A stretch of DNA of 64,000 nucleotides from an uncultured Burkholderiaceae bacterium (GTDB taxonomy: Bacteria > Pseudomonadota > Gammaproteobacteria > Burkholderiales > Burkholderiaceae_C): the NCBI GenBank assembly GCA_964439605.1, contig CAYTPC010000146.1, positions 17,602-81,601 on the forward strand. Direction: 5' to 3'. Positions 1 through 64,000 of this stretch are shown one piece after another. A program made the position numbers and the translations under genes. The notes under the pieces are model-generated. The model searched no databases. It was not told the DNA's origin and was given only the letters and a program-made list of their open reading frames with translations. Position 1 is the first letter of the stretch; every line of letters begins with the position of its first letter.

Positions 1-1219
1 GCGCTCCGGTGGAGGCGCCGCAGGTCTCGGTCATGCCCCACACTTCCAGCATCGGCACGCCCAGCGCCAGATACCAGCGGATCAGATCGGGCGCAATCGG
101 CGCCGCGCCGGTAACCAGGCAGCGCGAGTTGTGAATGCCGATCGACTTGCGCACGTTGTTCAGCGCCAGCCAGCGGGCGACTTGAAACCGCGCCTTTAAC
201 ACGGCCGGAACCGGTTTGCGGGCCAGCACGAGGTCGCTGACACGTCGGCCCGTGTCGAGGGCCCAGTCATAGACGGCCCGCTGCAGCCAGGTGGCTTCCT
301 TGAGCGAGATGACCACGTTGGAATAGAACTTTTCCCACACGCGCGGCACGGCGGTGAATACGGTGGGGGCGATTTCGCGGACGTTCTCCGGTACGGTGTC
401 GGGGTTTTCGACGAAGTTCAGCTTGGTGCCGGAGTAGATCGCAAAAAACTCGCCGCCCACACGCTCGGCAATGTGGCACAGCGGCAAAAAGCACATGCAT
501 TCGTCGCGCTCGGTGCGCGGAATCAAGGTGTTGTAGCCACGCACGGTGTAGGTCAGTCCGCCGTGGGTGTGCATGGCGCCCTTGGGTTTGCCAGTGGTGC
601 CGGAGGTATAGACCAAGACGGCCAGATCCTCGGGCCGGCAGGCGGCGATGCGCTCGCGCAATTCATTCGGATGTGTGGCGTGGTAGGTGCGGCCCAGTTC
701 GCGCAGCGCGTCCAGACTGATGACGTCCGGATCGTCCAGATCGTGCAGCCCTTCCATGTCGAACACGATGATCTTCTTGAGCAGCGGCAGTTGTGCGCGC
801 ACTTCGAGCGCCTTGTCGAGTTGCTCGTCGTCTTCCACGAACAGGATCCGGGTGCGCGAATCCTCGCACAGATAGTGCACCTGAGGCGGCGCGTCGGTCG
901 GGTAGATGCCGTTGGACACGCCACGGCAGGACAGCACCGCCAGATCCGACAGCACCCACTCGATCACCGTGTTGGACAGGATCGATACGGTGTCGCCCTC
1001 CTCGAAGCCCAGGCTCAGCAGCCCGTCGGCGATTTCCTGCACTGCGACGCTGACCTGGTTCCAGCTCCAGCTGTTCCAGATACCGAGGTCTTTTTCGCGC
1101 AGCCACACCGTGTCGCCACGTTTGGCCACCGCGTTCCAGAACATCGCGGGAATGGTGTCGCCGTCGAGCACGCTGGCTGTCTGCGGCTGGATGCGCGAGA
1201 GATCCCAAAGATTCGACAT
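1..1219 (-). CDS. AMP-dependent acyl-CoA synthetase/ligase (long-chain-fatty-acid--CoA ligase family). N-terminal part only; the 3' end lies beyond the window start.
   Basis: Absent from the ORF track because it is open at the window edge. My minus-strand translation from ATG 1219..1217 reads MSNLWDLSRIQPQTASVLDGDTIPAMFW... It carries the AMP-binding signature LVYTSGTTGKPKGAMHTH (approx 575-630). A GGAGA Shine-Dalgarno lies in the end of the upstream gene, 2 nt from the LivF-like stop. Confidence 0.8.
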   Translation of the reverse strand, partial: MSNLWDLSRIQPQTASVLDGDTIPAMFWNAVAKRGDTVWLREKDLGIWNSWSWNQVSVAVQEIADGLLSLGFEEGDTVSILSNTVIEWVLSDLAVLSCRGVSNGIYPTDAPPQVHYLCEDSRTRILFVEDDEQLDKALEVRAQLPLLKKIIVFDMEGLHDLDDPDVISLDALRELGRTYHATHPNELRERIAACRPEDLAVLVYTSGTTGKPKGAMHTHGGLTYTVRGYNTLIPRTERDECMCFLPLCHIAERVGGEFFAIYSGTKLNFVENPDTVPENVREIAPTVFTAVPRVWEKFYSNVVISLKEATWLQRAVYDWALDTGRRVSDLVLARKPVPAVLKARFQVARWLALNNVRKSIGIHNSRCLVTGAAPIAPDLIRWYLALGVPMLEVWGMTETCGASTGA

Positions 1220-1221
1220 GC

Positions 1222-2028
1222 CTATCTCCAGGTTTTCCTTTTTTTCCAGCGCCGCTCACCGCGTACGCCGACATCCTTCATGCCGAGATAGAACTCCTTG
1301 ATGTCCTCCTTCTCGCGTAGACGGGCGCAGGTGTCTTCCATGACGATGCGGCCGTTTTCCAGCACATAGCCATAGTCGGCGGTATTGAGCGCCATGTTGG
1401 CGTTTTGCTCGACCAGCAAAATGGTGGTGCCGCGCTCCCGATTGATGCGCACCACGATTTCAAAGATTTCCTTGGTCAAGCGCGGCGACAGGCCAAGACT
1501 GGGTTCGTCCAGCAGGATCAGGTCGGGCGCGGCCATCAGTGCCCGGCTGATGGACAGCATCTGCTGCTGGCCGCCGGACAGCAGGCCAGCGTCTTGCGTG
1601 GCGCGCTCTTTCAGAATCGGGAAGTAGGCATACACCTGCTCCATGTCGCGCGTCACGCCGTCGCGGTCTTTGCGGGTATAGGCGCCCATGAGCAGGTTGT
1701 CGCGCACCGACAGCAGTGGGAATACCTCGCGCCCTTCGGGGACATGCGACAGCCCCTGGCGCACGATGTAGGCCGGGTCGCGGGCGGTGATGTTGCTGCC
1801 ATTGAACTCGACCACGCCCTTGAGCGGATCAATGATGCCGGAAATGGTTTTCAGGATCGTGCTCTTGCCGGCGCCATTGCTGCCGAGCACGGTGACGATT
1901 TGGCCCCGTGGCACTTGCAGGCTGATGCCGCGGATGGCTTTGACGGGACCGTAGGCGCTTTCAACGTTCAGCAGCTTGAGCACGACGTTGGCGCTTTGAC
2001 TGGCGGGGGGCGGCGGCGCGGCGGTCAT
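1222..2028 (-). CDS. Branched-chain amino acid-type ABC transporter, ATP-binding protein (LivF-like)
   Basis: 268-aa ORF. Walker A GSNGAGKST, ABC signature LSGGQQQML, Walker B LILLDEPSLGL. ATGA overlap with the upstream ATPase gene. Confidence 0.85.
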   Translation of the reverse strand: MTAAPPPPASQSANVVLKLLNVESAYGPVKAIRGISLQVPRGQIVTVLGSNGAGKSTILKTISGIIDPLKGVVEFNGSNITARDPAYIVRQGLSHVPEGREVFPLLSVRDNLLMGAYTRKDRDGVTRDMEQVYAYFPILKERATQDAGLLSGGQQQMLSISRALMAAPDLILLDEPSLGLSPRLTKEIFEIVVRINRERGTTILLVEQNANMALNTADYGYVLENGRIVMEDTCARLREKEDIKEFYLGMKDVGVRGERRWKKRKTWR

Positions 2029-2837
2029 GCCGTTCTCCTCAGTGAGGCTACGTCGTCGATCGAACCGAGATAGGCCTCGGCCACGGCAGGATCGGCCTGC
2101 ACTTCGCGCGGCGTGCCCGTGGCCAGCACCTGACCCTGGTTCATCGCCACCACGCGGTCGGACACGCGCGACACCAGCGTCATGTCGTGCTCCACCATCA
2201 GCACGGTAACGCCCAACTCGCGCACGATGTCCTGAATCCAGAACGACATGTCGTCGGTCTCCTCGACATTGAGGCCGGACGAAGGTTCATCCAATAACAA
2301 AAGCCGCGGCTCGGCGCACAGGGCGCGCGCCAGTTCCACCACCTTGCGCACGCCGTAGGGCAGGCCGGCCACCAGCGTCTCGCGGTAATGTTGCAAGTCG
2401 AGCAGGTCAATCACGTGCTCGACGCGCTCGCGTGCCTGCAACTCCGCCGCGCGCGTGGCGGGCGTGAACAGCAGCTCGCTCCAAAATCCCGTCTGCCGAT
2501 GCGTGTGGCGCCCGATCAGCAAGTTGTGCAGAACCGTGGCCTGCTCGAACAGCTCGATGTTCTGGAAGGTGCGCGCAATGCCCAGCGAAGCCACCCGGTG
2601 CGGTGGCTGCGTCAACAGCCGGATCGTTCCGTGGGGTCCCGCGTAGTTGATCTCGCCGCTCGTGGGGGTATAGATGCGGCTGATCAGATTGAATACCGTG
2701 GTCTTGCCAGCGCCGTTGGGGCCGATCAGCGTGAGCACTTCGCCGCGCCGCACGTCGAAGCTGACATCGTTGACGGCCAGCACGCCGCCGAAGCGCACGC
2801 GGAGGTTTCTGGCCGAAAGAAGGATATCGTCACTCAT
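2025..2837 (-). CDS. Branched-chain amino acid-type ABC transporter, ATP-binding protein (LivG-like)
   Basis: Walker [10 protein letters not shown], LivG-type C-terminal region, Walker [16 protein letters not shown] at 2837 is preferred; the track starts at GTG 2840. It overlaps the permease stop. Confidence 0.85.
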
Positions 2838-3913
2838 CACTTCAACCTATCGGACTTCTGGAAGGTCTTCTGACGCTTGAACATGCCCTTGCGGTAGAAG
2901 GGAAACAGCTCCAGCCAGGTGCGAATTTTCAGCCAACGGCCATACAGGCCAAGAGGCTCGAACAGCACGAACGCAATCAGTACCACGCCGTACACCACGG
3001 CCTGAAGGCCCGGCGCTTGGCCGATGGCGTCGGGCAGATAGTCCTTTGCGAGCGCGATCAGTTGCGGCATGGCGATCAGGAATATGGCGCCCAGGAACGC
3101 GCCATGCACTGAACCGAGGCCGCCGACCACCACCAGCAGCAGCAGGTCCACGGATTGGAAAATGCTGAACTGATCGGGCGACAGAAAGCGCAGCTTGTGC
3201 GCGTACAGGGCGCCGCCCAGCCCGGCCAGCGCGGCCGAGAAGGCGAACGCCAAGGTCTTGTAGCGTGCCAAATGAATGCCCATGCTCTGCGCCGAAATCT
3301 CCGAATCGCGGATAGCGACGAAGGCGCGTCCAGTTGGGCTGCGCAGCAGGTTGAGCGTACCCAGGGTTACCAGCACAGTGGTCACCAGGCAGATGAAATA
3401 AAAACCTTCCGATGAATTAATCTGCCAACTGAAGATGACGGGCGGCTTGACGTGCATGCCGGCGTTGCCACCAGTCACGCTTTCCCAGCGCGCGAACACC
3501 TCCTCGACGATGAAGCCGAACGCCAGGGTGGCAATAGCCAGATAGATGCCCTTGACGCGCAGCGCGGGCAATCCGACCACCACACCGACCGCAGCCGCCA
3601 GCACGGCCGCGCAGGCCATGGCGATCGGGAACGGCACCCCCAGATTGGTCAACACCGCTTGGGTGTATGCGCCCACCCCCATGAAGGCGGCGTGCCCCAT
3701 CGAGAATTGACCCGTGAAGCCGGACAGCAGCATCAACCCCAGTCCGACGATGCCGTAAATCAGCACGAAAGTCAGTTGAGCCAGCCAGTACGCCGGCATC
3801 AGCCAAGGCGCGGCCAGCAATAGCAGCAATAGCAGCGAATACCAGAACACGTGGCCGCCGTGCTTGGCCAGGCGGATGTCCTGCTCATAACTGGTCTTGA
3901 AGATGAAGCGCAT
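2837..3913 (-). CDS. Branched-chain amino acid-type ABC transporter permease (LivM-like)
   Basis: 358-aa polytopic membrane ORF (…[33 protein letters not shown]…), in operon order with the LivH/G/F-like genes. Confidence 0.85.
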
Positions 3914-3927
3914 CGCGGTTCAGGCCC

Positions 3928-4803
3928 TTATACCTTCTTGCGCAGCCGTTCGCCGAACAGGCCGTTGGGCCTGATCATCAGCATGAGCAGCACCACAATA
4001 TAGGCGGCGGTGTCCTTGAATCCTTCGGGCAAATAAAAGCCCGCCAGCGACTCGATCACCCCGATGATCAGCCCGCCCACGATGCTGCCCGGCAAGCTGC
4101 CAAAGCCGCCGACCACCGCCGCCGGAAACGCTTTCATGCCAATCAAGCCCATGTTGGCATGGACGAAGGTAATGGGCGCCAACAGCAGCCCGGCGACCGC
4201 CGCCACCGCCGCCGCCAGCCCCCACGCCAGACCGTTCAGCCGCTTGACCGGAATACCCATGTAGTACGCCGCCAGTTGGTTCTGTGACGACGCCTGCATG
4301 GCGATGCCCAGTTTGCTGTACTTGAACATGACGTACAGCCCCGCGCACAGCAGCGTGGTCACGGCGATCACCACCAGTTGCTCGGCGCTGAGCACCAGTT
4401 CGCCGAAGTTCCAGGTCATATCCTTGTATGGCACTGGCAAGGTGTGGGTTTCGGTGCCGATGCCGGGAATGACCGTAATCAGGCCGCGCGCCACGTAACC
4501 GATGCCGATGGTCAGCATCACGACAGAAAATGCAGGCTGGCCCAGGATGGGCCGGATGATGATGCTCTCCAGCAGTACGCCGAACACCGCCATCGCGGCA
4601 ATGGCCGCCAGTACCGACAGCCAGAAGGGGAAGCTCAGCATCGTCATGCACGCCAAGCCACAGAACGCGCCCAGCATCATCAGCTCACCTTGGGCAAAAC
4701 TGACGGTCTCGGTAGCCTTGTAGATCAGCACGAAGCCGAGCGCGATCAAGCCGTAGATGCAACCTTGGGCGGTGCCACTGATCACTAACTGCAGAAATTG
4801 CAA
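3928..4803 (-). CDS. Branched-chain amino acid-type ABC transporter permease (LivH-like)
   Basis: 291-aa membrane ORF MQFLQLVISGTAQGCIYGLIALGFVLIYKATETVSFAQGELMMLGAF…, a typical LivH N-terminus. Confidence 0.85.
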   Translation of the reverse strand: MQFLQLVISGTAQGCIYGLIALGFVLIYKATETVSFAQGELMMLGAFCGLACMTMLSFPFWLSVLAAIAAMAVFGVLLESIIIRPILGQPAFSVVMLTIGIGYVARGLITVIPGIGTETHTLPVPYKDMTWNFGELVLSAEQLVVIAVTTLLCAGLYVMFKYSKLGIAMQASSQNQLAAYYMGIPVKRLNGLAWGLAAAVAAVAGLLLAPITFVHANMGLIGMKAFPAAVVGGFGSLPGSIVGGLIIGVIESLAGFYLPEGFKDTAAYIVVLLMLMIRPNGLFGERLRKKV

Positions 4804-4853
4804 ACTGTCTCTCCGGTCGAGTATGTGGTCGTCGTCGATACATACCGTTTATA

Positions 4854-5180
4854 TTATGAAGAGCGCAGAAAACAGTACCAAAAAACCCTAACAGGTTCCT
4901 GAATTATGGTTTTGGATTGGGGATTTTTGTTTTTTAGGTGTTTTGCCTCTTGTGCATTTGCCGGGAGTCGCATCGGCAATAAACATACCGGGATTTTCCG
5001 GTTCTCCGGTTCGTATCCCAGATGTCTCATGGCGGCGAGGAAAACTTGCCTGACCTGACCAGCGGATCCGCCTTCTGGTGCAATCTGACCCAAGGATAGT
5101 GTTGCAGGTTCGTCGGCCGATGCGACGGACGCCGTCATGGCAATGGCCAATGACAGCGCCCGACTTATCGTGGCAAGCAC
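4854..5180 (-). pseudogene. Possible remnant of a periplasmic ABC substrate-binding protein gene (N-terminal ~60 codons only)
   Basis: The 108-aa ORF starts with a signal-peptide-like segment (LSLAIAMTASVASA). It continues LSLGQIAPEGGSAGQVRQVFLAAMRHLGYEPENRKI, which resembles the N-terminus of ABC_sub_bind-type binding proteins (…FRQGLRELGYVEGxNI…). The remaining ~45 codons run into an AT-rich stretch (4855-4960) with no protein-like character. Confidence 0.3.
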
Positions 5181-5258
5181 GGCAGCCTTGCTTTTACTGC
5201 ATCAATGACGGCCAACCGGGGGTTTACTGAATTTTGGATTTCCACCGGCGGCCGTATT

Positions 5259-6101
5259 TCACCGGTTGTTCCGCTGCATGAACACCAGTTTCTCGAACAG
5301 CGTCACGTCCTGTTCATTTTTGAGCAAGGCACCCACCAGCGGCGGCACGGTCACCTTGTCGTCCTTGCTTTGCAGGGCTTCGAGCGGAATGTCCTCGGCC
5401 ACCAGCAGCTTGAGCCAGTCGAGCAGTTCGGATGTCGACGGCTTTTTCTTCAGGCCAGGCAGGTTGCGCACGTCGTAGAAGGTCTTCATCGCCGCCGTCA
5501 GCAGCGTCTGCTTGAGATCGGGGAAGTGCACGTCAACGATGCGCTTCATCGTCTCCGGATCAGGAAACTTGATGTAGTGGAAGAAGCAACGGCGCAAGAA
5601 GGCATCGGGTAGTTCCTTCTCGTTGTTGGAGGTGATGAACACCAGCGGCCTGTGTTTGGCTCGAACGAGTTCGCGCGTCTCATAGCAGTAGAACTCCATG
5701 CGGTCGAGCTCGCGCAGCAGGTCGTTGGGAAACTCGATGTCGGCTTTGTCGATTTCGTCGATTAGCAGCGCAATCGGCTCGTCGGCCGTGAAGGCCTGCC
5801 ACAGCACGCCCTTGACGATGTAGTTCTGGATGTCCTTGACGCGCTCGTCGCCCAGTTGCGAGTCGCGCAAACGGTTCACGGCGTCGTACTCGTACAGACC
5901 CTGCTGGGCCTTGGTGGTCGATTTGATGTGCCATTGCAGCAGCGGCAAGCCCAGCGCTTGCGCGACCTCCTCGGCCAACATCGTTTTGCCGGTTCCGGGT
6001 TCGCCCTTGACCAGCAAAGGCCGCTTGAGTGTGATGGATGCGTTGACCGCCAACATCAGGTCTTGTGTGGCGACGTAGTTATCAGAACCTTGGAATTTCA
6101 T
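5259..6101 (-). CDS. MoxR/CbbQ/NorQ-like AAA+ ATPase (AAA_5 type)
   Basis: 280-aa ORF. Walker A GEPGTGKTMLAEEVA, Walker B ALLIDEIDKA, and the typical YEYDAVNRLRDSQLG segment. Confidence 0.8.
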   Translation of the reverse strand: MKFQGSDNYVATQDLMLAVNASITLKRPLLVKGEPGTGKTMLAEEVAQALGLPLLQWHIKSTTKAQQGLYEYDAVNRLRDSQLGDERVKDIQNYIVKGVLWQAFTADEPIALLIDEIDKADIEFPNDLLRELDRMEFYCYETRELVRAKHRPLVFITSNNEKELPDAFLRRCFFHYIKFPDPETMKRIVDVHFPDLKQTLLTAAMKTFYDVRNLPGLKKKPSTSELLDWLKLLVAEDIPLEALQSKDDKVTVPPLVGALLKNEQDVTLFEKLVFMQRNNR

Positions 6102-6261
6102 TTTGGGCGCAAGGAGTTAAAGCAACAAAGACAAAAAGCGTACCCGAGTTTTGGCCTTCTTACGGGCCGTGTTGTCACCTATGCGATGCGGGCGTGCCAA
6201 AGCGACGTCGAAAAGACGATGAACAGGCGCTAAAAAAAGGCCTGAACAAGCTGGCAGCGTT

Positions 6262-7821
6262 TTAATGCGCCCCGGCCGCCGCATCAGCCGCGCCTGCGTC
6301 GTGTGAGGGCCTGGCGAGCCACACAAAGGGGATCAGCGCCAGGAACAACAACGCCGAAACGTGAAACACGTCGGAAACCGCCAGCATGAAAGCTTGCTGG
6401 TCAGTGAGCCGGTTCAGTTGCATGAGTATCTGCTGGGCGCCCAGGCCCGCGCCATCCAGGCCACGGATCGCACTCGTCAGGGCCGCATTGCCGTTGTTGA
6501 TGGTTTCTGCCAGTTGCGCATGATGCAGCGTGGCGCGGTGGTCCCACAGCGTGGTGGTGATCGAGGTGCCCATCGCGCCGGCAACCATGCGCAGGAAATT
6601 CGACAGGCCCGATGCCGACGGAATCCGCTCGGCCGGAATGCCTGAAAGCGTGATCGTCACCAGCGGAATGAAAAAGCAGGCCGTGGCGATCCCCTGGATG
6701 ATGGTCGGCACCATGATCGTGCCCAGATTGGTGTCGACGGTGAAGTGCGAGCGCATCCACAGCACCAGTGCAAACACGAGAAAGGAGACGGTGGCATAGC
6801 GCCGCGGATCGACGCGCGCGATGGTCAGGCCGACCATCGGGGTCAGTATCACCGCCAGCAATCCGACGGGAGCCATCACCATTCCCGCGATGGTGGCGGT
6901 ATAGCCCATCCATTGCTGCAACCACAGCGGCAGGATCACTACGTTGCCGAAGAACAGGCCAAACCCGACCGCCATGACCACTGATCCAGTCAAGAAATTG
7001 CGACCCTTGAACAGCGAGAGATCAACGACCGGATGCTTGTCGGTCAGTTCCCAGATCAGGAAAAAACAGAACCCGACCGCCGCCACCACCGCCAAGGCGA
7101 CGATCTGGCCCGAGTGGAACCAGTCCAGATCCTTGCCCTTGTCGAGCATGATTTGCAGCGCGCCGACCCAAACCACCAGCAGCGCCAGGCCGACCGCGTC
7201 GATGGGCACTTTGCGCGTCGCGCTCTCGCGCTTGTGATAGATCGCCCAGACGATGCCCGCGGCGATCAGGCCGCCCGGAACATTGATATAGAAAATCCAC
7301 GGCCACGAGATGTTGTCGGTAATCCATCCGCCCAGCAGCGGTCCCATCACGGGCGCGATCAGCGTGGTCATCGACCACATGGCCATCGCCGTGCCGGCCT
7401 TGGCCCTCGGGTAGGAAGACAGCAGCAGCGTCTGCGACAGCGGAATCATCGGCCCGGCGACGAAGCCTTGCAGCACCCGAAAGGCGATCAGCATCGTCAT
7501 GTTCGGCGCCAGGCCGCACAGCGCCGAGCTGACGATGAACAGCAGTACGCTCAACAGAAACAGCCGCACCTGCCCGAAACGCTGGGTGAGCCAGCCCGTC
7601 AGCGGCACTGCGATCGCATTGGCGACGCCGAAGCTCGTGATGACCCACGTGCCCTGCGAGATACTCACCCCCAGATCGCCGGAAATGGCCGGCAGCGACA
7701 CGTTGGCGATCGACGAATCGAGCACGTTCATGAAGGTCGCCGCCGACAGGGCGAGCGTGCCCCACACGCGCGCGGCGCCTTCAAGCGGCGGCAACGGCTT
7801 GAAGGACGAAGCGGCAGTCAT
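6262..7821 (-). CDS. MFS drug-efflux transporter, DHA2 (EmrB/QacA) family
   Basis: 519-aa ORF, length consistent with 14 TMS. N-terminal motif FMNVLDSSIANVSLPAISGDLG. Lies downstream of the HlyD-type adaptor gene. Confidence 0.85.
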   Translation of the reverse strand: MTAASSFKPLPPLEGAARVWGTLALSAATFMNVLDSSIANVSLPAISGDLGVSISQGTWVITSFGVANAIAVPLTGWLTQRFGQVRLFLLSVLLFIVSSALCGLAPNMTMLIAFRVLQGFVAGPMIPLSQTLLLSSYPRAKAGTAMAMWSMTTLIAPVMGPLLGGWITDNISWPWIFYINVPGGLIAAGIVWAIYHKRESATRKVPIDAVGLALLVVWVGALQIMLDKGKDLDWFHSGQIVALAVVAAVGFCFFLIWELTDKHPVVDLSLFKGRNFLTGSVVMAVGFGLFFGNVVILPLWLQQWMGYTATIAGMVMAPVGLLAVILTPMVGLTIARVDPRRYATVSFLVFALVLWMRSHFTVDTNLGTIMVPTIIQGIATACFFIPLVTITLSGIPAERIPSASGLSNFLRMVAGAMGTSITTTLWDHRATLHHAQLAETINNGNAALTSAIRGLDGAGLGAQQILMQLNRLTDQQAFMLAVSDVFHVSALLFLALIPFVWLARPSHDAGAADAAAGAH

Positions 7822-7871
7822 GCAGCGATTTTGACGAATGCGCCCGGATGGATCGCCCGGTTACCGGCCGC

Positions 7872-9182
7872 TCAATCCGAATGACGGTTGGTGTGAACGG
7901 GCAGCAGGGGCCGGCCAAAGTTGGCCGCGATGACGCGCCTGACCTCGGCATCGGCGCCACGGTCGAGGTCGCTGTAGACCTGCGTTTGCGCCAGCGGCGT
8001 CTGGCGCGGCGCGTTGGCCAGCATCTTGCCGCTGCGGTCGCGCACGTCCACTTCGGCGTCCATCGACAGGCCCACGCGCAGCGGATGCGTTTTGAGCTGT
8101 TCGGGATCGAGTTCGATGCGCACCGGCACGCGCTGTACCACCTTGATCCAGTTGCCGGTGGCGTTCTGCGCCGGCAGCAGCGAGAAGGCTGCGCCAGTGC
8201 CCACGCCCAGTCCGGCCACCTTGCCGGTGTACTGCACTTTGCCGCCGTACATGTCGGCGGTGAGCGTGGCCGGCTGGCCCAGGCGGATGTTGCGCAACTG
8301 CACTTCCTTGAAGTTCGCATCGACCCATACACCTGCGAGCGGCACCACCGACATCATCGGCGTGCCGGCCGCCACGCGCTGGCCCAATTGCACGGTGCGC
8401 TTGGCCACGTAGCCATCGACCGGCGCCAGCAGCCGCGTGCGCTGGAGCGCCAGGTAGGCCTCGCGCACCTTGGCGGCGGCGGCCTGCACGCTCGGGTGCT
8501 GCTCGATGCTGGTGCCGTCTGTGAGTGAGCGGTTGCTCGCAAGCTGCTCGCGCGCGGCGGTCACACCGGCCTGCGCGGAGGCCAATGCGCTCTTGGCGTT
8601 TGCCAGGGCCGTCTCGGCATGGTTGAGTTCTTCCTTGGACACCGCGCCATTGCCGGACAGCGCACGGCGGCGTTGCAGGTCGTCCTGTGCGCGTGCGATA
8701 TCGCTCTGTGCCTTGGCGATGTCGGTCTCGCGCAGCGTCACTTGCGCCGCCAGCGAGCCATTGTTGAGATACAGCGTGCGCACTTGCCGTACCGCCTGTC
8801 CGAGCGCGGCTTCGGCCTGCTCGAGCGCCACCTTGGCATCGGCCGGATCGAGCTGGACCAGGAGTTGGCCAGTTTTGACGAAATCGGTGTCATCGACCAT
8901 GAGGGTCATGACGGTGCCGCCGATTTGGGGCGTGATCTGGATCACGTTGCCCTGCACATAGGCGTTGTCGGTTGATTCGTAGCGGCTTGCCACCATCCAC
9001 TCGTACAAGCCCCAGCCCGCGGCAGCGACGACGACGACCGCCGTGAGCATGCCCAGGGCGCGGCGGCGCTTGCCGTCGGCCGCCGAAAAACGGGAAGCGG
9101 GGGAGAGCGCCGCACGGCCTGCCACGGGCGCGGCCGGCGCCTGGGCGGCAGACGCTGGTTGTTTGTTCTGACTGTCTGTCAT
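7872..9182 (-). CDS. HlyD/EmrA-family membrane fusion (periplasmic adaptor) protein
   Basis: 436-aa ORF with a single N-terminal TM (LGMLTAVVVVAAAGWGLY), a long coiled-coil region, and a barrel-sandwich segment (YVQGNVIQITPQIGGTV…VKTGQLLVQLD). Confidence 0.85.
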   Translation of the reverse strand: MTDSQNKQPASAAQAPAAPVAGRAALSPASRFSAADGKRRRALGMLTAVVVVAAAGWGLYEWMVASRYESTDNAYVQGNVIQITPQIGGTVMTLMVDDTDFVKTGQLLVQLDPADAKVALEQAEAALGQAVRQVRTLYLNNGSLAAQVTLRETDIAKAQSDIARAQDDLQRRRALSGNGAVSKEELNHAETALANAKSALASAQAGVTAAREQLASNRSLTDGTSIEQHPSVQAAAAKVREAYLALQRTRLLAPVDGYVAKRTVQLGQRVAAGTPMMSVVPLAGVWVDANFKEVQLRNIRLGQPATLTADMYGGKVQYTGKVAGLGVGTGAAFSLLPAQNATGNWIKVVQRVPVRIELDPEQLKTHPLRVGLSMDAEVDVRDRSGKMLANAPRQTPLAQTQVYSDLDRGADAEVRRVIAANFGRPLLPVHTNRHSD

Positions 9183-9210
9183 GGTGTGATGTCTTTCAAA
9201 ATGCGGTGTA

Positions 9211-10677
9211 TCAGGGCTTCAGCGCGGCCGCTTCCGGGTCGTAGCCGCCACCCAGCGCATGGGCAAGCCCCACTTGGGCATCCAGCGCCCGCGCGGCCAG
9301 ATCGACCCCCTCGCGGCGTTGCGCCAGGACGCTGGTTTCAGCCGTCAGTACGTTCAGATAGTTTCCGAGTCCGGCGCGGTAGCGCTGCAGTGAAATCGCG
9401 TAGGCGCCTTCCGCGGCCGCCTGTCCTTGGCGCTGCTGCACCTGCTGGCGCGCGATGGATTGCACCGCGGTGACCTGGTCGGCCACATCGCGCACCGCGT
9501 CAAGCACCGTGGCGTTGTAGCTCTCGATGGCGGCGTCCAGATCGGCATTCTTGCCGTGCAGGTTGGCGCGCAGCCGCCCGCCCTCGAAGATCGGCAGCCG
9601 GATCGCCGGCCCGACGCCCCACTGTTGGCTGGCGGATTTGAACAATTGATCGAAACCCAGGCTCTGAAAACCGGCAAAGGCTGCGATATTGATGTTGGGA
9701 TAGAACTGGCTTTTGGCATTGGCCACATCCTGAGTGGCCGCTTCGACGCGCCAGCGCGCGGCCGCCACGTCGGCGCGGTGGCCCAATAGATCGGCCGGAA
9801 TGCTCGCTTGTAATGGAATGGCTTTGAAAGCGTCGAGCTTGGGCGGCACGAGCGCCTGCGTCGCGCCGGGCTGGCCCACGAGCGCGTCGAGCGCATGCCG
9901 GGTCTGTTCGATCTGCTCATCGAGCGCTTCGATACGCTGGCGCGCCTCGGGCAGGCCGGCTTCGCTCTCGCGCAATTCAAGCATCGAGTCCAGTCCGGCG
10001 GACACGCGGTCGCGCACCAGATGCAGCGCATCCTGGCGCTGCGCGAGCATGCGCCGCGCCACATCTTGCTGGCCGTTCAGGCGCGCCCACTGGATATAGC
10101 CGCGGGCCACGCGTGTGGCCAGCAGGATACGTGAGGCCGACGCTTCGGCCTGCGCCGCATTGACCGTGCCGATGGCCGCCTCCAGCGCCGAGCGGTTCTT
10201 GCCGAAGAAATCCAACTCCCAGCTGCCGTTGAACTGGAACGTGCCCATCTCCCGCACCGAACCGCCCAGCGGCGGCGGATAAATGAAGTTCTCGCTGAAC
10301 TTCTGGCGTGTCAGGTCGAGCCCGGCGCCGATCTGCGGCCAGTCGGCGGATCGGGCTACGCCCGCAGCCGCCTGCGCGCGTTCAACCCGGGCATACGCAA
10401 TCTGCAGATTAGGGCTGTCTTTCAGGGCCTGGTCGATCAGGGCGTTGAGTTGGGCGTCGCCAAACGCCAGCCACCATTGCGGATCAACCGTGTTGGTATC
10501 GATCTGGGCGATCACGTCGTGCGCCACGTCGGCGCCCAGGCCGAGCGACTCGGCATCGCGCAGATGAGCCTGCGAAGAAATGCCCGACATGTCGGCACAG
10601 CCGGCCAGCAGGACAAGCGCGGCCGTTGCCGTCGCCAGGGCGCGGCGCCCGAAGCGATCAGGAATGGCGGGACTCAT
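9211..10677 (-). CDS. Outer-membrane efflux lipoprotein, NodT/OprM family
   Basis: The ORF is open to 10854. I prefer ATG 10677 (MSPAIPDRFGRRALATATAALVLLAGC…) because GGAG lies 9 nt upstream and a lipobox LLAGC follows. Two OEP-like repeats are present. ATG 10692 or 10707 are alternatives. Confidence 0.8.
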   Translation of the reverse strand: MSPAIPDRFGRRALATATAALVLLAGCADMSGISSQAHLRDAESLGLGADVAHDVIAQIDTNTVDPQWWLAFGDAQLNALIDQALKDSPNLQIAYARVERAQAAAGVARSADWPQIGAGLDLTRQKFSENFIYPPPLGGSVREMGTFQFNGSWELDFFGKNRSALEAAIGTVNAAQAEASASRILLATRVARGYIQWARLNGQQDVARRMLAQRQDALHLVRDRVSAGLDSMLELRESEAGLPEARQRIEALDEQIEQTRHALDALVGQPGATQALVPPKLDAFKAIPLQASIPADLLGHRADVAAARWRVEAATQDVANAKSQFYPNINIAAFAGFQSLGFDQLFKSASQQWGVGPAIRLPIFEGGRLRANLHGKNADLDAAIESYNATVLDAVRDVADQVTAVQSIARQQVQQRQGQAAAEGAYAISLQRYRAGLGNYLNVLTAETSVLAQRREGVDLAARALDAQVGLAHALGGGYDPEAAALKP

Positions 10678-11296
10678 TCTTGTTTTCTCCATTCTTACGT
10701 TCTCCATGGGACGCACGCGCCTGCGCGTTCGCCAGGATGCGATATAAAAAACCACTGAGCTGCTCCCATTCCTCGCGGCTGAAGCCCGCGAGGTATTCGT
10801 TGTGGATCCGGCTGAGCACCCGCGGAACTTCTTCGGCGGCAGCACGGCCTTCATCGGTGAGCTCGATGTTGACGACCCGCCGGTCGGATACCGAGCGCAC
10901 CCGCCGGCACAGGCCCTTGGCCTCCAGCCGGTCGAGCAGCCGCGTCATCGCCCCGGCGTCGAGCTCGCACTCGCGCGCAAGTTCAGCCACTGTGGTGGCC
11001 CGATGCGTGTGGACCTTATGCAGCGGAAGCCATTGCGGGTAGGTTGGCCCGCCAGGCTCGCACAGAGAAGTTTCGACCGACTGGCTGATCAGCGAAAGAA
11101 TCCGGCGCATCAGATACCCGATGCTCTCCTCAGGCTGGTAAGTTTCCGCGCGATAAAAGTCCGGCACCGTCAGATTCTGCGAACCAGCTGGCCCCCGAAG
11201 CTTGGCCAACGCACGCTTTAATCTGTTCGATACCATTGAGCTTCGTAAACTGACCGATCTGGCTGAAAAATCTTGCGTCTTGTCAAACATGAGCAA
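10658..11296 (-). CDS. MarR-family transcriptional regulator (EmrR-like), first gene of the efflux operon
   Basis: Winged-HTH region TVAELARECELDAGAMTRLLDRLEAKGLCRRVRSVSDRRVVNIELTDEG. The exact start is uncertain. The 3' end overlaps my preferred OMF start by 20 nt. Confidence 0.8.
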   Translation of the reverse strand: MLMFDKTQDFSARSVSLRSSMVSNRLKRALAKLRGPAGSQNLTVPDFYRAETYQPEESIGYLMRRILSLISQSVETSLCEPGGPTYPQWLPLHKVHTHRATTVAELARECELDAGAMTRLLDRLEAKGLCRRVRSVSDRRVVNIELTDEGRAAAEEVPRVLSRIHNEYLAGFSREEWEQLSGFLYRILANAQARASHGERKNGENKNESRHS

Positions 11297-11381
11297 GACT
11301 CGATTTTGATTGCCGAGGCAATTATTGTCAAGGCTTCATTTGAGAGAACAAGGGTTTATCAGAATCCATAGAATTTCCTGT

Positions 11382-13160
11382 ATGACTGCTTCCTCTTCCG
11401 CCCCCGCCAAGGGCTCGCCGCGTTCACTCAGCGGCTTGGCCCCGTTTCTGCGTCCCTATCGCGTTCAAATCATTCTGGCGGGCTTGTTTCTCGTGGGGGC
11501 GGCCGTGACCACGTTGCTGTTCCCGCTGGCGCTGCGCCAGTTGATCGACGGCGGCCTCGTGGGGGGACAAGACGGCCCTTCGATGGCACTGCGCGGTCAT
11601 TTCCTGGATCTGTTCCTCGTGGCGGTGGCACTGGGGCTTTTTTCGGCGGCGCGCTTTTTTACCGTCTCCTGGCTCGGTGAACGAATCACGGCCGACTTGC
11701 GCAATGCGGTTTACGCGCGGGTGCTGCACCAGAGCCCGGTTTTTTTCGAGACGACGCAGACTGGCGAGGTGCTCTCGCGCCTGACGGCAGATACCACGCT
11801 GGTCCAAACGGTGGTTGGCTCCTCGCTGAGCCTGGGTTTGCGCAACACGGTGATGGGGCTGGGCGCACTGGTGATGCTGGTTTGGAGCAACCCTTATGTG
11901 ATGGCGCAGGTACTGCTCATCCTGATGCTGGTGGTGGTGCCGAGCATGTGGTTCGGGCGGCGCGTGCGCAAACTCTCGCGCGCCAGCCAGGATCGCGTAG
12001 CCGACGCCAGCGCGATCGCGGCCGAGGTGCTCAATGCGATCCCGGTGGTGCAGAGCTACACGGCAGAAGGGCGTGAATCGGCGCGCTTTCACGCATCGAC
12101 CGAAAACGCCTTTCAAACCGCCGTACGGCGCACCAAGGCCCGCGCGGTGCTCGTGGCTTTCATCATCATCGCCACTTCGGCGGCATTGCTGTGGGGCCTG
12201 TACCTGGGCACACAGGCCGTGCTGCACGGGGACATCACGGCGGGCCACCTGGGCCAGACTATCGTCTACGTCATTATTTTGGCAAGCGCTTTCGCGGTGC
12301 TCGGCGAGATTTACGGTGACCTGCTGCGCGCAGCCGGCGCGACCGAACGGCTGATGGAACTTCTGCATGCCGATTCGGCCGTTACCTCGCCGGCGGCGCC
12401 CGTCAAGGCCAGCGCATCCACCGGGGGCAGCAACTTCCGCTTCGAATCGGTCACCTTCAACTACCCGTCGCGGCCCGATACGCCGGCGCTGCGCGATTTC
12501 AAGCTCGACGTGCGCCCCGGCGAGACGGTGGCGCTGGTAGGTTCCAGCGGCGCGGGAAAAAGCACGGTGTTGCAACTGCTGCTGCGCTACTACGATCCGC
12601 AGGCCGGCCGCATCCTGCTCAACGGCACGCCCATTACCAGCCTGGCGCTGCACGATTTGCGCCAGCACATTGGCGTCGTGCCGCAAGATCCGGTGATTTT
12701 CTCGACCAGCGCGCTTGAGAACATCCGCTACGGACGCCCCGATGCGAGCGACGAGGAAGTGCGCGCCGCCGCGCGTGCCGCCTACGCCGATGACTTTCTC
12801 TCCATGCTGCCCGAGGATTACGGCACTTTCCTCGGCGAGCGCGGCGTCAGGCTTTCGGGCGGGCAACGCCAGCGCATCGCGATCGCGCGGGCGATCCTCA
12901 AGAACGCGCCGCTGCTGCTGCTGGACGAAGCCACGAGTGCGCTTGACGCGCAAAGCGAGCAAATGGTGCAGGCGGCTTTGGATTCGGCGATGAAAAACCG
13001 CACCACGCTGGTCATCGCGCATCGGCTGGCCACGGTACAGAAGGCCGATCGCATCGTCGTGCTCGATCACGGCAGCATCATTGAACAAGGCACCCACGCC
13101 TCGCTGGTGGCGCAAGGCGGCGTTTATGCGCAGTTGGCGGCGCTGCAGTTCACCAAATGA
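11382..13160 (+). CDS. ABC exporter, fused transmembrane and ATPase domains (ABCB/MsbA-like)
   Basis: ATG 11382 (MTASSSAPAKG…) is preferred over the track's TTG 11310. Six-TM region, Walker A GSSGAGKST, signature LSGGQRQRIAIARA, Walker B LLLLDEATSALD. Confidence 0.85.
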   Translation: MTASSSAPAKGSPRSLSGLAPFLRPYRVQIILAGLFLVGAAVTTLLFPLALRQLIDGGLVGGQDGPSMALRGHFLDLFLVAVALGLFSAARFFTVSWLGERITADLRNAVYARVLHQSPVFFETTQTGEVLSRLTADTTLVQTVVGSSLSLGLRNTVMGLGALVMLVWSNPYVMAQVLLILMLVVVPSMWFGRRVRKLSRASQDRVADASAIAAEVLNAIPVVQSYTAEGRESARFHASTENAFQTAVRRTKARAVLVAFIIIATSAALLWGLYLGTQAVLHGDITAGHLGQTIVYVIILASAFAVLGEIYGDLLRAAGATERLMELLHADSAVTSPAAPVKASASTGGSNFRFESVTFNYPSRPDTPALRDFKLDVRPGETVALVGSSGAGKSTVLQLLLRYYDPQAGRILLNGTPITSLALHDLRQHIGVVPQDPVIFSTSALENIRYGRPDASDEEVRAAARAAYADDFLSMLPEDYGTFLGERGVRLSGGQRQRIAIARAILKNAPLLLLDEATSALDAQSEQMVQAALDSAMKNRTTLVIAHRLATVQKADRIVVLDHGSIIEQGTHASLVAQGGVYAQLAALQFTK

Positions 13161-13199
13161 TTCTGGTTCAGCGCGCCGCCCAAGACGCCAGCGGCGCTT

Positions 13200-13637
13200 C
13201 TATTGCAATGTTTCCTTGAGCGCATCGGGCAGCACCAGCGGCATGACTGCGATGCCCTCTTCGAGCAATTCCTCCGCCTGCTGCAACGTGGCTTGTCCGC
13301 GGATGCCGCGTTCGGCCGCTTCACCGTAATGGATCTTGCGTGCCTCTTGCGCGAAACGCTCACCCACATCCTCGGTTTTCGCCAACATCTCGCGCACCAA
13401 GCGCATCCAGCGTCCCTGTTGCGCCGCTTCGTCCGGCGTGAGCGCCAGGGGCTCTTGCGCCTCTTTCGCCTTGCCAAGGTTCAGCCGCGGCGCGGAGAGA
13501 CACTTGGTGATGGCCTTGTCGGCACAGACCGGGCACTCGATCAACCCGCTTGCAAGCTGCCCCTGGAACGCTTCGTTCGAGTCGAACCAGCCTTCGAAGT
13601 CATGGCCGTGCGCGCACCGCAAGTCGAGAACTTTCAT
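13200..13637 (-). CDS. DUF1178-family zinc-ribbon-like protein
   Basis: 145 aa, MKVLDLRCAHGHDFEGWFDSNEAFQGQLASGLIECPVCAD…. This matches my recollection of the DUF1178 N-terminus. The nuoN-NUDIX-DUF1178 order is, from memory, common in Burkholderiales. Confidence 0.6.
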   Translation of the reverse strand: MKVLDLRCAHGHDFEGWFDSNEAFQGQLASGLIECPVCADKAITKCLSAPRLNLGKAKEAQEPLALTPDEAAQQGRWMRLVREMLAKTEDVGERFAQEARKIHYGEAAERGIRGQATLQQAEELLEEGIAVMPLVLPDALKETLQ

Positions 13638-13670
13638 GCCTCGATTGTCACCTTTCTGGGGTGTCGCCGG

Positions 13671-13835
13671 CTAGTGTCCTGAGTTAGAAGTTCGGTGAAG
13701 AAACAAATCTGTCGCAATCGGCGCCAGGCAAGGCGCGAACCGGAGCGATACCGAGTGGTATCGCGAGGATTTGCAACGCCGCATGGCGTCGATTGCGGCG
13801 GATTTGTTCATCGAATTTCTAACTCAGGACACTAG
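13671..13835. repeat. ~165-bp imperfect palindromic (MITE/ERIC-like) element
   Basis: Left arm 13671-13720: ctagtgtcctgagttagaagttcggtgaagaaacaaatctgtcgcaatcg. The reverse complement of the right arm (13790-13835) is ctagtgtcctgagttagaaattcgatgaacaaatccgccgcaatcg. The first 19 nt are identical, followed by 4 mismatches and one 3-nt indel. The core holds three small hairpins: gcgcc/ggcgc, gcgatacc/ggtatcgc and acgcc/ggcgt. Confidence 0.6.
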
Positions 13836-14435
13836 TACCTGCCAATCGGGCGTCCACGCCCCGGATAGCGCGCTTTGCAGCCACAAGCCGCAGGCCAGCG
13901 TCTTGGCGTCGCTGATGCGGCCGTCACGGCACCACGCGAAGAACTGTTCCGTCGTTGCAATGAAAGTGTCGACGAATTCGCCTTCGTCGAGTTTGCGCTC
14001 GCCCAGCAATAGGCCGCGCGCAAAGTAGATGTGAATAATTTCGGTGGAGTAAGCAATCGCCGGGTGCATGGATCCCGCACGAGCCCATTCGCGCGCAATG
14101 TAGCCGGTCTCTTCGCGCAATTCGCGCTGCCCGCAACCGAGCGGATCCTCGCCTGCATCCAGCTTGCCGGCCGGAAACTCGATCGCCACCTCGCCGATCG
14201 GATGACGGTACTGGCGTTCCAGCACGATGCGCCCGTCGTCAAGCAAGGGGACGACCACGACCGCGCCGGGATGCACGATGTATTCGCGCGTCGTATGCTG
14301 TCCGTTGGGCAAGCGCACCGTGTCGCGCCGCGCGCGCAGGAAATGACCGTCGAGCAGCGCTTCGCTCTTGATGCGCTCTTCCTTCAGGTGTGTGTCATCC
14401 ATGAGGGCAGGGGGCATGCCGGTGGTGATGTTCAT
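13824..14435 (-). CDS. NUDIX hydrolase (ADP-ribose pyrophosphatase-like)
   Basis: Nudix box GKLDAGEDPLGCGQRELREETGY. ATG 14435 (MNITTGMPPALMDD…) is preferred because the longer track ORF would overlap nuoN. The last codons and the stop lie inside the palindromic element. Confidence 0.8.
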   Translation of the reverse strand: MNITTGMPPALMDDTHLKEERIKSEALLDGHFLRARRDTVRLPNGQHTTREYIVHPGAVVVVPLLDDGRIVLERQYRHPIGEVAIEFPAGKLDAGEDPLGCGQRELREETGYIAREWARAGSMHPAIAYSTEIIHIYFARGLLLGERKLDEGEFVDTFIATTEQFFAWCRDGRISDAKTLACGLWLQSALSGAWTPDWQVLVS

Positions 14436-14577
14436 GCCGGCGCCGCGCCTGGAAAGCGATCGGCGACCGGCGCAAAATAGGTTTCTGCGAAATGCTTCTT
14501 GCGTGGGCGCAACATGGGTGCGTCCTTGTTTGCGGGAGTCCTGCGAACCAAGCCGAAGCACTCCCGGGCACTTGGGT

Positions 14578-16068
14578 TCAACCCGTCGCAAGCGTCGTCA
14601 TGATCGCCTTGGCGCACAAGGACATCAGTCCGCCGGGAACGATACCCAGGATCAGGATGAGCGCGCCGTTGAGCGTCAGGACCGCGCGCACCTGATACGG
14701 CGCCGATACGGTGGCTGCAGTGATGGGGTCATCAAAGTACATGACCTTGACCACGCGCAAGTAGTAAAAGGCGCCAATCAGCGACATCAGCACGGCAAAC
14801 ACCGCGAGCGCAATGTACAGCGCCTCGCCCGAAGCCACGAGCGCTTGCAGCACCGCCAGCTTCGCATAGAAGCCCACCAGCGGCGGAATGCCCGCCAATG
14901 AAAACATTGCAACCGCCATCACTCCGGCATAGAGCGGACTGCGCTGGTTGAGGCCGGCGAGGTCGGAGATTTCCTCGCTTTCGAAGCCCTCGCGTGCGAG
15001 CAAGAGAATGATGCCGAAGCTTGCCAGGGTGGTCAGCACATAGGTCACCACGTAGAACATCGCTGCGCTGTAGGCGGCCCCGGCGTTGTAGCTGTGGCCA
15101 TTGACCACGCCGGCCACCAGGCCGAGCAGCATGAAGCCCATTTGCGCGATGGTTGAATAGGCCAGCATCCGCTTGAGGTTGGTCTGCGCGATCGCGGCGA
15201 TATTTCCAATCAGCAGTGACGCGATGGCCAGCAGCGCCAACATCTGCTGCCAGTCGATCGCCAGCGGGAGCAGCCCCTCGACCAGCATACGGATGATGAT
15301 CGCAAACGCCGCCAGTTCGGGCGCGGCCCCGATCAGCAACGTGACCGCGGTGGGCGCCCCCTGGTACACGTCGGGAATCCACATGTGGAATGGCGCCGCC
15401 CCGATCTTGAACGCCAAGCCGGAGACGACGAACACCAAGCCGAACACCAGCACCTGATGCTTGATCTCTCGGCTCGAGATGGCTTTGAATACCTCGTTGA
15501 TGTCCAGAGACCCTGTCGCGCCGTAGATCATCGACATGCCGTACAGCAAGAAGCCGCTGGCCAACGCGCCGAGCACGAAATACTTCATGGCGGCTTCGCT
15601 CGCAGCCGCATTGTCACGGCGCAGCGCGACCAGCGCATAGCTCGACAGCGTCAGCAATTCCAGGCCGAGATAAATCAGCAGGAAATTGCTGCCCGAAATC
15701 ATCACGAACATGCCCAATAGCGCGAACAGGCTCAGCGTGAAGAGCTCGCCGCCGCGCAGCATGCCCCGGCCGGCTGCGTAAGGCTTGCCATAAATCAGCG
15801 TGACCATCAGCGCAATCGAGGCAAAGCACTTCAGGCAGTTGCCCAGCATGTCGCTGACGACCATGCCGCCGAAACCATAGATGGTCATCCCTTCATGCGC
15901 GCGAAAGCCCGTCAGGACGGCCACAACCACCAGCGTGAGCAGGGTCAGCGCATAAGTGCGCTGCCGGCGGCCTTCGGTCGCCGACAGGTCGACCAGTGTG
16001 ATGACGCAGCCCATGACGAGCAGCACCAATTCGGGATAAATCGTGATCCAGCTGAGTTTGTCAATCAT
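14578..16068 (-). CDS. nuoN: NADH-quinone oxidoreductase subunit N
   Basis: 496-aa polytopic antiporter-like ORF, last gene of the nuoA-N order. Confidence 0.9.
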
Positions 16069-16092
16069 GTCGTTCTCTTCTTCAGCATGGGG

Positions 16093-17574
16093 TCATGGCA
16101 ACTTGGAAACCGCGACGTGGCGCAGCAGGTCGGTCACCGACGCGTCCATCACGTCGGTAAACGGCTTCGGATACAGGCCCATCCAGAGCACCGCGATCGC
16201 CAACAGCGACAGCATGAGGAACTCGCGGCCATTGATGTCGGAAAGCTCCTGGATATGCTTATTCCCCGGCTCGCCAAGGTAGACGCGCTTGTACATCCAC
16301 AGCGTGTAGGCCGCGCCAAGAATCAGCGCCGTTGCCGCGCCCAAGCCGAGCCAGAAGTTGGCCTTGACCGCGCCGAGGATCACCATCCACTCCCCGACGA
16401 AGCCCGCGGTCGCTGGCAGGCCGCAGTTGGCCATGGCGAAAAGCAGCGCGAATGCGGCGAACTTGGGCATCGTATTGATCACGCCACCGTAATCGGCGAT
16501 TTGGCGCGAATGCACGCGGTCATAAAGCACGCCGATGCACAGGAACATCGCGCCCGAAACAAAGCCGTGCGCGATCATCTGCACGATCCCGCCCGAAACA
16601 CCGAGTCCGCTGAAGATGAAAAAGCCCAGCGTCACGAAGCCCATGTGCGCGACCGATGAATAAGCCACGAGCTTTTTCATGTCCTGCTGCACCAGTGCGA
16701 CCAGGCCGACGTAAATCACCGCAATCAGCGACAGCGCGATCATCAGCCAGGCCCATTCATGCGAAGCATCGGGCGCGATCGGCAGCGAGAACCGCAGGAA
16801 ACCGTAGGCGCCGAGCTTGAGCATGATCGCCGCCAGCACGGCGGAGCCGCCGGTAGGCGCCTCGACGTGCACGTCTGGCAACCAAGTGTGCACCGGCCAC
16901 ATCGGAACCTTCACCGCGAAGGCCGCGAAGAAGGCAAAGAACAGCAGCGTTTGAGCCGTACTTCCGAGTTTGGTCTGGTGCCAGGTCAGAATGTCGGCAG
17001 TGCCGCCCGCCACGTTATAGAGATAGATCAGCGCCACCAGAAGCAGCAGCGAACCCAGCAAGGTGTAAAGGAAGAACTTGAAGGCGGCGTAGATCCGGTT
17101 CGGCCCGCCCCAAATACCGATGATCAGGTACATCGGGATCAGCGTGGCTTCGAAAAAGACGTAGAACAGCACGCCGTCGAGCGCACAGAACACGCCAATC
17201 ATCAACCCCGACAGGATCAGGAAAGCGCCCATGTACTGATTGACGCGCTCGGTGATGACTTCCCAAGCCGAAATCACCACGACCACCGTGATGAAGGCGG
17301 TGAGCAGCACGAACCACAGCGACAGACCATCGACACCCAGGTGGTAATCGACATTGAATCGATCGATCCACGGGGCCTTCTCGACGAATTGCATCGCCGA
17401 AGTTCCCAGCTTGAAGCCGGTGTACAGCGGAATCGTGATCAGAAAACTGATGATCGAACCGATCAGCGCAATCCAACGCACGGCGCGGACGCGTTTTTTG
17501 GAACCCATCGCCAGCAGCACGGCTCCCAGGGCGATCGGCACCCAGATGGCAAGGCTCAGCAAACCCATTTGCAT
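16093..17574 (-). CDS. nuoM: NADH-quinone oxidoreductase subunit M
   Basis: 493-aa antiporter-like membrane ORF located between nuoL and nuoN. Confidence 0.9.
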   Translation of the reverse strand: MQMGLLSLAIWVPIALGAVLLAMGSKKRVRAVRWIALIGSIISFLITIPLYTGFKLGTSAMQFVEKAPWIDRFNVDYHLGVDGLSLWFVLLTAFITVVVVISAWEVITERVNQYMGAFLILSGLMIGVFCALDGVLFYVFFEATLIPMYLIIGIWGGPNRIYAAFKFFLYTLLGSLLLLVALIYLYNVAGGTADILTWHQTKLGSTAQTLLFFAFFAAFAVKVPMWPVHTWLPDVHVEAPTGGSAVLAAIMLKLGAYGFLRFSLPIAPDASHEWAWLMIALSLIAVIYVGLVALVQQDMKKLVAYSSVAHMGFVTLGFFIFSGLGVSGGIVQMIAHGFVSGAMFLCIGVLYDRVHSRQIADYGGVINTMPKFAAFALLFAMANCGLPATAGFVGEWMVILGAVKANFWLGLGAATALILGAAYTLWMYKRVYLGEPGNKHIQELSDINGREFLMLSLLAIAVLWMGLYPKPFTDVMDASVTDLLRHVAVSKLP

Positions 17575-17590
17575 TTTTCTCCCTTGCCGC

Positions 17591-19597
17591 TCAGTATTTG
17601 AACCAGACGAAATACGACATCAGGATGAATACTCCCAGAAGCATTCCGAATGCGTAGTGATAAATGAAACCCGACTGGACCCAGCGCACCACACTGGAGA
17701 CGCGGCCGACGAGCTTCCATGAACCGTTGACCACCGCACCATCGATCAGTGCTTGGTCGCCGCCCTTCCAGAGACCGATGCCGATCGCACGCGCGGCACG
17801 CGCGATGACATTCTCATTGAGCCAGTCCATGTAGTACTTGTTTTCGAGTAGACGATAGATCGGGCCCATGGCGCGCCCAATCGCAGCCGGCAGTGCCGGA
17901 TTGATCAGATACATGTAGTAGGCCAGCACAACGCCGATCAGCGCGAGCCAGAAAGGCAGCGCGGTCAGCCCATGCAGCGCCATTGCCAGAGTGCCGTGGA
18001 ACGCTTCCTTCAGACCGCCCATCGCATGGTGGCGCGCCGCGTCGACCACGATCGAATCCTTGAATAGCTCGCCAAACAGCATCGGCTCGATCGCCAGGTA
18101 GCCGATCACCACCGACGGGATCGCCAGCAACACCAGCGGCACCCAGACCACCCAGGGCGACTCGTGCGGCTTGTCGTGGCCATGACCGTCATGATGGTGC
18201 GCTTCGGGATTGCGGTCGTAGCGTTCTTTGCCGTGGAATACCAGGAAGTACATGCGGAACGAGTAGAAAGCGGTCACGAAAACGCCCGCCAGCACCGCAA
18301 AGTACGCGAACCCTGCGCCCGGCAGATGGCTTTCGCGTACCGCCTCGATGATGCTGTCCTTCGAGTAAAAACCCGAGAACAGCGGCGTACCGATCAATGC
18401 CAGCGATCCCACGAGCGAGGTGATCCAGGTGATCGGCATGTACTTGCGCACGCCGCCCATCCAGCGGATGTCCTGATTGTGGTGCATGCCGATGATGACC
18501 GATCCGGCGGCCAGGAAGAGCAGGGCCTTGAAGAAAGCATGCGTCATCAGATGGAACACCGCCACCGAATAGGCTGAAGCACCGAGCGCCACCGTCATGT
18601 AGCCAAGCTGCGAGAGCGTGGAATAGGCCACCACGCGCTTGATGTCGTTCTGAATGATGCCCAGGAAGCCCATGAATAGCGCAGTAATCGCGCCGATCAC
18701 GAGAACGAAATTCAGCGCCGTATCGCTCAATTCGAACAACGGCGACATGCGCGCGACCATGAAAATCCCTGCCGTGACCATCGTGGCGGCATGGATCAGC
18801 GCCGAGATGGGGGTGGGGCCTTCCATTGAATCGGGCAGCCATACGTGCAGCGGAAACTGCGCGCTCTTGCCCATCGCGCCGATGAACAGGCAAATGCAGA
18901 TCACGGTAATCAGCAGCCAGTCCGAGCCCGGAAAGCCGATCGTGGCCAACTCGCCGGCCTTGGCGAAAACTTCGTGATAGTTGAGCGTATCGCAATAGGC
19001 CGCGATCAGGCCGATACCGAGAATGAAGCCGAAGTCGCCGACGCGGTTGACCAAGAAGGCCTTCATGTTCGCGAAGATCGCCGTCGGTTTTTTGTACCAG
19101 AAGCCGATCAGAAGATACGACACCAGCCCCACCGCTTCCCAGCCGAAGAACAACTGGAGCATGTTGTTGCTCATCACGAGCATCAACATCGAGAAGGTGA
19201 ACAGCGAGATATAGGCGAAGAAGCGGTTGTAGCCCTCGTCATCGGCCATGTAGCCGATGGTGTAGATGTGCACCATCAGCGAGACGAAGGTCACCACGCA
19301 CATCATCAAGGCCGTCAGGCCATCGATCAGAAAGCCGACTTCCATCTTGAGGCCGCCGACCACCATCCATTCGTAGATGGTGGCGTTGAAGCGGGCGCCA
19401 TCGGCGAGTACGCTTTGCAGCGTGATCGCGGAGAGAATGAAGGAAATCAGCACGCCCAGGATCGTCAACGAGTGACAGGCGCGGCGGCCCAGGAGGTTGC
19501 CGCCGAACCGGGTGCCGAATAGACCGGCCAAGGCCGAACCGGCCAAAGGCGCCAGCGGAACCGCCAGCAGCATGGATGCAGAAAGCGTTGAGCTCAT
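17591..19597 (-). CDS. nuoL: NADH-quinone oxidoreductase subunit L
   Basis: 668-aa antiporter-like ORF with the long C-terminal extension typical of NuoL. Confidence 0.9.
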   Translation of the reverse strand: MSSTLSASMLLAVPLAPLAGSALAGLFGTRFGGNLLGRRACHSLTILGVLISFILSAITLQSVLADGARFNATIYEWMVVGGLKMEVGFLIDGLTALMMCVVTFVSLMVHIYTIGYMADDEGYNRFFAYISLFTFSMLMLVMSNNMLQLFFGWEAVGLVSYLLIGFWYKKPTAIFANMKAFLVNRVGDFGFILGIGLIAAYCDTLNYHEVFAKAGELATIGFPGSDWLLITVICICLFIGAMGKSAQFPLHVWLPDSMEGPTPISALIHAATMVTAGIFMVARMSPLFELSDTALNFVLVIGAITALFMGFLGIIQNDIKRVVAYSTLSQLGYMTVALGASAYSVAVFHLMTHAFFKALLFLAAGSVIIGMHHNQDIRWMGGVRKYMPITWITSLVGSLALIGTPLFSGFYSKDSIIEAVRESHLPGAGFAYFAVLAGVFVTAFYSFRMYFLVFHGKERYDRNPEAHHHDGHGHDKPHESPWVVWVPLVLLAIPSVVIGYLAIEPMLFGELFKDSIVVDAARHHAMGGLKEAFHGTLAMALHGLTALPFWLALIGVVLAYYMYLINPALPAAIGRAMGPIYRLLENKYYMDWLNENVIARAARAIGIGLWKGGDQALIDGAVVNGSWKLVGRVSSVVRWVQSGFIYHYAFGMLLGVFILMSYFVWFKY

Positions 19598-19612
19598 TGT
19601 GCGGTGCCGTCC

Positions 19613-19921
19613 TTATCCCTTGAGCGAATCGAGCTCGTCGACGTTGATACTCGCGCGGTTGCGGAACAACAGCACCAGCAATGCCAGACCGATCGCCGAT
19701 TCCGCCGCCGCCACCGTGAGTACGAAGAACACGAACACCTGGCCGTGCATGTCGCCCAAATAATGGGAGAAGGCGACGAAGTTCATGTTGACCGCAAGAA
19801 GATTCAACTCGATGCACATGAGCAGCACGATGAGGTTCTTGCGGTTCAGGAAGATACCGACCGCCGATAGCGAAAACAGCACGGCGCCGAGCGTGAGGTA
19901 ATGGCCCAGAGTCAGTGTCAT
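19613..19921 (-). CDS. nuoK: NADH-quinone oxidoreductase subunit K
   Basis: 102 aa, 3 TM, …[19 protein letters not shown]…[13 protein letters not shown]…. Confidence 0.9.
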
Positions 19922-20571
19922 GCCTGTTTCTCCGTGTTTGCTTGCGCCTGCGCCGCAGGCATGGCCGCGCGCGTCGACTCCATCTTGACCACCGTCATGC
20001 GCTCACTCGCCTTCACGCGAATTTGGTCGGCGGCATCGGCGTATTTCCTGTCTTTGCGCCGGCGCAGAGTCAAGGCAATGGCCGCAATCATCGCAACGAT
20101 GAGGATCGCCGCGGCGATCTCGATCGGGTAGACGTATTCGCTGTACAGCAGCAGCCCCAGCGCCTTTGCATTCGACCCCTGCGAGGCCGCCGTCAGCGCT
20201 GCGTCGGGAGCGGCCGCCGTGGACGTGTGGAATCCCCCGGTCAGCACGTAGGCCATTTCGAGGATGGTAACTACTCCAATCGTCGCGGCCAGGGGGAAGT
20301 GTTTCCAAAACCCCTGACGCAGCTGCTCTATGTTGATGTCGAGCATCATCACGACAAACAGGAACAGCACCATCACCGCGCCCAGATAGACCAGCACCAG
20401 CGTAATGGCCAGGAACTCAGCCTCCAGCAGCAACCAGACGGCCGCCGCCTGGGAGAAGGCCAGCATGAGATAAAGCACCGCATGCACCGGGTTGCGGGCC
20501 GTGATGACTCGAAAGGCTGCAAACACCAGCACCAACGAGAACATGTAGAAAAAACCAGTCTTGATGTCCAT
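19918..20571 (-). CDS. nuoJ: NADH-quinone oxidoreductase subunit J
   Basis: 217-aa membrane ORF with a 4-nt overlap with nuoK. Assigned by position and sequence type. Confidence 0.9.
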
Positions 20572-20594
20572 GGGAAATCTCTGTGCTCGCGTGC

Positions 20595-21122
20595 TCAGCG
20601 GTACTTGGCATCCGCTGCCTTGTTGACCGCGATTTCTTTCTCGTAGCGGTCACCCACGGCCAGCAGCATGTCCTTGGTGAAATACAGGTCGCCCTGTTTT
20701 TCGCCGTGATATTCGAAAATGTTCGTCTCGACGATCGAGTCGACCGGACAACTCTCCTCGCAAAAACCACAGAAAATGCACTTGGTCAGGTCAATGTCGT
20801 AGCGCGTCGTGCGGCGCGAACCGTCTGCACGCTGCGCCGACTCGATGGTGATCGCCATCGTGGGGCACACCGCTTCGCACAATTTGCAGGCAATGCAGCG
20901 CTCCTCGCCGTTTTCATAGCGGCGCAGCGCATGCAATCCGCGAAAGCGCGGGCTCAGTGGCGTTTTTTCCTCGGGGTACTGGACGGTAACCTTGCGCCGC
21001 AGCGCATAACGGCCCGTCAGCGCCATGCCCTTGAACAGCTCCACGAGCATGAAGCTCTTGAAAAAGTTCTTGAGCGAAAAGGAAGAAGAGGCACCCGTTG
21101 ACATCTTGCTTGTTCCGCTCAT
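20595..21122 (-). CDS. nuoI: NADH-quinone oxidoreductase subunit I (2x[4Fe-4S] ferredoxin)
   Basis: Motifs [12 protein letters not shown] and [12 protein letters not shown]. The start is set at the ATGA overlap with the nuoH stop (21122); ATG 21104 is equally possible. The track's 263-aa version is an upstream over-extension. Confidence 0.85.
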
Positions 21123-22195
21123 TTCCAGATGTTCCATGAGGTCTGCATCCACGCGCCGACCACCAGCAGCCACACCAGCGTGACGGGGATGAAGATCTTC
21201 CAGCCCAAACGCATGAGCTGGTCGTAACGGAAACGCGGGAAGGTGCCGCGAATCCAGATGAACATCGAAACCATGATGCAGGTCTTGATTCCGAGCCAGA
21301 TCCAGCCCGGGATGAAGTCGAGAAATCCCACGGGCGATAACCAGCCGCCAAGGAACATCAGCGCAGCCAGAATCGACACCAGCCACATACTGGTGTACTC
21401 GGCCAGGAAGAAGATCGCGAAGCCCATGCCGGAGTACTCGACCATATGGCCGGCCACGATCTCGGCCTCGCCCTCGACCACGTCAAAGGGATGGCGGTTC
21501 GTTTCAGCCACGCCGGAGATCAGGTAAACGAGAAAGATCGGCAGCAGCGGCAGCCAGTTCCATGACAGAAACCCGAGCCCCATGTCGGCGCCCATGCCGC
21601 GGCCCTGAACCGCGACCACCTCGCCCAGGCTCATGCTGCCCGAGACCATGATCACGACCACGAGGCAGAAACCCATTGCGATTTCGTAGCTCACCATCTG
21701 AGCCGACGCACGCAGCGCGCCGAGGAAGGCGTATTTCGAGTTGGAGGCCCAGCCGGCAATGATGACGCCGTAGACTTCGATCGATGTGATCGCCATGATC
21801 AGCAGCAGGCCCACGTTGACGTTCGCGATGACCGCCTCGGGGCCGAAAGGAATCGCCACCCAGGCAGCCAACGCTGGCGTGATCGCCATGATGGGGCCAA
21901 GACGGAACAGCGCGTTGCTGGCCGCCGAAGGCGTGATCAGTTCCTTGGTCAGCAGCTTGACCGCGTCGGCGATCGGCTGCAGCAAGCCCGACGGACCGAC
22001 CCGGTTGGGGCCATGACGCACTTGAATCCAGCCGAGGAACTTGCGTTCCCACAAGGTCAGGTAGGCCACTAAAAGCAGTAGCGGCACCAGCACGACGGTG
22101 ATTTTGATCAAGGCCCAGACCACCGGCCAACCGCCACTGACCCACCAGGGGGCGGCGCTCAAGGCCAGCCCCCAGTTGTAAATCGCGTCGATCAT
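21119..22195 (-). CDS. nuoH: NADH-quinone oxidoreductase subunit H
   Basis: 358-aa membrane ORF, …[22 protein letters not shown]…. Confidence 0.9.
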
Positions 22196-24357
22196 TGGGC
22201 CCTCCCGTTCGCCGCGGCACGCGCATCGGCCGTCAGCTGCAGCGCGGTCGCGCGCCGGACCAGGCCATCGAGCTGGTAAATCGACGCCGTAACCGGCGCC
22301 GCGCTTGCAGGCGCCGCCAGCGCCTGATCGATGTCGACCGTCACCGCATTGCTCAGATACTCCGCCGGCACGTGGGTGAGGCCGTCATCCTGGCCGCCGC
22401 GCAATTGCGCTAGCACCTGTGCCGATGAATCGAAATCAAAGCCAAGCAGACCGAACATGTTGCCGAGTACGCGCAACACTTTCCACGCCGGGCGCGTGGC
22501 GCCCAGCGGCTGGACTACCGCGTGAAAGCTCTGCAACCGTCCCTCGGCATTGACGAAGGTACCCGAGGTTTCGCTGAAAGGTGCGATCGGCAGCAGCACG
22601 TCGCTGAACTCAAGATTCGTTTTGAACGGGCTCATGGTCACGACCATCTTCGCTTGCGCCAGCGCCAGCGCGGCCCCCTGTCCTGCCGCGGAGTCGTGAA
22701 CCGGTTCACAGTTGAGCAGCAGCGCGGCCTGCAGGCCGCCCGAAAGCATCTGCCCGGCATTCAGCCCGCCCATTCTGGGCTGGGCGCCTGCAAACTGCCC
22801 GCCCACGGTGTTGGCGGCCTCGCCTAAATATCCAACGCTGGCGCCGGTTTGCGCGCCAATCCAGTTGGCCAAGGCGAGCAACGCATCGGCCTGCGCATGG
22901 TGCGCCGCTGCATTGCCCAGCAGGATTGCCTTGCGTTCGCCGCTGAGCAGCGACTGGGCGAACGCCTTGGCATCATCACCTGGTTCGGCGGCGTTGGTGA
23001 AGGTGAAGGGCAGGGCGCCCCCGGCGCTGCGTGCGATCGCGGTGGCAATTTGCGCAAGCGCGCCGAGCCAGCGGTCGTGTTCCGCGCCGATCACGTTGGC
23101 CAAAGGCATGGCCCAAGCGTCGATGCTCGGCAGCACATTGGCCGAAGTCAGCACGTTGACCTGGCAACCCTTGCGCGCCGCCTGGCGGATACGCTGCGCG
23201 AACAGCGGATGGTCTTTGCGCAGATTCGAACCGACCACCAATACGCGGTCCAGGGTCGACAACGAAGCGATCGAGGTACCGAGCCAGCGCACGCCTTCGA
23301 CCGCACCGAACTGCGCGCGGCGCAGTCGATGGTCGATGTTGTCGCTTTCCAGGCCGCGCATGAACTGTCCGGCCAGATACAGCTCTTCAAGCGTGCTGTG
23401 CGGGCTTGCAAGCAAACCCAGGCTTTGTGCGCCATGGTCAGCCTTGATTTCCGTCAGCCCCTTGGCCACGTAATCGAGCGCAATCTGCCAATCCACCTCG
23501 TGCCATTGGCCGCCTTGCTTGATCATCGGCTGCGTCAGGCGGTCGGCGCTGTTGAGTGCTTCGTAGGAGAAACGATCGCGATCGGCAAGCCAGCATTCGT
23601 TGACTTCTTCATTCTCGAACGGTACGACACGCATCACGCGGTTGTTTTTCACCTGCACGATCAGGTTGGCGCCGGTCGAATCGTGCGGACTGATCGATTT
23701 ACGGCGCGACAGCTCCCAAGTGCGGGCGCTGAAACGGAAAGGCTTGCTGGTCAGCGCGCCAACCGGGCAGATGTCGATCATGTTGCCCGACAGCTCCGAG
23801 TCAACCGTATCACCGGCGACCGTGGTGATCTCGGAGTGCTCGCCGCGGTTGATCATGCCCAGTTCCATGACGCCCGCGATTTCCTGGCCGAAGCGCACGC
23901 AGCGGGTGCAATGGATGCAGCGGCTCATCTCTTCCATGCTGATGAGCGGGCCGGCATTCTTATGCGGTACGACGCGCTTTTCTTCGACGTAACGCGAACT
24001 GGACGTGCCGTAGCCCACCGCGAGATCCTGCAGCTGGCATTCACCGCCCTGGTCACAGACCGGGCAATCCAGCGGGTGATTGATCAGCAGGAACTCCATG
24101 ACCGCCTGCTGCGCCTTGACCGCCTTGTCGCTCTTGGTGTGCACGACCATGCCTTGCGTGACCTGTGTCGCGCATGCGGGCATGGCCTTGGGCGCCTTCT
24201 CGACATCGACCAGGCACATGCGGCAACTGGCGGCGATGCTGAGTTTTTTGTGATAGCAGAAATGCGGAATATAGGTGCCTGCCTTGTCGACCGCATGCAT
24301 GATCATGCTGCCTTCGGCGACTTCAACCTTTTTGCCGTCGAGTTCGATTTCAACCAT
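22192..24357 (-). CDS. nuoG: NADH-quinone oxidoreductase subunit G
   Basis: Start at ATG 24357 ([16 protein letters not shown]…). 2Fe-2S and 4Fe-4S motifs CRMCLVDV and [14 protein letters not shown]. The track ORF extends 82 codons further into nuoF. Confidence 0.9.
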
Positions 24358-24373
24358 ATGACGTTTCTCGGGC

Positions 24374-25717
24374 TCAGACCTTGACGGGCGCTTGCGGGAC
24401 CTTGCCCGGAACCAGCGCCTCGAACTCATGGCGGAAATGCTTGAGCATTCCACGCACCGGCATCGCAGCCGCATCGCCGAGTGCACAGATGGTGCGGCCC
24501 TGGATGTTGCCGGCGATCGAATCGAGCAGGTCCATGTCTCCGGGGCGACCCTGCCCGTTATAGATGCGGTCAAGCACACGCCACAGCCAGCCAGTGCCTT
24601 CACGGCAAGGTGTGCACTGGCCGCAGGACTCGTGCATGTAAAAGTACGACAGGCGCCGCAGCGCTTCCACCATCGACCGGCTGTCGTCCATCACGATCAC
24701 GGCGCCCGAACCGAGCATCGATCCGGCTTTGGCGATGGCATCGTAGTCCATCGTAATGTCCATCATGATCGACGCAGGCAGCACCGGCGAGGACGAGCCG
24801 CCGGGAATCACGGCCTTGAGCTTGCGGCCGTCGCGCACGCCGCCGGCCAGTTCGAGCAGTTTCGAAAACGGCGTGCCCATCGGAATTTCGTAATTGCCGG
24901 GCAGTTCGACGTCGCCGCTGATCGAAAAGATCTTGGTGCCGCCGTTGTTGGGCAGGCCGCATTCAAGGTAGGCCGGACCACCGTTGACGATGATCCACGG
25001 CACCGCGGCGAAGGTTTCTGTATTGTTGATCGTGGTCGGCTTGCCGTACAGCCCGAAGCTGGCCGGAAACGGCGGCTTGTAGCGCGGCTGGCCCTTCTTG
25101 CCTTCGAGTGATTCGAGCAGCCCGGTTTCTTCACCGCAAACGTAGGCGCCGAAACCATGCGACGCGTGCAACTGAAAGCTGAATTCGCTGCTCAGGATGT
25201 TGCCGCCCAAATAGCCGGCGGCGCGTGCCTCGGCAAGGGCTTCCTCGAAACGTTCGTAAACCTGGAAGATCTCGCCGTGAATGTAGTTGTAGCCGACGCT
25301 GATGCCCATGGCGTAGGCGGCGATGGCCATTCCCTCGATCACGATGTGCGGGTTGTAGTAGAGGATGTCGCGATCCTTGCAGGTGCCCGGTTCGCCCTCG
25401 TCAGAATTGCACACCAGATACTTCGACCCCGAAAACTGGCGCGGCATGAAGCTCCACTTCAAGCCGGTCGGGAAGCCCGCGCCGCCACGGCCGCGCAATC
25501 CCGATGCCTTGACTTCGGCGATCACTTGTTCGGGCGTGATGCCTTCGCTGAGAATTTTGCGCAGCGCCTTGTAGCCGCCGCGCGCCTCGTAGTCTTTGAG
25601 CCGCCAGTTGCTGCCATCGAGCCCGGCGTAAATCTGCGGCTTGATGTGGCGGCCGTGAAAGCAGGTCTCGGCGCCAGTGGCCTGAAACTGGGCCAGTACG
25701 CGAGCCGCCGCCGTCAT
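24374..25717 (-). CDS. nuoF: NADH-quinone oxidoreductase subunit F
   Basis: Start 25717 ([11 protein letters not shown]…), ATGA overlap with the nuoE stop. FMN/NADH motifs [13 protein letters not shown] and 4Fe-4S motif [12 protein letters not shown]. Confidence 0.9.
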
Positions 25718-26247
25718 TTCGCGCCCCCTTCGGCGCTCGCGGTGCGCAAGCCGTCGATGAGCTGATCGAGTTTTTCGCTGTTCATGAAGCTGCACATGAT
25801 GCGGTCATTGACCAGCATCACCGGCGAATCGGCGCAGGCGCCCAGGCATTCGCTTTGCTGGAGTGTGAACAGGCCGTCGGGCGTGGTTTCACCCATTCGG
25901 ATGCCCAGCTTCTCTTCCAGATATTCAAGGGCCGAAACGCCATCGCGCAACAGACACGGCAGATTGGTACAAACGTTCAGCTTGTACTTGCCCACCGGCT
26001 GCTGGTTGAACATGTTGTAGAAGGTCGTGACTTCGTGCACTGCGATCTGCGGCATGCCAAGGTAGGCCGCCACCGCGGCTTCGGCCTCGGGCGCCACGTA
26101 GCCGTATTCCTGCTGCACGATCGCCAGACAGGCGATCACAGCCGACTGCGCCTGGTCAGCGGGAAATTTGGCGACTTCGCGCGCAAAACGGTCCAATACC
26201 GCTTGCGGCAAGCTGGCTGTAGGCAGGGAGTTGAGGTGATCGCTCAT
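25714..26247 (-). CDS. nuoE: NADH-quinone oxidoreductase subunit E
   Basis: 177 aa, thioredoxin-like 2Fe-2S subunit (…CTNLPC…[10 protein letters not shown]…). Confidence 0.9.
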
Positions 26248-27497
26248 CGATCGATCTCTCCGAAAACGATGTCTAGGGTGCCGATGATGGCGACCGTATC
26301 GGCCAGCATGTGGCCGCGCGCCAGTTCATCCAGCGCAGCCAGATGCACGAAGCCCGGCGGGCGAATCTTCAGGCGGTAGGGCTTGTTGGCGCCGTCACTG
26401 ACGATATAGATGCCGAACTCGCCCTTGGGATGCTCAATGGCCGCGTAGGCTTCACCCTCGGGCACCCGAAACCCTTCGGTGAAGAGTTTGAAATGGTGAA
26501 TCAGCTCCTCCATGCTGGCCTTCATCTCGGCCCGCGGAGGCGGCGCTATCTTGTGGTTTTCGACGATTACCGGCCCCGGATTCGCACGCAGCCACTCCAC
26601 GCACTGCATGATGATGCGGTTGGATTGGTGCATTTCTTCCATGCGCACCAGGTAGCGGTCGTAGGAGTCGCCCGTTTTGCCGACCGGAATGTCGAAATCC
26701 ATGCGGTCATAAACCTCGTAGGGCTGGCGCTTGCGCAAATCCCACGCAATGCCCGAACCGCGCAGCATCGGCCCGGTCAGCCCGAGGTTAAGCGCACGCT
26801 CGGGCGATACCACGCCAATGTTGACCGTGCGCTGCTTCCAGATGCGATTGTCCGTCAGCAGTGTGTGGTATTCGGCCAGATGCTTCTCGAAACGCTTGCA
26901 GAAATCGGCGATGAAATCGAGCAAGGACCCCTGCCGGTTCTGATTCATGCGCGCAAGCCCCTTTGCGCTCTTGATCTTGCTGTCCTTGTACTGGGGCATC
27001 GTGTCCGGCAGATCGCGATAGACACCGCCCGGGCGGAAGTAGGCCGCATGCATGCGCGCGCCCGAGACCGCCTCGTACATGTCGAACAAGTCCTCGCGCT
27101 CGCGGAAGGTGTAGATCAGCATCGTCGAGCTGCCGCAATCATTGGCGTGCGAACCGAGCCACATCAGGTGGTTCATCAACCGCGTGATCTCGGAGAACAT
27201 CACCCGGATGTATTGGGCACGCAGCGGCACCTCGATGCCCAGCAGCTTTTCGATTGCCAGGCAGTAGGCGTGCTCGTTGCACATCATTGAGACGTAATCG
27301 AGCCGGTCCATATAGGGCAGCGACTGGATGTAGGTCTTGCTCTCAGCCAGTTTCTCGGTGGCGCGGTGCAGCAAGCCGATGTGCGGATCGGCGCGCTCGA
27401 CGACCTCGCCATCGAGTTCGAGCACCAGACGCAGCACACCGTGCGCAGCCGGGTGCTGGGGACCGAGGTTCAGCGTGTAATTCTTGATTTCAGCCAT
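26244..27497 (-). CDS. nuoD: NADH-quinone oxidoreductase subunit D
   Basis: Start 27497 ([24 protein letters not shown]…). Separate from nuoC, so not a fused CD gene. Confidence 0.9.
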
Positions 27498-27525
27498 GGT
27501 CGGGCACGAATTCGTCCGCGGACGA

Positions 27526-28134
27526 TCAGTGCAGGCCTCCGTAGTTGTCTTCACGGATGATCCGCGGCGTAATCTCGCGCGGCTCAATGCTTACCGGCTG
27601 GTAGACCACGCGCTGGAACTCGGCGTCGTAGCGCATTTCGACATGGCCCGAGAGCGGAAAATCCTTGCGGAACGGATGCCCGATGAAGCCGTAGTCGGTG
27701 AGAATGCGCCGAAGGTCGGGGTGCCCCTCGAACACGATGCCATAGAGATCGAAGGCCTCGCGCTCGAACCAGTTGGCCGAATTCCACAAGGAATTGACCG
27801 AAGGCAGCACGGGCAAGTCGTCGTCGGGGCAGAAGGCCTTGACGCGCACGCGCTGATTCAGGCTGACCGACAGAAGATGCGATACGACGCAGAAACGCCG
27901 CCCCTCCCATACCTTGTCGCGATAGTTCGAGTAGTCAACACCACACAGGTCGATGAGCTGCTCGAAGCGGCACTCGGATGCATCGCGCAGCATCTGCATG
28001 GCCGGCAGATAATTGCCGGCCTCGACTGTGACCGTCACCTCGCCCAGCGCGAGAGAAACGAGCTTGGCGCGCTTTCCGAGCGCACGGGAAATGTTGTCCT
28101 TGAGGACCTGCGGATCAATGGCAACCGTATTCAT
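27526..28134 (-). CDS. nuoC: NADH-quinone oxidoreductase subunit C
   Basis: Start 28134 ([14 protein letters not shown]…). …[28 protein letters not shown]…. Confidence 0.9.
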
Positions 28135-28141
28135 GGCGTTC

Positions 28142-28630
28142 TCAGGCACGGGCGATGGTGTTGGTACGGCGCACCTTCTGCTGCAACTGGATGATCCCGT
28201 AGAGCAGTGCCTCGGCAGTAGGCGGACATCCCGGCACATAAACGTCGACCGGCACGATGCGGTCGCAGCCGCGCACCACCGAATAACTGTAGTGATAGTA
28301 GCCGCCGCCGTTGGCGCACGAGCCCATCGAGATCACCCAGCGCGGCTCTGCCATCTGGTCATAAACCTTGCGCAGCGCGGGCGCCATCTTGTTGGACAGC
28401 GTGCCCGCGACGATCATCAGATCCGACTGGCGCGGGCTTGCGCGAAACACCTCGGCGCCGAAACGGGCGATGTCGTAACGCGCGGCGGCCGCGTGCATCA
28501 TCTCCACCGCGCAACATGCCAGCCCGAAGGTCACAGGCCACAACGAACCGGTTTTGGCCCAGTTCGACACCGCGTCGTACGACGTAGTGAAGATGCCTTC
28601 CTTGAATACACCCTCAATGGCCATGGCCAC
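28142..28630 (-). CDS. nuoB: NADH-quinone oxidoreductase subunit B
   Basis: 162 aa, …[17 protein letters not shown]…GCPPTAEAL…. Confidence 0.9.
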
Positions 28631-28650
28631 GCCCTCTCAGCGAATTGCGA

Positions 28651-29010
28651 TTATTCCCAGTCAAGTGCACCCTTTTTCCATTCGTAGATGAAACCCACCA
28701 CCAGGACCGCCAGGAACACCACCGCTGTCCAGAAGCCAAGCGCCCCCACGTCCTTGAGCGCCACGGCCCACGGAAACAGGAAAGCGATTTCGAGGTCGAA
28801 AAGAATGAAGAGGATGGCAACGAGGTAGTAGCGCACGTCGAACTTCATGCGCGCGTCCTCGAAAGCGTCAAAGCCGCATTCGTAGGCTGAGTTCTTTGCG
28901 GCATCGGGCCGATTGGGGCCTAGGTAATAGCCGAGAACCTGCGGTATGACGCCTATAGCGATCCCGACCAGAATGAACAGCAAGACGGGGAGGTAGGAAT
29001 CGAGGTTCAT
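28651..29010 (-). CDS. nuoA: NADH-quinone oxidoreductase subunit A
   Basis: 119 aa, 3 TM, …[32 protein letters not shown]…. Confidence 0.9.
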
Positions 29011-29033
29011 CGAGATTGCTTGAGCCGCTTAAC

Positions 29034-29057
29034 GCCGGCAGAACTGCTTCTGCCGGC
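29034..29057 (-). terminator. 10-bp stem-loop between tRNA-Leu and nuoA; possible weak terminator or processing hairpin
   Basis: gccggcagaa-ctgc-ttctgccggc. There is no clear U-tract after it on the minus strand, so a terminator function is doubtful. Confidence 0.3.
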
Positions 29058-29063
29058 GAGATT

Positions 29064-29148
29064 TGGTGCCGTCGGCGAGACTCGAACTCGCACAGCTTTC
29101 GCCACTACCCCCTCAAGATAGCGTGTCTACCAATTTCACCACGACGGC
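29064..29148 (-). tRNA. leuU: tRNA-Leu (anticodon GAG)
   Basis: The reverse complement is GCCGTCGTGGTGAAATTGGTAGACACGCTATCTTGAGGGGGTAGTGGCGAAAGCTGTGCGAGTTCGAGTCTCGCCGACGGCACCA. Acceptor stem GCCGTCG/CGACGGC, anticodon stem CTATC/GGTAG with loop TTGAGGG, long variable arm, encoded CCA. It lies immediately downstream of secG, as with E. coli secG-leuU. Confidence 0.95.
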
Positions 29149-29268
29149 GGCTTACTTTTTTTGCCCGGCTGGCATGAGGAACCCAAGAGGGTTGTTGGCT
29201 TGCCGGGCAACTTCGAAGTTTACTCTGAAAAGTGACCGTTTCGATCGACAACAACGTAACGATTGCTG

Positions 29269-29718
29269 CTATTTGGCCGGGATTTGCGCCGCGCCCGGGG
29301 CTGGTGCAGACGAATCCGCAGCCGGAGCGCCCGGTTGCGCCGCTGGCGCGGTGTCCCCAGGGATTTGCGCTGCGCCGCCCGCGGCAGGCGCAGGTTGCGC
29401 CGGCGCTGCAGCCGGTTCCGGTGCCGGTGCGGTAGCAGCCGCCCGTTCCAGCAGACTGTCGCCGCCTCCGGACTGCGGCCGCGAATGACCCAGGTAAGCC
29501 AGCCCCAGCGTGCATCCGAAAAACACCACAGCGAGCACAGCCGTGGTGCGCGAAAGAAAGTTGGCGCTGCCGCTCGCGCCGAACAAACTGCCGGCGCTCC
29601 CGCTGCCAAAGGCCGCTCCCATGTCAGCGCCTTTGCCGTGCTGGACCAGGATCAGGCCGATCATGCCCAGCGCGGACAGCATCTGGACAGCGATCAGTAG
29701 ATTGAAAAATGCATTCAT
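29269..29718 (-). CDS. secG: Preprotein translocase subunit SecG with a long Ala/Pro-rich C-terminal tail
   Basis: MNAFFNLLIAVQMLSALGMIGLILVQHGKGADMGAAFGSGSAGSLFGASGSANFLSRTT…, followed by ~70 aa of low-complexity A/P/G/Q sequence. Confidence 0.85.
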   Translation of the reverse strand: MNAFFNLLIAVQMLSALGMIGLILVQHGKGADMGAAFGSGSAGSLFGASGSANFLSRTTAVLAVVFFGCTLGLAYLGHSRPQSGGGDSLLERAAATAPAPEPAAAPAQPAPAAGGAAQIPGDTAPAAQPGAPAADSSAPAPGAAQIPAK

Positions 29719-29760
29719 GGGTTCTTGCTCCGAGTCTTTTCGTCCGCGCCGTACTTTGTT

Positions 29761-30510
29761 TCAGCACGCGGCGATGATGATTTGCAGGAAATCCGGCGCC
29801 TTCAGCGATGCGCCGCCAATCAGGCCGCCATCGATGTCAGGTTGCGCCAGGAGTTGTGCCGCATTGGCTGCGTTCATGCTGCCGCCGTACACGATACGAA
29901 TGTTTGCCGCACGATCAGCCGCCACATGGTGCAACTGCGCGCGCAGGGTCGCGTGCACCGCCTGTGCCTGGTCGGGCGTCGCGGTCTTGCCGGTACCGAT
30001 GGCCCACACCGGCTCGTAAGCGACCACGATTTCGCCGATGCGATCGCCGGTCGCGCCAATCACCGCGGCCAGTTGCCGCCGGACGACTTCTTCGGTCTGC
30101 CCGGCCTCGCGCTGCGCCAGCGTCTCGCCTACACAGACGATCGGCGTGATGCCCTGCGACAGCGCGGCCACCGCCTTGGCTGCGACCGTTTCATCGCTTT
30201 CCGCGTGGTACTGGCGGCGCTCGGAATGGCCGACGATCGCATAGCGCACGCCGAACTCCCTGAGCATCGCCGCCGACTGTTCGCCGGTAAATGCGCCCTG
30301 CGCCTGCGCGGAAACATCCTGCGCGCCCAGCGCGACGGGGCTGCCGGCAACCAGCAACTGCACCTGCGCAAGGTATGGCGCCGGGACGCATACGGCGACA
30401 TCGCAAGCTGGTGCGCCGATATCGCTCAACAAGGCTGTCACGAGCGACTCATTGGCCTGCAGGCTGCCATTCATCTTCCAGTTGCCAGCAACCAGTTTTC
30501 TTCTGCTCAT
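29761..30510 (-). CDS. tpiA: Triosephosphate isomerase
   Basis: Start ATG 30510 ([16 protein letters not shown]…). Motif [14 protein letters not shown]. Confidence 0.9.
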
Positions 30511-30530
30511 GCGCGACTCCCGTTCGTTAT

Positions 30531-31529
30531 TTACCACGTCAACACGATCTTGCCGATGTGCTGGTTCGACTCCATCAGCGCATGCGCTTGCGCGGCGCCG
30601 CTGGGTTCCCCGCCCGCTGCAAAGGTGCCGTGGATCACCGCGCGTACCCGTCCCGCTTCGAGCAGCGGCCAGACTTTCTCACGCAATGCGCGCGCGATCT
30701 CCGCCTTGAAGGCCACGGGGCGCGGACGCAGCGTGGAGCCGGTGATCATGAGCCGCCGCCGCAGTACCGCGCCGGCGTTGATCTGGCTCTTGCTGCCGCC
30801 CTGAACCGCGATGATGACCAGGCGGCCGTCATCGGCCAGACAATCGATTTCGCGCGCAAGGTAGTCGCCGGCGACCATGTCGAGGATCACGTCGGCGCCC
30901 TTGTTTTGCGTCAAGCGTTTGACTTCTTGGGCGAAATCGGCCGTCTTGTAGTTGATCGCGTCATCTGCGCCAAGGCGCTTGCACGCCTCGCATTTTTCGT
31001 CACTGCCGGCCGTGACGATTACCTGTGCGCCAAAAGCTTTCGCGAGCTGAATTGCGGTGACGCCGATACCGCTTGATCCGCCTTGCACCAGCAGCGTTTC
31101 GCCAGGCTGCAGGCCGCCGCGATCAAACACGTTGCTCCAGACGGTAAAGACAGTTTCGGGCAGCGTTGCCGCTTCGACATCGCTCCAGCCCTTGGGCACC
31201 GGCAGACATTGCGCCACCGGTGCAACGCATAGCTGCGCATAGCCGCCTCCGGCCACGAGCGCGCAAACGTGGTCGCCGACACGCAGACCGGCCGCCGCCA
31301 TCGCCTGAGCATCGCCTGCGATGATTTCGCCGGCGACCTCCAGACCCGGCAGGTCGGACGCCCCCGGCGGCACCGGATAGTGGCCCATCCGCTGCAGTAC
31401 ATCCGGGCGGTTGACGCCGCTGGCGGCCACGCGAATGAGCAACTCGCCGGCACCCGGCGCCGGCGCCGGGCGTTCGACCTCGCGCAGCACTTCGGGCGGT
31501 CCGTAGGAGGTGATCTCAATGGCTTTCAT
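30531..31529 (-). CDS. NAD(P)H:quinone oxidoreductase (zeta-crystallin/PIG3-type MDR)
   Basis: 332 aa, [15 protein letters not shown]…[33 protein letters not shown]…, with nucleotide-binding segment [15 protein letters not shown]. Confidence 0.8.
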
Positions 31530-31614
31530 GATTCAGCAGATGCCGCGGCACAAAGCAATGCGCACAATCGAAATGCGTTCTTTCATGCCTCGCGCAACAC
31601 GGGGTACCGCGCAA

Positions 31615-33894
31615 TCAATCCTGCTGGGGGGCATCGCTACCCGCAGATTGCTGCTGTGGCTGGCTGGCGATCGCATCATCGGCCTCGCCGCCCACAACGT
31701 ACGATGGACGTTCACTGCGGTCACTGCGTTCCCCGCGTTCGCGGCGCTCGCGACGCTCACCTCGCTCCTCGCGCGGCGGACGATCACCCTCGATGCCAGC
31801 CGGACGCTCAAGCAATGCCTTCATCGACAGTTTGACGCGGCCCTTGTCGTCGGTCTCCAGTACCTTGACCTTGACGATCTGGCCTTCGGTCAAGTAATCG
31901 CCGACTTTCTCGACGCGCTCGTGTGCGATCTGGCTGATGTGCAATAAGCCGTCCTTGCCAGGCAACAAATTGATCAGCGCGCCAAAATCCAGCAGCTTGG
32001 TGACGGGGCCTTCGTAAATCTTGCCGACTTCGACTTCCGCCGTCAGCTCTTCGATGCGGCGCTTGGCTTCATCGGCCTTGACGCTGTCGTTGGAGGCGAT
32101 GGTGATGGTGCCGTCTTCGGAAATGTCGATCTGGGTGCCGGTTTCCTCGGTCAGCGCGCGGATGGTCGCGCCGCCTTTGCCGATCACGTCCCGGATCTTC
32201 TCGGGATTGATCTTCATCGTGAACAGCTTGGGCGCGAAGCTGCTGATTTCGGTCTTGGCCTGCCCCATTGCTTCCTGCATCTTGCCCAGGATGTGCATGC
32301 GCGCTTCCTTGGCCTGCGCCAGCGCGACCTGCATGATTTCCTTGGTGATGCCCTGGATTTTGATGTCCATCTGCAAGGCGGTGATGCCGTTGGTCGTGCC
32401 TGCCACCTTGAAGTCCATGTCGCCCAGGTGGTCTTCATCGCCGAGGATGTCGGTGAGCACCGCGAAGCGGTTGCCTTCCTTGATCAGGCCCATCGCGATA
32501 CCGGCCACGTGCGCCTTCATCGGCACGCCCGCGTCCATCATGGACAGACAGCCGCCGCACACCGAGGCCATCGACGAAGAACCGTTCGATTCCGTGATTT
32601 CGCTGACGACGCGGATGGTATAGGGGAACTCGTCTTTGTCGGGCAGGCACGCGACCAGCGCGCGCTTGGCCAGGCGGCCGTGCCCGACTTCGCGGCGCTT
32701 GGTCGAGCCCATGCGGCCAACTTCGCCCGTGGCAAACGGCGGCATGTTGTAGTGAAACAGAAAGCGATCCTCGAATTCGCCGGCCAGCGCGTCGATGCGC
32801 TGCGCGTCGCGCTCGGTGCCCAGCGTGGTGATGACCAGCGCCTGCGTCTCACCGCGCGTGAACAGCGCCGAGCCGTGGGTGCGCGGCAGCACCGCGTTGC
32901 GGATTTCGATCGGGCGCACGGTGCGCGTGTCGCGCCCGTCAATGCGCGGCTCGCCCGCGAGAATCTGGCCGCGCACGATGCCTGCCTCGATTTCGAACAA
33001 CAAGGTATCGACCTTGACCGGATCGAACGGTACGCCTTCGCTGGCAAGCGACTCTTTCACGCTGGCCGCGGCTTCGCGCAGCGCGTGCGTGCGCACCTGC
33101 TTGCTGCGGATCTGATAGGCCGCGCGCAATTTGTCCTCGGCCAGTTGCGTGACTCCGGCGATAAAGGTTTCGTCTTTGGGCGGCGGCTGCCAATCCCACG
33201 TGGGCTTGCCCGCCTCGCGGACCAGTTCATGGATGGCCTCGATGGCGATGCCGGCTTGCTCGTGACCGAACACGACGCCGCCGAGCATGATTTCCTCGGA
33301 CAATTGCAGCGCCTCGGATTCGACCATGAGCACCGCCGTTTCGGTGCCCGCAACCACCAAATCCATCTGCGAATTCTTGCGTGCGCTCGGGCCGGGGTTG
33401 AGCACGTACTGCCCGTTCACATAACCCACGCGGGCGGCGCCGATCGGGCCGTTGAACGGAATGCCCGAGATGGACAGCGCGGCGCTGGTGGCGATCATCG
33501 CGGCAATGTCGGCATCGACTTCGGGATTGAGCGACAGCGTGTGGATCACCACACGCACTTCGTTATAGAAGCCATCGGGGAACAGCGGACGGATCGGGCG
33601 GTCGATCAGGCGCGAGGTCAGCGTTTCCAACTCGCTGGGCTTGGCTTCGCGCTTGAAGAAGCTGCCCGGGATCTTGCCGGCGGCGTAGGTTTTCTCGATG
33701 TAATCGACCGTCAGCGGGAAGAAGTCCTGCCCCGGCTTGGCGGTCTTGGAGGCGACCACGGTGGCCAGCACCACGGTGTCATCGATATTGACCAGCACCG
33801 CGCCCGTGGCCTGGCGCGCGATCTCGCCGGTTTCCATGACGACGGTCTTGTCGCCCCACTGGAAGGTTTTGGTGATTTTGTTGAAGAGGCTCAT
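31615..33894 (-). CDS. pnp: Polyribonucleotide nucleotidyltransferase (PNPase) with an Arg/Glu-rich C-terminal tail
   Basis: 759 aa. Two RNase PH domains (…[10 protein letters not shown]…), KH (…[17 protein letters not shown]…), S1 (…[10 protein letters not shown]…), then an [20 protein letters not shown]… tail. Confidence 0.95.
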
Positions 33895-33960
33895 GGTTGC
33901 TCCTGTGTGAATGGCGGGCCTGCAGGCCCGCGAGCGTTGAAGCGCAATTCAGAAACACGA

Positions 33961-34008
33961 TGCCATTCCAACGGGATCCGGGGCCGGACAGATGCCGTTG
34001 GAATGACA
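33961..34008 (-). promoter_or_regulatory. Long stem-loop in the pnp 5' leader; candidate RNase III/PNPase autoregulatory hairpin
   Basis: cattccaacgg (33964-33974) pairs with ccgttggaatg (33995-34005), with further flanking pairs. It lies between the rpsO terminator and the pnp start, as does the E. coli pnp leader hairpin. Confidence 0.4.
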
Positions 34009-34046
34009 CAGCTTCGCTCTGATTGCTCTCCCTCGGGATACGCAAA

Positions 34047-34082
34047 GCAAAAAACGCCTGAGTAGTACTTCTAACTCAGGCG
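34047..34082 (-). terminator. Rho-independent terminator downstream of rpsO
   Basis: Minus strand reads CGCCTGAGT-TAGAAGTACT-ACTCAGGCG followed by TTTTTTGC. A 9-bp stem, 20 nt after the rpsO stop. Confidence 0.65.
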
Positions 34083-34101
34083 CTTGCTGCATGTGTTTGG
34101 T

Positions 34102-34368
34102 TTACTTGCGCAGACCCAGCTTGGCGATCAGCGCGGTGTAGCGGTCGGCGTCCTTGGACTTGAGGTAGTCCAGGAGCTTGCGGCGGCGGCTCACCATGCG
34201 CAGCAAACCGCGCCGGCCATGATGATCCTTGGCATGCGTCTTGAAGTGCGGGGTGAGTTCGTTGATGCGCGCGGTGAGCAGGGCGACCTGCACTTCAGGG
34301 CTGCCGGTGTCGTTGGCGGCGCGCGCGTTGTCCTTGACGATAGTGGCCTTAGCCGAGGCTGCGATCAT
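34102..34368 (-). CDS. rpsO: 30S ribosomal protein S15
   Basis: Start ATG 34368 ([69 protein letters not shown]…), 88 aa. Confidence 0.95.
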
Positions 34369-34404
34369 ATGGAAGTTTTCCTCGTTCCGGGATGTTTGAC
34401 TTGC

Positions 34405-34488
34405 GGCAGGCGCTGGAACTGCGCCTGCCGTGCGTTCTGCAAAATGCAAAACCCTTCAATTATAGCCGCCGGGTGCAACTTATTGAAA
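34405..34488 (-). promoter_or_regulatory. Putative rpsO promoter and 5'-leader hairpin
   Basis: Minus strand: TTTCAA (34488-34483), 18-nt spacer, TATAAT (34464-34459). Downstream is a 9-bp hairpin GGCAGGCGC/GCGCCTGCC (34405-34429) just ahead of the rpsO RBS. This could be an S15 autoregulatory leader. Confidence 0.35.
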
Positions 34489-34518
34489 CATCCAAACATC
34501 CCTGGAACTTGACGCGCG

Positions 34519-36876
34519 TTAGAACTTGACGTTCATCCCCAGATAGAACGAACGCCCCATGCCCGGAACGGCAATGCCCCACGGAACGTTCAGCGACATG
34601 GTGCTGCCCTGGCCGATATACGCGCCGCCGGTCGGCAGGTAGTAGTGCTTGTTGAACAGGTTTGCAACGCCGAAATCGAATCTCGCCTGCTTCCACGCGT
34701 AACTGGCGCGCAGATTGACGAGCATGTAGCCGGGCGTCTTGATTTCGTTGCGTACCGCCGAAATATCGGTCTTTCTTTTGACGCCGACGAGTTCGAGCGC
34801 ATTGCTCCAGGTTGCGTACTCATGGGTCAGCGTCAACTTGGCGTTCAGCGGCATGGTGTTGTAGAGGCCATCGCCGGTGTCGCGGTTTTTGCCGTTGGTG
34901 TAGCTGACGAGACCCTTGAGGCCGAACTCGCCCACGCCGGTTTTTGCCAGCGGCATCTGGCCCGAGATGTCGACGCCATACAGCCGCGCCTTCTGGTTGG
35001 CGTACCGAAGACCCACGAAACGGTCGGTCGCGCAGCCGGCCGCGGAGGCGCACACTGCGTCGATGTAGTCGTTGATGCGGCTGTAGTAAGGCGTCACCTT
35101 GAGGCGGGTTGTGCCGTCGGCGCTATGCCAGTCGCCTGTCACGCTGAGGGTATTGGCGACTTCCGGTTTCAGGTTGGGGTTGCCGAGATAGCCATTGCCG
35201 TCACCGACGAAGTTGTTCATCGCCAGCGCCATGCCATTGGTCGACCAGGCGTAGCGCTCATAGAGATTCGGCGAGCGGGTCTTGCGCGCAAAACCGAACT
35301 CGTAGCTGCTCGTCGCATCCGGCGTGTACCGTCCGAGCGCCGTGACATCCCAGTTGTTGTCGGCGCGGCGGCGATCCATGGAATTGAAAGCATCGAGCGT
35401 GCCCACCGAACTGGCTGCGTACGTGGGCATGTTGCTGTAGCCATGTACCGGGCCGGTATCCGAGGTCACCCGCTCGAAGCGCGCGCCAACCAGCGAAAGC
35501 CAGTTTTGCGCCCAGTTGGCTTCCCATTCGGCGAACGCGCCGGTCCGATCCCGCTTGCCATTGTTGATGTTGAGGAAAGTCAGTGGCGCCATGCCGCTCT
35601 GACAGTTGCCGACGCCGCAATTAGGCGATGGCGGCCATGTGTCATCGAGGCGGTAACGCAAGTACTCGCCGCCGACGCGCAGCAAATCCCGGTCCGCGAG
35701 GTTGATGTTGGCTTTGACGGAGGCGCCCGTCGTTTTGCCATGCGTGTTCATGGGCATGCCCATCGTGGTGTAGGTCACCCCGGGCGTGGTCAAGGATGCC
35801 ACGGTGCCAAAGACGTATCGCCTGTCGGGGCCGAAGTCCATGTAATGGTCCACCGTCTCGCGATAGGCGCGCGCCTCGAATTCGCCCCAGTTGAAAGCCC
35901 CGAGATAGCGCAGATTGAAACGGCGCGCCGTGTTGCCCAGCATGTCCATGTGCTGATTCGGATACAGCTCGTAGGGGATGTCCTGGTAGTTGTAACGCGC
36001 TTCGATCAGGTGGTTGTCGGCGCGAAAGGCGAGACCGAGCGCGTGGTTGCGCGTCTGGTAGGCGCTCGATCCGACTTCGTCCAAAGGCAGTGTATGCCCC
36101 GGACGGGCGGTTTCCATCGTGGTCTTGAAGTCGCCGCCGGCCTTGTAATTTCCGGACTTGGCATAGGAGCCGGTGTAGTTCAGGCTGAACATTTCGTTCG
36201 CGAAAGTCGCCGCCGCGTTGACGCCGCGCGCGTCGCCGTTGCTGCGATAGAAGCCGCCCAGTTCTCCCTCCTTGAGCAGGCCCTCGCCGGGGCGGGCGAA
36301 CTTGGGCGCGACCGATCCGGCAATGATGCTGCCGCCGATGCTGTCGCCGCCAACGCTGACGGGCGCGATATTGCTGTGAACCTTCAAGAATCCGACCTCG
36401 CTCGGCGCCAGATAGGACAGCGGCGGATTCATGTGATTCGGGCAGGACGAGGTCAAATCCATGCCATCGACCTTGATGCGCAGCCGGTCATCGGCCAGGC
36501 CCTGAATCACGGGCAGGCTCGAAACGCCGCCGGCCCCGCGCAAACTGACGCCCGGGGTGTCGGCGAGCAGCGATGCCGTGTCGCTGGTGGCCGAGCGCAT
36601 GCCTTCGATGTGGCTGCGGTCGACGGTTGTCGCCGCCGGCGTTGGCGCCGTATCGGTCACGGTGATCGTCGGCAGCGTGGCTTCCCGGGGGGGCGGGGGA
36701 TGGTTGTCGTTGCCATCGGCGTGAGCCGGTAATACGGCGGCTCCGAATGCCATCGCGATGAGCATGGACAGCCGATGGAGACGGGGCTGGAAAATCGTTG
36801 ATGACGTTGATGAATCAGCATGCGCAAGCTGGGGCATGACAGCGCGCCCGCGCCCGCGTGATGAAAATGTGGACAT
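34519..36876 (-). CDS. TonB-dependent outer-membrane receptor (possibly copper/metal type)
   Basis: Start ATG 36876 is preferred because AAGGAAG lies 7 nt upstream. Signal peptide …MLIAMAFGAAVLPAHA. Plug region …LPVIQGLADDRLRIKVDGMDL…. C-terminal barrel ends …FYLGMNVKF. CPNHM (CxxxM) lies at 36430-36444. Confidence 0.85.
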   Translation of the reverse strand: MSTFSSRGRGRAVMPQLAHADSSTSSTIFQPRLHRLSMLIAMAFGAAVLPAHADGNDNHPPPPREATLPTITVTDTAPTPAATTVDRSHIEGMRSATSDTASLLADTPGVSLRGAGGVSSLPVIQGLADDRLRIKVDGMDLTSSCPNHMNPPLSYLAPSEVGFLKVHSNIAPVSVGGDSIGGSIIAGSVAPKFARPGEGLLKEGELGGFYRSNGDARGVNAAATFANEMFSLNYTGSYAKSGNYKAGGDFKTTMETARPGHTLPLDEVGSSAYQTRNHALGLAFRADNHLIEARYNYQDIPYELYPNQHMDMLGNTARRFNLRYLGAFNWGEFEARAYRETVDHYMDFGPDRRYVFGTVASLTTPGVTYTTMGMPMNTHGKTTGASVKANINLADRDLLRVGGEYLRYRLDDTWPPSPNCGVGNCQSGMAPLTFLNINNGKRDRTGAFAEWEANWAQNWLSLVGARFERVTSDTGPVHGYSNMPTYAASSVGTLDAFNSMDRRRADNNWDVTALGRYTPDATSSYEFGFARKTRSPNLYERYAWSTNGMALAMNNFVGDGNGYLGNPNLKPEVANTLSVTGDWHSADGTTRLKVTPYYSRINDYIDAVCASAAGCATDRFVGLRYANQKARLYGVDISGQMPLAKTGVGEFGLKGLVSYTNGKNRDTGDGLYNTMPLNAKLTLTHEYATWSNALELVGVKRKTDISAVRNEIKTPGYMLVNLRASYAWKQARFDFGVANLFNKHYYLPTGGAYIGQGSTMSLNVPWGIAVPGMGRSFYLGMNVKF

Positions 36877-36954
36877 TGATGGTCTTCCTTGAACTTCAAT
36901 TGCAAAAACCAACGCCGCTGCGGCAAGGCCGCGAAACGGTGCGTTGAAAAAATC

Positions 36955-37344
36955 TCAGCTTTGCAAGGAAGCCGCCGGCGGCCCGCGTGGCGAGGCGGTC
37001 GAAACGGAAGGTTTTCCGCTGACGCGCGTGGGTTTGGCGGCAAGGGTCTCGGCAACGAACGGCGTTGGCGCCGGTATGGCCATGCCAACGCCGGGGACTG
37101 CGGGGCTGTGGGCGGCCAGGAAACAGTAGCCGCATTTTTCCATCGACTGCGGCAGGCCATCCGGTGCGCCGGGCGTCGCCGGATGGGAAGACTCAATTTG
37201 TCCCATTGCCGACGAGCAGATGATGTCGACGGACCCTGCGGCACGGGCAGCATGGATTTGCGAGATGACCGGCATCACGCAGACGAGCCATATCGCCAGC
37301 ATGGCGAGCCAGGCGATTCGGCGTTGGAGTCGTGGACGGATCAT
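36955..37344 (-). CDS. DUF2946-like small secreted/membrane protein (CGYC motif)
   Basis: 129 aa. N-terminal TM/signal RRIAWLAMLAIWLVCVMPVISQIHA, then …SMEKCGYCFLAAH…. This is the pattern I associate with DUF2946 proteins next to TonB-dependent receptors. Confidence 0.55.
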   Translation of the reverse strand: MIRPRLQRRIAWLAMLAIWLVCVMPVISQIHAARAAGSVDIICSSAMGQIESSHPATPGAPDGLPQSMEKCGYCFLAAHSPAVPGVGMAIPAPTPFVAETLAAKPTRVSGKPSVSTASPRGPPAASLQS

Positions 37345-37534
37345 GAGCGATTACTTACCTTGGTGCTGCCGGATACGGCCGGTTCCTTTCATGCGCGCGA
37401 ACTTGCCGCGTTTGCCGCGTCGTGCCAGCCATCACGCGCTGGAAGGTGTCAGATGGAGTGGTTTGCTTGTGGCGACAGCCGGACGTGGCAACCCATAGGC
37501 GACACGCCCGCAGCGGCGAAATCAGCGAACCGGA

Positions 37535-37891
37535 TCAGGCCAGGGATGGAGGCCCGCGCGCGGGCAGCGGGGCGCCCACGAGCGCGGTGACGTGCGCCGC
37601 GATGATGGGCGCAAGCGCGAGCGCCAAGGGCGCGGGCGCTGGCATATCCGCGATCGCCACTGGCGGCGGTGCGGCGGCCAGAAGACACATCGAGCAGTCC
37701 AGGCTGTGCTGGTCCGTCTGCGCGGGCTGGCCATCGTCGGTGAAGATGACTTTGACGGAGCTTCCGGTGGAGCACACCACTTCCATCGTTTTGGGGTGGA
37801 CGATGGGTGATATGCCCGCGACGCCCAGCACCCAGAGGAACCACGCCAAAACCAGGCGGGTCAGTATGGGGGACGTGCGAAGCCAGTGCAT
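37535..37891 (-). CDS. DUF2946-like small secreted/membrane protein, second paralogue (DCSMC motif)
   Basis: Start ATG 37891 (MHWLRTSPILTRLVLAWFLWVLGVAG…) is preferred over the track's TTG 37963. Contains …DQHSLDCSMCLLAAAPPP…. Confidence 0.5.
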   Translation of the reverse strand: MHWLRTSPILTRLVLAWFLWVLGVAGISPIVHPKTMEVVCSTGSSVKVIFTDDGQPAQTDQHSLDCSMCLLAAAPPPVAIADMPAPAPLALALAPIIAAHVTALVGAPLPARGPPSLA

Positions 37892-37970
37892 CCAAACATT
37901 ATCGGCCGAAACCCTTGGATTACGGCTGCTGCGCCTTGCGCGTACGGATGTCTTTTTCAACAAAGGATGA

Positions 37971-39263
37971 TCAATCCGGCCTTTGCATCCTGCATGCCGT
38001 CGTCATCTCGGCCTTCTTTGCCGAAAGGGTCTTGATCACGCGAAAACCGTAGTCCGAGCCCTCGACGCCGAAACGCACGCCGGGCGCCCCTTGCCGCTGC
38101 ATCAGGCCCACCACCAGCGGCTGCTGGAACTGATGATCGGCCGCGCGCATCCAGCCGTGCTGTCCGGCCAGGCGAACGTCCGCACGCTCCAGCGCCCGCG
38201 CCAGCGCGACCGCTTCGGTGCCGCCGGCGCGCTCGATTGCCTGCGCCAGCGCCTCGATCATGAGCTGCATGCGCAAATGCACGTAGTCGTCGGCCGGATT
38301 CGGAAAGCGTTCGCGGAAAGACCGGTAGAACGACTCGGCTTCGGCGGTCTGCACGTTGGGCAGCCAATCGGCGACCGCGATCACGCGGCCGATGCCCGCG
38401 TCGCCTATTGCCGCCGGAGCGCCTAGCGCGTTGCCGTAGAAGGTGTAGAACTTGCACCGGTGGCCCGCATCGTGCAAGGCTTTGATCAGCAGCGTGAGAT
38501 CGTTGCCCCAGTTGCCCGTGACCACGGCTTGCGCGCCGCTGGCGGCAATCTTGGCGGCATAGGGCGCGAAATCCTTGACCCGGCCCAGCGGGTGCAATTC
38601 GTCGCCAACGATGCGGATATCCGGACGCAACAGCGCCAACTGGCGGCGCGATTCGCGCAGCACCGATTGGCCAAAGCTGTAGTCCTGCCCGATCAGGTAC
38701 ACGCGCTTGACGGCCGCATCGTCGCGCAACACCGACATCAGCGCGTTCACGCGCATGCCGGCGTGCGCGTCGAAGCGGAAATGCCAGAAGCTGCACCGTT
38801 CGTTGGTCAGCGCCGGATCAATCGCCGAGTAGTTCAGGAAAATGACCTGTCGCGCGGGATCTCGCGCGTTGTTCTTCTCAATGGTGTCGATCAGCGCGGC
38901 TGCCGTGGCTGAAGAGTTGCCTTGCATCACGACGCGCGTGCCTTTGTCGATCGCGGCACGCAAGGCCGACAGCGCCGCCTCGTTCTGGCCTTCGCTGTCG
39001 TAGGTATCCAGGCGCAAGGGCCGCGCACCGCCCGGCATCGGAATACCGCCGCGCGCATTGACGCGCTCCGTGGCCCAGAGGATGTTGTGCAGCACCGCTT
39101 TGCCGGTATTGGCGAAAGGCCCGCTCATACTTTCGATCAACGCAATACGGATCGGCTCGGCGGTTTCTTGCCCCCGCGAGGGCGAAGGCGTAAAGGCGCA
39201 AGCACATAGAGCCGCCGCGCTCCATTTCAAGGTTTGGCGGCGCGAAATATCTGTTGTTTTCAT
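37971..39263 (-). CDS. Periplasmic substrate-binding protein, LivK/Peripla_BP_6-like, orphan, with a Tat-type signal
   Basis: Start ATG 39263 (MKTTDISRRQTLKWSAAALCACAF…, twin-arginine SRRQTLK). …IRIALIESMSGPFANTGKAV… is typical of the family. No cognate permease or ATPase gene is adjacent. Confidence 0.75.
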   Translation of the reverse strand: MKTTDISRRQTLKWSAAALCACAFTPSPSRGQETAEPIRIALIESMSGPFANTGKAVLHNILWATERVNARGGIPMPGGARPLRLDTYDSEGQNEAALSALRAAIDKGTRVVMQGNSSATAAALIDTIEKNNARDPARQVIFLNYSAIDPALTNERCSFWHFRFDAHAGMRVNALMSVLRDDAAVKRVYLIGQDYSFGQSVLRESRRQLALLRPDIRIVGDELHPLGRVKDFAPYAAKIAASGAQAVVTGNWGNDLTLLIKALHDAGHRCKFYTFYGNALGAPAAIGDAGIGRVIAVADWLPNVQTAEAESFYRSFRERFPNPADDYVHLRMQLMIEALAQAIERAGGTEAVALARALERADVRLAGQHGWMRAADHQFQQPLVVGLMQRQGAPGVRFGVEGSDYGFRVIKTLSAKKAEMTTACRMQRPD

Positions 39264-39266
39264 TCT

Positions 39267-39295
39267 CTTGAAACCCCGGCATGCACACCCAAGAT
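39267..39295 (+). promoter_or_regulatory. Sigma-32-like promoter upstream of hsp20
   Basis: CTTGAAA (39267-39273), 14-nt spacer, CCCAAGAT (39288-39295), compared with the consensus CTTGAAA-N13-14-CCCCATnT. About 100 nt upstream of the hsp20 ATG. Confidence 0.35.
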
Positions 39296-39391
39296 GGGAA
39301 AGCATGCGGCATCCGAAATAGAAGCCGCGTAGTGTAGTAACGGGTACGCCACCGAAAACACCACCCAAATCAATTGTCAAGGAGTTTCACC

Positions 39392-39766
39392 ATGTTCTTC
39401 GCACCAACTGTTGACGCCTACACCTGCTCCCCGCGCGCGTGGGACCGTCATTTCGAGCGCTTCGTCAAGGACGCGCTCACGCGGCCCGCGCAGCGTTCGC
39501 TTCAGATCCAGCAGGACGACAAGAACTGGACGCTTTCGCTCGACGTGCCCGGCCTGGCACGGGAAGACCTGAATGTCTCGATCGAGGGCGCCGTGGTGCG
39601 CATCGAAAGCAAGGCCGAGGCCAAGCGCCAGGTGCGCGTCGCTTATGAATTGCCGCTCGAAATCGATGCTGCCGCCAGCCAGGCCAAGCTCGAAAACGGC
39701 GTGCTCGAACTCAAGCTCGCCAAAAAACTGCCCGAAAGCAAGGTGCGCGTACTGGCCGTCCAGTAA
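39392..39766 (+). CDS. Small heat-shock protein (Hsp20/alpha-crystallin family)
   Basis: ATG 39392 is preceded by AAGGAG. …[28 protein letters not shown]…[14 protein letters not shown]…. Confidence 0.8.
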
Positions 39767-39839
39767 GCAGAGCCGGCAAGAAGGTCTTGGTTCCGGCGGC
39801 CCGTCCGGGCGATGGCCACGAACAGGTAAGCTACGGGCC

Positions 39840-40640
39840 ATGCTTGCCAAACGTATCATTCCTTGCCTGGACGTCACCGGTGGCCGCGTGGTCAAGGGCG
39901 TCAATTTCGTGGAGCTGCGCGATGCGGGCGATCCGGTCGAGATCGCCGCGCGCTACAACGCACAGGGCGCCGATGAGCTGACCTTTCTGGACATCACCGC
40001 CACCAGCGACGGCCGCGACCTGATCCTGCCGATCATCGAGGCCGTGGCCTCGCAAGTGTTCATCCCGCTGACGGTCGGCGGCGGCGTGCGCACGGTCGAT
40101 GACGTGCGGCGCCTGCTCAATGCCGGCGCCGACAAGGTCAGCTTCAACTCGGCCGCGATCGCCAATCCGCAGGTCATCTCCGATGCATCGGCCAAGTATG
40201 GCGCCCAGTGCATCGTGGTGGCGATCGACGCGAAGCGCCGTACTTCCGACGATGCCGCGCGCCCCGGTCCCGACGGGGCGGCTATCGGCCCAGGCTGGGA
40301 TGTTTATAGCCATGGCGGCCGCAAAAACACCGGCTTGGACGCGCTGCGCTGGGCGCGGGAGATGGTGCGGCGCGGCGCCGGGGAGATTTTGTTGACCAGT
40401 ATGGACCGTGACGGCACCAGGATGGGCTTCGACCTCGAACTTACCCGCGCTGTCAGCGACGCAGTCAGCGTGCCGGTGATCGCCTCGGGCGGCGTGGGCA
40501 CGCTCGAACACCTGGCCGATGGCATTCAACTGGGCGGCGCCGATGCGGTGCTGGCCGCGAGCATTTTTCACTACGGCGAATTCACCGTTGGGCAAGCCAA
40601 GGCACTCATGGCTGCGCGCGGTATTCCCGTGCGGCTTTGA
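39840..40640 (+). CDS. hisF: Imidazole glycerol phosphate synthase cyclase subunit
   Basis: ATG 39840 ([23 protein letters not shown]…). …[15 protein letters not shown]…. Confidence 0.95.
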
Positions 40641-40661
40641 TCGATTGCGGACAATCCGGAC

Positions 40662-41063
40662 ATGGACTGGCTCGATGAAGTGAAGTGGGACCCCAATGGC
40701 CTCGTACCGGTGATCGCGCAGGAGCGCAGCACGGGCGATGTGCTGATGTTCGCCTGGATGAACCGCCAGGCGCTGATTGAAACCGCCCGGAGCGGGCGTG
40801 CCCACTACTACAGCCGCTCGCGCGGGGCGCTCTGGGCCAAGGGCGAGGAATCCGGCCACTGGCAAGAGGTCCACGAAATGCGCCTTGATTGCGACAACGA
40901 TGTGATCCTGCTCAAAATCACACAGCATGGGCATGATCCGTCAATCGCCTGTCATACTGGGCGCCATAGTTGCTTTTTCCAGGTGTTCATTGACGGTCGC
41001 TGGGTCAGCGACAGGCCGGTTCTCAAGGATCCGGCCGTGATCTACGATGAGTCGAAATCATGA
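40662..41063 (+). CDS. hisI: Phosphoribosyl-AMP cyclohydrolase
   Basis: 133 aa, …[25 protein letters not shown]…[14 protein letters not shown]…[10 protein letters not shown]. Confidence 0.9.
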
Positions 41064-41428
41064 ATAGCACCGATATCCTGGATCGCCTTGCGGCCGTGAT
41101 CGAAAGCCGTTTGCCTGGGCGCGGCGGCGACCCCGAAAAGAGCTACGTCGCCCGTTTGCTGCACAAAGGGCCCGATGCCTTCCTCAAGAAGGTAGGCGAA
41201 GAGGCGACCGAATTCGTGATGGCGGCCAAGGACGCCGACCATGGCGCGGATACCCGCAAGGTCGTCAGCGAAGCGGCCGACCTGTGGTTTCACTGCATGG
41301 TCGCATTGGCTCACTACGGCCTGTCGCCACGCGAGGTGATCGCCGAACTCCAGCGTCGTGAAGGCATGAGCGGGATCGAGGAAAAGGCGTCGCGCAAGGC
41401 AAAAGAGCGCGAAACCTCCGGTGATTGA
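41060..41428 (+). CDS. hisE: Phosphoribosyl-ATP pyrophosphatase
   Basis: 122 aa, …[28 protein letters not shown]…[13 protein letters not shown]…. 4-nt overlap with hisI. Confidence 0.9.
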
Positions 41429-41473
41429 CGCGAGGATGACGTGAGGAGCCTGCCGCACTCAGGAGAAACCGAT

Positions 41474-41860
41474 ATGACCGATGAAATCTCTTCCGATGCA
41501 GCCGAGTCGATCAGAATCTGGGGCTGGGTCAGCTACATCATTCATCTGATCGTGGCCGTGGCGGTCGTGCTGCCTGGTGTGCAGGCTTCGATTGGGCTGC
41601 TTTTGGTCGCGCTGGTGGTCGATCTGGTCAAACGCGGGGACGCCGTCGGCACTTGGCAGGCTTCGCATTACAGTTGGCGCATCCGCAGCGTTCTTTGGGC
41701 CGGCGCACTGTACGTGCTGACGATCTGGTTGTGGCTGCTGTTTTTCGTACCCGGCTGGATTGCCTGGGCCCTGATCTCACTGTGGTTTCTCTACCGCATC
41801 GTCAAGGGGATGGTGCGGATGAATGCCGGTCAACCAATGGAGCCTATGGATGTCGTCTGA
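41474..41860 (+). CDS. Small integral membrane protein (DUF4870-like), conserved his-tat linker gene
   Basis: About 128 aa from ATG 41474, 3-4 predicted TM segments. From memory, its position between hisE and the HIT gene matches Burkholderiales synteny. Confidence 0.5.
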   Translation: MTDEISSDAAESIRIWGWVSYIIHLIVAVAVVLPGVQASIGLLLVALVVDLVKRGDAVGTWQASHYSWRIRSVLWAGALYVLTIWLWLLFFVPGWIAWALISLWFLYRIVKGMVRMNAGQPMEPMDVV

Positions 41861-42218
41861 ATCCGAATGCATTTTCTGCAAAATCATCGAAGGCAAGATT
41901 CCTTCGCGCAAGGTCTATGAAGACGAGGAAATCTTCGGTTTCCACGATATCGCGCCATGGGCGCCGGTTCATTTCATGCTTGTGCCCAAGCGCCACATCC
42001 CTTCGATGGCGCAACTCACACAGCAGGATGCCGCGTTGATGGGGCGGATCATGACCTTGGCGCCTCAACTGGCCCTGGAGAACGGGTGTAAGCCGTATCC
42101 CGAGGGGGGCTTTCGCGTCGTGGTCAATACGGGCAAGGATGGCGGACAGGAAGTTCACCATCTCCATGTGCACGTCATGGGCGGCGCGCCCCTGGGTGCG
42201 CGGATAAGCAGGCTCTAA
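41850..42218 (+). CDS. HIT-family (histidine triad) nucleotide hydrolase
   Basis: ATG 41850 (MSSESECIFCKIIEGKIPSRKVYEDEE…). Histidine triad HHLHVHVMGG. Confidence 0.85.
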   Translation: MSSESECIFCKIIEGKIPSRKVYEDEEIFGFHDIAPWAPVHFMLVPKRHIPSMAQLTQQDAALMGRIMTLAPQLALENGCKPYPEGGFRVVVNTGKDGGQEVHHLHVHVMGGAPLGARISRL

Positions 42219-42265
42219 GAGCCTGCAGCGACTAAAATCGAAACAGTTTCGCAGGAGTTATCCCC

Positions 42266-42508
42266 ATGGGTTCCTTTTCCATCTGGCACTGGCTGATCGT
42301 GCTGTTGATCGTGGTGATGGTGTTTGGCACGCGCAAGCTCAAGAACATGGGGTCCGACCTGGGTGCCGCGGTCAAGGGCTTCAAAGACGGCATGCGCGAT
42401 GGCGCCGCCGAAGCGCCGGCCTCGCCAGATTCCCCGCCGCAAGTGACGAACAGCCAGACGGCTGCCGACCAGACCACGATCGACGTCCAAGCGCGTCAGA
42501 AGTCCTGA
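42266..42508 (+). CDS. tatA: Sec-independent translocase TatA
   Basis: 80 aa, [33 protein letters not shown]…. Confidence 0.9.
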
Positions 42509-42520
42509 CGCCGGTTTGCC

Positions 42521-42988
42521 GTGATTGACCTCGGCATCTCCAAGATGGCGTTGATCGGTGCCGTGGCGTTGATCGTCATCGGTCCCGAAAAGCTGCCGCG
42601 CGTGGCGCGCACCGTCGGCACCCTGCTGGGCAAGGCGCAGCGCTACGTGAACGACGTCAAGGCCGAGGTCAACCGTTCGATGGAGCTCGATGAGTTGCGC
42701 AAGGTGCGCGACAGCGTCGAGACTGCCGTTCGCGACGTGGAGCGCGATTTTCAGAGCAGCGCCAAAGAGGTCGAGCAGGCATTGTCCGGCGACAGCGGCG
42801 GAGATCGCGTCCTGTCGCCGGTGACCGAGCCGGCCCCGGTTTACCCGCAATACCGGCATCCGCGCAAGAACTGGCGGCTCAAGCAAGGCGCGGTGCCCCA
42901 GTGGTACAAGGCGCGCAATGGGGTGCGCACCAGGGCACTGTCCGGCGCGGCCCGGGTTGCGCGCCATCGCCCCCGGAAATTCAATTAA
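42521..42988 (+). CDS. tatB: Sec-independent translocase TatB
   Basis: 155 aa, GTG start, [33 protein letters not shown]…. Confidence 0.85.
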
Positions 42989-43063
42989 TTCAATTAGCGC
43001 ACAGGTACAGGATTCGCGGCGCGGCACGCAGGTTTTAGGGCAAGCGTGCGGCGCCTACTCTTC

Positions 43064-43873
43064 ATGGCTGATTTACACGAAAACAAGGAAGACGAACTCG
43101 CCGGCACGGAACAGCCTTTCGTGCAGCACCTGATCGAGTTGCGCGATCGGCTGATCTATTGCATCTATGGGCTCGTGGCCGCGGGCGTCCTGTTGGCGAT
43201 CTGGCCCGGGCCGAGTGAGTTGATCGACCTGATTTCGATTCCGATCCGCGCCCACATGCCGCCCCACACGAAGCTGATCGCGGTGGGCGTGTTCTCGCCT
43301 TTCTTCATTCCGTTGAAGGTGCTGCTGATGGCGGCGGTGCTGCTGGCGCTGCCTTGGCTCATGTACCAGGCATGGATGTTCGTCGCGCCGGGGTTGTATG
43401 GGCACGAGAAGCGTTTCGCGCTGCCTCTGATCGTCTTTGGCAGTCTGCTGGCCTATGCGGGCATCGCATTCGTGCAGTTATTCGTGCTCGACAAAATGTT
43501 CACCTTCATCCAGCGTTTCACGCCAGCGAGTGTGGCCGCGACGCCGGACATCGCTTCATATGTCGAATCGATCCTCTCGCTGTACCTTGCGTTCGCGGTC
43601 GCGTTTCAGGTGCCGATCGTGGTGATGCTTCTGGTGCGCTTCGAGATGGTCTCGATCGAAAAACTGCGCTCCCTGCGGGGCTATTTCATCGTGGCGGCGT
43701 TCGTCATTGCGGCGGTGATCACGCCGCCGGATGTCATTTCGATGCTGGCGCTGGCCGTGCCGATGTGCCTGCTCTACGAAATCGGAATCATCTCGGCCAA
43801 GTACTTCGCGCGGATCAGCAAGGCGCCTGATTCAGAGGAACCGAACGAGAACGCCGATTCGGCGCGCTCCTGA
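43064..43873 (+). CDS. tatC: Sec-independent translocase TatC
   Basis: ATG 43064 (MADLHENKEDELAGTEQPFVQHLIELRDRL…), a 6-TM protein. Confidence 0.9.
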   Translation: MADLHENKEDELAGTEQPFVQHLIELRDRLIYCIYGLVAAGVLLAIWPGPSELIDLISIPIRAHMPPHTKLIAVGVFSPFFIPLKVLLMAAVLLALPWLMYQAWMFVAPGLYGHEKRFALPLIVFGSLLAYAGIAFVQLFVLDKMFTFIQRFTPASVAATPDIASYVESILSLYLAFAVAFQVPIVVMLLVRFEMVSIEKLRSLRGYFIVAAFVIAAVITPPDVISMLALAVPMCLLYEIGIISAKYFARISKAPDSEEPNENADSARS

Positions 43874-43926
43874 TTCTGCTTGACTGCTTGACGGGTTGAC
43901 TGTTTGAGAGTCTGTCGAGCAGGCTC

Positions 43927-45081
43927 TTACTCGGCGTCAAGACCGCGGCGCGGTACCGCGCGCGGCCGTTCGTTCGGCGTTACCTCAAGTTCCATGGGCT
44001 CGCCGTTGCGCTGCAGCGCGAAACGCGCGGCTACACCCGGCTTGAGCGCAGCCACTACGCTCAGCAATTGCTGCACGTTCGCGGTTTTCTGGCCGGCTGC
44101 GCTGATGATGACGTCTCCCGGACGGATGCCGGCGCGTGCCGCGGGGCCGTTTTGCAGCACGCCGGTAATGATCACGCCCTGCTGCGTTTTCACGCCGAAG
44201 GTCTGGGCCAGTTCCTGCGTGAGATCGTTGGGCTCCACACCGATCCAGCCCCGCGTGACTTTGCCGTCGCGCACGATGGCTTCAAGCACCTGGCGTGCGG
44301 TTGAGATGGGAATGGCAAAGCCGATACCCATGTTGCCGCCCGAGCGCGAATAGATCGCGGTGTTGATACCTGCCAGGTTGCCGTTGATGTCCACCAGCGC
44401 GCCGCCCGAATTGCCGGGGTTGATGGCCGCGTCGGTCTGAATGAAATTCTCGAAAGTGTTGATGCCCAACTGGTTGCGCCCGAGCGCCGAGACGATGCCG
44501 CTGGTCACCGTCTGCCCGACGCCGAAAGGGTTTCCGATGGCCAGCACCCGATCGCCGACCTCCATCGAGTCGGAGTTGCCCAGCGTCATCGCCGGCAGCT
44601 TGTCCAGTGTGACCTTGAGCACCGCGAGGTCGGTGTCCGGATCGGTGCCGATGACCTTGCCCGGAGTATGCCGCCCGTCGTTGAGCACGACCTCGATTTC
44701 GTCGGCGCCCGCGATCACGTGGTTGTTGGTCAGGATGTAGCCTTCGGCGCTGACGATCACCCCGCTGCCCAGGCCTACTTGCGGCTGATCGGCCTGATCG
44801 CCGAAGAAGAAGCGAAACCACGGGGTGTCGGCCTGCGGATGGCGCCGGGCGGTTTTGTTGATGTTGATGCTCACCACCGCCGGCGCCGCGCGCTTGGCCG
44901 CAGCGCTCAGGCTGCCTGGCGCGGGGGCGGCGACATGGGTGGCTGGCGCCTCGGTCACGGAAATCTGGTTGCCGGCTGGCGCCGCACGGCCAATCCAGTC
45001 AGGGTGGAGTGTCGCGACGACGAAGTAAGCCGCCAGGATGACGGTAATGGCTTGGGAAAACAGCAGCCAGATTCGCTTCAT
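43927..45081 (-). CDS. Periplasmic serine endoprotease, DegS/AlgW-like (trypsin fold plus one PDZ)
   Basis: Start ATG 45081 (MKRIWLLFSQAITVILAAYFVV…, membrane anchor). Catalytic residues in TNNHV, DLAVLK and GNSGGALV. A single PDZ domain (…GVIITGVLQNGPAARAGIRPGDVI…). Confidence 0.85.
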   Translation of the reverse strand: MKRIWLLFSQAITVILAAYFVVATLHPDWIGRAAPAGNQISVTEAPATHVAAPAPGSLSAAAKRAAPAVVSININKTARRHPQADTPWFRFFFGDQADQPQVGLGSGVIVSAEGYILTNNHVIAGADEIEVVLNDGRHTPGKVIGTDPDTDLAVLKVTLDKLPAMTLGNSDSMEVGDRVLAIGNPFGVGQTVTSGIVSALGRNQLGINTFENFIQTDAAINPGNSGGALVDINGNLAGINTAIYSRSGGNMGIGFAIPISTARQVLEAIVRDGKVTRGWIGVEPNDLTQELAQTFGVKTQQGVIITGVLQNGPAARAGIRPGDVIISAAGQKTANVQQLLSVVAALKPGVAARFALQRNGEPMELEVTPNERPRAVPRRGLDAE

Positions 45082-45240
45082 GTGTGGGTTCCGGATGGGA
45101 CTGCGAATTGTCCTCCAATCGAACCGTTCCGGTGGCGGCGAGGGCGCTTTCTGTCTGAATGATGCATGTGATGCATGCGTGGAATGCGCAGAAATACGCA
45201 GGAGTGCCGGACGATGTCGCCCACGGTTCACAATAACGCC

Positions 45241-46014
45241 ATGAGCACGACACGCCACGAACTCCTGACCGCTTTCGATTTGCTGCTTGCGCCCGAGCGT
45301 TTTCAAGATTACGGCCCCAATGGCCTGCAGGTCGAGGGCCGCTCGACCGTGCGCAAGATCGTCTCGGGTGTGACGGCCAGCCGCGCTCTGATCGAGGCTG
45401 CGATCAGCGCTCAGGCTGATGCGATCCTCGTTCACCACGGCTTGTTCTGGCGTGGGCAAGATCAACGGGTGATTGGCTGGATGCGCCAGCGCCTGGGGTT
45501 GTTGCTGGGCGCCGATGTGAGCCTGTTCGCGTATCACTTGCCGCTCGACGCGCATCCGGAGCTGGGTAACAACGCGCAACTGGGCCTCAATCTCGGGCTG
45601 ATCGCGCATGCAGGATCTTCCGGGCGCTTTGGGGAGCAGGAGCTGGGCCTCATCGGTGTGCACCGGGAGGGCTTGTGCTTTGCGGATGCCAAAGAATTGG
45701 CGGCGTACGTCGAGAAAACCACCCACCGGCCGGTGACCTTGGTCGATGCCGCGCGGCGGCCGATTCGCACCATCGCATGGTGCAGTGGTGGCGCCCAGGA
45801 CTATTTCGAGGCTGCGATCGCGGCAGGCGCCGATGCCTTCATCACCGGCGAAATCTCCGAGCCGCAGGCGCATCACGCGCGGGAAATGGGCGTGGCCTTT
45901 CTGGCCTGTGGTCACCACGCAACCGAGCGTTACGGTGCCCCTGCGGTGGCCGGGCACGTCGCCGCGCGGCTGGGTATCGCGCACGAATTCATCGACATCG
46001 ACAATCCCGCATGA
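45241..46014 (+). CDS. Nif3-like dinuclear metal-centre protein (YbgI/GTP cyclohydrolase 1 type 2 homologue)
   Basis: ATG 45241 (MSTTRHELLTAFDLLLAPERFQDYGPNGLQVEG…). …DAILVHHGLFW…ACGHHATER…. Confidence 0.8.
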   Translation: MSTTRHELLTAFDLLLAPERFQDYGPNGLQVEGRSTVRKIVSGVTASRALIEAAISAQADAILVHHGLFWRGQDQRVIGWMRQRLGLLLGADVSLFAYHLPLDAHPELGNNAQLGLNLGLIAHAGSSGRFGEQELGLIGVHREGLCFADAKELAAYVEKTTHRPVTLVDAARRPIRTIAWCSGGAQDYFEAAIAAGADAFITGEISEPQAHHAREMGVAFLACGHHATERYGAPAVAGHVAARLGIAHEFIDIDNPA

Positions 46015-47066
46015 GCGCGCCGATCGCGATCACGCAGGGCGACCCTGCGGGCATCGGCCCCGAGATCATCGTCAAGGCCTTCCGTGACGCGCCCGAGTTG
46101 CTCCGTGGCTGCATCGTGGCCGGGGACGTGGCGACGCTGCGCCGGGCCGCGGCTTTGCTGGCGCGCTCCGGTGAGCCGGCGCTGCCGGTCGTGCAACTGG
46201 AATCGGAGCGGGAGGTTGATCAGATACCGCCGCGTTGCGTGCCCGTGCTGCAGGTGATCGCGCCGTCCGATGGCGTGGTGACGGGGCAGGTCAGCGCGCA
46301 GGCCGGGCGGGCCGGTGGCGATGCGGTGTTATGGGCCGCGCGTGCTGCATTGCGCGGCGACGTGGCGGCGATAGTGACGGCGCCGCTGCACAAGGAGGCG
46401 CTGGCGGCTGCCGGCTTCCCCTATCCTGGCCATACTGAACTACTGCAGGCCGAGGCCGCGCGCCATCTCGGACGCCCGATCGAACAAGTGCCGGTGCGCA
46501 TGATGCTGGCCAATGATGAATTGCGAACTGTGCTGGTCAGCATCCATGTCTCGCTGCGCGACGCAATCGAGGCGGTTCGTTTCGAATCACTGCTGCAAAC
46601 CCTGCGCATCGCACACCAGTCGCTGTCTGCCGCGCTGGGGCGCCGGCCGCGCATTGCGGTTGCGGGGCTCAATCCGCATGCGGGCGAGGGCGGCCTGATG
46701 GGGATGCAAGAGCAGTCGATCATCATGCCAGCCGTTGCGGCCGCGTGCGCCGAAGGCATTGATGCCCATGGGCCCTACGCGCCCGATACGGTCTTCATGC
46801 GTGCACGGGCGCGCGATGGCCGGCCGGGTGAATTCGATGTGGTGATCGCGATGTACCACGATCAGGGCTTGATTCCGATTAAGTATCTTGGCGTGGACAA
46901 GGGCGTCAACGTCACGCTTGGCCTGCCCTTCGTGCGTACCAGCCCGGACCATGGCACTGCTTTCGATATTGCCGGCACCGGGCGAGCCCACGCCGCAAGC
47001 CTGATCGAGGCGCTGCGTATGGCGCGCGTGCTGGCCGGGGTGCGGCAGCAGAGGATGCCGGCCTAA
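46011..47066 (+). CDS. pdxA: 4-hydroxythreonine-4-phosphate dehydrogenase
   Basis: ATG 46011 (ATGA overlap with the Nif3 stop). MSAPIAITQGDPAGIGPEI…YPGHTELL…GLNPHAGEGG…PDHGTAFDIAG. Confidence 0.9.
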   Translation: MSAPIAITQGDPAGIGPEIIVKAFRDAPELLRGCIVAGDVATLRRAAALLARSGEPALPVVQLESEREVDQIPPRCVPVLQVIAPSDGVVTGQVSAQAGRAGGDAVLWAARAALRGDVAAIVTAPLHKEALAAAGFPYPGHTELLQAEAARHLGRPIEQVPVRMMLANDELRTVLVSIHVSLRDAIEAVRFESLLQTLRIAHQSLSAALGRRPRIAVAGLNPHAGEGGLMGMQEQSIIMPAVAAACAEGIDAHGPYAPDTVFMRARARDGRPGEFDVVIAMYHDQGLIPIKYLGVDKGVNVTLGLPFVRTSPDHGTAFDIAGTGRAHAASLIEALRMARVLAGVRQQRMPA

Positions 47067-47067
47067 T

Positions 47068-47113
47068 TAATCGCGCCGGTTCAAGCTGTCTAATCGCGCC
47101 GGTTCAAGCTGTC
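47068..47113. repeat. Perfect 23-bp tandem duplication (2 copies) covering the mscL 3' end
   Basis: taatcgcgccggttcaagctgtc occurs at 47068-47090 and again at 47091-47113. Confidence 0.9.
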
Positions 47114-47524
47114 GCGGATTTCGCGCAGCAGCACCACGTCTTCGGGGGGCGCGGCCGGAGGCGCCGGTTCGTCCGGCGTGGCGTGGCGCAAGCGATTGAT
47201 CTGCTTGACCATCATGAAGATCACGAAAGCCAGGATCAGGAAGTTGACCACAATGGTGATGAAGTTGCCGTAGGCGAACACGGGTACGCCGGCTTTCTTG
47301 AGGTCGGCCAGCGTATCGGGTACGCCTGCCGGCGCGTTGCCGAGCACCACGTACAGGTTGGCAAAATCGAGCTTGCCCAGCACCAGCCCCACGATGGGCA
47401 TGATGATGTCGGCCACCAGTGAGTCGACGATCTTGCCGAAGGCCGCGCCGATGATGACGCCGACCGCGAGATCGATGGCGTTGCCTTTGACGGCGAATTC
47501 CCGAAAATCCTTGAGGATGCTCAT
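47090..47524 (-). CDS. mscL: Large-conductance mechanosensitive channel
   Basis: Start ATG 47524 ([43 protein letters not shown]…), 144 aa. Confidence 0.9.
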
Positions 47525-47627
47525 GGTTCGTTTTCCTGTAATGTCGAGCCAGGTATCAGTATAGAAAAACGGCGCGCGCAGTGCTGATGCGCCCGGGTAG
47601 CGCGTGTATTGCATTCGAGCAGATTCA

Positions 47628-47657
47628 TTGAACCGATTCATCGCGCTCCGCTACAAT
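47628..47657 (+). promoter_or_regulatory. Putative sigma-70 promoter for petABC
   Basis: TTGAAC (47628-47633), 18-nt spacer, TACAAT (47652-47657), ~40 nt upstream of the petA ATG. Confidence 0.35.
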
Positions 47658-47698
47658 ACCTGGTTAACCCAAGCCACCCGCCATGATTGAGGAATCCC

Positions 47699-48313
47699 AT
47701 GAGTGATACTCCCGTCGAACTACCTCGAATTGATAACAGCAAGAGGACATGGTTGATCGCTTCCGGTTGTGCAGGTGCCGTGGGTACCGTAGGCACGCTA
47801 GTCCCGTTCGTCAGTTCTTTCCAGCCCTCGGAAAAGGCCAAGGCCGCAGGGGCTTCGGTGGAGGTGGATATCTCCACGCTCCAAGTGGGCCAAAAAAGAA
47901 TCGTCGAATGGCGCGGCAAGCCCGTTTGGATTCTCAAGCGATCGCCCGAGCAGATCGCCGAGTTGTCCAAGCACGATTCGCACCTGGCCGATCCGATGTC
48001 CAAGCGTCACCCCGAAGAGTTCACGCCGCCCTATGCGCTGAACGTGCACCGCTCGATCAAGCCCGAGGTGCTGGTCGTCGTCGGCATCTGCACGCACCTG
48101 GGCTGCTCGCCGGTTGACAAGTTCCAGGCCGGCCCGCAGCCCTCGCTGCCCGACGATTGGGAAGGCGGCTTCCTTTGCCCTTGCCATGGTTCGACCTTCG
48201 ATTTGGCGGGCCGCGTCTTCAAGAACAAACCCGCGCCCGATAATTTGCCGGTGCCGCCGCACATGTACTTGTCCGAAACGCGCCTGCTGATCGGCGAAGA
48301 CAAGAAGGCCTGA
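47699..48313 (+). CDS. petA: Ubiquinol-cytochrome c reductase, Rieske iron-sulfur subunit
   Basis: ATG 47699 (MSDTPVELPRIDNSKRTWLIASG…). Rieske motifs CTHLGCSP and CPCHGSTFD. Confidence 0.95.
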   Translation: MSDTPVELPRIDNSKRTWLIASGCAGAVGTVGTLVPFVSSFQPSEKAKAAGASVEVDISTLQVGQKRIVEWRGKPVWILKRSPEQIAELSKHDSHLADPMSKRHPEEFTPPYALNVHRSIKPEVLVVVGICTHLGCSPVDKFQAGPQPSLPDDWEGGFLCPCHGSTFDLAGRVFKNKPAPDNLPVPPHMYLSETRLLIGEDKKA

Positions 48314-48327
48314 GAGAGAAGACGGAT

Positions 48328-49788
48328 ATGGCTGAATTCAACGAAATTTCTCCGAATGCTCCGGCCGGCCAGAGGCTGCTGAACTGGGTCGATAACCGTT
48401 TCCCGCTCTCCAAGCTGTGGAACGACCAGTGGGGCAAGTACTACGCGCCGAAGAATTTCAACTGGTGGTACATCTTCGGCTCGCTTGCGATGCTGGTGCT
48501 CGTGATCCAGATCGTGACCGGCATCTTTCTGGTGATGCACTACAAGCCCGACGCGACGCTGAACGCGACCGGCGTGCCGGTGGCGTTCGCCAGCGTCGAG
48601 TACATCATGCGCGACGTGCCCTGGGGCTGGCTGATCCGTTACATGCACTCGACGGGGGCGTCGGCCTTCTTCATCATCGTGTACCTGCACATGTTCCGCG
48701 GCCTGATGTACGGCAGCTATCGCAAGCCGCGCGAGCTGGTCTGGCTTTTCGGCTGCGCGATCTTCCTGTGCCTGATGGCCGAGGCCTTCATGGGCTACCT
48801 GCTGCCGTGGGGCCAGATGAGCTATTGGGGCGCGCAGGTGATCGTGAACCTGTTCTCGGCGATCCCATTCATTGGCCCCGACCTTGCGCTGTTGATTCGC
48901 GGCGACTATGTGGTGGGCGATGCAACGCTCAACCGCTTCTTCAGCTTCCACGTCATTGCGGTGCCGCTGGTCTTGCTGGGTCTTGTGGTGGCGCACCTGA
49001 TCGCGCTGCACGAAACCGGCTCGAACAACCCCGATGGCATCGAGATCAAAGCCAAGCGCGGTCCCGACGGCCACCCGCTGGACGGCATCCCCTCGCATCC
49101 GTATTACACGGTGCACGACATCCTCGGCGTGGTGCTGTTCTTGTTCGTGTTCTCGGCGATCATCTTCTTTGGACCGGAGATGGGCGGCTACTTCCTGGAA
49201 TACAACAACTTCATTCCGGCCGACCCGTTCAAGGGGCCGGCGCACATCGCTCCAGTGTGGTACTTCACCCCGTTCTATTCGATGCTGCGCGCGACGACGG
49301 ACATCATGGTGTACGTATTCATGGCGATCGTGGCGTTGGTTGCCCTCAGCGCTCTCGTCAAGGGCAAGAAGCGCAGCATGGGCGCGAAGATCGGCATGCT
49401 CATCGTGGCGGCGGTGGTCATCCTCCTGCTGTATGCGTTCGACGCCAGATTCTGGGGCGTGGTGGTGATGGGCGGGTCGGTCATCATCCTGTTTTTCCTG
49501 CCTTGGCTGGACCACAGCAAGGTCAAGTCGATCCGCTACCGTCCAAGCTGGCACAAGTACGTGTATGCCGTGTTCGTCTTTTTCTTCCTGGTGTTGGGTT
49601 ACCTCGGTATCCAGCCGCCAGGTGTCTGGGGCGAAATGGCGCTTGGCCCAGTGAAGCTGGACATCGCGCAAACTGTGTCCCAAATCGGCACGCTGGTCTA
49701 TTTTGGTTTCTTCGTGTTGATGCCGTGGTGGAGCCGCCTCGGTACCTTCAAGCCCGTGCCTGAGCGCGTGACTTATGTGGCGCACTGA
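48328..49788 (+). CDS. petB: Cytochrome b of the bc1 complex
   Basis: 486-aa polytopic ORF, …NFNWWYIFGSLAMLVLVIQIVTGIFLVMHY…RYMHSTGAS…. Confidence 0.95.
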   Translation: MAEFNEISPNAPAGQRLLNWVDNRFPLSKLWNDQWGKYYAPKNFNWWYIFGSLAMLVLVIQIVTGIFLVMHYKPDATLNATGVPVAFASVEYIMRDVPWGWLIRYMHSTGASAFFIIVYLHMFRGLMYGSYRKPRELVWLFGCAIFLCLMAEAFMGYLLPWGQMSYWGAQVIVNLFSAIPFIGPDLALLIRGDYVVGDATLNRFFSFHVIAVPLVLLGLVVAHLIALHETGSNNPDGIEIKAKRGPDGHPLDGIPSHPYYTVHDILGVVLFLFVFSAIIFFGPEMGGYFLEYNNFIPADPFKGPAHIAPVWYFTPFYSMLRATTDIMVYVFMAIVALVALSALVKGKKRSMGAKIGMLIVAAVVILLLYAFDARFWGVVVMGGSVIILFFLPWLDHSKVKSIRYRPSWHKYVYAVFVFFFLVLGYLGIQPPGVWGEMALGPVKLDIAQTVSQIGTLVYFGFFVLMPWWSRLGTFKPVPERVTYVAH

Positions 49789-49802
49789 ACGGGAGCATCA
49801 GA

Positions 49803-50558
49803 ATGAAAAAATTCCTCTTTGCACTGATCGTCGCGCTGGGCTTCACCACAGGGGCGCATGCGTCCGATGAAGGCGTTGCCTGGGACAAGGCGCCGAACAA
49901 GATCAACGATATGGCCTCGTTGCAAAACGGCGCCAAGCTGTTCGTCAACTACTGCCTGAGCTGCCATTCGGCCGCTTTCATGCGCTACAACCGCCTGAAG
50001 GATATCGGCCTGACTGAAAAGCAGATCAAGGACAACCTGCTGTTTTCGACCGACAAGATTGGCGAGGTGATGAAGATCAACATGGATCCGCGCCAGGCCA
50101 AGGACTGGTTCGGCACCACGCCGCCCGATTTGACGGTCATTGCACGTTCGCGCGCAGGCCATAACGGAACGGGCGCCGATTATCTCTACACCTATCTGCG
50201 TTCCTACTATCGTGACGACACCAAGGCGACGGGCTGGAACAACCTCGTCTTCCCGAGCGTCGCGATGCCCAACGTATTGTGGGAACTGCAGGGTGAGCGC
50301 CGTCCTGTCTACAAGGAAGTCCAATCCCACGGTGAGAAAGTCAAGGTCATCAGTGGTTTTGAACAGGTCACGCCCGGCACGATGACGCCGCAGCAGTTCG
50401 ATCAGGCAGTGGGCGATTTGGTCAACTACCTGCAATGGATGGGCGAGCCCGTGCAGAGCCTGCGTGCCCGCCTGGGCGTCTGGGTGCTGCTATTTCTGAT
50501 TGTGACGATCTTCTTTGTCTGGCGCTTGAACGCGGCTTACTGGAAAGAAGTCAAGTAA
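49803..50558 (+). CDS. petC: Cytochrome c1
   Basis: 251 aa. Signal peptide, haem-binding CLSCHS, C-terminal TM anchor. Confidence 0.9.
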   Translation: MKKFLFALIVALGFTTGAHASDEGVAWDKAPNKINDMASLQNGAKLFVNYCLSCHSAAFMRYNRLKDIGLTEKQIKDNLLFSTDKIGEVMKINMDPRQAKDWFGTTPPDLTVIARSRAGHNGTGADYLYTYLRSYYRDDTKATGWNNLVFPSVAMPNVLWELQGERRPVYKEVQSHGEKVKVISGFEQVTPGTMTPQQFDQAVGDLVNYLQWMGEPVQSLRARLGVWVLLFLIVTIFFVWRLNAAYWKEVK

Positions 50559-50662
50559 TCGGTTGATGACCGGCGCGCGTGCACGGCGCGCGTCCTGGTT
50601 TCGCAGAGTGGGCTGCTATGTGAGAGGCGGTCCACTCTTTTGATTTTGAGGAGTCTGCCGCC

Positions 50663-51274
50663 ATGATGGTGCTGTATTCAGGAACAACCTGCCCTTTCTC
50701 GCATCGTTGCCGTTTCGTATTGTTTGAGAAGGGCATGGATTTTGAAATCCGCGATGTTGATCTTTACAACAAGCCAGAAGACATCGGGGTGATGAACCCC
50801 TATGGCCAAGTGCCGATCCTGGTTGAGCGGGATCTGATCCTGTACGAGTCGAACATCATCAACGAGTACATCGACGAGCGCTTTCCGCATCCGCAACTGA
50901 TGCCGGGGGATCCGGTGGATCGCGCGCGCGTGCGCCTGTTTCTGCTCAACTTCGAGAAGGAACTGTTCGTGCACGTCTCCACGCTCGAAAATCGCAGCTC
51001 CAAGGGTAACGACAAGGCGCTTGAAAAGGCGCGCTCGCACATTCGTGACCGCCTCACGCAGTTGGCGCCGGTATTTCTCAAGAACAAATACATGCTCGGC
51101 GATAACTTCTCGATGCTCGACGTGGCGATCGCGCCATTGTTGTGGCGTCTCGACTATTACGGCATCGACCTGAGCAAGAATGCCGCGCCTTTGCTGAAAT
51201 ACGCCGAACGTGTCTTTTCGCGGCCGGCGTATATTGAGGCGCTGACACCTTCCGAAAAGGTGATGCGCAAATAA
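50663..51274 (+). CDS. sspA: Stringent starvation protein A (GST-like)
   Basis: 203 aa, MMVLYSGTTCPFSHRCRFVLFEKGMDFEIRDVDLYNKPED…. Followed by sspB. Confidence 0.9.
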   Translation: MMVLYSGTTCPFSHRCRFVLFEKGMDFEIRDVDLYNKPEDIGVMNPYGQVPILVERDLILYESNIINEYIDERFPHPQLMPGDPVDRARVRLFLLNFEKELFVHVSTLENRSSKGNDKALEKARSHIRDRLTQLAPVFLKNKYMLGDNFSMLDVAIAPLLWRLDYYGIDLSKNAAPLLKYAERVFSRPAYIEALTPSEKVMRK

Positions 51275-51306
51275 GCCACAGGGGCCACGCACGCCGCGCC
51301 CATCCC

Positions 51307-51828
51307 ATGATCAACGCGCTCGAATCGTCCTCCATGCGCCCGTACCTTATCCGGGCGCTATATGAATGGTGTACCGACAACGGATTGACACCCTACGCCG
51401 TGGTGCAGGTTGACGATTCGGTGCAGGTGCCGCGTGAATACGTCAAGAATGGCGAGATCGTGTTGAACATCGGTTTCGATGCCACGAATTTGCTCAAGCT
51501 TGGCAACGAGTTCATTGAATTCAAGGCTCGGTTCGCGGGCGTGGTGCGCGAAATCATCATTCCGATTGACCGTGTCCTGGCGATCTACGCGCGTGAGAAC
51601 GGGCAGGGGATGGTATTTCCTGCGTCGACGCAGGATGCGGATACTGCGGATACGGCACCTGAGCCGCGGTACGAAGCGCAGACCGACGACAAGATCGTTC
51701 ATCTGGTGGTTGATGAAGGGGATCCGCAAAGCGGTGACGCGCAGCCCGATCCGCAAGACGATCCGCCCAAGCCGCCGCCGCGTTCTCCCGAAGGTGGAGC
51801 GCGTCCCGCACTCAAGCGTGTCAAATAA
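51307..51828 (+). CDS. sspB: ClpXP adaptor / stringent starvation protein B
   Basis: …MRPYLIRALYEWCTDNGLTPYAVV…, acidic linker, C-terminal ClpX-binding-like tail …PALKRVK. The start may be the internal ATG at 51334. Confidence 0.85.
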   Translation: MINALESSSMRPYLIRALYEWCTDNGLTPYAVVQVDDSVQVPREYVKNGEIVLNIGFDATNLLKLGNEFIEFKARFAGVVREIIIPIDRVLAIYARENGQGMVFPASTQDADTADTAPEPRYEAQTDDKIVHLVVDEGDPQSGDAQPDPQDDPPKPPPRSPEGGARPALKRVK

Positions 51829-51864
51829 AAGCCCACTCGGGCCGCCGATAAAATTTCATCGCAT

Positions 51865-51940
51865 GCCGCTTTAGCTCAGTTGGTAGAGCAACTGATTTGT
51901 AATCAGTAGGTCGTCCGTTCGAGTCGGACAAGCGGCACCA
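51865..51940 (+). tRNA. tRNA-Thr (anticodon UGU)
   Basis: GCCGCTTTAGCTCAGTTGGTAGAGCAACTGATTTGTAATCAGTAGGTCGTCCGTTCGAGTCGGACAAGCGGCACCA. Acceptor stem GCCGCTT/AAGCGGC, anticodon stem ACTGA/TCAGT, loop TTTGTAA. Confidence 0.95.
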
Positions 51941-51998
51941 TCCCTTGCAATGGGGGGTCAGGTTTTCGGCGCGGCTTGGTTGCGCGCGTGAAAAACCG

Positions 51999-52604
51999 TC
52001 ATGCGATCGGCGTGATCCAGAGCTTGTACAAAGCCTGGACTTTTTCCCCGAGCTCCGCGACGGTCAGGTTTTCGTTATAGATCAGCGCATCGGCGGCTGA
52101 GCGGCGCAGATTGCGCGTGGCTTGCTGGCGAATGACGGCCCGCACGGCCTCGGCTGTCCAGCCGGAGCGAGCGATGACGCGCTCGGTTTGCGTTTCTTCA
52201 CGGGCATCGATGACCAGCACGCGGTCGACGATCGAGCGCCAGCGTTTCGATTCGACCAGAAGCGGTACGTCGAACACGGTCAGGGGCGTGCGGGCTGCTG
52301 CCGCACGCTCATCGCAGATCCGTCCGATCAGGGGGTGAACAATGGCTTCGAGCCCTTGCCGGGCCTGTGGGTCGCTGAATGCCAGTTCGCGCATGCGGAC
52401 GCGATTAAGCCCGCCATCGGCGGCGATCAGCGCGCGGCCGAAGCGCGCCTCGATCGCCGGCATTGCAGCGCCGCCGGATTGCGTGATCTCGCGCGCAATC
52501 GCGTCGGTGTCAATCAGTGTGGCGCCCTGAGCGACGAATAAGGCGGCAACCGTACTCTTGCCGCTGCCGATTCCGCCGGTCAGGCCCAGTCGCATGGAAA
52601 GCAT
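51999..52604 (-). CDS. coaE: Dephospho-CoA kinase
   Basis: Start ATG 52604 or 52595 (MLSMRLGLTGGIGSGKSTVAALF…). The longer track ORF would overlap pilD. Confidence 0.9.
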   Translation of the reverse strand: MLSMRLGLTGGIGSGKSTVAALFVAQGATLIDTDAIAREITQSGGAAMPAIEARFGRALIAADGGLNRVRMRELAFSDPQARQGLEAIVHPLIGRICDERAAAARTPLTVFDVPLLVESKRWRSIVDRVLVIDAREETQTERVIARSGWTAEAVRAVIRQQATRNLRRSAADALIYNENLTVAELGEKVQALYKLWITPIA

Positions 52605-52623
52605 GGCACGATTCCATTCAGGG

Positions 52624-53472
52624 TCAGAGGCCCGCGAGGCGCAGGATCGCGTCGGGGCCAAAAACCATCGCCGTCAGGCCGGCGGTGGCGAGAAAAGGTC
52701 CAAAAGGCACGTAACCGCCTTCGCGCAACCCCTTGGATGCCTTCAGCGTGAGGCCGGCAAGGATGCCGATGACGGAGGACATCAGGATGATCGGCACCAA
52801 GGCCTGCCACCCGAACCAGGCGCCGAGGGCAGCGAAAAGTTTGAAGTCGCCATAACCCATGCCTTCCTTGCCGGTTGCGAGTTTGAACAGCCAGTAGACG
52901 GCCCATAGCGACAGATAGCCCGCCGCAGCGCCCCACAGGGCATGCGGCAGGGTCACAGAGGTCAATCCGATCGAGGAGGCCAATAGTCCGGCCCACAGGA
53001 GCGGCAGTGTGATGTCGTCGGGCAGCAGCGTGGTGTCCCAATCGATCAGTGCCAACGTGATCAGCGTTGCGCCAAAGCCGCACCACGCGAGCGCGTGCCA
53101 AGGCCCAGGCATTTGCCATGCGCACCAGGCGAATAGCAGGCCGCAGGCGATTTCGACCAGGGGATAGCGCAGGCCGATCGATGTTTTGCATGCGGCACAT
53201 TTTCCACGCAGAAACAGATAGCTCAAAACGGGAATGTTCTCGAACCACCGGACTGTGTGGCCGCAGGCCGGACAGTGCGAGCGCGGCACGAGCAGGTTCA
53301 AGCGTTGCGCAGGCACAGGCGCCGCCGCGTCTTCGTGAAGACTGGCGCACTCGGCGGCCCATCGCCGCTCAAGCATCTTGGGCAGGCGGTGGATCACCAC
53401 ATTGAGGAAGCTGCCGACCATCAGTCCCAGAATGCTGGCCAACACAGCCAGTGCAATAGGTGGGACCAACAT
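52624..53472 (-). CDS. pilD: Prepilin peptidase / N-methyltransferase (A24 family)
   Basis: 282 aa. Zn-knuckle SHCPACGH…GKCAACK. Polytopic, …GMGYGDFKLFAALGAW…. Confidence 0.9.
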   Translation of the reverse strand: MLVPPIALAVLASILGLMVGSFLNVVIHRLPKMLERRWAAECASLHEDAAAPVPAQRLNLLVPRSHCPACGHTVRWFENIPVLSYLFLRGKCAACKTSIGLRYPLVEIACGLLFAWCAWQMPGPWHALAWCGFGATLITLALIDWDTTLLPDDITLPLLWAGLLASSIGLTSVTLPHALWGAAAGYLSLWAVYWLFKLATGKEGMGYGDFKLFAALGAWFGWQALVPIILMSSVIGILAGLTLKASKGLREGGYVPFGPFLATAGLTAMVFGPDAILRLAGL

Positions 53473-54695
53473 CAGACAACTTGGCCAAGCTTGAAGATTG
53501 GCAGATACATCGCGATCACGATGCTGCCGATGATAATGCTTAGAAAAACGATGATGATCGGCTCCATCAGGCTGGACAACCCGGCCACCATGCTGTCGAC
53601 TTCGGATTCGTAGAAATCGGCGACTTTGCCCAGCATATGGTCGATCGATCCCGATTCTTCGCCGATGGCGGCCATCTGCAGCGTCATGACTGGAAAAATC
53701 GCAGCGTTTGCCATGGCGGTCGTGAGGCTGGTGCCGGTTGATATCTCTTGCTGGATCTTGGCGGTCGCCTCCGCGTAGACGGCATTGCCCGATGCGCCGC
53801 CGACCGAGTCAAGCGCCTCCACCAACGGAACGCCGGCGGCGAACATGGTGGCGAGTGTGCGCGTCCAGCGTGCGACGCATGATTTGTTGACCAGCGTGCC
53901 GAAGATCGGCATGCGAAGCAGCAGGCGATCCATTGCCATTTGCAGGCGCTCGCTGCGTTTCCATGCCTGGATGAAAAAGTAGACGCCGGCGCCGATCGTG
54001 CCGAAGATCAACCACCAGTAGTCAACGAAGAACTCACTGATGCCCATCACAACCAGTGTGGGGCTGGGCAAGGCGGCGCCGAAGGAGCTGAACACCTGCT
54101 TGAACGAGGGAATCACGAAGATCATGATGATCGACAGCACCGCGAAGGCGACCACGACCACCGCACTCGGATACATGAGCGCCGATTTGATCTTGGATTT
54201 GAGGGCCTCGGTCTTCTCCATGTAGAGCGCCAGCCGGTCGAGCAGATCTTCGAGGATCCCGGCCGCCTCTCCGGCTTCGACCAGGTTGCAGTACAGACTG
54301 TCGAAATGTTTCGGGAATTTGCGAAATGCCGCCGATAGCGAAGTGCCGGTTTCCACGTCGTTGCGGATGCCGTCGAGCAGTTTGGCAATGCTGGGGTTGG
54401 CGTGGCCGCGCCCTACGATGTCGAAGGACTGCAGCAACGGCACGCCTGCCTTCATCATCGTCGCGAGCTGGCGCGTGAAGACGGCGATGTCCTTGGGCTT
54501 GATCGATTTGCCGGTGTGATTGCGCCGCTTCTTGATCTTGGTGGGCAGCACGCCCTGGCGGCGCAGCGAGGCATGGACCTGGTTTTCGCCGGCGGCGCGT
54601 ATCTCGCCGCGCACGATCTTGCCGTTGCGATCCTTGCCCTCCCAGTCGTAGGCGAATTCTTTGAGGTTCTGGCGGTTTGGCGCGGCAATGGCCAT
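53472..54695 (-). CDS. pilC: Type IV pilus assembly platform protein PilC (GspF family)
   Basis: Start ATG 54695 (MAIAAPNRQNLKEFAYDWEGKDRNGK…). Two GspF repeats. Confidence 0.9.
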   Translation of the reverse strand: MAIAAPNRQNLKEFAYDWEGKDRNGKIVRGEIRAAGENQVHASLRRQGVLPTKIKKRRNHTGKSIKPKDIAVFTRQLATMMKAGVPLLQSFDIVGRGHANPSIAKLLDGIRNDVETGTSLSAAFRKFPKHFDSLYCNLVEAGEAAGILEDLLDRLALYMEKTEALKSKIKSALMYPSAVVVVAFAVLSIIMIFVIPSFKQVFSSFGAALPSPTLVVMGISEFFVDYWWLIFGTIGAGVYFFIQAWKRSERLQMAMDRLLLRMPIFGTLVNKSCVARWTRTLATMFAAGVPLVEALDSVGGASGNAVYAEATAKIQQEISTGTSLTTAMANAAIFPVMTLQMAAIGEESGSIDHMLGKVADFYESEVDSMVAGLSSLMEPIIIVFLSIIIGSIVIAMYLPIFKLGQVV

Positions 54696-54714
54696 GGATT
54701 CTCCTCCGGTATGT

Positions 54715-56454
54715 TTATTCGTTGGTGACGGCCAGCACTTCTTCAAGCGAGGTCAATCCCTGCATGACTTTTTGCAAGCCCGATTGGCGCAGCGTGCGTA
54801 CGCCCTCGGCCTCGGCCTGCTTGGCGATTTCGAGCGCGCTGCCGTCGCGCAGGATGATTTCCTGGATCGCTTCGCTGATCGGCATGACTTGATAGATGCC
54901 CACGCGGCCCTTGTACCCGTTGTTGCAGGCTGAGCAGCCGACGGGCCGGTACGGTTTCCAGCGGCCATCGAGCTCTTCCTTCTTGAAACCGGCTTCGATC
55001 AGCGTCTCGTGCGGCACTTCGTGCGGCTGGCGGCAGGCGGGGCACAAGCGCCGCCCCAGGCGCTGGGCAGTGATGAGGATTACGCTCGAAGCGATGTTGA
55101 ACGGCGCGATGCCCATGTTGCGCAGGCGCGTGAGGGTGGTTGGCGCATCGTTCGTGTGCAGCGTCGATAACACCAGGTGGCCGGTTTGCGCGGCTTTGAT
55201 CGCGATGTCGGCGGTTTCCAGATCGCGGATTTCCCCGACCATGATGATGTCCGGGTCCTGCCGCAAAAAGGCGCGCAGCGCCGCTGCAAAGGTCAGGCCG
55301 GCTTTCTCGTTGACGTTGACCTGGTTGACGCCCGGCAGGTTGATTTCCGACGGATCTTCGACGGTGGCGATGTTTACGTCAGCCTTGTTGCGCAGGTTCA
55401 GGCAGGTATAGAGCGACATGGTCTTGCCCGAGCCGGTCGGCCCCGTCACCAGCACCATGCCGTATGGGCGCTGGATCGCTTCGAGCAGGCGCGCTTTTTC
55501 ATCCGGGTCGTAGCCGAGCGCGTCGATCCCCATGCGGGCCATGCTGGAGTCCAGAATCCGGATGACGATCTTTTCGCCGAACAGCGTCGGCAGCGTACTG
55601 ACCCGGAAGTCGATCACCCGGTCGGCGCCGAGCTTGAGCTTCATGCGGCCATCTTGCGGGACGCGTTTTTCGGAAATATCGAGCCGCGAGATCACCTTGA
55701 TGCGGGAGGCCAGGCGGTCCTTGATGGCCGGTGGCGGCGACACGATTTCGCGCAGGTCGCCGTCGATGCGAAAGCGCACGCGGTAGTTGTGTTCGTACGG
55801 TTCGAAATGGATGTCCGAGGCGCGCATGCTGATCGCGTCGATCAACATCTTGTGCAGAAAACGCACCACCGGCGCATCGTCGATTTCCGAGTGCGATGAA
55901 TCGGCGCTAATGTCATCGGCCGCGTCGGCGGTTTCAATGTCGAATTCGAATTCGGCGCCGACGATGTTGTCAATCGCCTCGGCCGCGTGGACGGCGGCGG
56001 TCGCCTCGATTGCATGCGAAAGCTTGTCGTATTCAACGACGATCCAGTCCACGCTCAGTTGCGTGGTGAACTTGATCTTCTCCGCGGCTTCTTGATCGGC
56101 GGGGTCGGCCGTGGCGACGATCAGCCGGTTGCCGCGCTTGCCCAGCACCACGATGCGGTAAGCCATGCACAGCTTCTGGTCAAGCAGGTTCTTGGGCAGG
56201 CGTTTCGGATCGATCGCATGAAGGTCCAGCAACGGTACGCTGAAGGCTGTGGACAGCGTATGAGCCAAATCCGTCGCCGATACCGCCCCCGATCCGATGA
56301 TCTCGGCGATGAAGCTCGTCTTCGCGGTCTTGGACTTCTGGTAGATCTCTTGGGCCGTCCTGGCTTGCAGCTTGCCTGCCGAAATCAGCGCGCGTGCCAG
56401 CCCGGGCAGAGCGATCGGCGGGGGCTCTTGAGCCGTGGGGTTGGCAACAGCCAT
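54715..56454 (-). CDS. pilB: Type IV pilus assembly ATPase PilB (GspE family)
   Basis: 579 aa. Walker A GPTGSGKTMSLY. Tetracysteine CPACR…CSAC. Confidence 0.9.
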   Translation of the reverse strand: MAVANPTAQEPPPIALPGLARALISAGKLQARTAQEIYQKSKTAKTSFIAEIIGSGAVSATDLAHTLSTAFSVPLLDLHAIDPKRLPKNLLDQKLCMAYRIVVLGKRGNRLIVATADPADQEAAEKIKFTTQLSVDWIVVEYDKLSHAIEATAAVHAAEAIDNIVGAEFEFDIETADAADDISADSSHSEIDDAPVVRFLHKMLIDAISMRASDIHFEPYEHNYRVRFRIDGDLREIVSPPPAIKDRLASRIKVISRLDISEKRVPQDGRMKLKLGADRVIDFRVSTLPTLFGEKIVIRILDSSMARMGIDALGYDPDEKARLLEAIQRPYGMVLVTGPTGSGKTMSLYTCLNLRNKADVNIATVEDPSEINLPGVNQVNVNEKAGLTFAAALRAFLRQDPDIIMVGEIRDLETADIAIKAAQTGHLVLSTLHTNDAPTTLTRLRNMGIAPFNIASSVILITAQRLGRRLCPACRQPHEVPHETLIEAGFKKEELDGRWKPYRPVGCSACNNGYKGRVGIYQVMPISEAIQEIILRDGSALEIAKQAEAEGVRTLRQSGLQKVMQGLTSLEEVLAVTNE

Positions 56455-56700
56455 TTACAAAATGCTCACAATAGTCACAATTTGTTTGCAATCATCGTTG
56501 ATCGCCGACAAACTGTAAACTGGTTCGTCGCAGGTTTTCTGGATCAGCGAGGGGCTCAGGGGGACGGTTCCGGTATGCCGTCGGCAGGGAGCAGGGTGGA
56601 TGTGGCGGACTCGTCACGCGCGCGACGCGCCAAGGGAGCTCTGCGCCATGAAAGCAAGCGCTGACAATCGTTCGGGACTTGTTCAGCGTGGTATGAAAGC

Positions 56701-56741
56701 AAAAAAGCCTGCCAACTGTCTGCAAGTTGGCAGGCTTTTTT
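56701..56741. terminator. Strong bidirectional rho-independent terminator
   Basis: AAAAAA-GCCTGCCAACT-gtctgca-AGTTGGCAGGC-TTTTTT. An 11-bp perfect stem flanked by A- and T-tracts, 14 nt downstream of the tRNA-Lys 3' end on the minus strand. Confidence 0.8.
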
Positions 56742-56755
56742 GTGAACCGGATGTT

Positions 56756-56831
56756 TGGTGGGCCCTGTAGGATTCGAACCTACGACCTACGGATTAAGAG
56801 TCCGCTGCTCTACCAACTGAGCTAAGAGCCC
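56756..56831 (-). tRNA. tRNA-Lys (anticodon CUU)
   Basis: The reverse complement is GGGCTCTTAGCTCAGTTGGTAGAGCAGCGGACTCTTAATCCGTAGGTCGTAGGTTCGAATCCTACAGGGCCCACCA. Anticodon stem GCGGA/TCCGT, loop CTCTTAA. Confidence 0.9.
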
Positions 56832-56864
56832 CTGAAAGAGGGTGCCGTATACAGGCAATCCAAA

Positions 56865-56894
56865 ATTATAGCCGACATCGCGCTGTCTTGTCGA
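56865..56894 (-). promoter_or_regulatory. Putative sigma-70 promoter for tRNA-Lys
   Basis: Minus strand: TCGACA (56894-56889), 18-nt spacer, TATAAT (56870-56865), ~33 nt upstream of the mature tRNA 5' end. Confidence 0.35.
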
Positions 56895-56909
56895 GTGACC
56901 CGCGAGGAA

Positions 56910-57398
56910 TCATTTCTGCCGCTCGTAGGTGACGAACGCAAACCGCAGTCCATTGGATGAGGCGTTGTTTTCGCATGCAACGCGCGTCCATTGGGCATCG
57001 AGTTCGGGCGCGAGCGCGTCGCCTTCGAAGTCCTGCGCGATCTCGGTGACGACCGCGCGTTGGGCCAACGGCAGGGCCTCGCGGTAGATTTGTGCACCGC
57101 CGATCACCCAGACTTCGCCTTCGTGCGCGCACTGGGCGAGCGCGTCGCGCAGGTTCGCGGCATGCACGGCGCCGTCCGCATTCCAGTCCGGTTGGCGCGT
57201 GAGGACGATGTTCGTGCGCCCGGGCAGCGGCCGAAAGCGCGGCGGCAGCGAATCCCAGGTCTTGCGGCCCATGATGACTGGGCAGCCTGCCGTCGTGCGC
57301 TTGAAATGCACCATGTCTTCGGGCAGATGCCAGGGCAGCGCGCCATTCTTGCCGATCACGCCGTTGGCGGCACGGGCATAGATCAGGTTCAGGCGCAT
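56910..57398 (-). CDS. folA: Dihydrofolate reductase
   Basis: Start ATG 57398 (MRLNLIYARAANGVIGKNGALPWHLPEDMVHFKRTTAGCPVIMGRKTWDSLP…), 162 aa. Confidence 0.9.
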   Translation of the reverse strand: MRLNLIYARAANGVIGKNGALPWHLPEDMVHFKRTTAGCPVIMGRKTWDSLPPRFRPLPGRTNIVLTRQPDWNADGAVHAANLRDALAQCAHEGEVWVIGGAQIYREALPLAQRAVVTEIAQDFEGDALAPELDAQWTRVACENNASSNGLRFAFVTYERQK

Positions 57399-57429
57399 GG
57401 GAATTTGCCTCGTTTTCAGGGTTATTGGC

Positions 57430-58794
57430 TCAGTCGTCAAAGTTAAAGCACCAATGGGCAAGATGCCTCAATTCTCTTGCACTGCCGTCCGGAACTTTGT
57501 CTGGTTTAGGCTGGTCCTCGGCCGGAGCGGGGACATTTCGCGCGATTCGCCGAACCCAGGGCGTTCTATCGAGTGCGGATGTCCACATCTGCCAGCGCCC
57601 CTTCCGGCTTCCTTGATAGCGCAAAATCAAATCGTTTGCAGAAGGAATATTCCTGAATACACCGGCCAGATATTCGCAGCGGACACGAGCAATTCCACTC
57701 TTGTTCTTCGCCGTGCTGCCCTCGTGACAATACACCGTCACCCACGTGCCCTCCTGCACGCGGATGGCGTACACGTCGCCAGCTTGCGCGGGACCGGATC
57801 CGGCCTCTAGGGATGTTTTCGTGAAAACGTGTTTCGAGGTGCGGCGGCGTTCAAACGCGCCAGTCAAGGTTTCGGCCAGCGCCGGCTCGGGGGTTGGGCG
57901 TTTGCCCGTGGCGTCCACTACGCTCAGGTGAAGATGGCCGAATACCGCATCGAATACATCCTGCTGGATGCCGCAGGACGAATCCCACCACGCCAGCGGG
58001 GCTTGTACTTCCACGCGAATATTCGGGCGCGTGTCACGGTCACGGTAATTCGTGAATTTCGTGAGCATGCCCGGATATTCGGGTGTCGCAAGAATTCCGA
58101 CAATCGCCAACGCTTCCAGCAAGGACTGATAGGCGTAGTCATTGTTTGACGGCAGCAGCCTGGCTTTTTTGAGTATTTGCGCCGCCCTGGAGTAACGGGT
58201 TCTCGGCGGCAGCTTTCGCAGCACGTCAAAAATGGCCGACAGCGTCCAGAGATCATATTTGGTGGGAATGGGTACGCCGGAGGAGAGGCGAAGCTGGCGC
58301 ATTTCGCGCAGCAATATCACGTGCTCCGGCACGTGCCCATCGATCGGGACTCCTTGCGTCATCCCGAAATACCAAGCGAGCGTTTTATCTTCCGTGCTTC
58401 CCTGGTGAAAACCGCAGATGCCACAGATGTTTTCGGATGCGGTCGGTTCGCTGAAAAGCTCGTAGGCATGGATCGGCATTGCATAGCCAAGGGCTTTTCC
58501 GGTTAAGGCAGAGCGCCAAATCCATGGCGCGGACCACAGCGAGGCGGCAAAGGCGCTGGCGGCTTCCTGGAGGGTCCATTCGGCGGACAGTGTCTTGAGT
58601 TCAGCCACTGCTTTGTCATGGTCGAATTGCTCGAATGTATTGACCATTCGCCCGGCCTTTTCGAGCTCGTCCAGCGTGGAAGCGGCCATGAACGACGGAA
58701 TCCGGTGCATGTGTTGGCCGGTGGCATCGTCGTAATAGTTGCTGCCAAGCGCCACAATCTGTTTGAGTGCGAATAATTGATCTACCGTGTTCAT
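57430..58794 (-). CDS. Hypothetical protein, 454 aa, no family recognised; compositionally atypical insert between thyA and folA
   Basis: A single uninterrupted ORF, 58 nt after the thyA stop and 31 nt before the folA start, on the same strand. Rare codons for this genome appear at the 5' end (GTA, CAA, TTA, AAA, ATT). My hand-counted samples show lower GC than the neighbours. Only a CGICGFH patch (aa 124-130) and scattered Cys/His/Trp stand out. Confidence 0.7.
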   Translation of the reverse strand: MNTVDQLFALKQIVALGSNYYDDATGQHMHRIPSFMAASTLDELEKAGRMVNTFEQFDHDKAVAELKTLSAEWTLQEAASAFAASLWSAPWIWRSALTGKALGYAMPIHAYELFSEPTASENICGICGFHQGSTEDKTLAWYFGMTQGVPIDGHVPEHVILLREMRQLRLSSGVPIPTKYDLWTLSAIFDVLRKLPPRTRYSRAAQILKKARLLPSNNDYAYQSLLEALAIVGILATPEYPGMLTKFTNYRDRDTRPNIRVEVQAPLAWWDSSCGIQQDVFDAVFGHLHLSVVDATGKRPTPEPALAETLTGAFERRRTSKHVFTKTSLEAGSGPAQAGDVYAIRVQEGTWVTVYCHEGSTAKNKSGIARVRCEYLAGVFRNIPSANDLILRYQGSRKGRWQMWTSALDRTPWVRRIARNVPAPAEDQPKPDKVPDGSARELRHLAHWCFNFDD

Positions 58795-58852
58795 GGAGAT
58801 CTGATGGTGTTGAGTTCAGTCAATTTCTTCTCCGGGGCAGAAAAAATCTGCT

Positions 58853-59692
58853 TCAGACTGCCACGGGCGCTTTGATCGCCGGGTGACATTGGTAATCGTG
58901 CACCTCGAAGTCTTCGTATTCGTATTCGAAGATCGAGGCCGGTTTGCGCCGGATGTGCAGTGTCGGGTATGGGTAGGGCGTGCGTGAGAGTTGCAGCGCC
59001 ACTTGTTCGGCGTGGTTGCTGTAGATGTGGCAGTCGCCGCCGGTCCAGATGAAATCGCCCACGTCCAGGTCGCACTGTTGCGCGATCATGTGCGTAAGCA
59101 GCGCGTAGCTGGCGATATTGAAGGGTACGCCCAGAAAGATGTCCGCGCTGCGCTGGTAAAGCTGGCAGCTCAGCCTGGCGCGTTGGCCTTCGTGCGCCGG
59201 CGCGACGTAGAACTGGAAGAAGGCGTGGCAGGGCAGGAGCGCCATCTTCGGCAGATCGGCCACATTCCAGGCGCTGACGATGATGCGGCGCGAGTCGGGG
59301 TTGGTTTTGAGTGCTTGAATGACTCCGGCGATCTGGTCGATGTGTCCGCCATCGGGCGTGGGCCAACTGCGCCATTGCACGCCATACACCGGACCGAGGC
59401 TGCCGTCCTCGCGCGCCCATTCGTCCCAGATCGTCACGCCGCGCTCGCGCAGCCAGTTGTTGTCGCTCGACCCCTGGAGGAACCACAGCAGTTCGTAAAT
59501 GATCGACTTCAGATGCACCTTCTTGGTGGTGACCAGCGGAAAACCTTCGCTCAGGTCAAAGCGCATCTGATGGCCGAACACACTCTTGGTGCCGGTGCCG
59601 GTGCGATCCATTTTGAACACGCCCTGCGTATCCACATGGCGCATGAAATCTTCGTACTGTGAGCGGATCGGGCGGTTGTTCATTTGGCTCAT
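58853..59692 (-). CDS. thyA: Thymidylate synthase (ThyA type)
   Basis: …[19 protein letters not shown]…LWFLQGSS…, catalytic [12 protein letters not shown]-terminus …AIKAPVAV. Confidence 0.95.
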
Positions 59693-59720
59693 TTGGCGAT
59701 CGGCAAGTTGCGGGGGGCGG

Positions 59721-61136
59721 TTATCTCAAAACGCGCCCGGGGTTCATCAGGTTGTCTGGATCCAGTGCGCGCTTGATCGCGCGCATCATCGACAGAGCAA
59801 CCGGCGACTTGTATTTTTCGAGTGCGTGCACCTTCAACCCGCCAACGCCGTGTTCGGCCGAGAAGGAACCGCCATAGCGCGCCACCGCGTCATATACCAG
59901 CGTGTTGACGCGCTGCTCGTGTTCGCGCAGGAAAATTCTTGCATCACTATCGGCCGGCGCCTGCACGTTGTAGTGCAGATTGCCGTCGCCAAGATGTCCG
60001 AAGTTTACCAGTCGTACGCCAGATATTTCGCGTGCGAGCAGTGCATCGGTCTCGGCCACGAAGGCCGGGATGCGCGAGATAGGGATCGAGATGTCGTGCT
60101 TGATATTCAATCCTTCCTTGGCCTGTGCGAGCGGGATGCTTTCTCGTGCGTCCCACAATTGCTGTGCCTGCGCAAGGCTGTCGGCCACGATCGCATCGTG
60201 CGCGCAGCCGGTTTCGAGCGCGGCGCCCAGCAGCGTTTCGAGCCGTTCGCGCGCGTGGGCTTCGGATTGGCTGTCGGAAAGTTCAAGCAGCACGCCCCAA
60301 GGGGCGGGGCTGTCATCGAAAAAGGGCACCCGCAGCAGCGGATAGTGCTTGACGACGAGCGAAAGCGCGAAATGCCCCATGACTTCAAAGCCCGTCAAGC
60401 CCGGACCCAGGTACCGGTGTGCCAGTGTGAGCAATTCCACCGCCGCATCGAGCGAGGGCAGAGCTGCCCAGGCCGACAGGCGCGCGACCGGCATCGGGTA
60501 GAGCTTGAGCGTCGCGGCGGTGATGATGCCCAGCGTGCCTTCGCTGCCAATGAACAGGTCGCGCAGGTCGTAGCCGGTGTTGTCCTTGCGCAGGCCGCTG
60601 GTGCCGTCCCAGATTTCGCCTGCGGGGGTCACCACTTCCAGCCCCAGGCACAGCTCGCGCATGTTGCCGTAGCGAAGCACCTGCGTGCCGCCCGCGTTGG
60701 TTGCGAGATTGCCGCCGATGGTGCAGCTGCCTTCGGCGGCCAGACTCAGCGGAAATAGAAAGCCCGCCTGTTCGGCGGCCTGTTGCAGCGATTGCAGTAC
60801 GCAGCCTGCTTGCACGGTGATCGTGAGGTTGGCCGCGTCGAGTGCGCGCACCGCGTTCATGCGCGACAGGCTCAGGAGCACCTGCGTGCCGCTGGCGTCG
60901 GGCGTCGATCCGACCGACAGGCCCGTGTTGCCGCCCTGCGGCACGATCGCCGCGCCCGCGGCCGCACAGGCTTTGACTACCGCCGCGGTCTGCGCGGTAT
61001 CGCCGGGCCGCACCACGGCCAGCGCCTTGCCGCGTGCGCGTTGACGCCAATCCTGTTCGTAGGCGCCAAGGTCGCCCTGCGTGAGCACGTGAGCGGCGCC
61101 GACGATGGCGCGCAGGGTGTCGGGCAGGGCGTTCAT
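59721..61136 (-). CDS. FAD-linked oxidase (GlcD / D-2-hydroxyacid dehydrogenase-like)
   Basis: Start ATG 61136 ([23 protein letters not shown]…), ATGA overlap with the upstream gene. FAD_binding_4-type …[33 protein letters not shown]…. C-terminal …EHGVGGLK…. Confidence 0.8.
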
Positions 61137-61546
61137 GAGATATCGGCGGCGCGGGCCGCGCGCAGGCGCAGTTGGATGTGCATCACGCAGGCGGCGAATA
61201 ACGCCAGGCACAGCGCGATCTCGATGCCGGCGAGCACGCGTCCCAGGGGCTGCGTGTCGCTCCAGGCGCGTACCACGCCTTCGGCGAAGTACAGCCAGAC
61301 CAGCAGGCTGACCCAGCGATAGGTGTACATGCGGTTCTTGAGCAGTCCGGCCAACGGAACGGCCAGCGGCAGCACTTTGAGCGCGAGCCAGGAGCCGCCC
61401 GGACGCAACGGTGCAAGCCACAATTCCCAGACCAGACCCAGCACGATCAACCCCAGCAGGCTGCCCGCCGCGAACCGGCGCGTCGCCGCCACCGCAGGCG
61501 GCGGTATCGTGTTGGGCGTTAACGAGACGACTGGTGAGGCGTTCAT
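61133..61546 (-). CDS. Small membrane protein (DUF2069-like)
   Basis: Start ATG 61546 (MNASPVVSLTP…). …LKVLPLAVPLAGLLKNRMYTYRWVSLLVWLYFAEGVVRAW…. Confidence 0.55.
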   Translation of the reverse strand: MNASPVVSLTPNTIPPPAVAATRRFAAGSLLGLIVLGLVWELWLAPLRPGGSWLALKVLPLAVPLAGLLKNRMYTYRWVSLLVWLYFAEGVVRAWSDTQPLGRVLAGIEIALCLALFAACVMHIQLRLRAARAADIS

Positions 61547-61618
61547 CTGAGCGGCACAATCAATAAAGCGGGCCGGCGCCAAAAAAATGGTGCTCGGCAC
61601 AAACGGATGATACTGGTC

Positions 61619-62821
61619 ATGAAACGTCAGCAATTTTGGGTCAATTTTTCGCATTTCCCATGGCGAAATACGGTTGCAGTACTCGGTGAGCGTTTCCGGG
61701 AGGATCGGCTTGGTTTAATGGCTGGCAGCCTGACTTTTATAACCACAATGGCATTGGTGCCTTTTTTCACCGTGGCGCTGGCGTTGTTCACTGCCTTTCC
61801 GATTTTTTCCACGATGCAGGGGCGCCTGCAGCGCTGGCTGGTCGAGAGCCTGATCCCCGAAAACATCGCGCGCCATGTCATGGGTTACCTGACGCAGTTT
61901 GCGAGTAAAGCCGGCGGACTTGGGTTGGCGGGGCTGATGATGTTGATCATGACGGCGGTCGCATTGATCCTGACCGTCGACCGGACACTCAATAATATCT
62001 GGCGCGTGGGCGTGCTGCGCCCCTTCGCGCAGCGGGTGCTCATCTATTGGGCAGCGATCACGCTGGGGCCGTTGATACTGGCCGCCAGCCTGAGCACCAC
62101 TGCGTCGGTATTCGCGGCTTCGCGCAACTACGTGGGCAGCGGCGGACTGTCCTTTTTTCTCTTGGTCTTTGAATTCGCGATGCTCGCGGCCGGGCTGACC
62201 GGGCTGTACCGCTACGTGCCCAATACCGACGTGAAGTGGTCGCATGCCTGGAGCGGCGGGTTGTTCAGCGCGCTGGCACTGGAAATCGCCAAGCGCGGCC
62301 TGGCCTATTACCTGAGTCTGGTTCCGACCTATTCGGTGCTGTACGGAGCTTTCGCGGCGGTGCCGATCCTGCTGATCTGGATTTACGTGGCCTGGGTGAT
62401 CGTGCTGCTGGGCGCGGTCATCGCCGCCTACCTGCCGAGCTTGCTCGAAGGCGTGGCGCGGCGCGGCGGCATGCCGGGCTGGACTTTCCTGCTCGCGGTC
62501 GAGGTATTGCAGCACCTTGCCGCGGCGCGCGGCACACCCGCGCGCGGATTGAGTATGCAGGCGCTGGTGACGCAGTTGCGCGTGGATGCGCTGCAACTCG
62601 AATCGGTGCTCGAAAACCTGGTGCAGTTGGATTGGATCGGCCGCATGGCCGAGCAGCCTGCCGAGGGCGGCGCGCGCTACGTACTGCTGGCCGACCCTGA
62701 AAGCACTGCGCTTGCGCCTTTGTTGCGTGTGCTGCTGTTGCCCCGGGATGAGGCGCTCGAAGCCGTGTGGGCGGCGCGCCCGCTGTCGCAACTGCGGCTG
62801 AAAGATGTGCTCGGGGCTTGA
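61619..62821 (+). CDS. YihY/BrkB-family inner-membrane protein
   Basis: ATG 61619 (MKRQQFWVNFSHFPWRNTVAVLGERFREDRLGLMAGSLTFITTMALVPFF…). Six TM segments plus a C-terminal soluble extension. Confidence 0.75.
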   Translation: MKRQQFWVNFSHFPWRNTVAVLGERFREDRLGLMAGSLTFITTMALVPFFTVALALFTAFPIFSTMQGRLQRWLVESLIPENIARHVMGYLTQFASKAGGLGLAGLMMLIMTAVALILTVDRTLNNIWRVGVLRPFAQRVLIYWAAITLGPLILAASLSTTASVFAASRNYVGSGGLSFFLLVFEFAMLAAGLTGLYRYVPNTDVKWSHAWSGGLFSALALEIAKRGLAYYLSLVPTYSVLYGAFAAVPILLIWIYVAWVIVLLGAVIAAYLPSLLEGVARRGGMPGWTFLLAVEVLQHLAAARGTPARGLSMQALVTQLRVDALQLESVLENLVQLDWIGRMAEQPAEGGARYVLLADPESTALAPLLRVLLLPRDEALEAVWAARPLSQLRLKDVLGA

Positions 62822-63249
62822 CGCGCTCAAGCCAGGTGTTCGGGCATATCCCCCCGGAGGCGGCAGTGTCAGGGTGTTCTTCATAATGTCCATGCTGCAA
62901 TGCACCCGCATGGGAATCGGCCAAGTGCAGCGATCACTTAGCAGCGAACGCATCCATCAATCCTTTATGTTTTCCGTGTCCGACCTCAATCCCCAGACCG
63001 TGGGGACTCATTCGTTCATTATTCTCGGCCTAAAAATAGGGTTTTTACATTTCGATTTGCAAATCTGGCGGCTGAGTGATACGGGTTTGCGAGGTTGGAA
63101 ACCGTTACTTGCATTTTTAACGCGATTGCAGTGGTTTTTACGGCACTGCATCATTTCACCTGCTGACTTCGCAGGCGTGAAACAGCGCGGTGCATGCAGC
63201 GTCATCATGGGCGCGCATTCGATGGCGGCAACAGGGCAATAGACGGGCC

Positions 63250-63615
63250 ATGACGGACGACACGTCTTCCTCATTGCCGTGGGTGATCTGCCTGTGCGCG
63301 CAGTGGTGCGGCACCTGCCGCGAATACCGCCCGCTGCTCGCGCAACTGGCGCGCGAGCAGCCCGGCATGCGCTTTGCCTGGGTCGATATCGAGGACCACG
63401 CCGACATTGCCGACGCCTTCGATATCGAAATCTTCCCTACGCTGCTGATCGTCAGTGCGGCGGGCACGCATTTCCTGGGGCCATTGCAGCCCAGGATCGA
63501 GGCGCTGGCGCGTCTACTGGCGGCGCCGCAGCCTGCGCGCCCGCCCAGTGAAGCCGAAAGCGTGCTGATCGCGGCGCTCCAGGCGCGGCCGCAAGTTTTC
63601 GCGGTGGAAGATTGA
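63250..63615 (+). CDS. Thioredoxin-fold protein (WCGTC active site)
   Basis: ATG 63250 (MTDDTSSSLPWVICLCAQWCGTCREYRPLL…VDIEDHADIADAFDIEIFPTLLIV…). Confidence 0.7.
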   Translation: MTDDTSSSLPWVICLCAQWCGTCREYRPLLAQLAREQPGMRFAWVDIEDHADIADAFDIEIFPTLLIVSAAGTHFLGPLQPRIEALARLLAAPQPARPPSEAESVLIAALQARPQVFAVED

Positions 63616-63700
63616 CGCTGTTGGATTGACGCCGTTTCCAGGGTGATCGTGCCGCACACCCCGCTGGCGCCGGCCGCCCCTTCAAGGTAAGCGCGCCGGG

Positions 63701-64000
63701 TCAATCACGCGTCGCGCGCCGCTGTACGCAGGCCACATACGCATCGCCATCGGGCGCGCGGCCCATGCGCTGGGCTTCCCACATCATGCGGCCCAGGCAC
63801 TCCATCGCCACGTGGTGCGCATCCATGAGCGTGCCCAGCCGCGCGGCCAGCAACTCCACTGCTTGGCGGATACCGGGCGGCTGATCGATCGAGCACTGCT
63901 CGCTGATCGACAAGTGCATCGACAAATGCAGAAAAGGGTTCTCGCGCCCGTTGTGGCCGTCGTACACACGTGCGACGGCTGCGTCGGCGTCAGCAAGGTC
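63701..64000 (-). CDS. DUF1841-like protein; C-terminal part, with the 5' end beyond the window
   Basis: …NPFLHLSMHLSISEQCSIDQPPGIRQAV… is the motif I associate with DUF1841. The reading frame stays open upstream of the track's Met to position 64000 (…DLADADAAVARVYDGHNG…). Confidence 0.5.
   Translation of the reverse strand, partial: DLADADAAVARVYDGHNGRENPFLHLSMHLSISEQCSIDQPPGIRQAVELLAARLGTLMDAHHVAMECLGRMMWEAQRMGRAPDGDAYVACVQRRATRD

Follow-up and report, generated by a model that had tools for sequence, protein, structure and literature searches.

A horizontally acquired gene of an undescribed protein superfamily within the thyA-folA pair of an uncultured Burkholderiaceae bacterium, possibly of the toxin-immunity type

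The immunity proteins of polymorphic toxin systems have been described as cytoplasmic, non-enzymatic binders (PMC3482391). Polyimmunity proteins, in which unrelated Imm domains and TPRs are fused, usually occur without an adjacent toxin gene (PMC3482391). Imm26 is a domain predicted to confer immunity to Tox-URI1 nucleases (Zhang et al. 2012, PMC3482391), and orphan immunity genes which shield cells that do not produce the toxin have been documented (bioRxiv 10.1101/471110; PMC12247911; PMC10470768). Here we describe a foreign gene, hereafter X, which lies between thyA and folA in a stretch of 64,000 nucleotides from an uncultured Burkholderiaceae bacterium; the whole of this stretch is referred to as the window.

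The thyA-folA locus and its foreign gene

All features of the locus are on the minus strand, in the 5' to 3' order thyA, X, folA.

58853..59692, minus strand: thyA, bordering the insertion slot on its upstream side (PF00303 Thymidylat_synt, E 4e-125)
58795..58852, minus strand: thyA-X junction of 58 nt, read from the sequence
57430..58794, minus strand: X, CDS of a two-domain protein of 454 aa (ORF listing; the start matches the N-termini of 54 homologues)
57399..57429, minus strand: X-folA junction of 31 nt, read from the sequence
56910..57398, minus strand: folA, bordering the insertion slot on its downstream side (PF00186 DHFR_1, E 1e-52)

Coordinates and Pfam matches thus agree with the first-pass annotation of this DNA, which had placed an open reading frame of 454 aa between thyA and folA, two genes of one strand, at distances of 58 and 31 nt from them. 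The thyA-X junction is AT-rich and contains a small GCAGA-TTTTT-TCTGC hairpin. When the sequence was read, no good Shine-Dalgarno was found ahead of the ATG of X in this junction; the X-folA junction carries a GAGG ribosome-binding site for folA. In a scan of both junctions, neither gap showed anything resembling a promoter or a terminator on the gene strand, so that operon read-through is the natural inference, and X is probably co-transcribed in this way with thyA and folA.

The composition of X is foreign. The GC content of the whole gene is 0.571, compared with 0.618 for the window; GC3 is 0.653, compared with 0.798 ± 0.028 for 29 window genes (z = -5.3), which is under their minimum of 0.742; and CAI is 0.518, compared with 0.680 ± 0.042 for the 29 genes (z = -3.9). 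The codons AAA, ATT, GTA, ACA, AGA, ATA and TTA are enriched 2-5 fold. Since the GC3 of the family follows that of the genome in other hosts (0.30 to 0.98), the copy in the window is unadapted to the codon usage of its host. The compositional difference that had been proposed from hand counts is therefore borne out over the whole gene.

No X homologue is present at the thyA-folA locus in any of 79 related Comamonadaceae loci, the ThyA proteins of which are 77-88% identical to that of the window; the window FolA is 61-71% identical to the DHFR of relatives. In 58 of the 79 loci thyA abuts folA with gaps of 263 nt or less, and these empty junctions, typically ~11-30 nt in length, are of a sequence unrelated to that at X. 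In 21 of the 79 the same junction holds a different, unrelated gene, the cargo being EamA, DUF4337, SBP, TPR, TfoX_C and TIR. Most of this cargo is of a non-defence nature, as exemplified by the EamA transporters; the gene at one locus (L082) encodes a TIR-domain protein of the CAP12/Pycsar type (PF10137, E 4e-27).

There are no mobile-element scars of note, that is, flanking direct or inverted repeats, around X. The earlier statement that no integrase, repeat or tRNA brackets the gene is correct in that no repeats bracket it, and had overlooked a tRNA-Lys gene situated 78 nt downstream of folA; this gene does not bracket X. An HMM search revealed no further copy of either X domain in the window or in any fetched locus. 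No toxin-delivery system adjoins X in the window, nor do toxin or Imm genes, the neighbours being thyA and folA.

X is a horizontally acquired single gene within a conserved thyA-folA pair. The first-pass annotation had suggested that it was acquired alone, which is upheld by its absence from all 79 related loci, by the direct abutment of thyA and folA in the majority of them and by the lack of scars; orthologues at the same position with typical codon usage were not found across these loci, and the GC3 of X is atypical. The junction itself is a recurrent, permissive cargo slot. Because unrelated cargo occupies the same junction in relatives, the position of X reflects a permissive slot and not functional coupling. 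Whatever the function of X, thyA|folA offers a clear-cut example, seen across the family, of a permissive slot for single-gene cargo in an essential operon, and it should be useful in studying how expression of a foreign gene is guaranteed without mobile-element machinery.

Domain architecture and superfamily

The protein is divided as follows.

57910..58794, minus strand: N-terminal domain, mostly helical, aa 1-295; core of the superfamily (phmmer, alignment, HMM)
58414..58425, minus strand: CxxC motif C124-G-I-C127, part of the putative His2Cys2 zinc site together with H59 and H109
57790..57909, minus strand: connecting segment, Pro/Thr/Arg-rich, aa 296-335 (AlphaFold model and family alignment)
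57433..57789, minus strand: C-terminal module predicted as a beta-barrel with a terminal helix, aa 336-454; found in the ~440-aa branch only

AlphaFold gives a globular and confident model of X (pLDDT 93.6, pTM 0.89), and no TM segment or signal peptide is discernible in the protein (maximum 19-aa hydropathy 1.19). The helical N-terminal region and beta-rich C-terminal module that had been read from the translation are both recovered in this model, the latter comprising six strands (341-418) followed by a helix (439-449); in the ~440-aa branch the small beta-barrel is modelled as packing against the helical core. The linker previously placed at aa 297-335 stands as a Pro/Thr/Arg-rich segment and not as a floppy spacer: it is modelled with fair confidence (pLDDT 74-97), with a short helix predicted at 310-316. 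The connecting segment is basic (pI 10.3), and its residues P300, P304 and G334 are nearly invariant in the family alignment.

Twenty-eight residues, including D181, R253, R256, E262, E374, R400 and R416, are invariant over the full-length family, and many of them are charged and occur in both domains. C124 and C127, which are contained in the CGICGFH patch (aa 124-130) noticed in the first pass, are likewise invariant in the family. In an alignment of the superfamily (54 sequences, 28% mean column identity) only H59, F82, H109, C124, C127, P266 and W270 are invariant. We infer from the invariance of all four potential ligands across these 54 divergent sequences that H59, H109, C124 and C127 probably constitute a His2Cys2 zinc site.

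The family and superfamily are undescribed, falling outside Pfam, NCBIfam, PADLOC and PHROGs, in none of which X finds a match at E <= 1. No family recurred when 55 homologues were scanned individually against Pfam at E <= 10, a search of the PDB with the N-domain profile returned nothing below E 0.1, and tblastn found no match in the phage collection. Foldseek with the X model gave no match at E <= 1e-3 in the PDB or BFVD, so that neither HMM nor structure search assigns X to a characterised family. The PDB sequence matches obtained with the single X sequence were to GFP (E >= 0.012) and were rejected as spurious.

X is not the orphan for which it was initially taken. A word-indexed search revealed at least 128 full-length homologues at E <= 1e-3 with 36-59% identity, their hosts including Paenibacillus, Blautia, Cellulomonas and Corallococcus, and an exhaustive phmmer search yielded 303 representative clusters, counted at 50% identity; the superfamily is defined by the N-domain. 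The N-domain also occurs alone, in proteins of ~270-300 aa, and fused to Imm26 in four representative relatives (Pfam, E down to 1.6e-17) or to TPR repeats in one (Pfam scan). One Imm26-fusion protein from outside the training set is recovered by the N-domain HMM with an E value of 3e-63. A profile search of a large database with the N-domain alignment returned mostly the 440-aa branch again and no new fusions, and the HMM of the C-terminal module matched no ORF lacking the N-domain in any fetched locus. The phyletic pattern of the family is patchy across distant phyla; copies are found on plasmids and in IS nests, and two are frameshifted (L126 and L128).

Genomic contexts of the relatives and the function of X

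Some 22 independent contexts of the 440-aa branch have no neighbour cluster in common and contain no toxin gene, and neither in these nor in the N-domain-only contexts examined does thyA or folA adjoin a homologue. Most neighbours in this branch are transporters, methyltransferases, GNATs and housekeeping genes (Pfam). Among 70 neighbours from 17 contexts, PADLOC gave scattered single matches to HEC-02, an AriA/PtuA-like ATPase and mad2 (three times).

Several copies are found in other company. A member of the 440-aa branch that is 49% identical to X (P0008) adjoins SMI1_KNR4, Imm68 and DUF2262 genes and a PRTRC mobile cassette, while on a Niallia plasmid the N-domain forms part of a run DUF2716 / N-domain / SMI1-KNR4 / DUF4304 with IS elements on its flanks. 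The copy in Bartonella has a HEPN gene on one side and an LRR gene on the other. A gene-free stretch of 7 kb at the Bartonella locus was checked for a decayed toxin gene and contained short junk ORFs only; it is probably an rRNA operon.

The only direct toxin-adjacent case found is an N-domain-only protein from outside the 440-aa branch (P0200, ~25% identical to X), the start of whose gene lies 4 nt ahead of the stop codon of a same-strand gene that encodes a 1,784-aa Rhs protein (locus L129). The Rhs protein possesses DUF6531/RHS_repeat/TEN_YD-shell domains and a core ending in ...DPxGL, followed by a very basic tip of ~140 aa (pI 10.5, net +18); VgrG-like and PAAR-like genes are located nearby. 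This layout is the canonical toxin-immunity arrangement, and P0200 and the Rhs tip form a concrete candidate toxin-immunity pair. No match to the tip was obtained in Pfam, in PDB sequences or in the word-indexed database. Inspected by eye only, the tip presents a candidate match to the Tox-URI1 signature "Y, YxG, R, [RK]xxE, N."

We put at about even the chance that X is a solitary protein of the immunity type which binds a toxin and carries a His2Cys2 zinc site, its gene being expressed by operon read-through. The gene would have been acquired horizontally as a stand-alone passenger, landing in the permissive thyA-folA slot, and would be transcribed by read-through from the operon. Its product would have a helical core held by the His2-Cys2 site, probably through zinc, with the small beta-barrel packed on the core. 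Within the cytoplasm it would bind and neutralise a toxin domain, plausibly a nucleic-acid-targeting one, delivered by competitors via Rhs/T6SS, CDI or T7SS-type systems, and would protect a cell that does not make the toxin.

An immunity-type function of the superfamily is suggested by the one relative that is adjacent to Rhs and by those that are fused to Imm26 or TPR or neighboured by SMI1_KNR4, Imm68 or LRR genes; polyimmunity loci and Imm fusions are features of these relatives and not of the X locus itself. It is suggested also by the residues that are invariant across the superfamily, which are just the four putative metal ligands and a few structural ones, together with the lack of an enzyme family match, and by the patchy occurrence across phyla with copies on plasmids and in IS nests. 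X, for its part, is predicted to be cytoplasmic and globular with no enzymatic domain; having neither TM segment nor signal peptide and matching no enzymatic family, it fits the description of a cytoplasmic non-enzymatic binder (PMC3482391). DUF1963 was dropped as evidence for immunity, the sole paper found on it proposing a chaperone-like role, with no immunity context.

In Paenibacillus, the X homologue occupies a syntenic position in several genomes, with a PPIase gene on one side and ribD on the other, and has native codon usage, so that it looks stably resident there, which argues against a fast-turnover immunity gene. This would suit a conserved cytoplasmic zinc-binding enzyme, chaperone or regulator, resident in such hosts as Paenibacillus and in the window a neutral or mildly useful hitch-hiker, a reading that we consider rather unlikely. 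The strong conservation over the full length is in its favour, and the 28 invariant residues, many of them charged, could equally mark an active site; so is the housekeeping character of most homologue neighbourhoods. Beside one megaplasmid copy are genes for a GTP-binding protein and for paralogues of rpsN/rpmG, a neighbourhood which resembles a zinc-starvation cluster and would fit the putative zinc site. Such a resident protein is difficult to reconcile with the extreme patchiness across phyla and with the absence of X from 79/79 host relatives. The superfamily conserves metal ligands only, with no catalytic constellation, X matches no enzyme family or fold, and the Imm26 fusions, the post-Rhs position and the SMI1_KNR4/Imm68/LRR neighbours would be left unexplained.

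The first-pass annotation had instead thought of a role tied to the thymidylate/folate cycle, with X sensing or acting on that cycle as a single-gene anti-phage factor, an abortive-infection factor or a regulator, and of a selfish or addiction-type gene. Its general intuition of a conflict or defence gene survives in the form of immunity to interbacterial toxins; phage defence is not favoured. X has no PADLOC model match at E <= 1, no phage homologues by sequence or structure (PHROGs, BFVD, tblastn) and no recognisable effector-like domain, the family neighbours give just scattered matches to defence genes (70 neighbours, PADLOC) and show no apparent enrichment in them, and thyA or folA appears in 0 of ~22 other contexts. 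A link to dTMP or folate could be read from the position of X within the operon, neither gap holding a terminator-like site, and the Pycsar-type TIR gene of L082 indicates that the slot can host defence cargo; yet unrelated and mostly non-defence cargo in relatives identifies the position as a permissive site. The mobility and patchiness of the family, and the one relative that adjoins a HEPN gene, would also accord with a defence role of this kind, which we nevertheless regard as decidedly improbable. X reveals no new link to thymidylate metabolism. Very improbable indeed is the idea that X is retained because its loss is harmful, whether as a selfish element of the addiction type or as the toxin of a TA pair: no conserved partner gene was found in ~22 contexts, X has no toxin-like or nuclease-like fold, and the frameshifted copies show that loss of function is tolerated. 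Such an element would fit a lone foreign gene that has settled inside an essential operon and might be risky to delete by recombination, and a Doc-family TA toxin does lie a few kb from the copy in one plasmid context. We attach a low probability also to the idea that the helical His2Cys2 domain and barrel, beyond inhibiting a toxin passively, make up a conflict protein of new fold that functions by itself, perhaps as a sensor of components of an invading toxin or phage. The thyA|folA junction of Comamonadaceae would then be a dedicated hotspot that repeatedly takes up such conflict genes, X here and the TIR gene of CAP12/Pycsar type in L082, with their expression hard-wired to an essential nucleotide-metabolism operon which phages and toxins perturb.

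If X is indeed a toxin-binding immunity protein, it would represent a new interbacterial-immunity superfamily of ~300 clusters in several phyla, with a new fold and a putative zinc site, and this would aid the annotation of "hypothetical" genes in conflict islands.

Comparison with described barrels and immunity systems

The best Foldseek resemblance of the C-terminal module, a weak one, is to Agenet/Tudor/BAH barrels (E 0.15, prob 0.51). Set against these SH3-like barrels, the match is not significant (target-normalised TM-score <= 0.28) and the module offers no aromatic-cage evidence; the likeness is probably a generic similarity among small barrels. Imm26 (PF15428) comes closer in that it shares a polypeptide with the N-domain in four distant relatives, and the C-terminal module of X opens with a similar G-D-[VI]-[YF] strand. 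Imm26 is mostly alpha (Zhang et al., PMC3482391), whereas the X module is modelled as a beta-barrel, and PF15428 finds no match in X at E <= 1 or in any of 55 family members at E <= 10. That the module is a divergent Imm26 was considered and rejected as unsupported, hhalign against a 4-sequence Imm26 profile giving a probability of only 2%.

Compared with the immunity proteins of polymorphic toxin systems as a whole, X differs in that its domain is in no curated library and has no structural match, and in its putative His2Cys2 site and large two-domain build; its length of 454 aa exceeds that of most immunity proteins and does not favour an immunity role. X is also without toxin or Imm neighbours, and the homologue in Paenibacillus is a stable chromosomal gene. 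The likeness lies in one relative that comes directly after an Rhs toxin, in others that are fused to Imm26 or TPR or stand amid SMI1_KNR4 (SUKH), Imm68 and LRR genes, and in a family that is by prediction cytoplasmic and non-enzymatic, patchy, mobile and often without a toxin gene (PMC3482391).

The acquired interbacterial defence (AID) genes and orphan immunity genes of gut Bacteroidales form a further parallel. Those genes occur in arrays carried by mobile elements that have recombinases, and their toxin partners are experimentally verified, while X stands alone in a housekeeping operon, and neither recombinase nor toxin partner was found for it. What X would share with them is the horizontal acquisition of immunity by cells that do not produce the toxin, and survival of the toxins of others (bioRxiv 10.1101/471110; PMC12247911; PMC10470768).

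Location and composition of the inserted ORF

The 454-aa ORF, here termed X, is separated from thyA by 58 nt and from folA by 31 nt; the ORF listing and Pfam matches bear out the position, strand, length and flanking genes reported in the first-pass annotation. The features of this region are as follows.

57430-58794, minus strand: X, 454-aa ORF
58853-59692, same strand as X: thyA, upstream of X (Pfam Thymidylat_synt, E 4e-125)
56910-57398, same strand as X: folA, downstream of X (DHFR_1, E 1e-52)
56756-56831, minus strand: tRNA-Lys(CTT), 78 nt downstream of folA

The GC content of the whole gene is 0.571, versus 0.618 for the window. The codon-usage reference comprised 29 window genes that are confidently coding. 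Against it, X has a GC3 of 0.653 (reference 0.798 ± 0.028; z = -5.3), which lies under the lowest reference gene, and a CAI of 0.518 (reference 0.680 ± 0.042; z = -3.9); AAA, ATT, GTA, ACA, AGA, ATA and TTA are 2- to 5-fold over-represented. The foreign composition claimed earlier is therefore upheld at the level of the whole gene.

A search for direct or inverted repeats flanking X was empty, in line with the earlier claim, and no promoter-like or terminator-like sites were found when the gene strand of both gaps was scanned, so that read-through from thyA would be the simplest expectation for the transcription of X and folA. The thyA stop codon is followed directly by a hairpin with a perfect 5-bp stem (GCAGA-TTTTT-TCTGC; window 58838-58852, minus strand), which the simple scan did not score as a terminator. 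This stretch is AT-rich and the empty junctions of relatives are GC-rich; the hairpin may have been imported together with X.

The remark that no tRNA brackets X stands insofar as tRNA-Lys(CTT) does not abut the insert, but the gene itself had been overlooked. tRNA genes are classical integration or rearrangement points. Beyond it lie pilB-pilC-pilD-coaE; in the ~6 kb retrieved beyond folA, none of the 79 relatives surveyed below carries a pilB homologue, and synteny thus breaks at the tRNA gene. The gene order surrounding X recurs in one independent JGI metagenome contig.

The thyA-folA junction in related bacteria

The host DHFR shares no more than 71% identity, and its ThyA as much as 88%, with Polaromonas, Rhodoferax, Variovorax, Acidovorax and Hydrogenophaga, which indicates that the host is a member of the Comamonadaceae. 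We surveyed 79 related loci in which thyA and folA are both present in the same order (L010-L089). An X homologue was found in 0/79 (tblastn, 1e-5). The empty site is seen in 58 of these, where thyA directly abuts folA (gaps of 0-263 nt, typically about 20 nt), while the other 21 carry a different insert of 720-2,150 nt comprising a single passenger gene or a gene pair.

Passengers at the thyA-folA junction
Commonest: EamA-family transporter, native GC3 (~0.9)
Pair: putative MFS-like membrane protein, then EamA-like gene
Others: DUF4337; family-3 solute-binding protein (SBP_bac_3); TPR protein; TfoX_C; uncharacterised 347-aa protein
L082: 301-aa protein with a CAP12/Pycsar-type TIR domain (PF10137, E 4e-27), low GC3
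Example inserts: L082:5099-6004, L020:5090-5989, L021:5366-5983, L012:3875-4633, L043:4741-5949, L023:4929-5972, L026:5738-5995

Given the variety of these passengers, this junction recurrently serves as a single-gene cargo slot in the Comamonadaceae. X is one recent occupant, and its position tells more about the site than about function; we place high confidence in the acquisition of X and the existence of the slot, taken together.

The protein family and its predicted structure

X is not the orphan it had been called: 128 homologues were recovered from a large protein database at E ≤ 1e-3, and an exhaustive search yielded 303 representative clusters. Nearly all of the 128 are full-length (435-455 aa); they show 36-59% identity and carry no annotation beyond hypothetical. 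Many come from metagenomes, others from hosts such as Paenibacillus, Blautia, Cellulomonas, Leucobacter, Prescottella, Mycobacterium, Clavibacter, Sanguibacter and Corallococcus. Twenty-eight positions are invariant in an alignment of 55 sequences, among them H59, C124, C127, D181 and the ERDxRP-x3-RVEVQAPLAWW block, which clearly points to a real protein under purifying selection. Pfam, NCBIfam, PADLOC and PHROGs models gave no match to X at E ≤ 1, and no Pfam family recurs among the 55 relatives even at E ≤ 10.

The exhaustive search also revealed an independent domain spanning the N-terminal ~290 aa (N-domain), found alone (~270-300 aa), with other C-terminal extensions, and in larger proteins of 486-752 aa. 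Invariance among 54 such divergent sequences (mean column identity 28%) is confined to H59, F82, H109, C124, C127, P266 and W270, and the His-His-Cys-Cys four-ligand signature suggests a putative structural zinc site.

In other hosts, GC3 in the family rises and falls with that of the genome, between 0.30 (low-GC Firmicutes) and 0.98 (Cellulomonas), which underscores that the window copy has not yet adapted; the Paenibacillus gene is both syntenic and codon-adapted. At L126:5992-7309 and L128:5369-6845 the N-domain and C-terminal module occupy different reading frames, the L126 ORF being cut to 347 aa. These copies are apparent frameshifts or pseudogenes, which suggests that some hosts tolerate loss of function.

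A very confident AlphaFold2 model built with the family alignment (pLDDT 93.6, pTM 0.89) agrees with the three-part anatomy proposed earlier. The N-domain (aa 1-295) is mostly helical and carries the CxxC on a loop or hairpin; next comes a connector that is rich in Pro, Thr and Arg and partly ordered, and the C-terminal module consists of six beta strands and a terminal helix. Such a high pTM implies packing of the two domains against each other. Foldseek against PDB and BFVD returned nothing significant, with no match for the N-domain and only a weak resemblance of the beta module to Agenet/Tudor/BAH barrels (E 0.15). PDB sequence searches with X and the N-domain profile gave noise only. The family itself is new, being in no curated library searched and having no structural neighbour. 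Assignment of the barrel to Imm26, which is described as mostly alpha, was not demonstrable from X or its relatives.

Genomic contexts and possible function

About 22 independent contexts of the two-domain relatives built like X (the 440-aa branch) share no neighbour, and the protein therefore acts alone or with unlinked partners. The surrounding genes encode transporters, methyltransferases, GNATs, TetR regulators and housekeeping enzymes, with only scattered matches to defence models. One member (P0008, 49% identical to X) adjoins SMI1_KNR4 (SUKH), Imm68, DUF2262 and DUF6138 genes and a PRTRC mobile cassette. A PRTRC cassette (Prok_Ub, PRTRC_E, ThiF, Prok-E2_D) was seen directly beside a family copy (L008:1-2471 and L009:2475-5941); its contig is low in GC (0.38-0.41), and carriage on an integrative or conjugative element is suggested.

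The one direct toxin-adjacent case is P0200, an N-domain-only relative (~25% identity to X, no barrel) on a Listeria booriae-type contig (L129), whose start lies 4 nt ahead of the stop codon of the gene for a 1,784-aa Rhs/YD-shell protein. The position right after an Rhs toxin is the textbook place of the cognate immunity gene, and P0200 occupies it. The Rhs protein ends, after a ...DPIGL core-end motif, in a strongly basic tip of ~140 aa (pI 10.5, net +18) that matched no known toxin family in the searches run and, by eye only, resembles the Tox-URI1 motif list. Next in line are genes for VWA, Phage_GPD (VgrG-like), pentapeptide-repeat, DUF4280 (PAAR-like) and DUF4176 proteins; together with the Rhs gene (L129:2650-16518) they make up a T6SS/eCIS-like spike set in the genome of a Firmicute, a Gram-positive.

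In four distant representatives the N-domain is fused to Pfam Imm26 (E 1e-13 to 1.6e-17 for three, weak for the fourth), and in one further relative to TPR repeats; the N-domain HMM recovers an Imm26-fusion protein from outside its training set at E 3e-63. Imm26 is predicted to confer immunity to Tox-URI1 nucleases and occurs in heterogeneous polyimmunity loci, and polyimmunity proteins join unrelated immunity domains and TPRs, mostly without an encoded toxin (Zhang et al. 2012, PMC3482391). On a mobilizable Niallia plasmid a same-strand run of DUF2716, N-domain, SMI1-KNR4, ... and DUF4304 genes has IS elements on both sides; on a Streptomyces plasmid the N-domain gene stands alone amid a nest of transposases. 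At L133:372-7443 (Paenibacillus cellulositrophicus megaplasmid NZ_CP045296.1) an N-domain-only relative lies directly upstream of an annotated GTP-binding protein and rpsN and rpmG paralogues. This arrangement resembles a zinc-starvation (Zur-type) cluster, a curious coincidence in view of the His2Cys2 site predicted for the domain. In Bartonella sp. HY038 (chromosome CP059725.1, L136:8256-11781) a compact cluster comprises a HEPN_LA2681 gene, a 71-aa ORF, the N-domain gene and an LRR gene, LRR being named among immunity superfamilies (Zhang et al., PMC3482391). Beside it is a ~7-kb stretch devoid of called genes and with short junk ORFs only, probably an rRNA operon.

From the toxin-adjacent, Imm26-fused and Imm-neighbouring relatives we propose, with moderate confidence, an immunity-type function for the N-domain superfamily; that X specifically is a solitary immunity-type protein is the reading we prefer, and we consider it about as likely as not. 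The case is weakened in that the single toxin-adjacent relative, P0200, is distant from X and lacks the barrel, that the Rhs tip matched no known toxin family, that the barrel is not demonstrably Imm26, and that the Paenibacillus gene looks like a stable resident, which together keep alive a zinc protein with some other cellular role, in our judgement a somewhat unlikely explanation.

The dTMP/folate-linked phage defence or regulation put forward in the first-pass annotation draws its only positive support from the location of X. Neither thyA nor folA occurs in any of the about 22 contexts, and the cargo of the slot is miscellaneous; we regard this proposal, which both observations contradict, as improbable and put it no lower because the L082 TIR passenger shows that the slot takes defence-type genes. 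An addiction or toxin-antitoxin module, the selfish-gene idea raised earlier, would call for a partner gene, which the contexts lack, and frameshifted copies exist, so it is very improbable.

If X is an immunity-type protein, a zinc-stabilised helical scaffold with a packed small barrel would bind the toxin domain that a competitor delivers, plausibly a basic one acting on nucleic acids, and block it, and the thyA-folA operon would provide constitutive expression without a promoter of its own. The analysis provides a solid case of horizontal transfer, a candidate for a new immunity superfamily whose toxin partner can be tested, and a cargo slot that is well defined; the metabolic-defence link is not among its results. 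Toxin-specific immunity proteins strongly conserve their binding interface (Zhang et al., PMC3482391), a statement that the invariant charged residues in both domains of the 440-aa branch (D181, R253, R256, E262, E374, R400, R416) would fit. Like immunity proteins, which are generally cytoplasmic, non-enzymatic binders (Zhang et al., PMC3482391), X has no signal peptide or TM segment, and its superfamily lacks a catalytic constellation, only the putative metal ligands being conserved. An orphan immunity gene gained by horizontal transfer is an already known kind of system, and such genes are established as shielding non-producers (bioRxiv 10.1101/471110; PMC12247911; PMC10470768).
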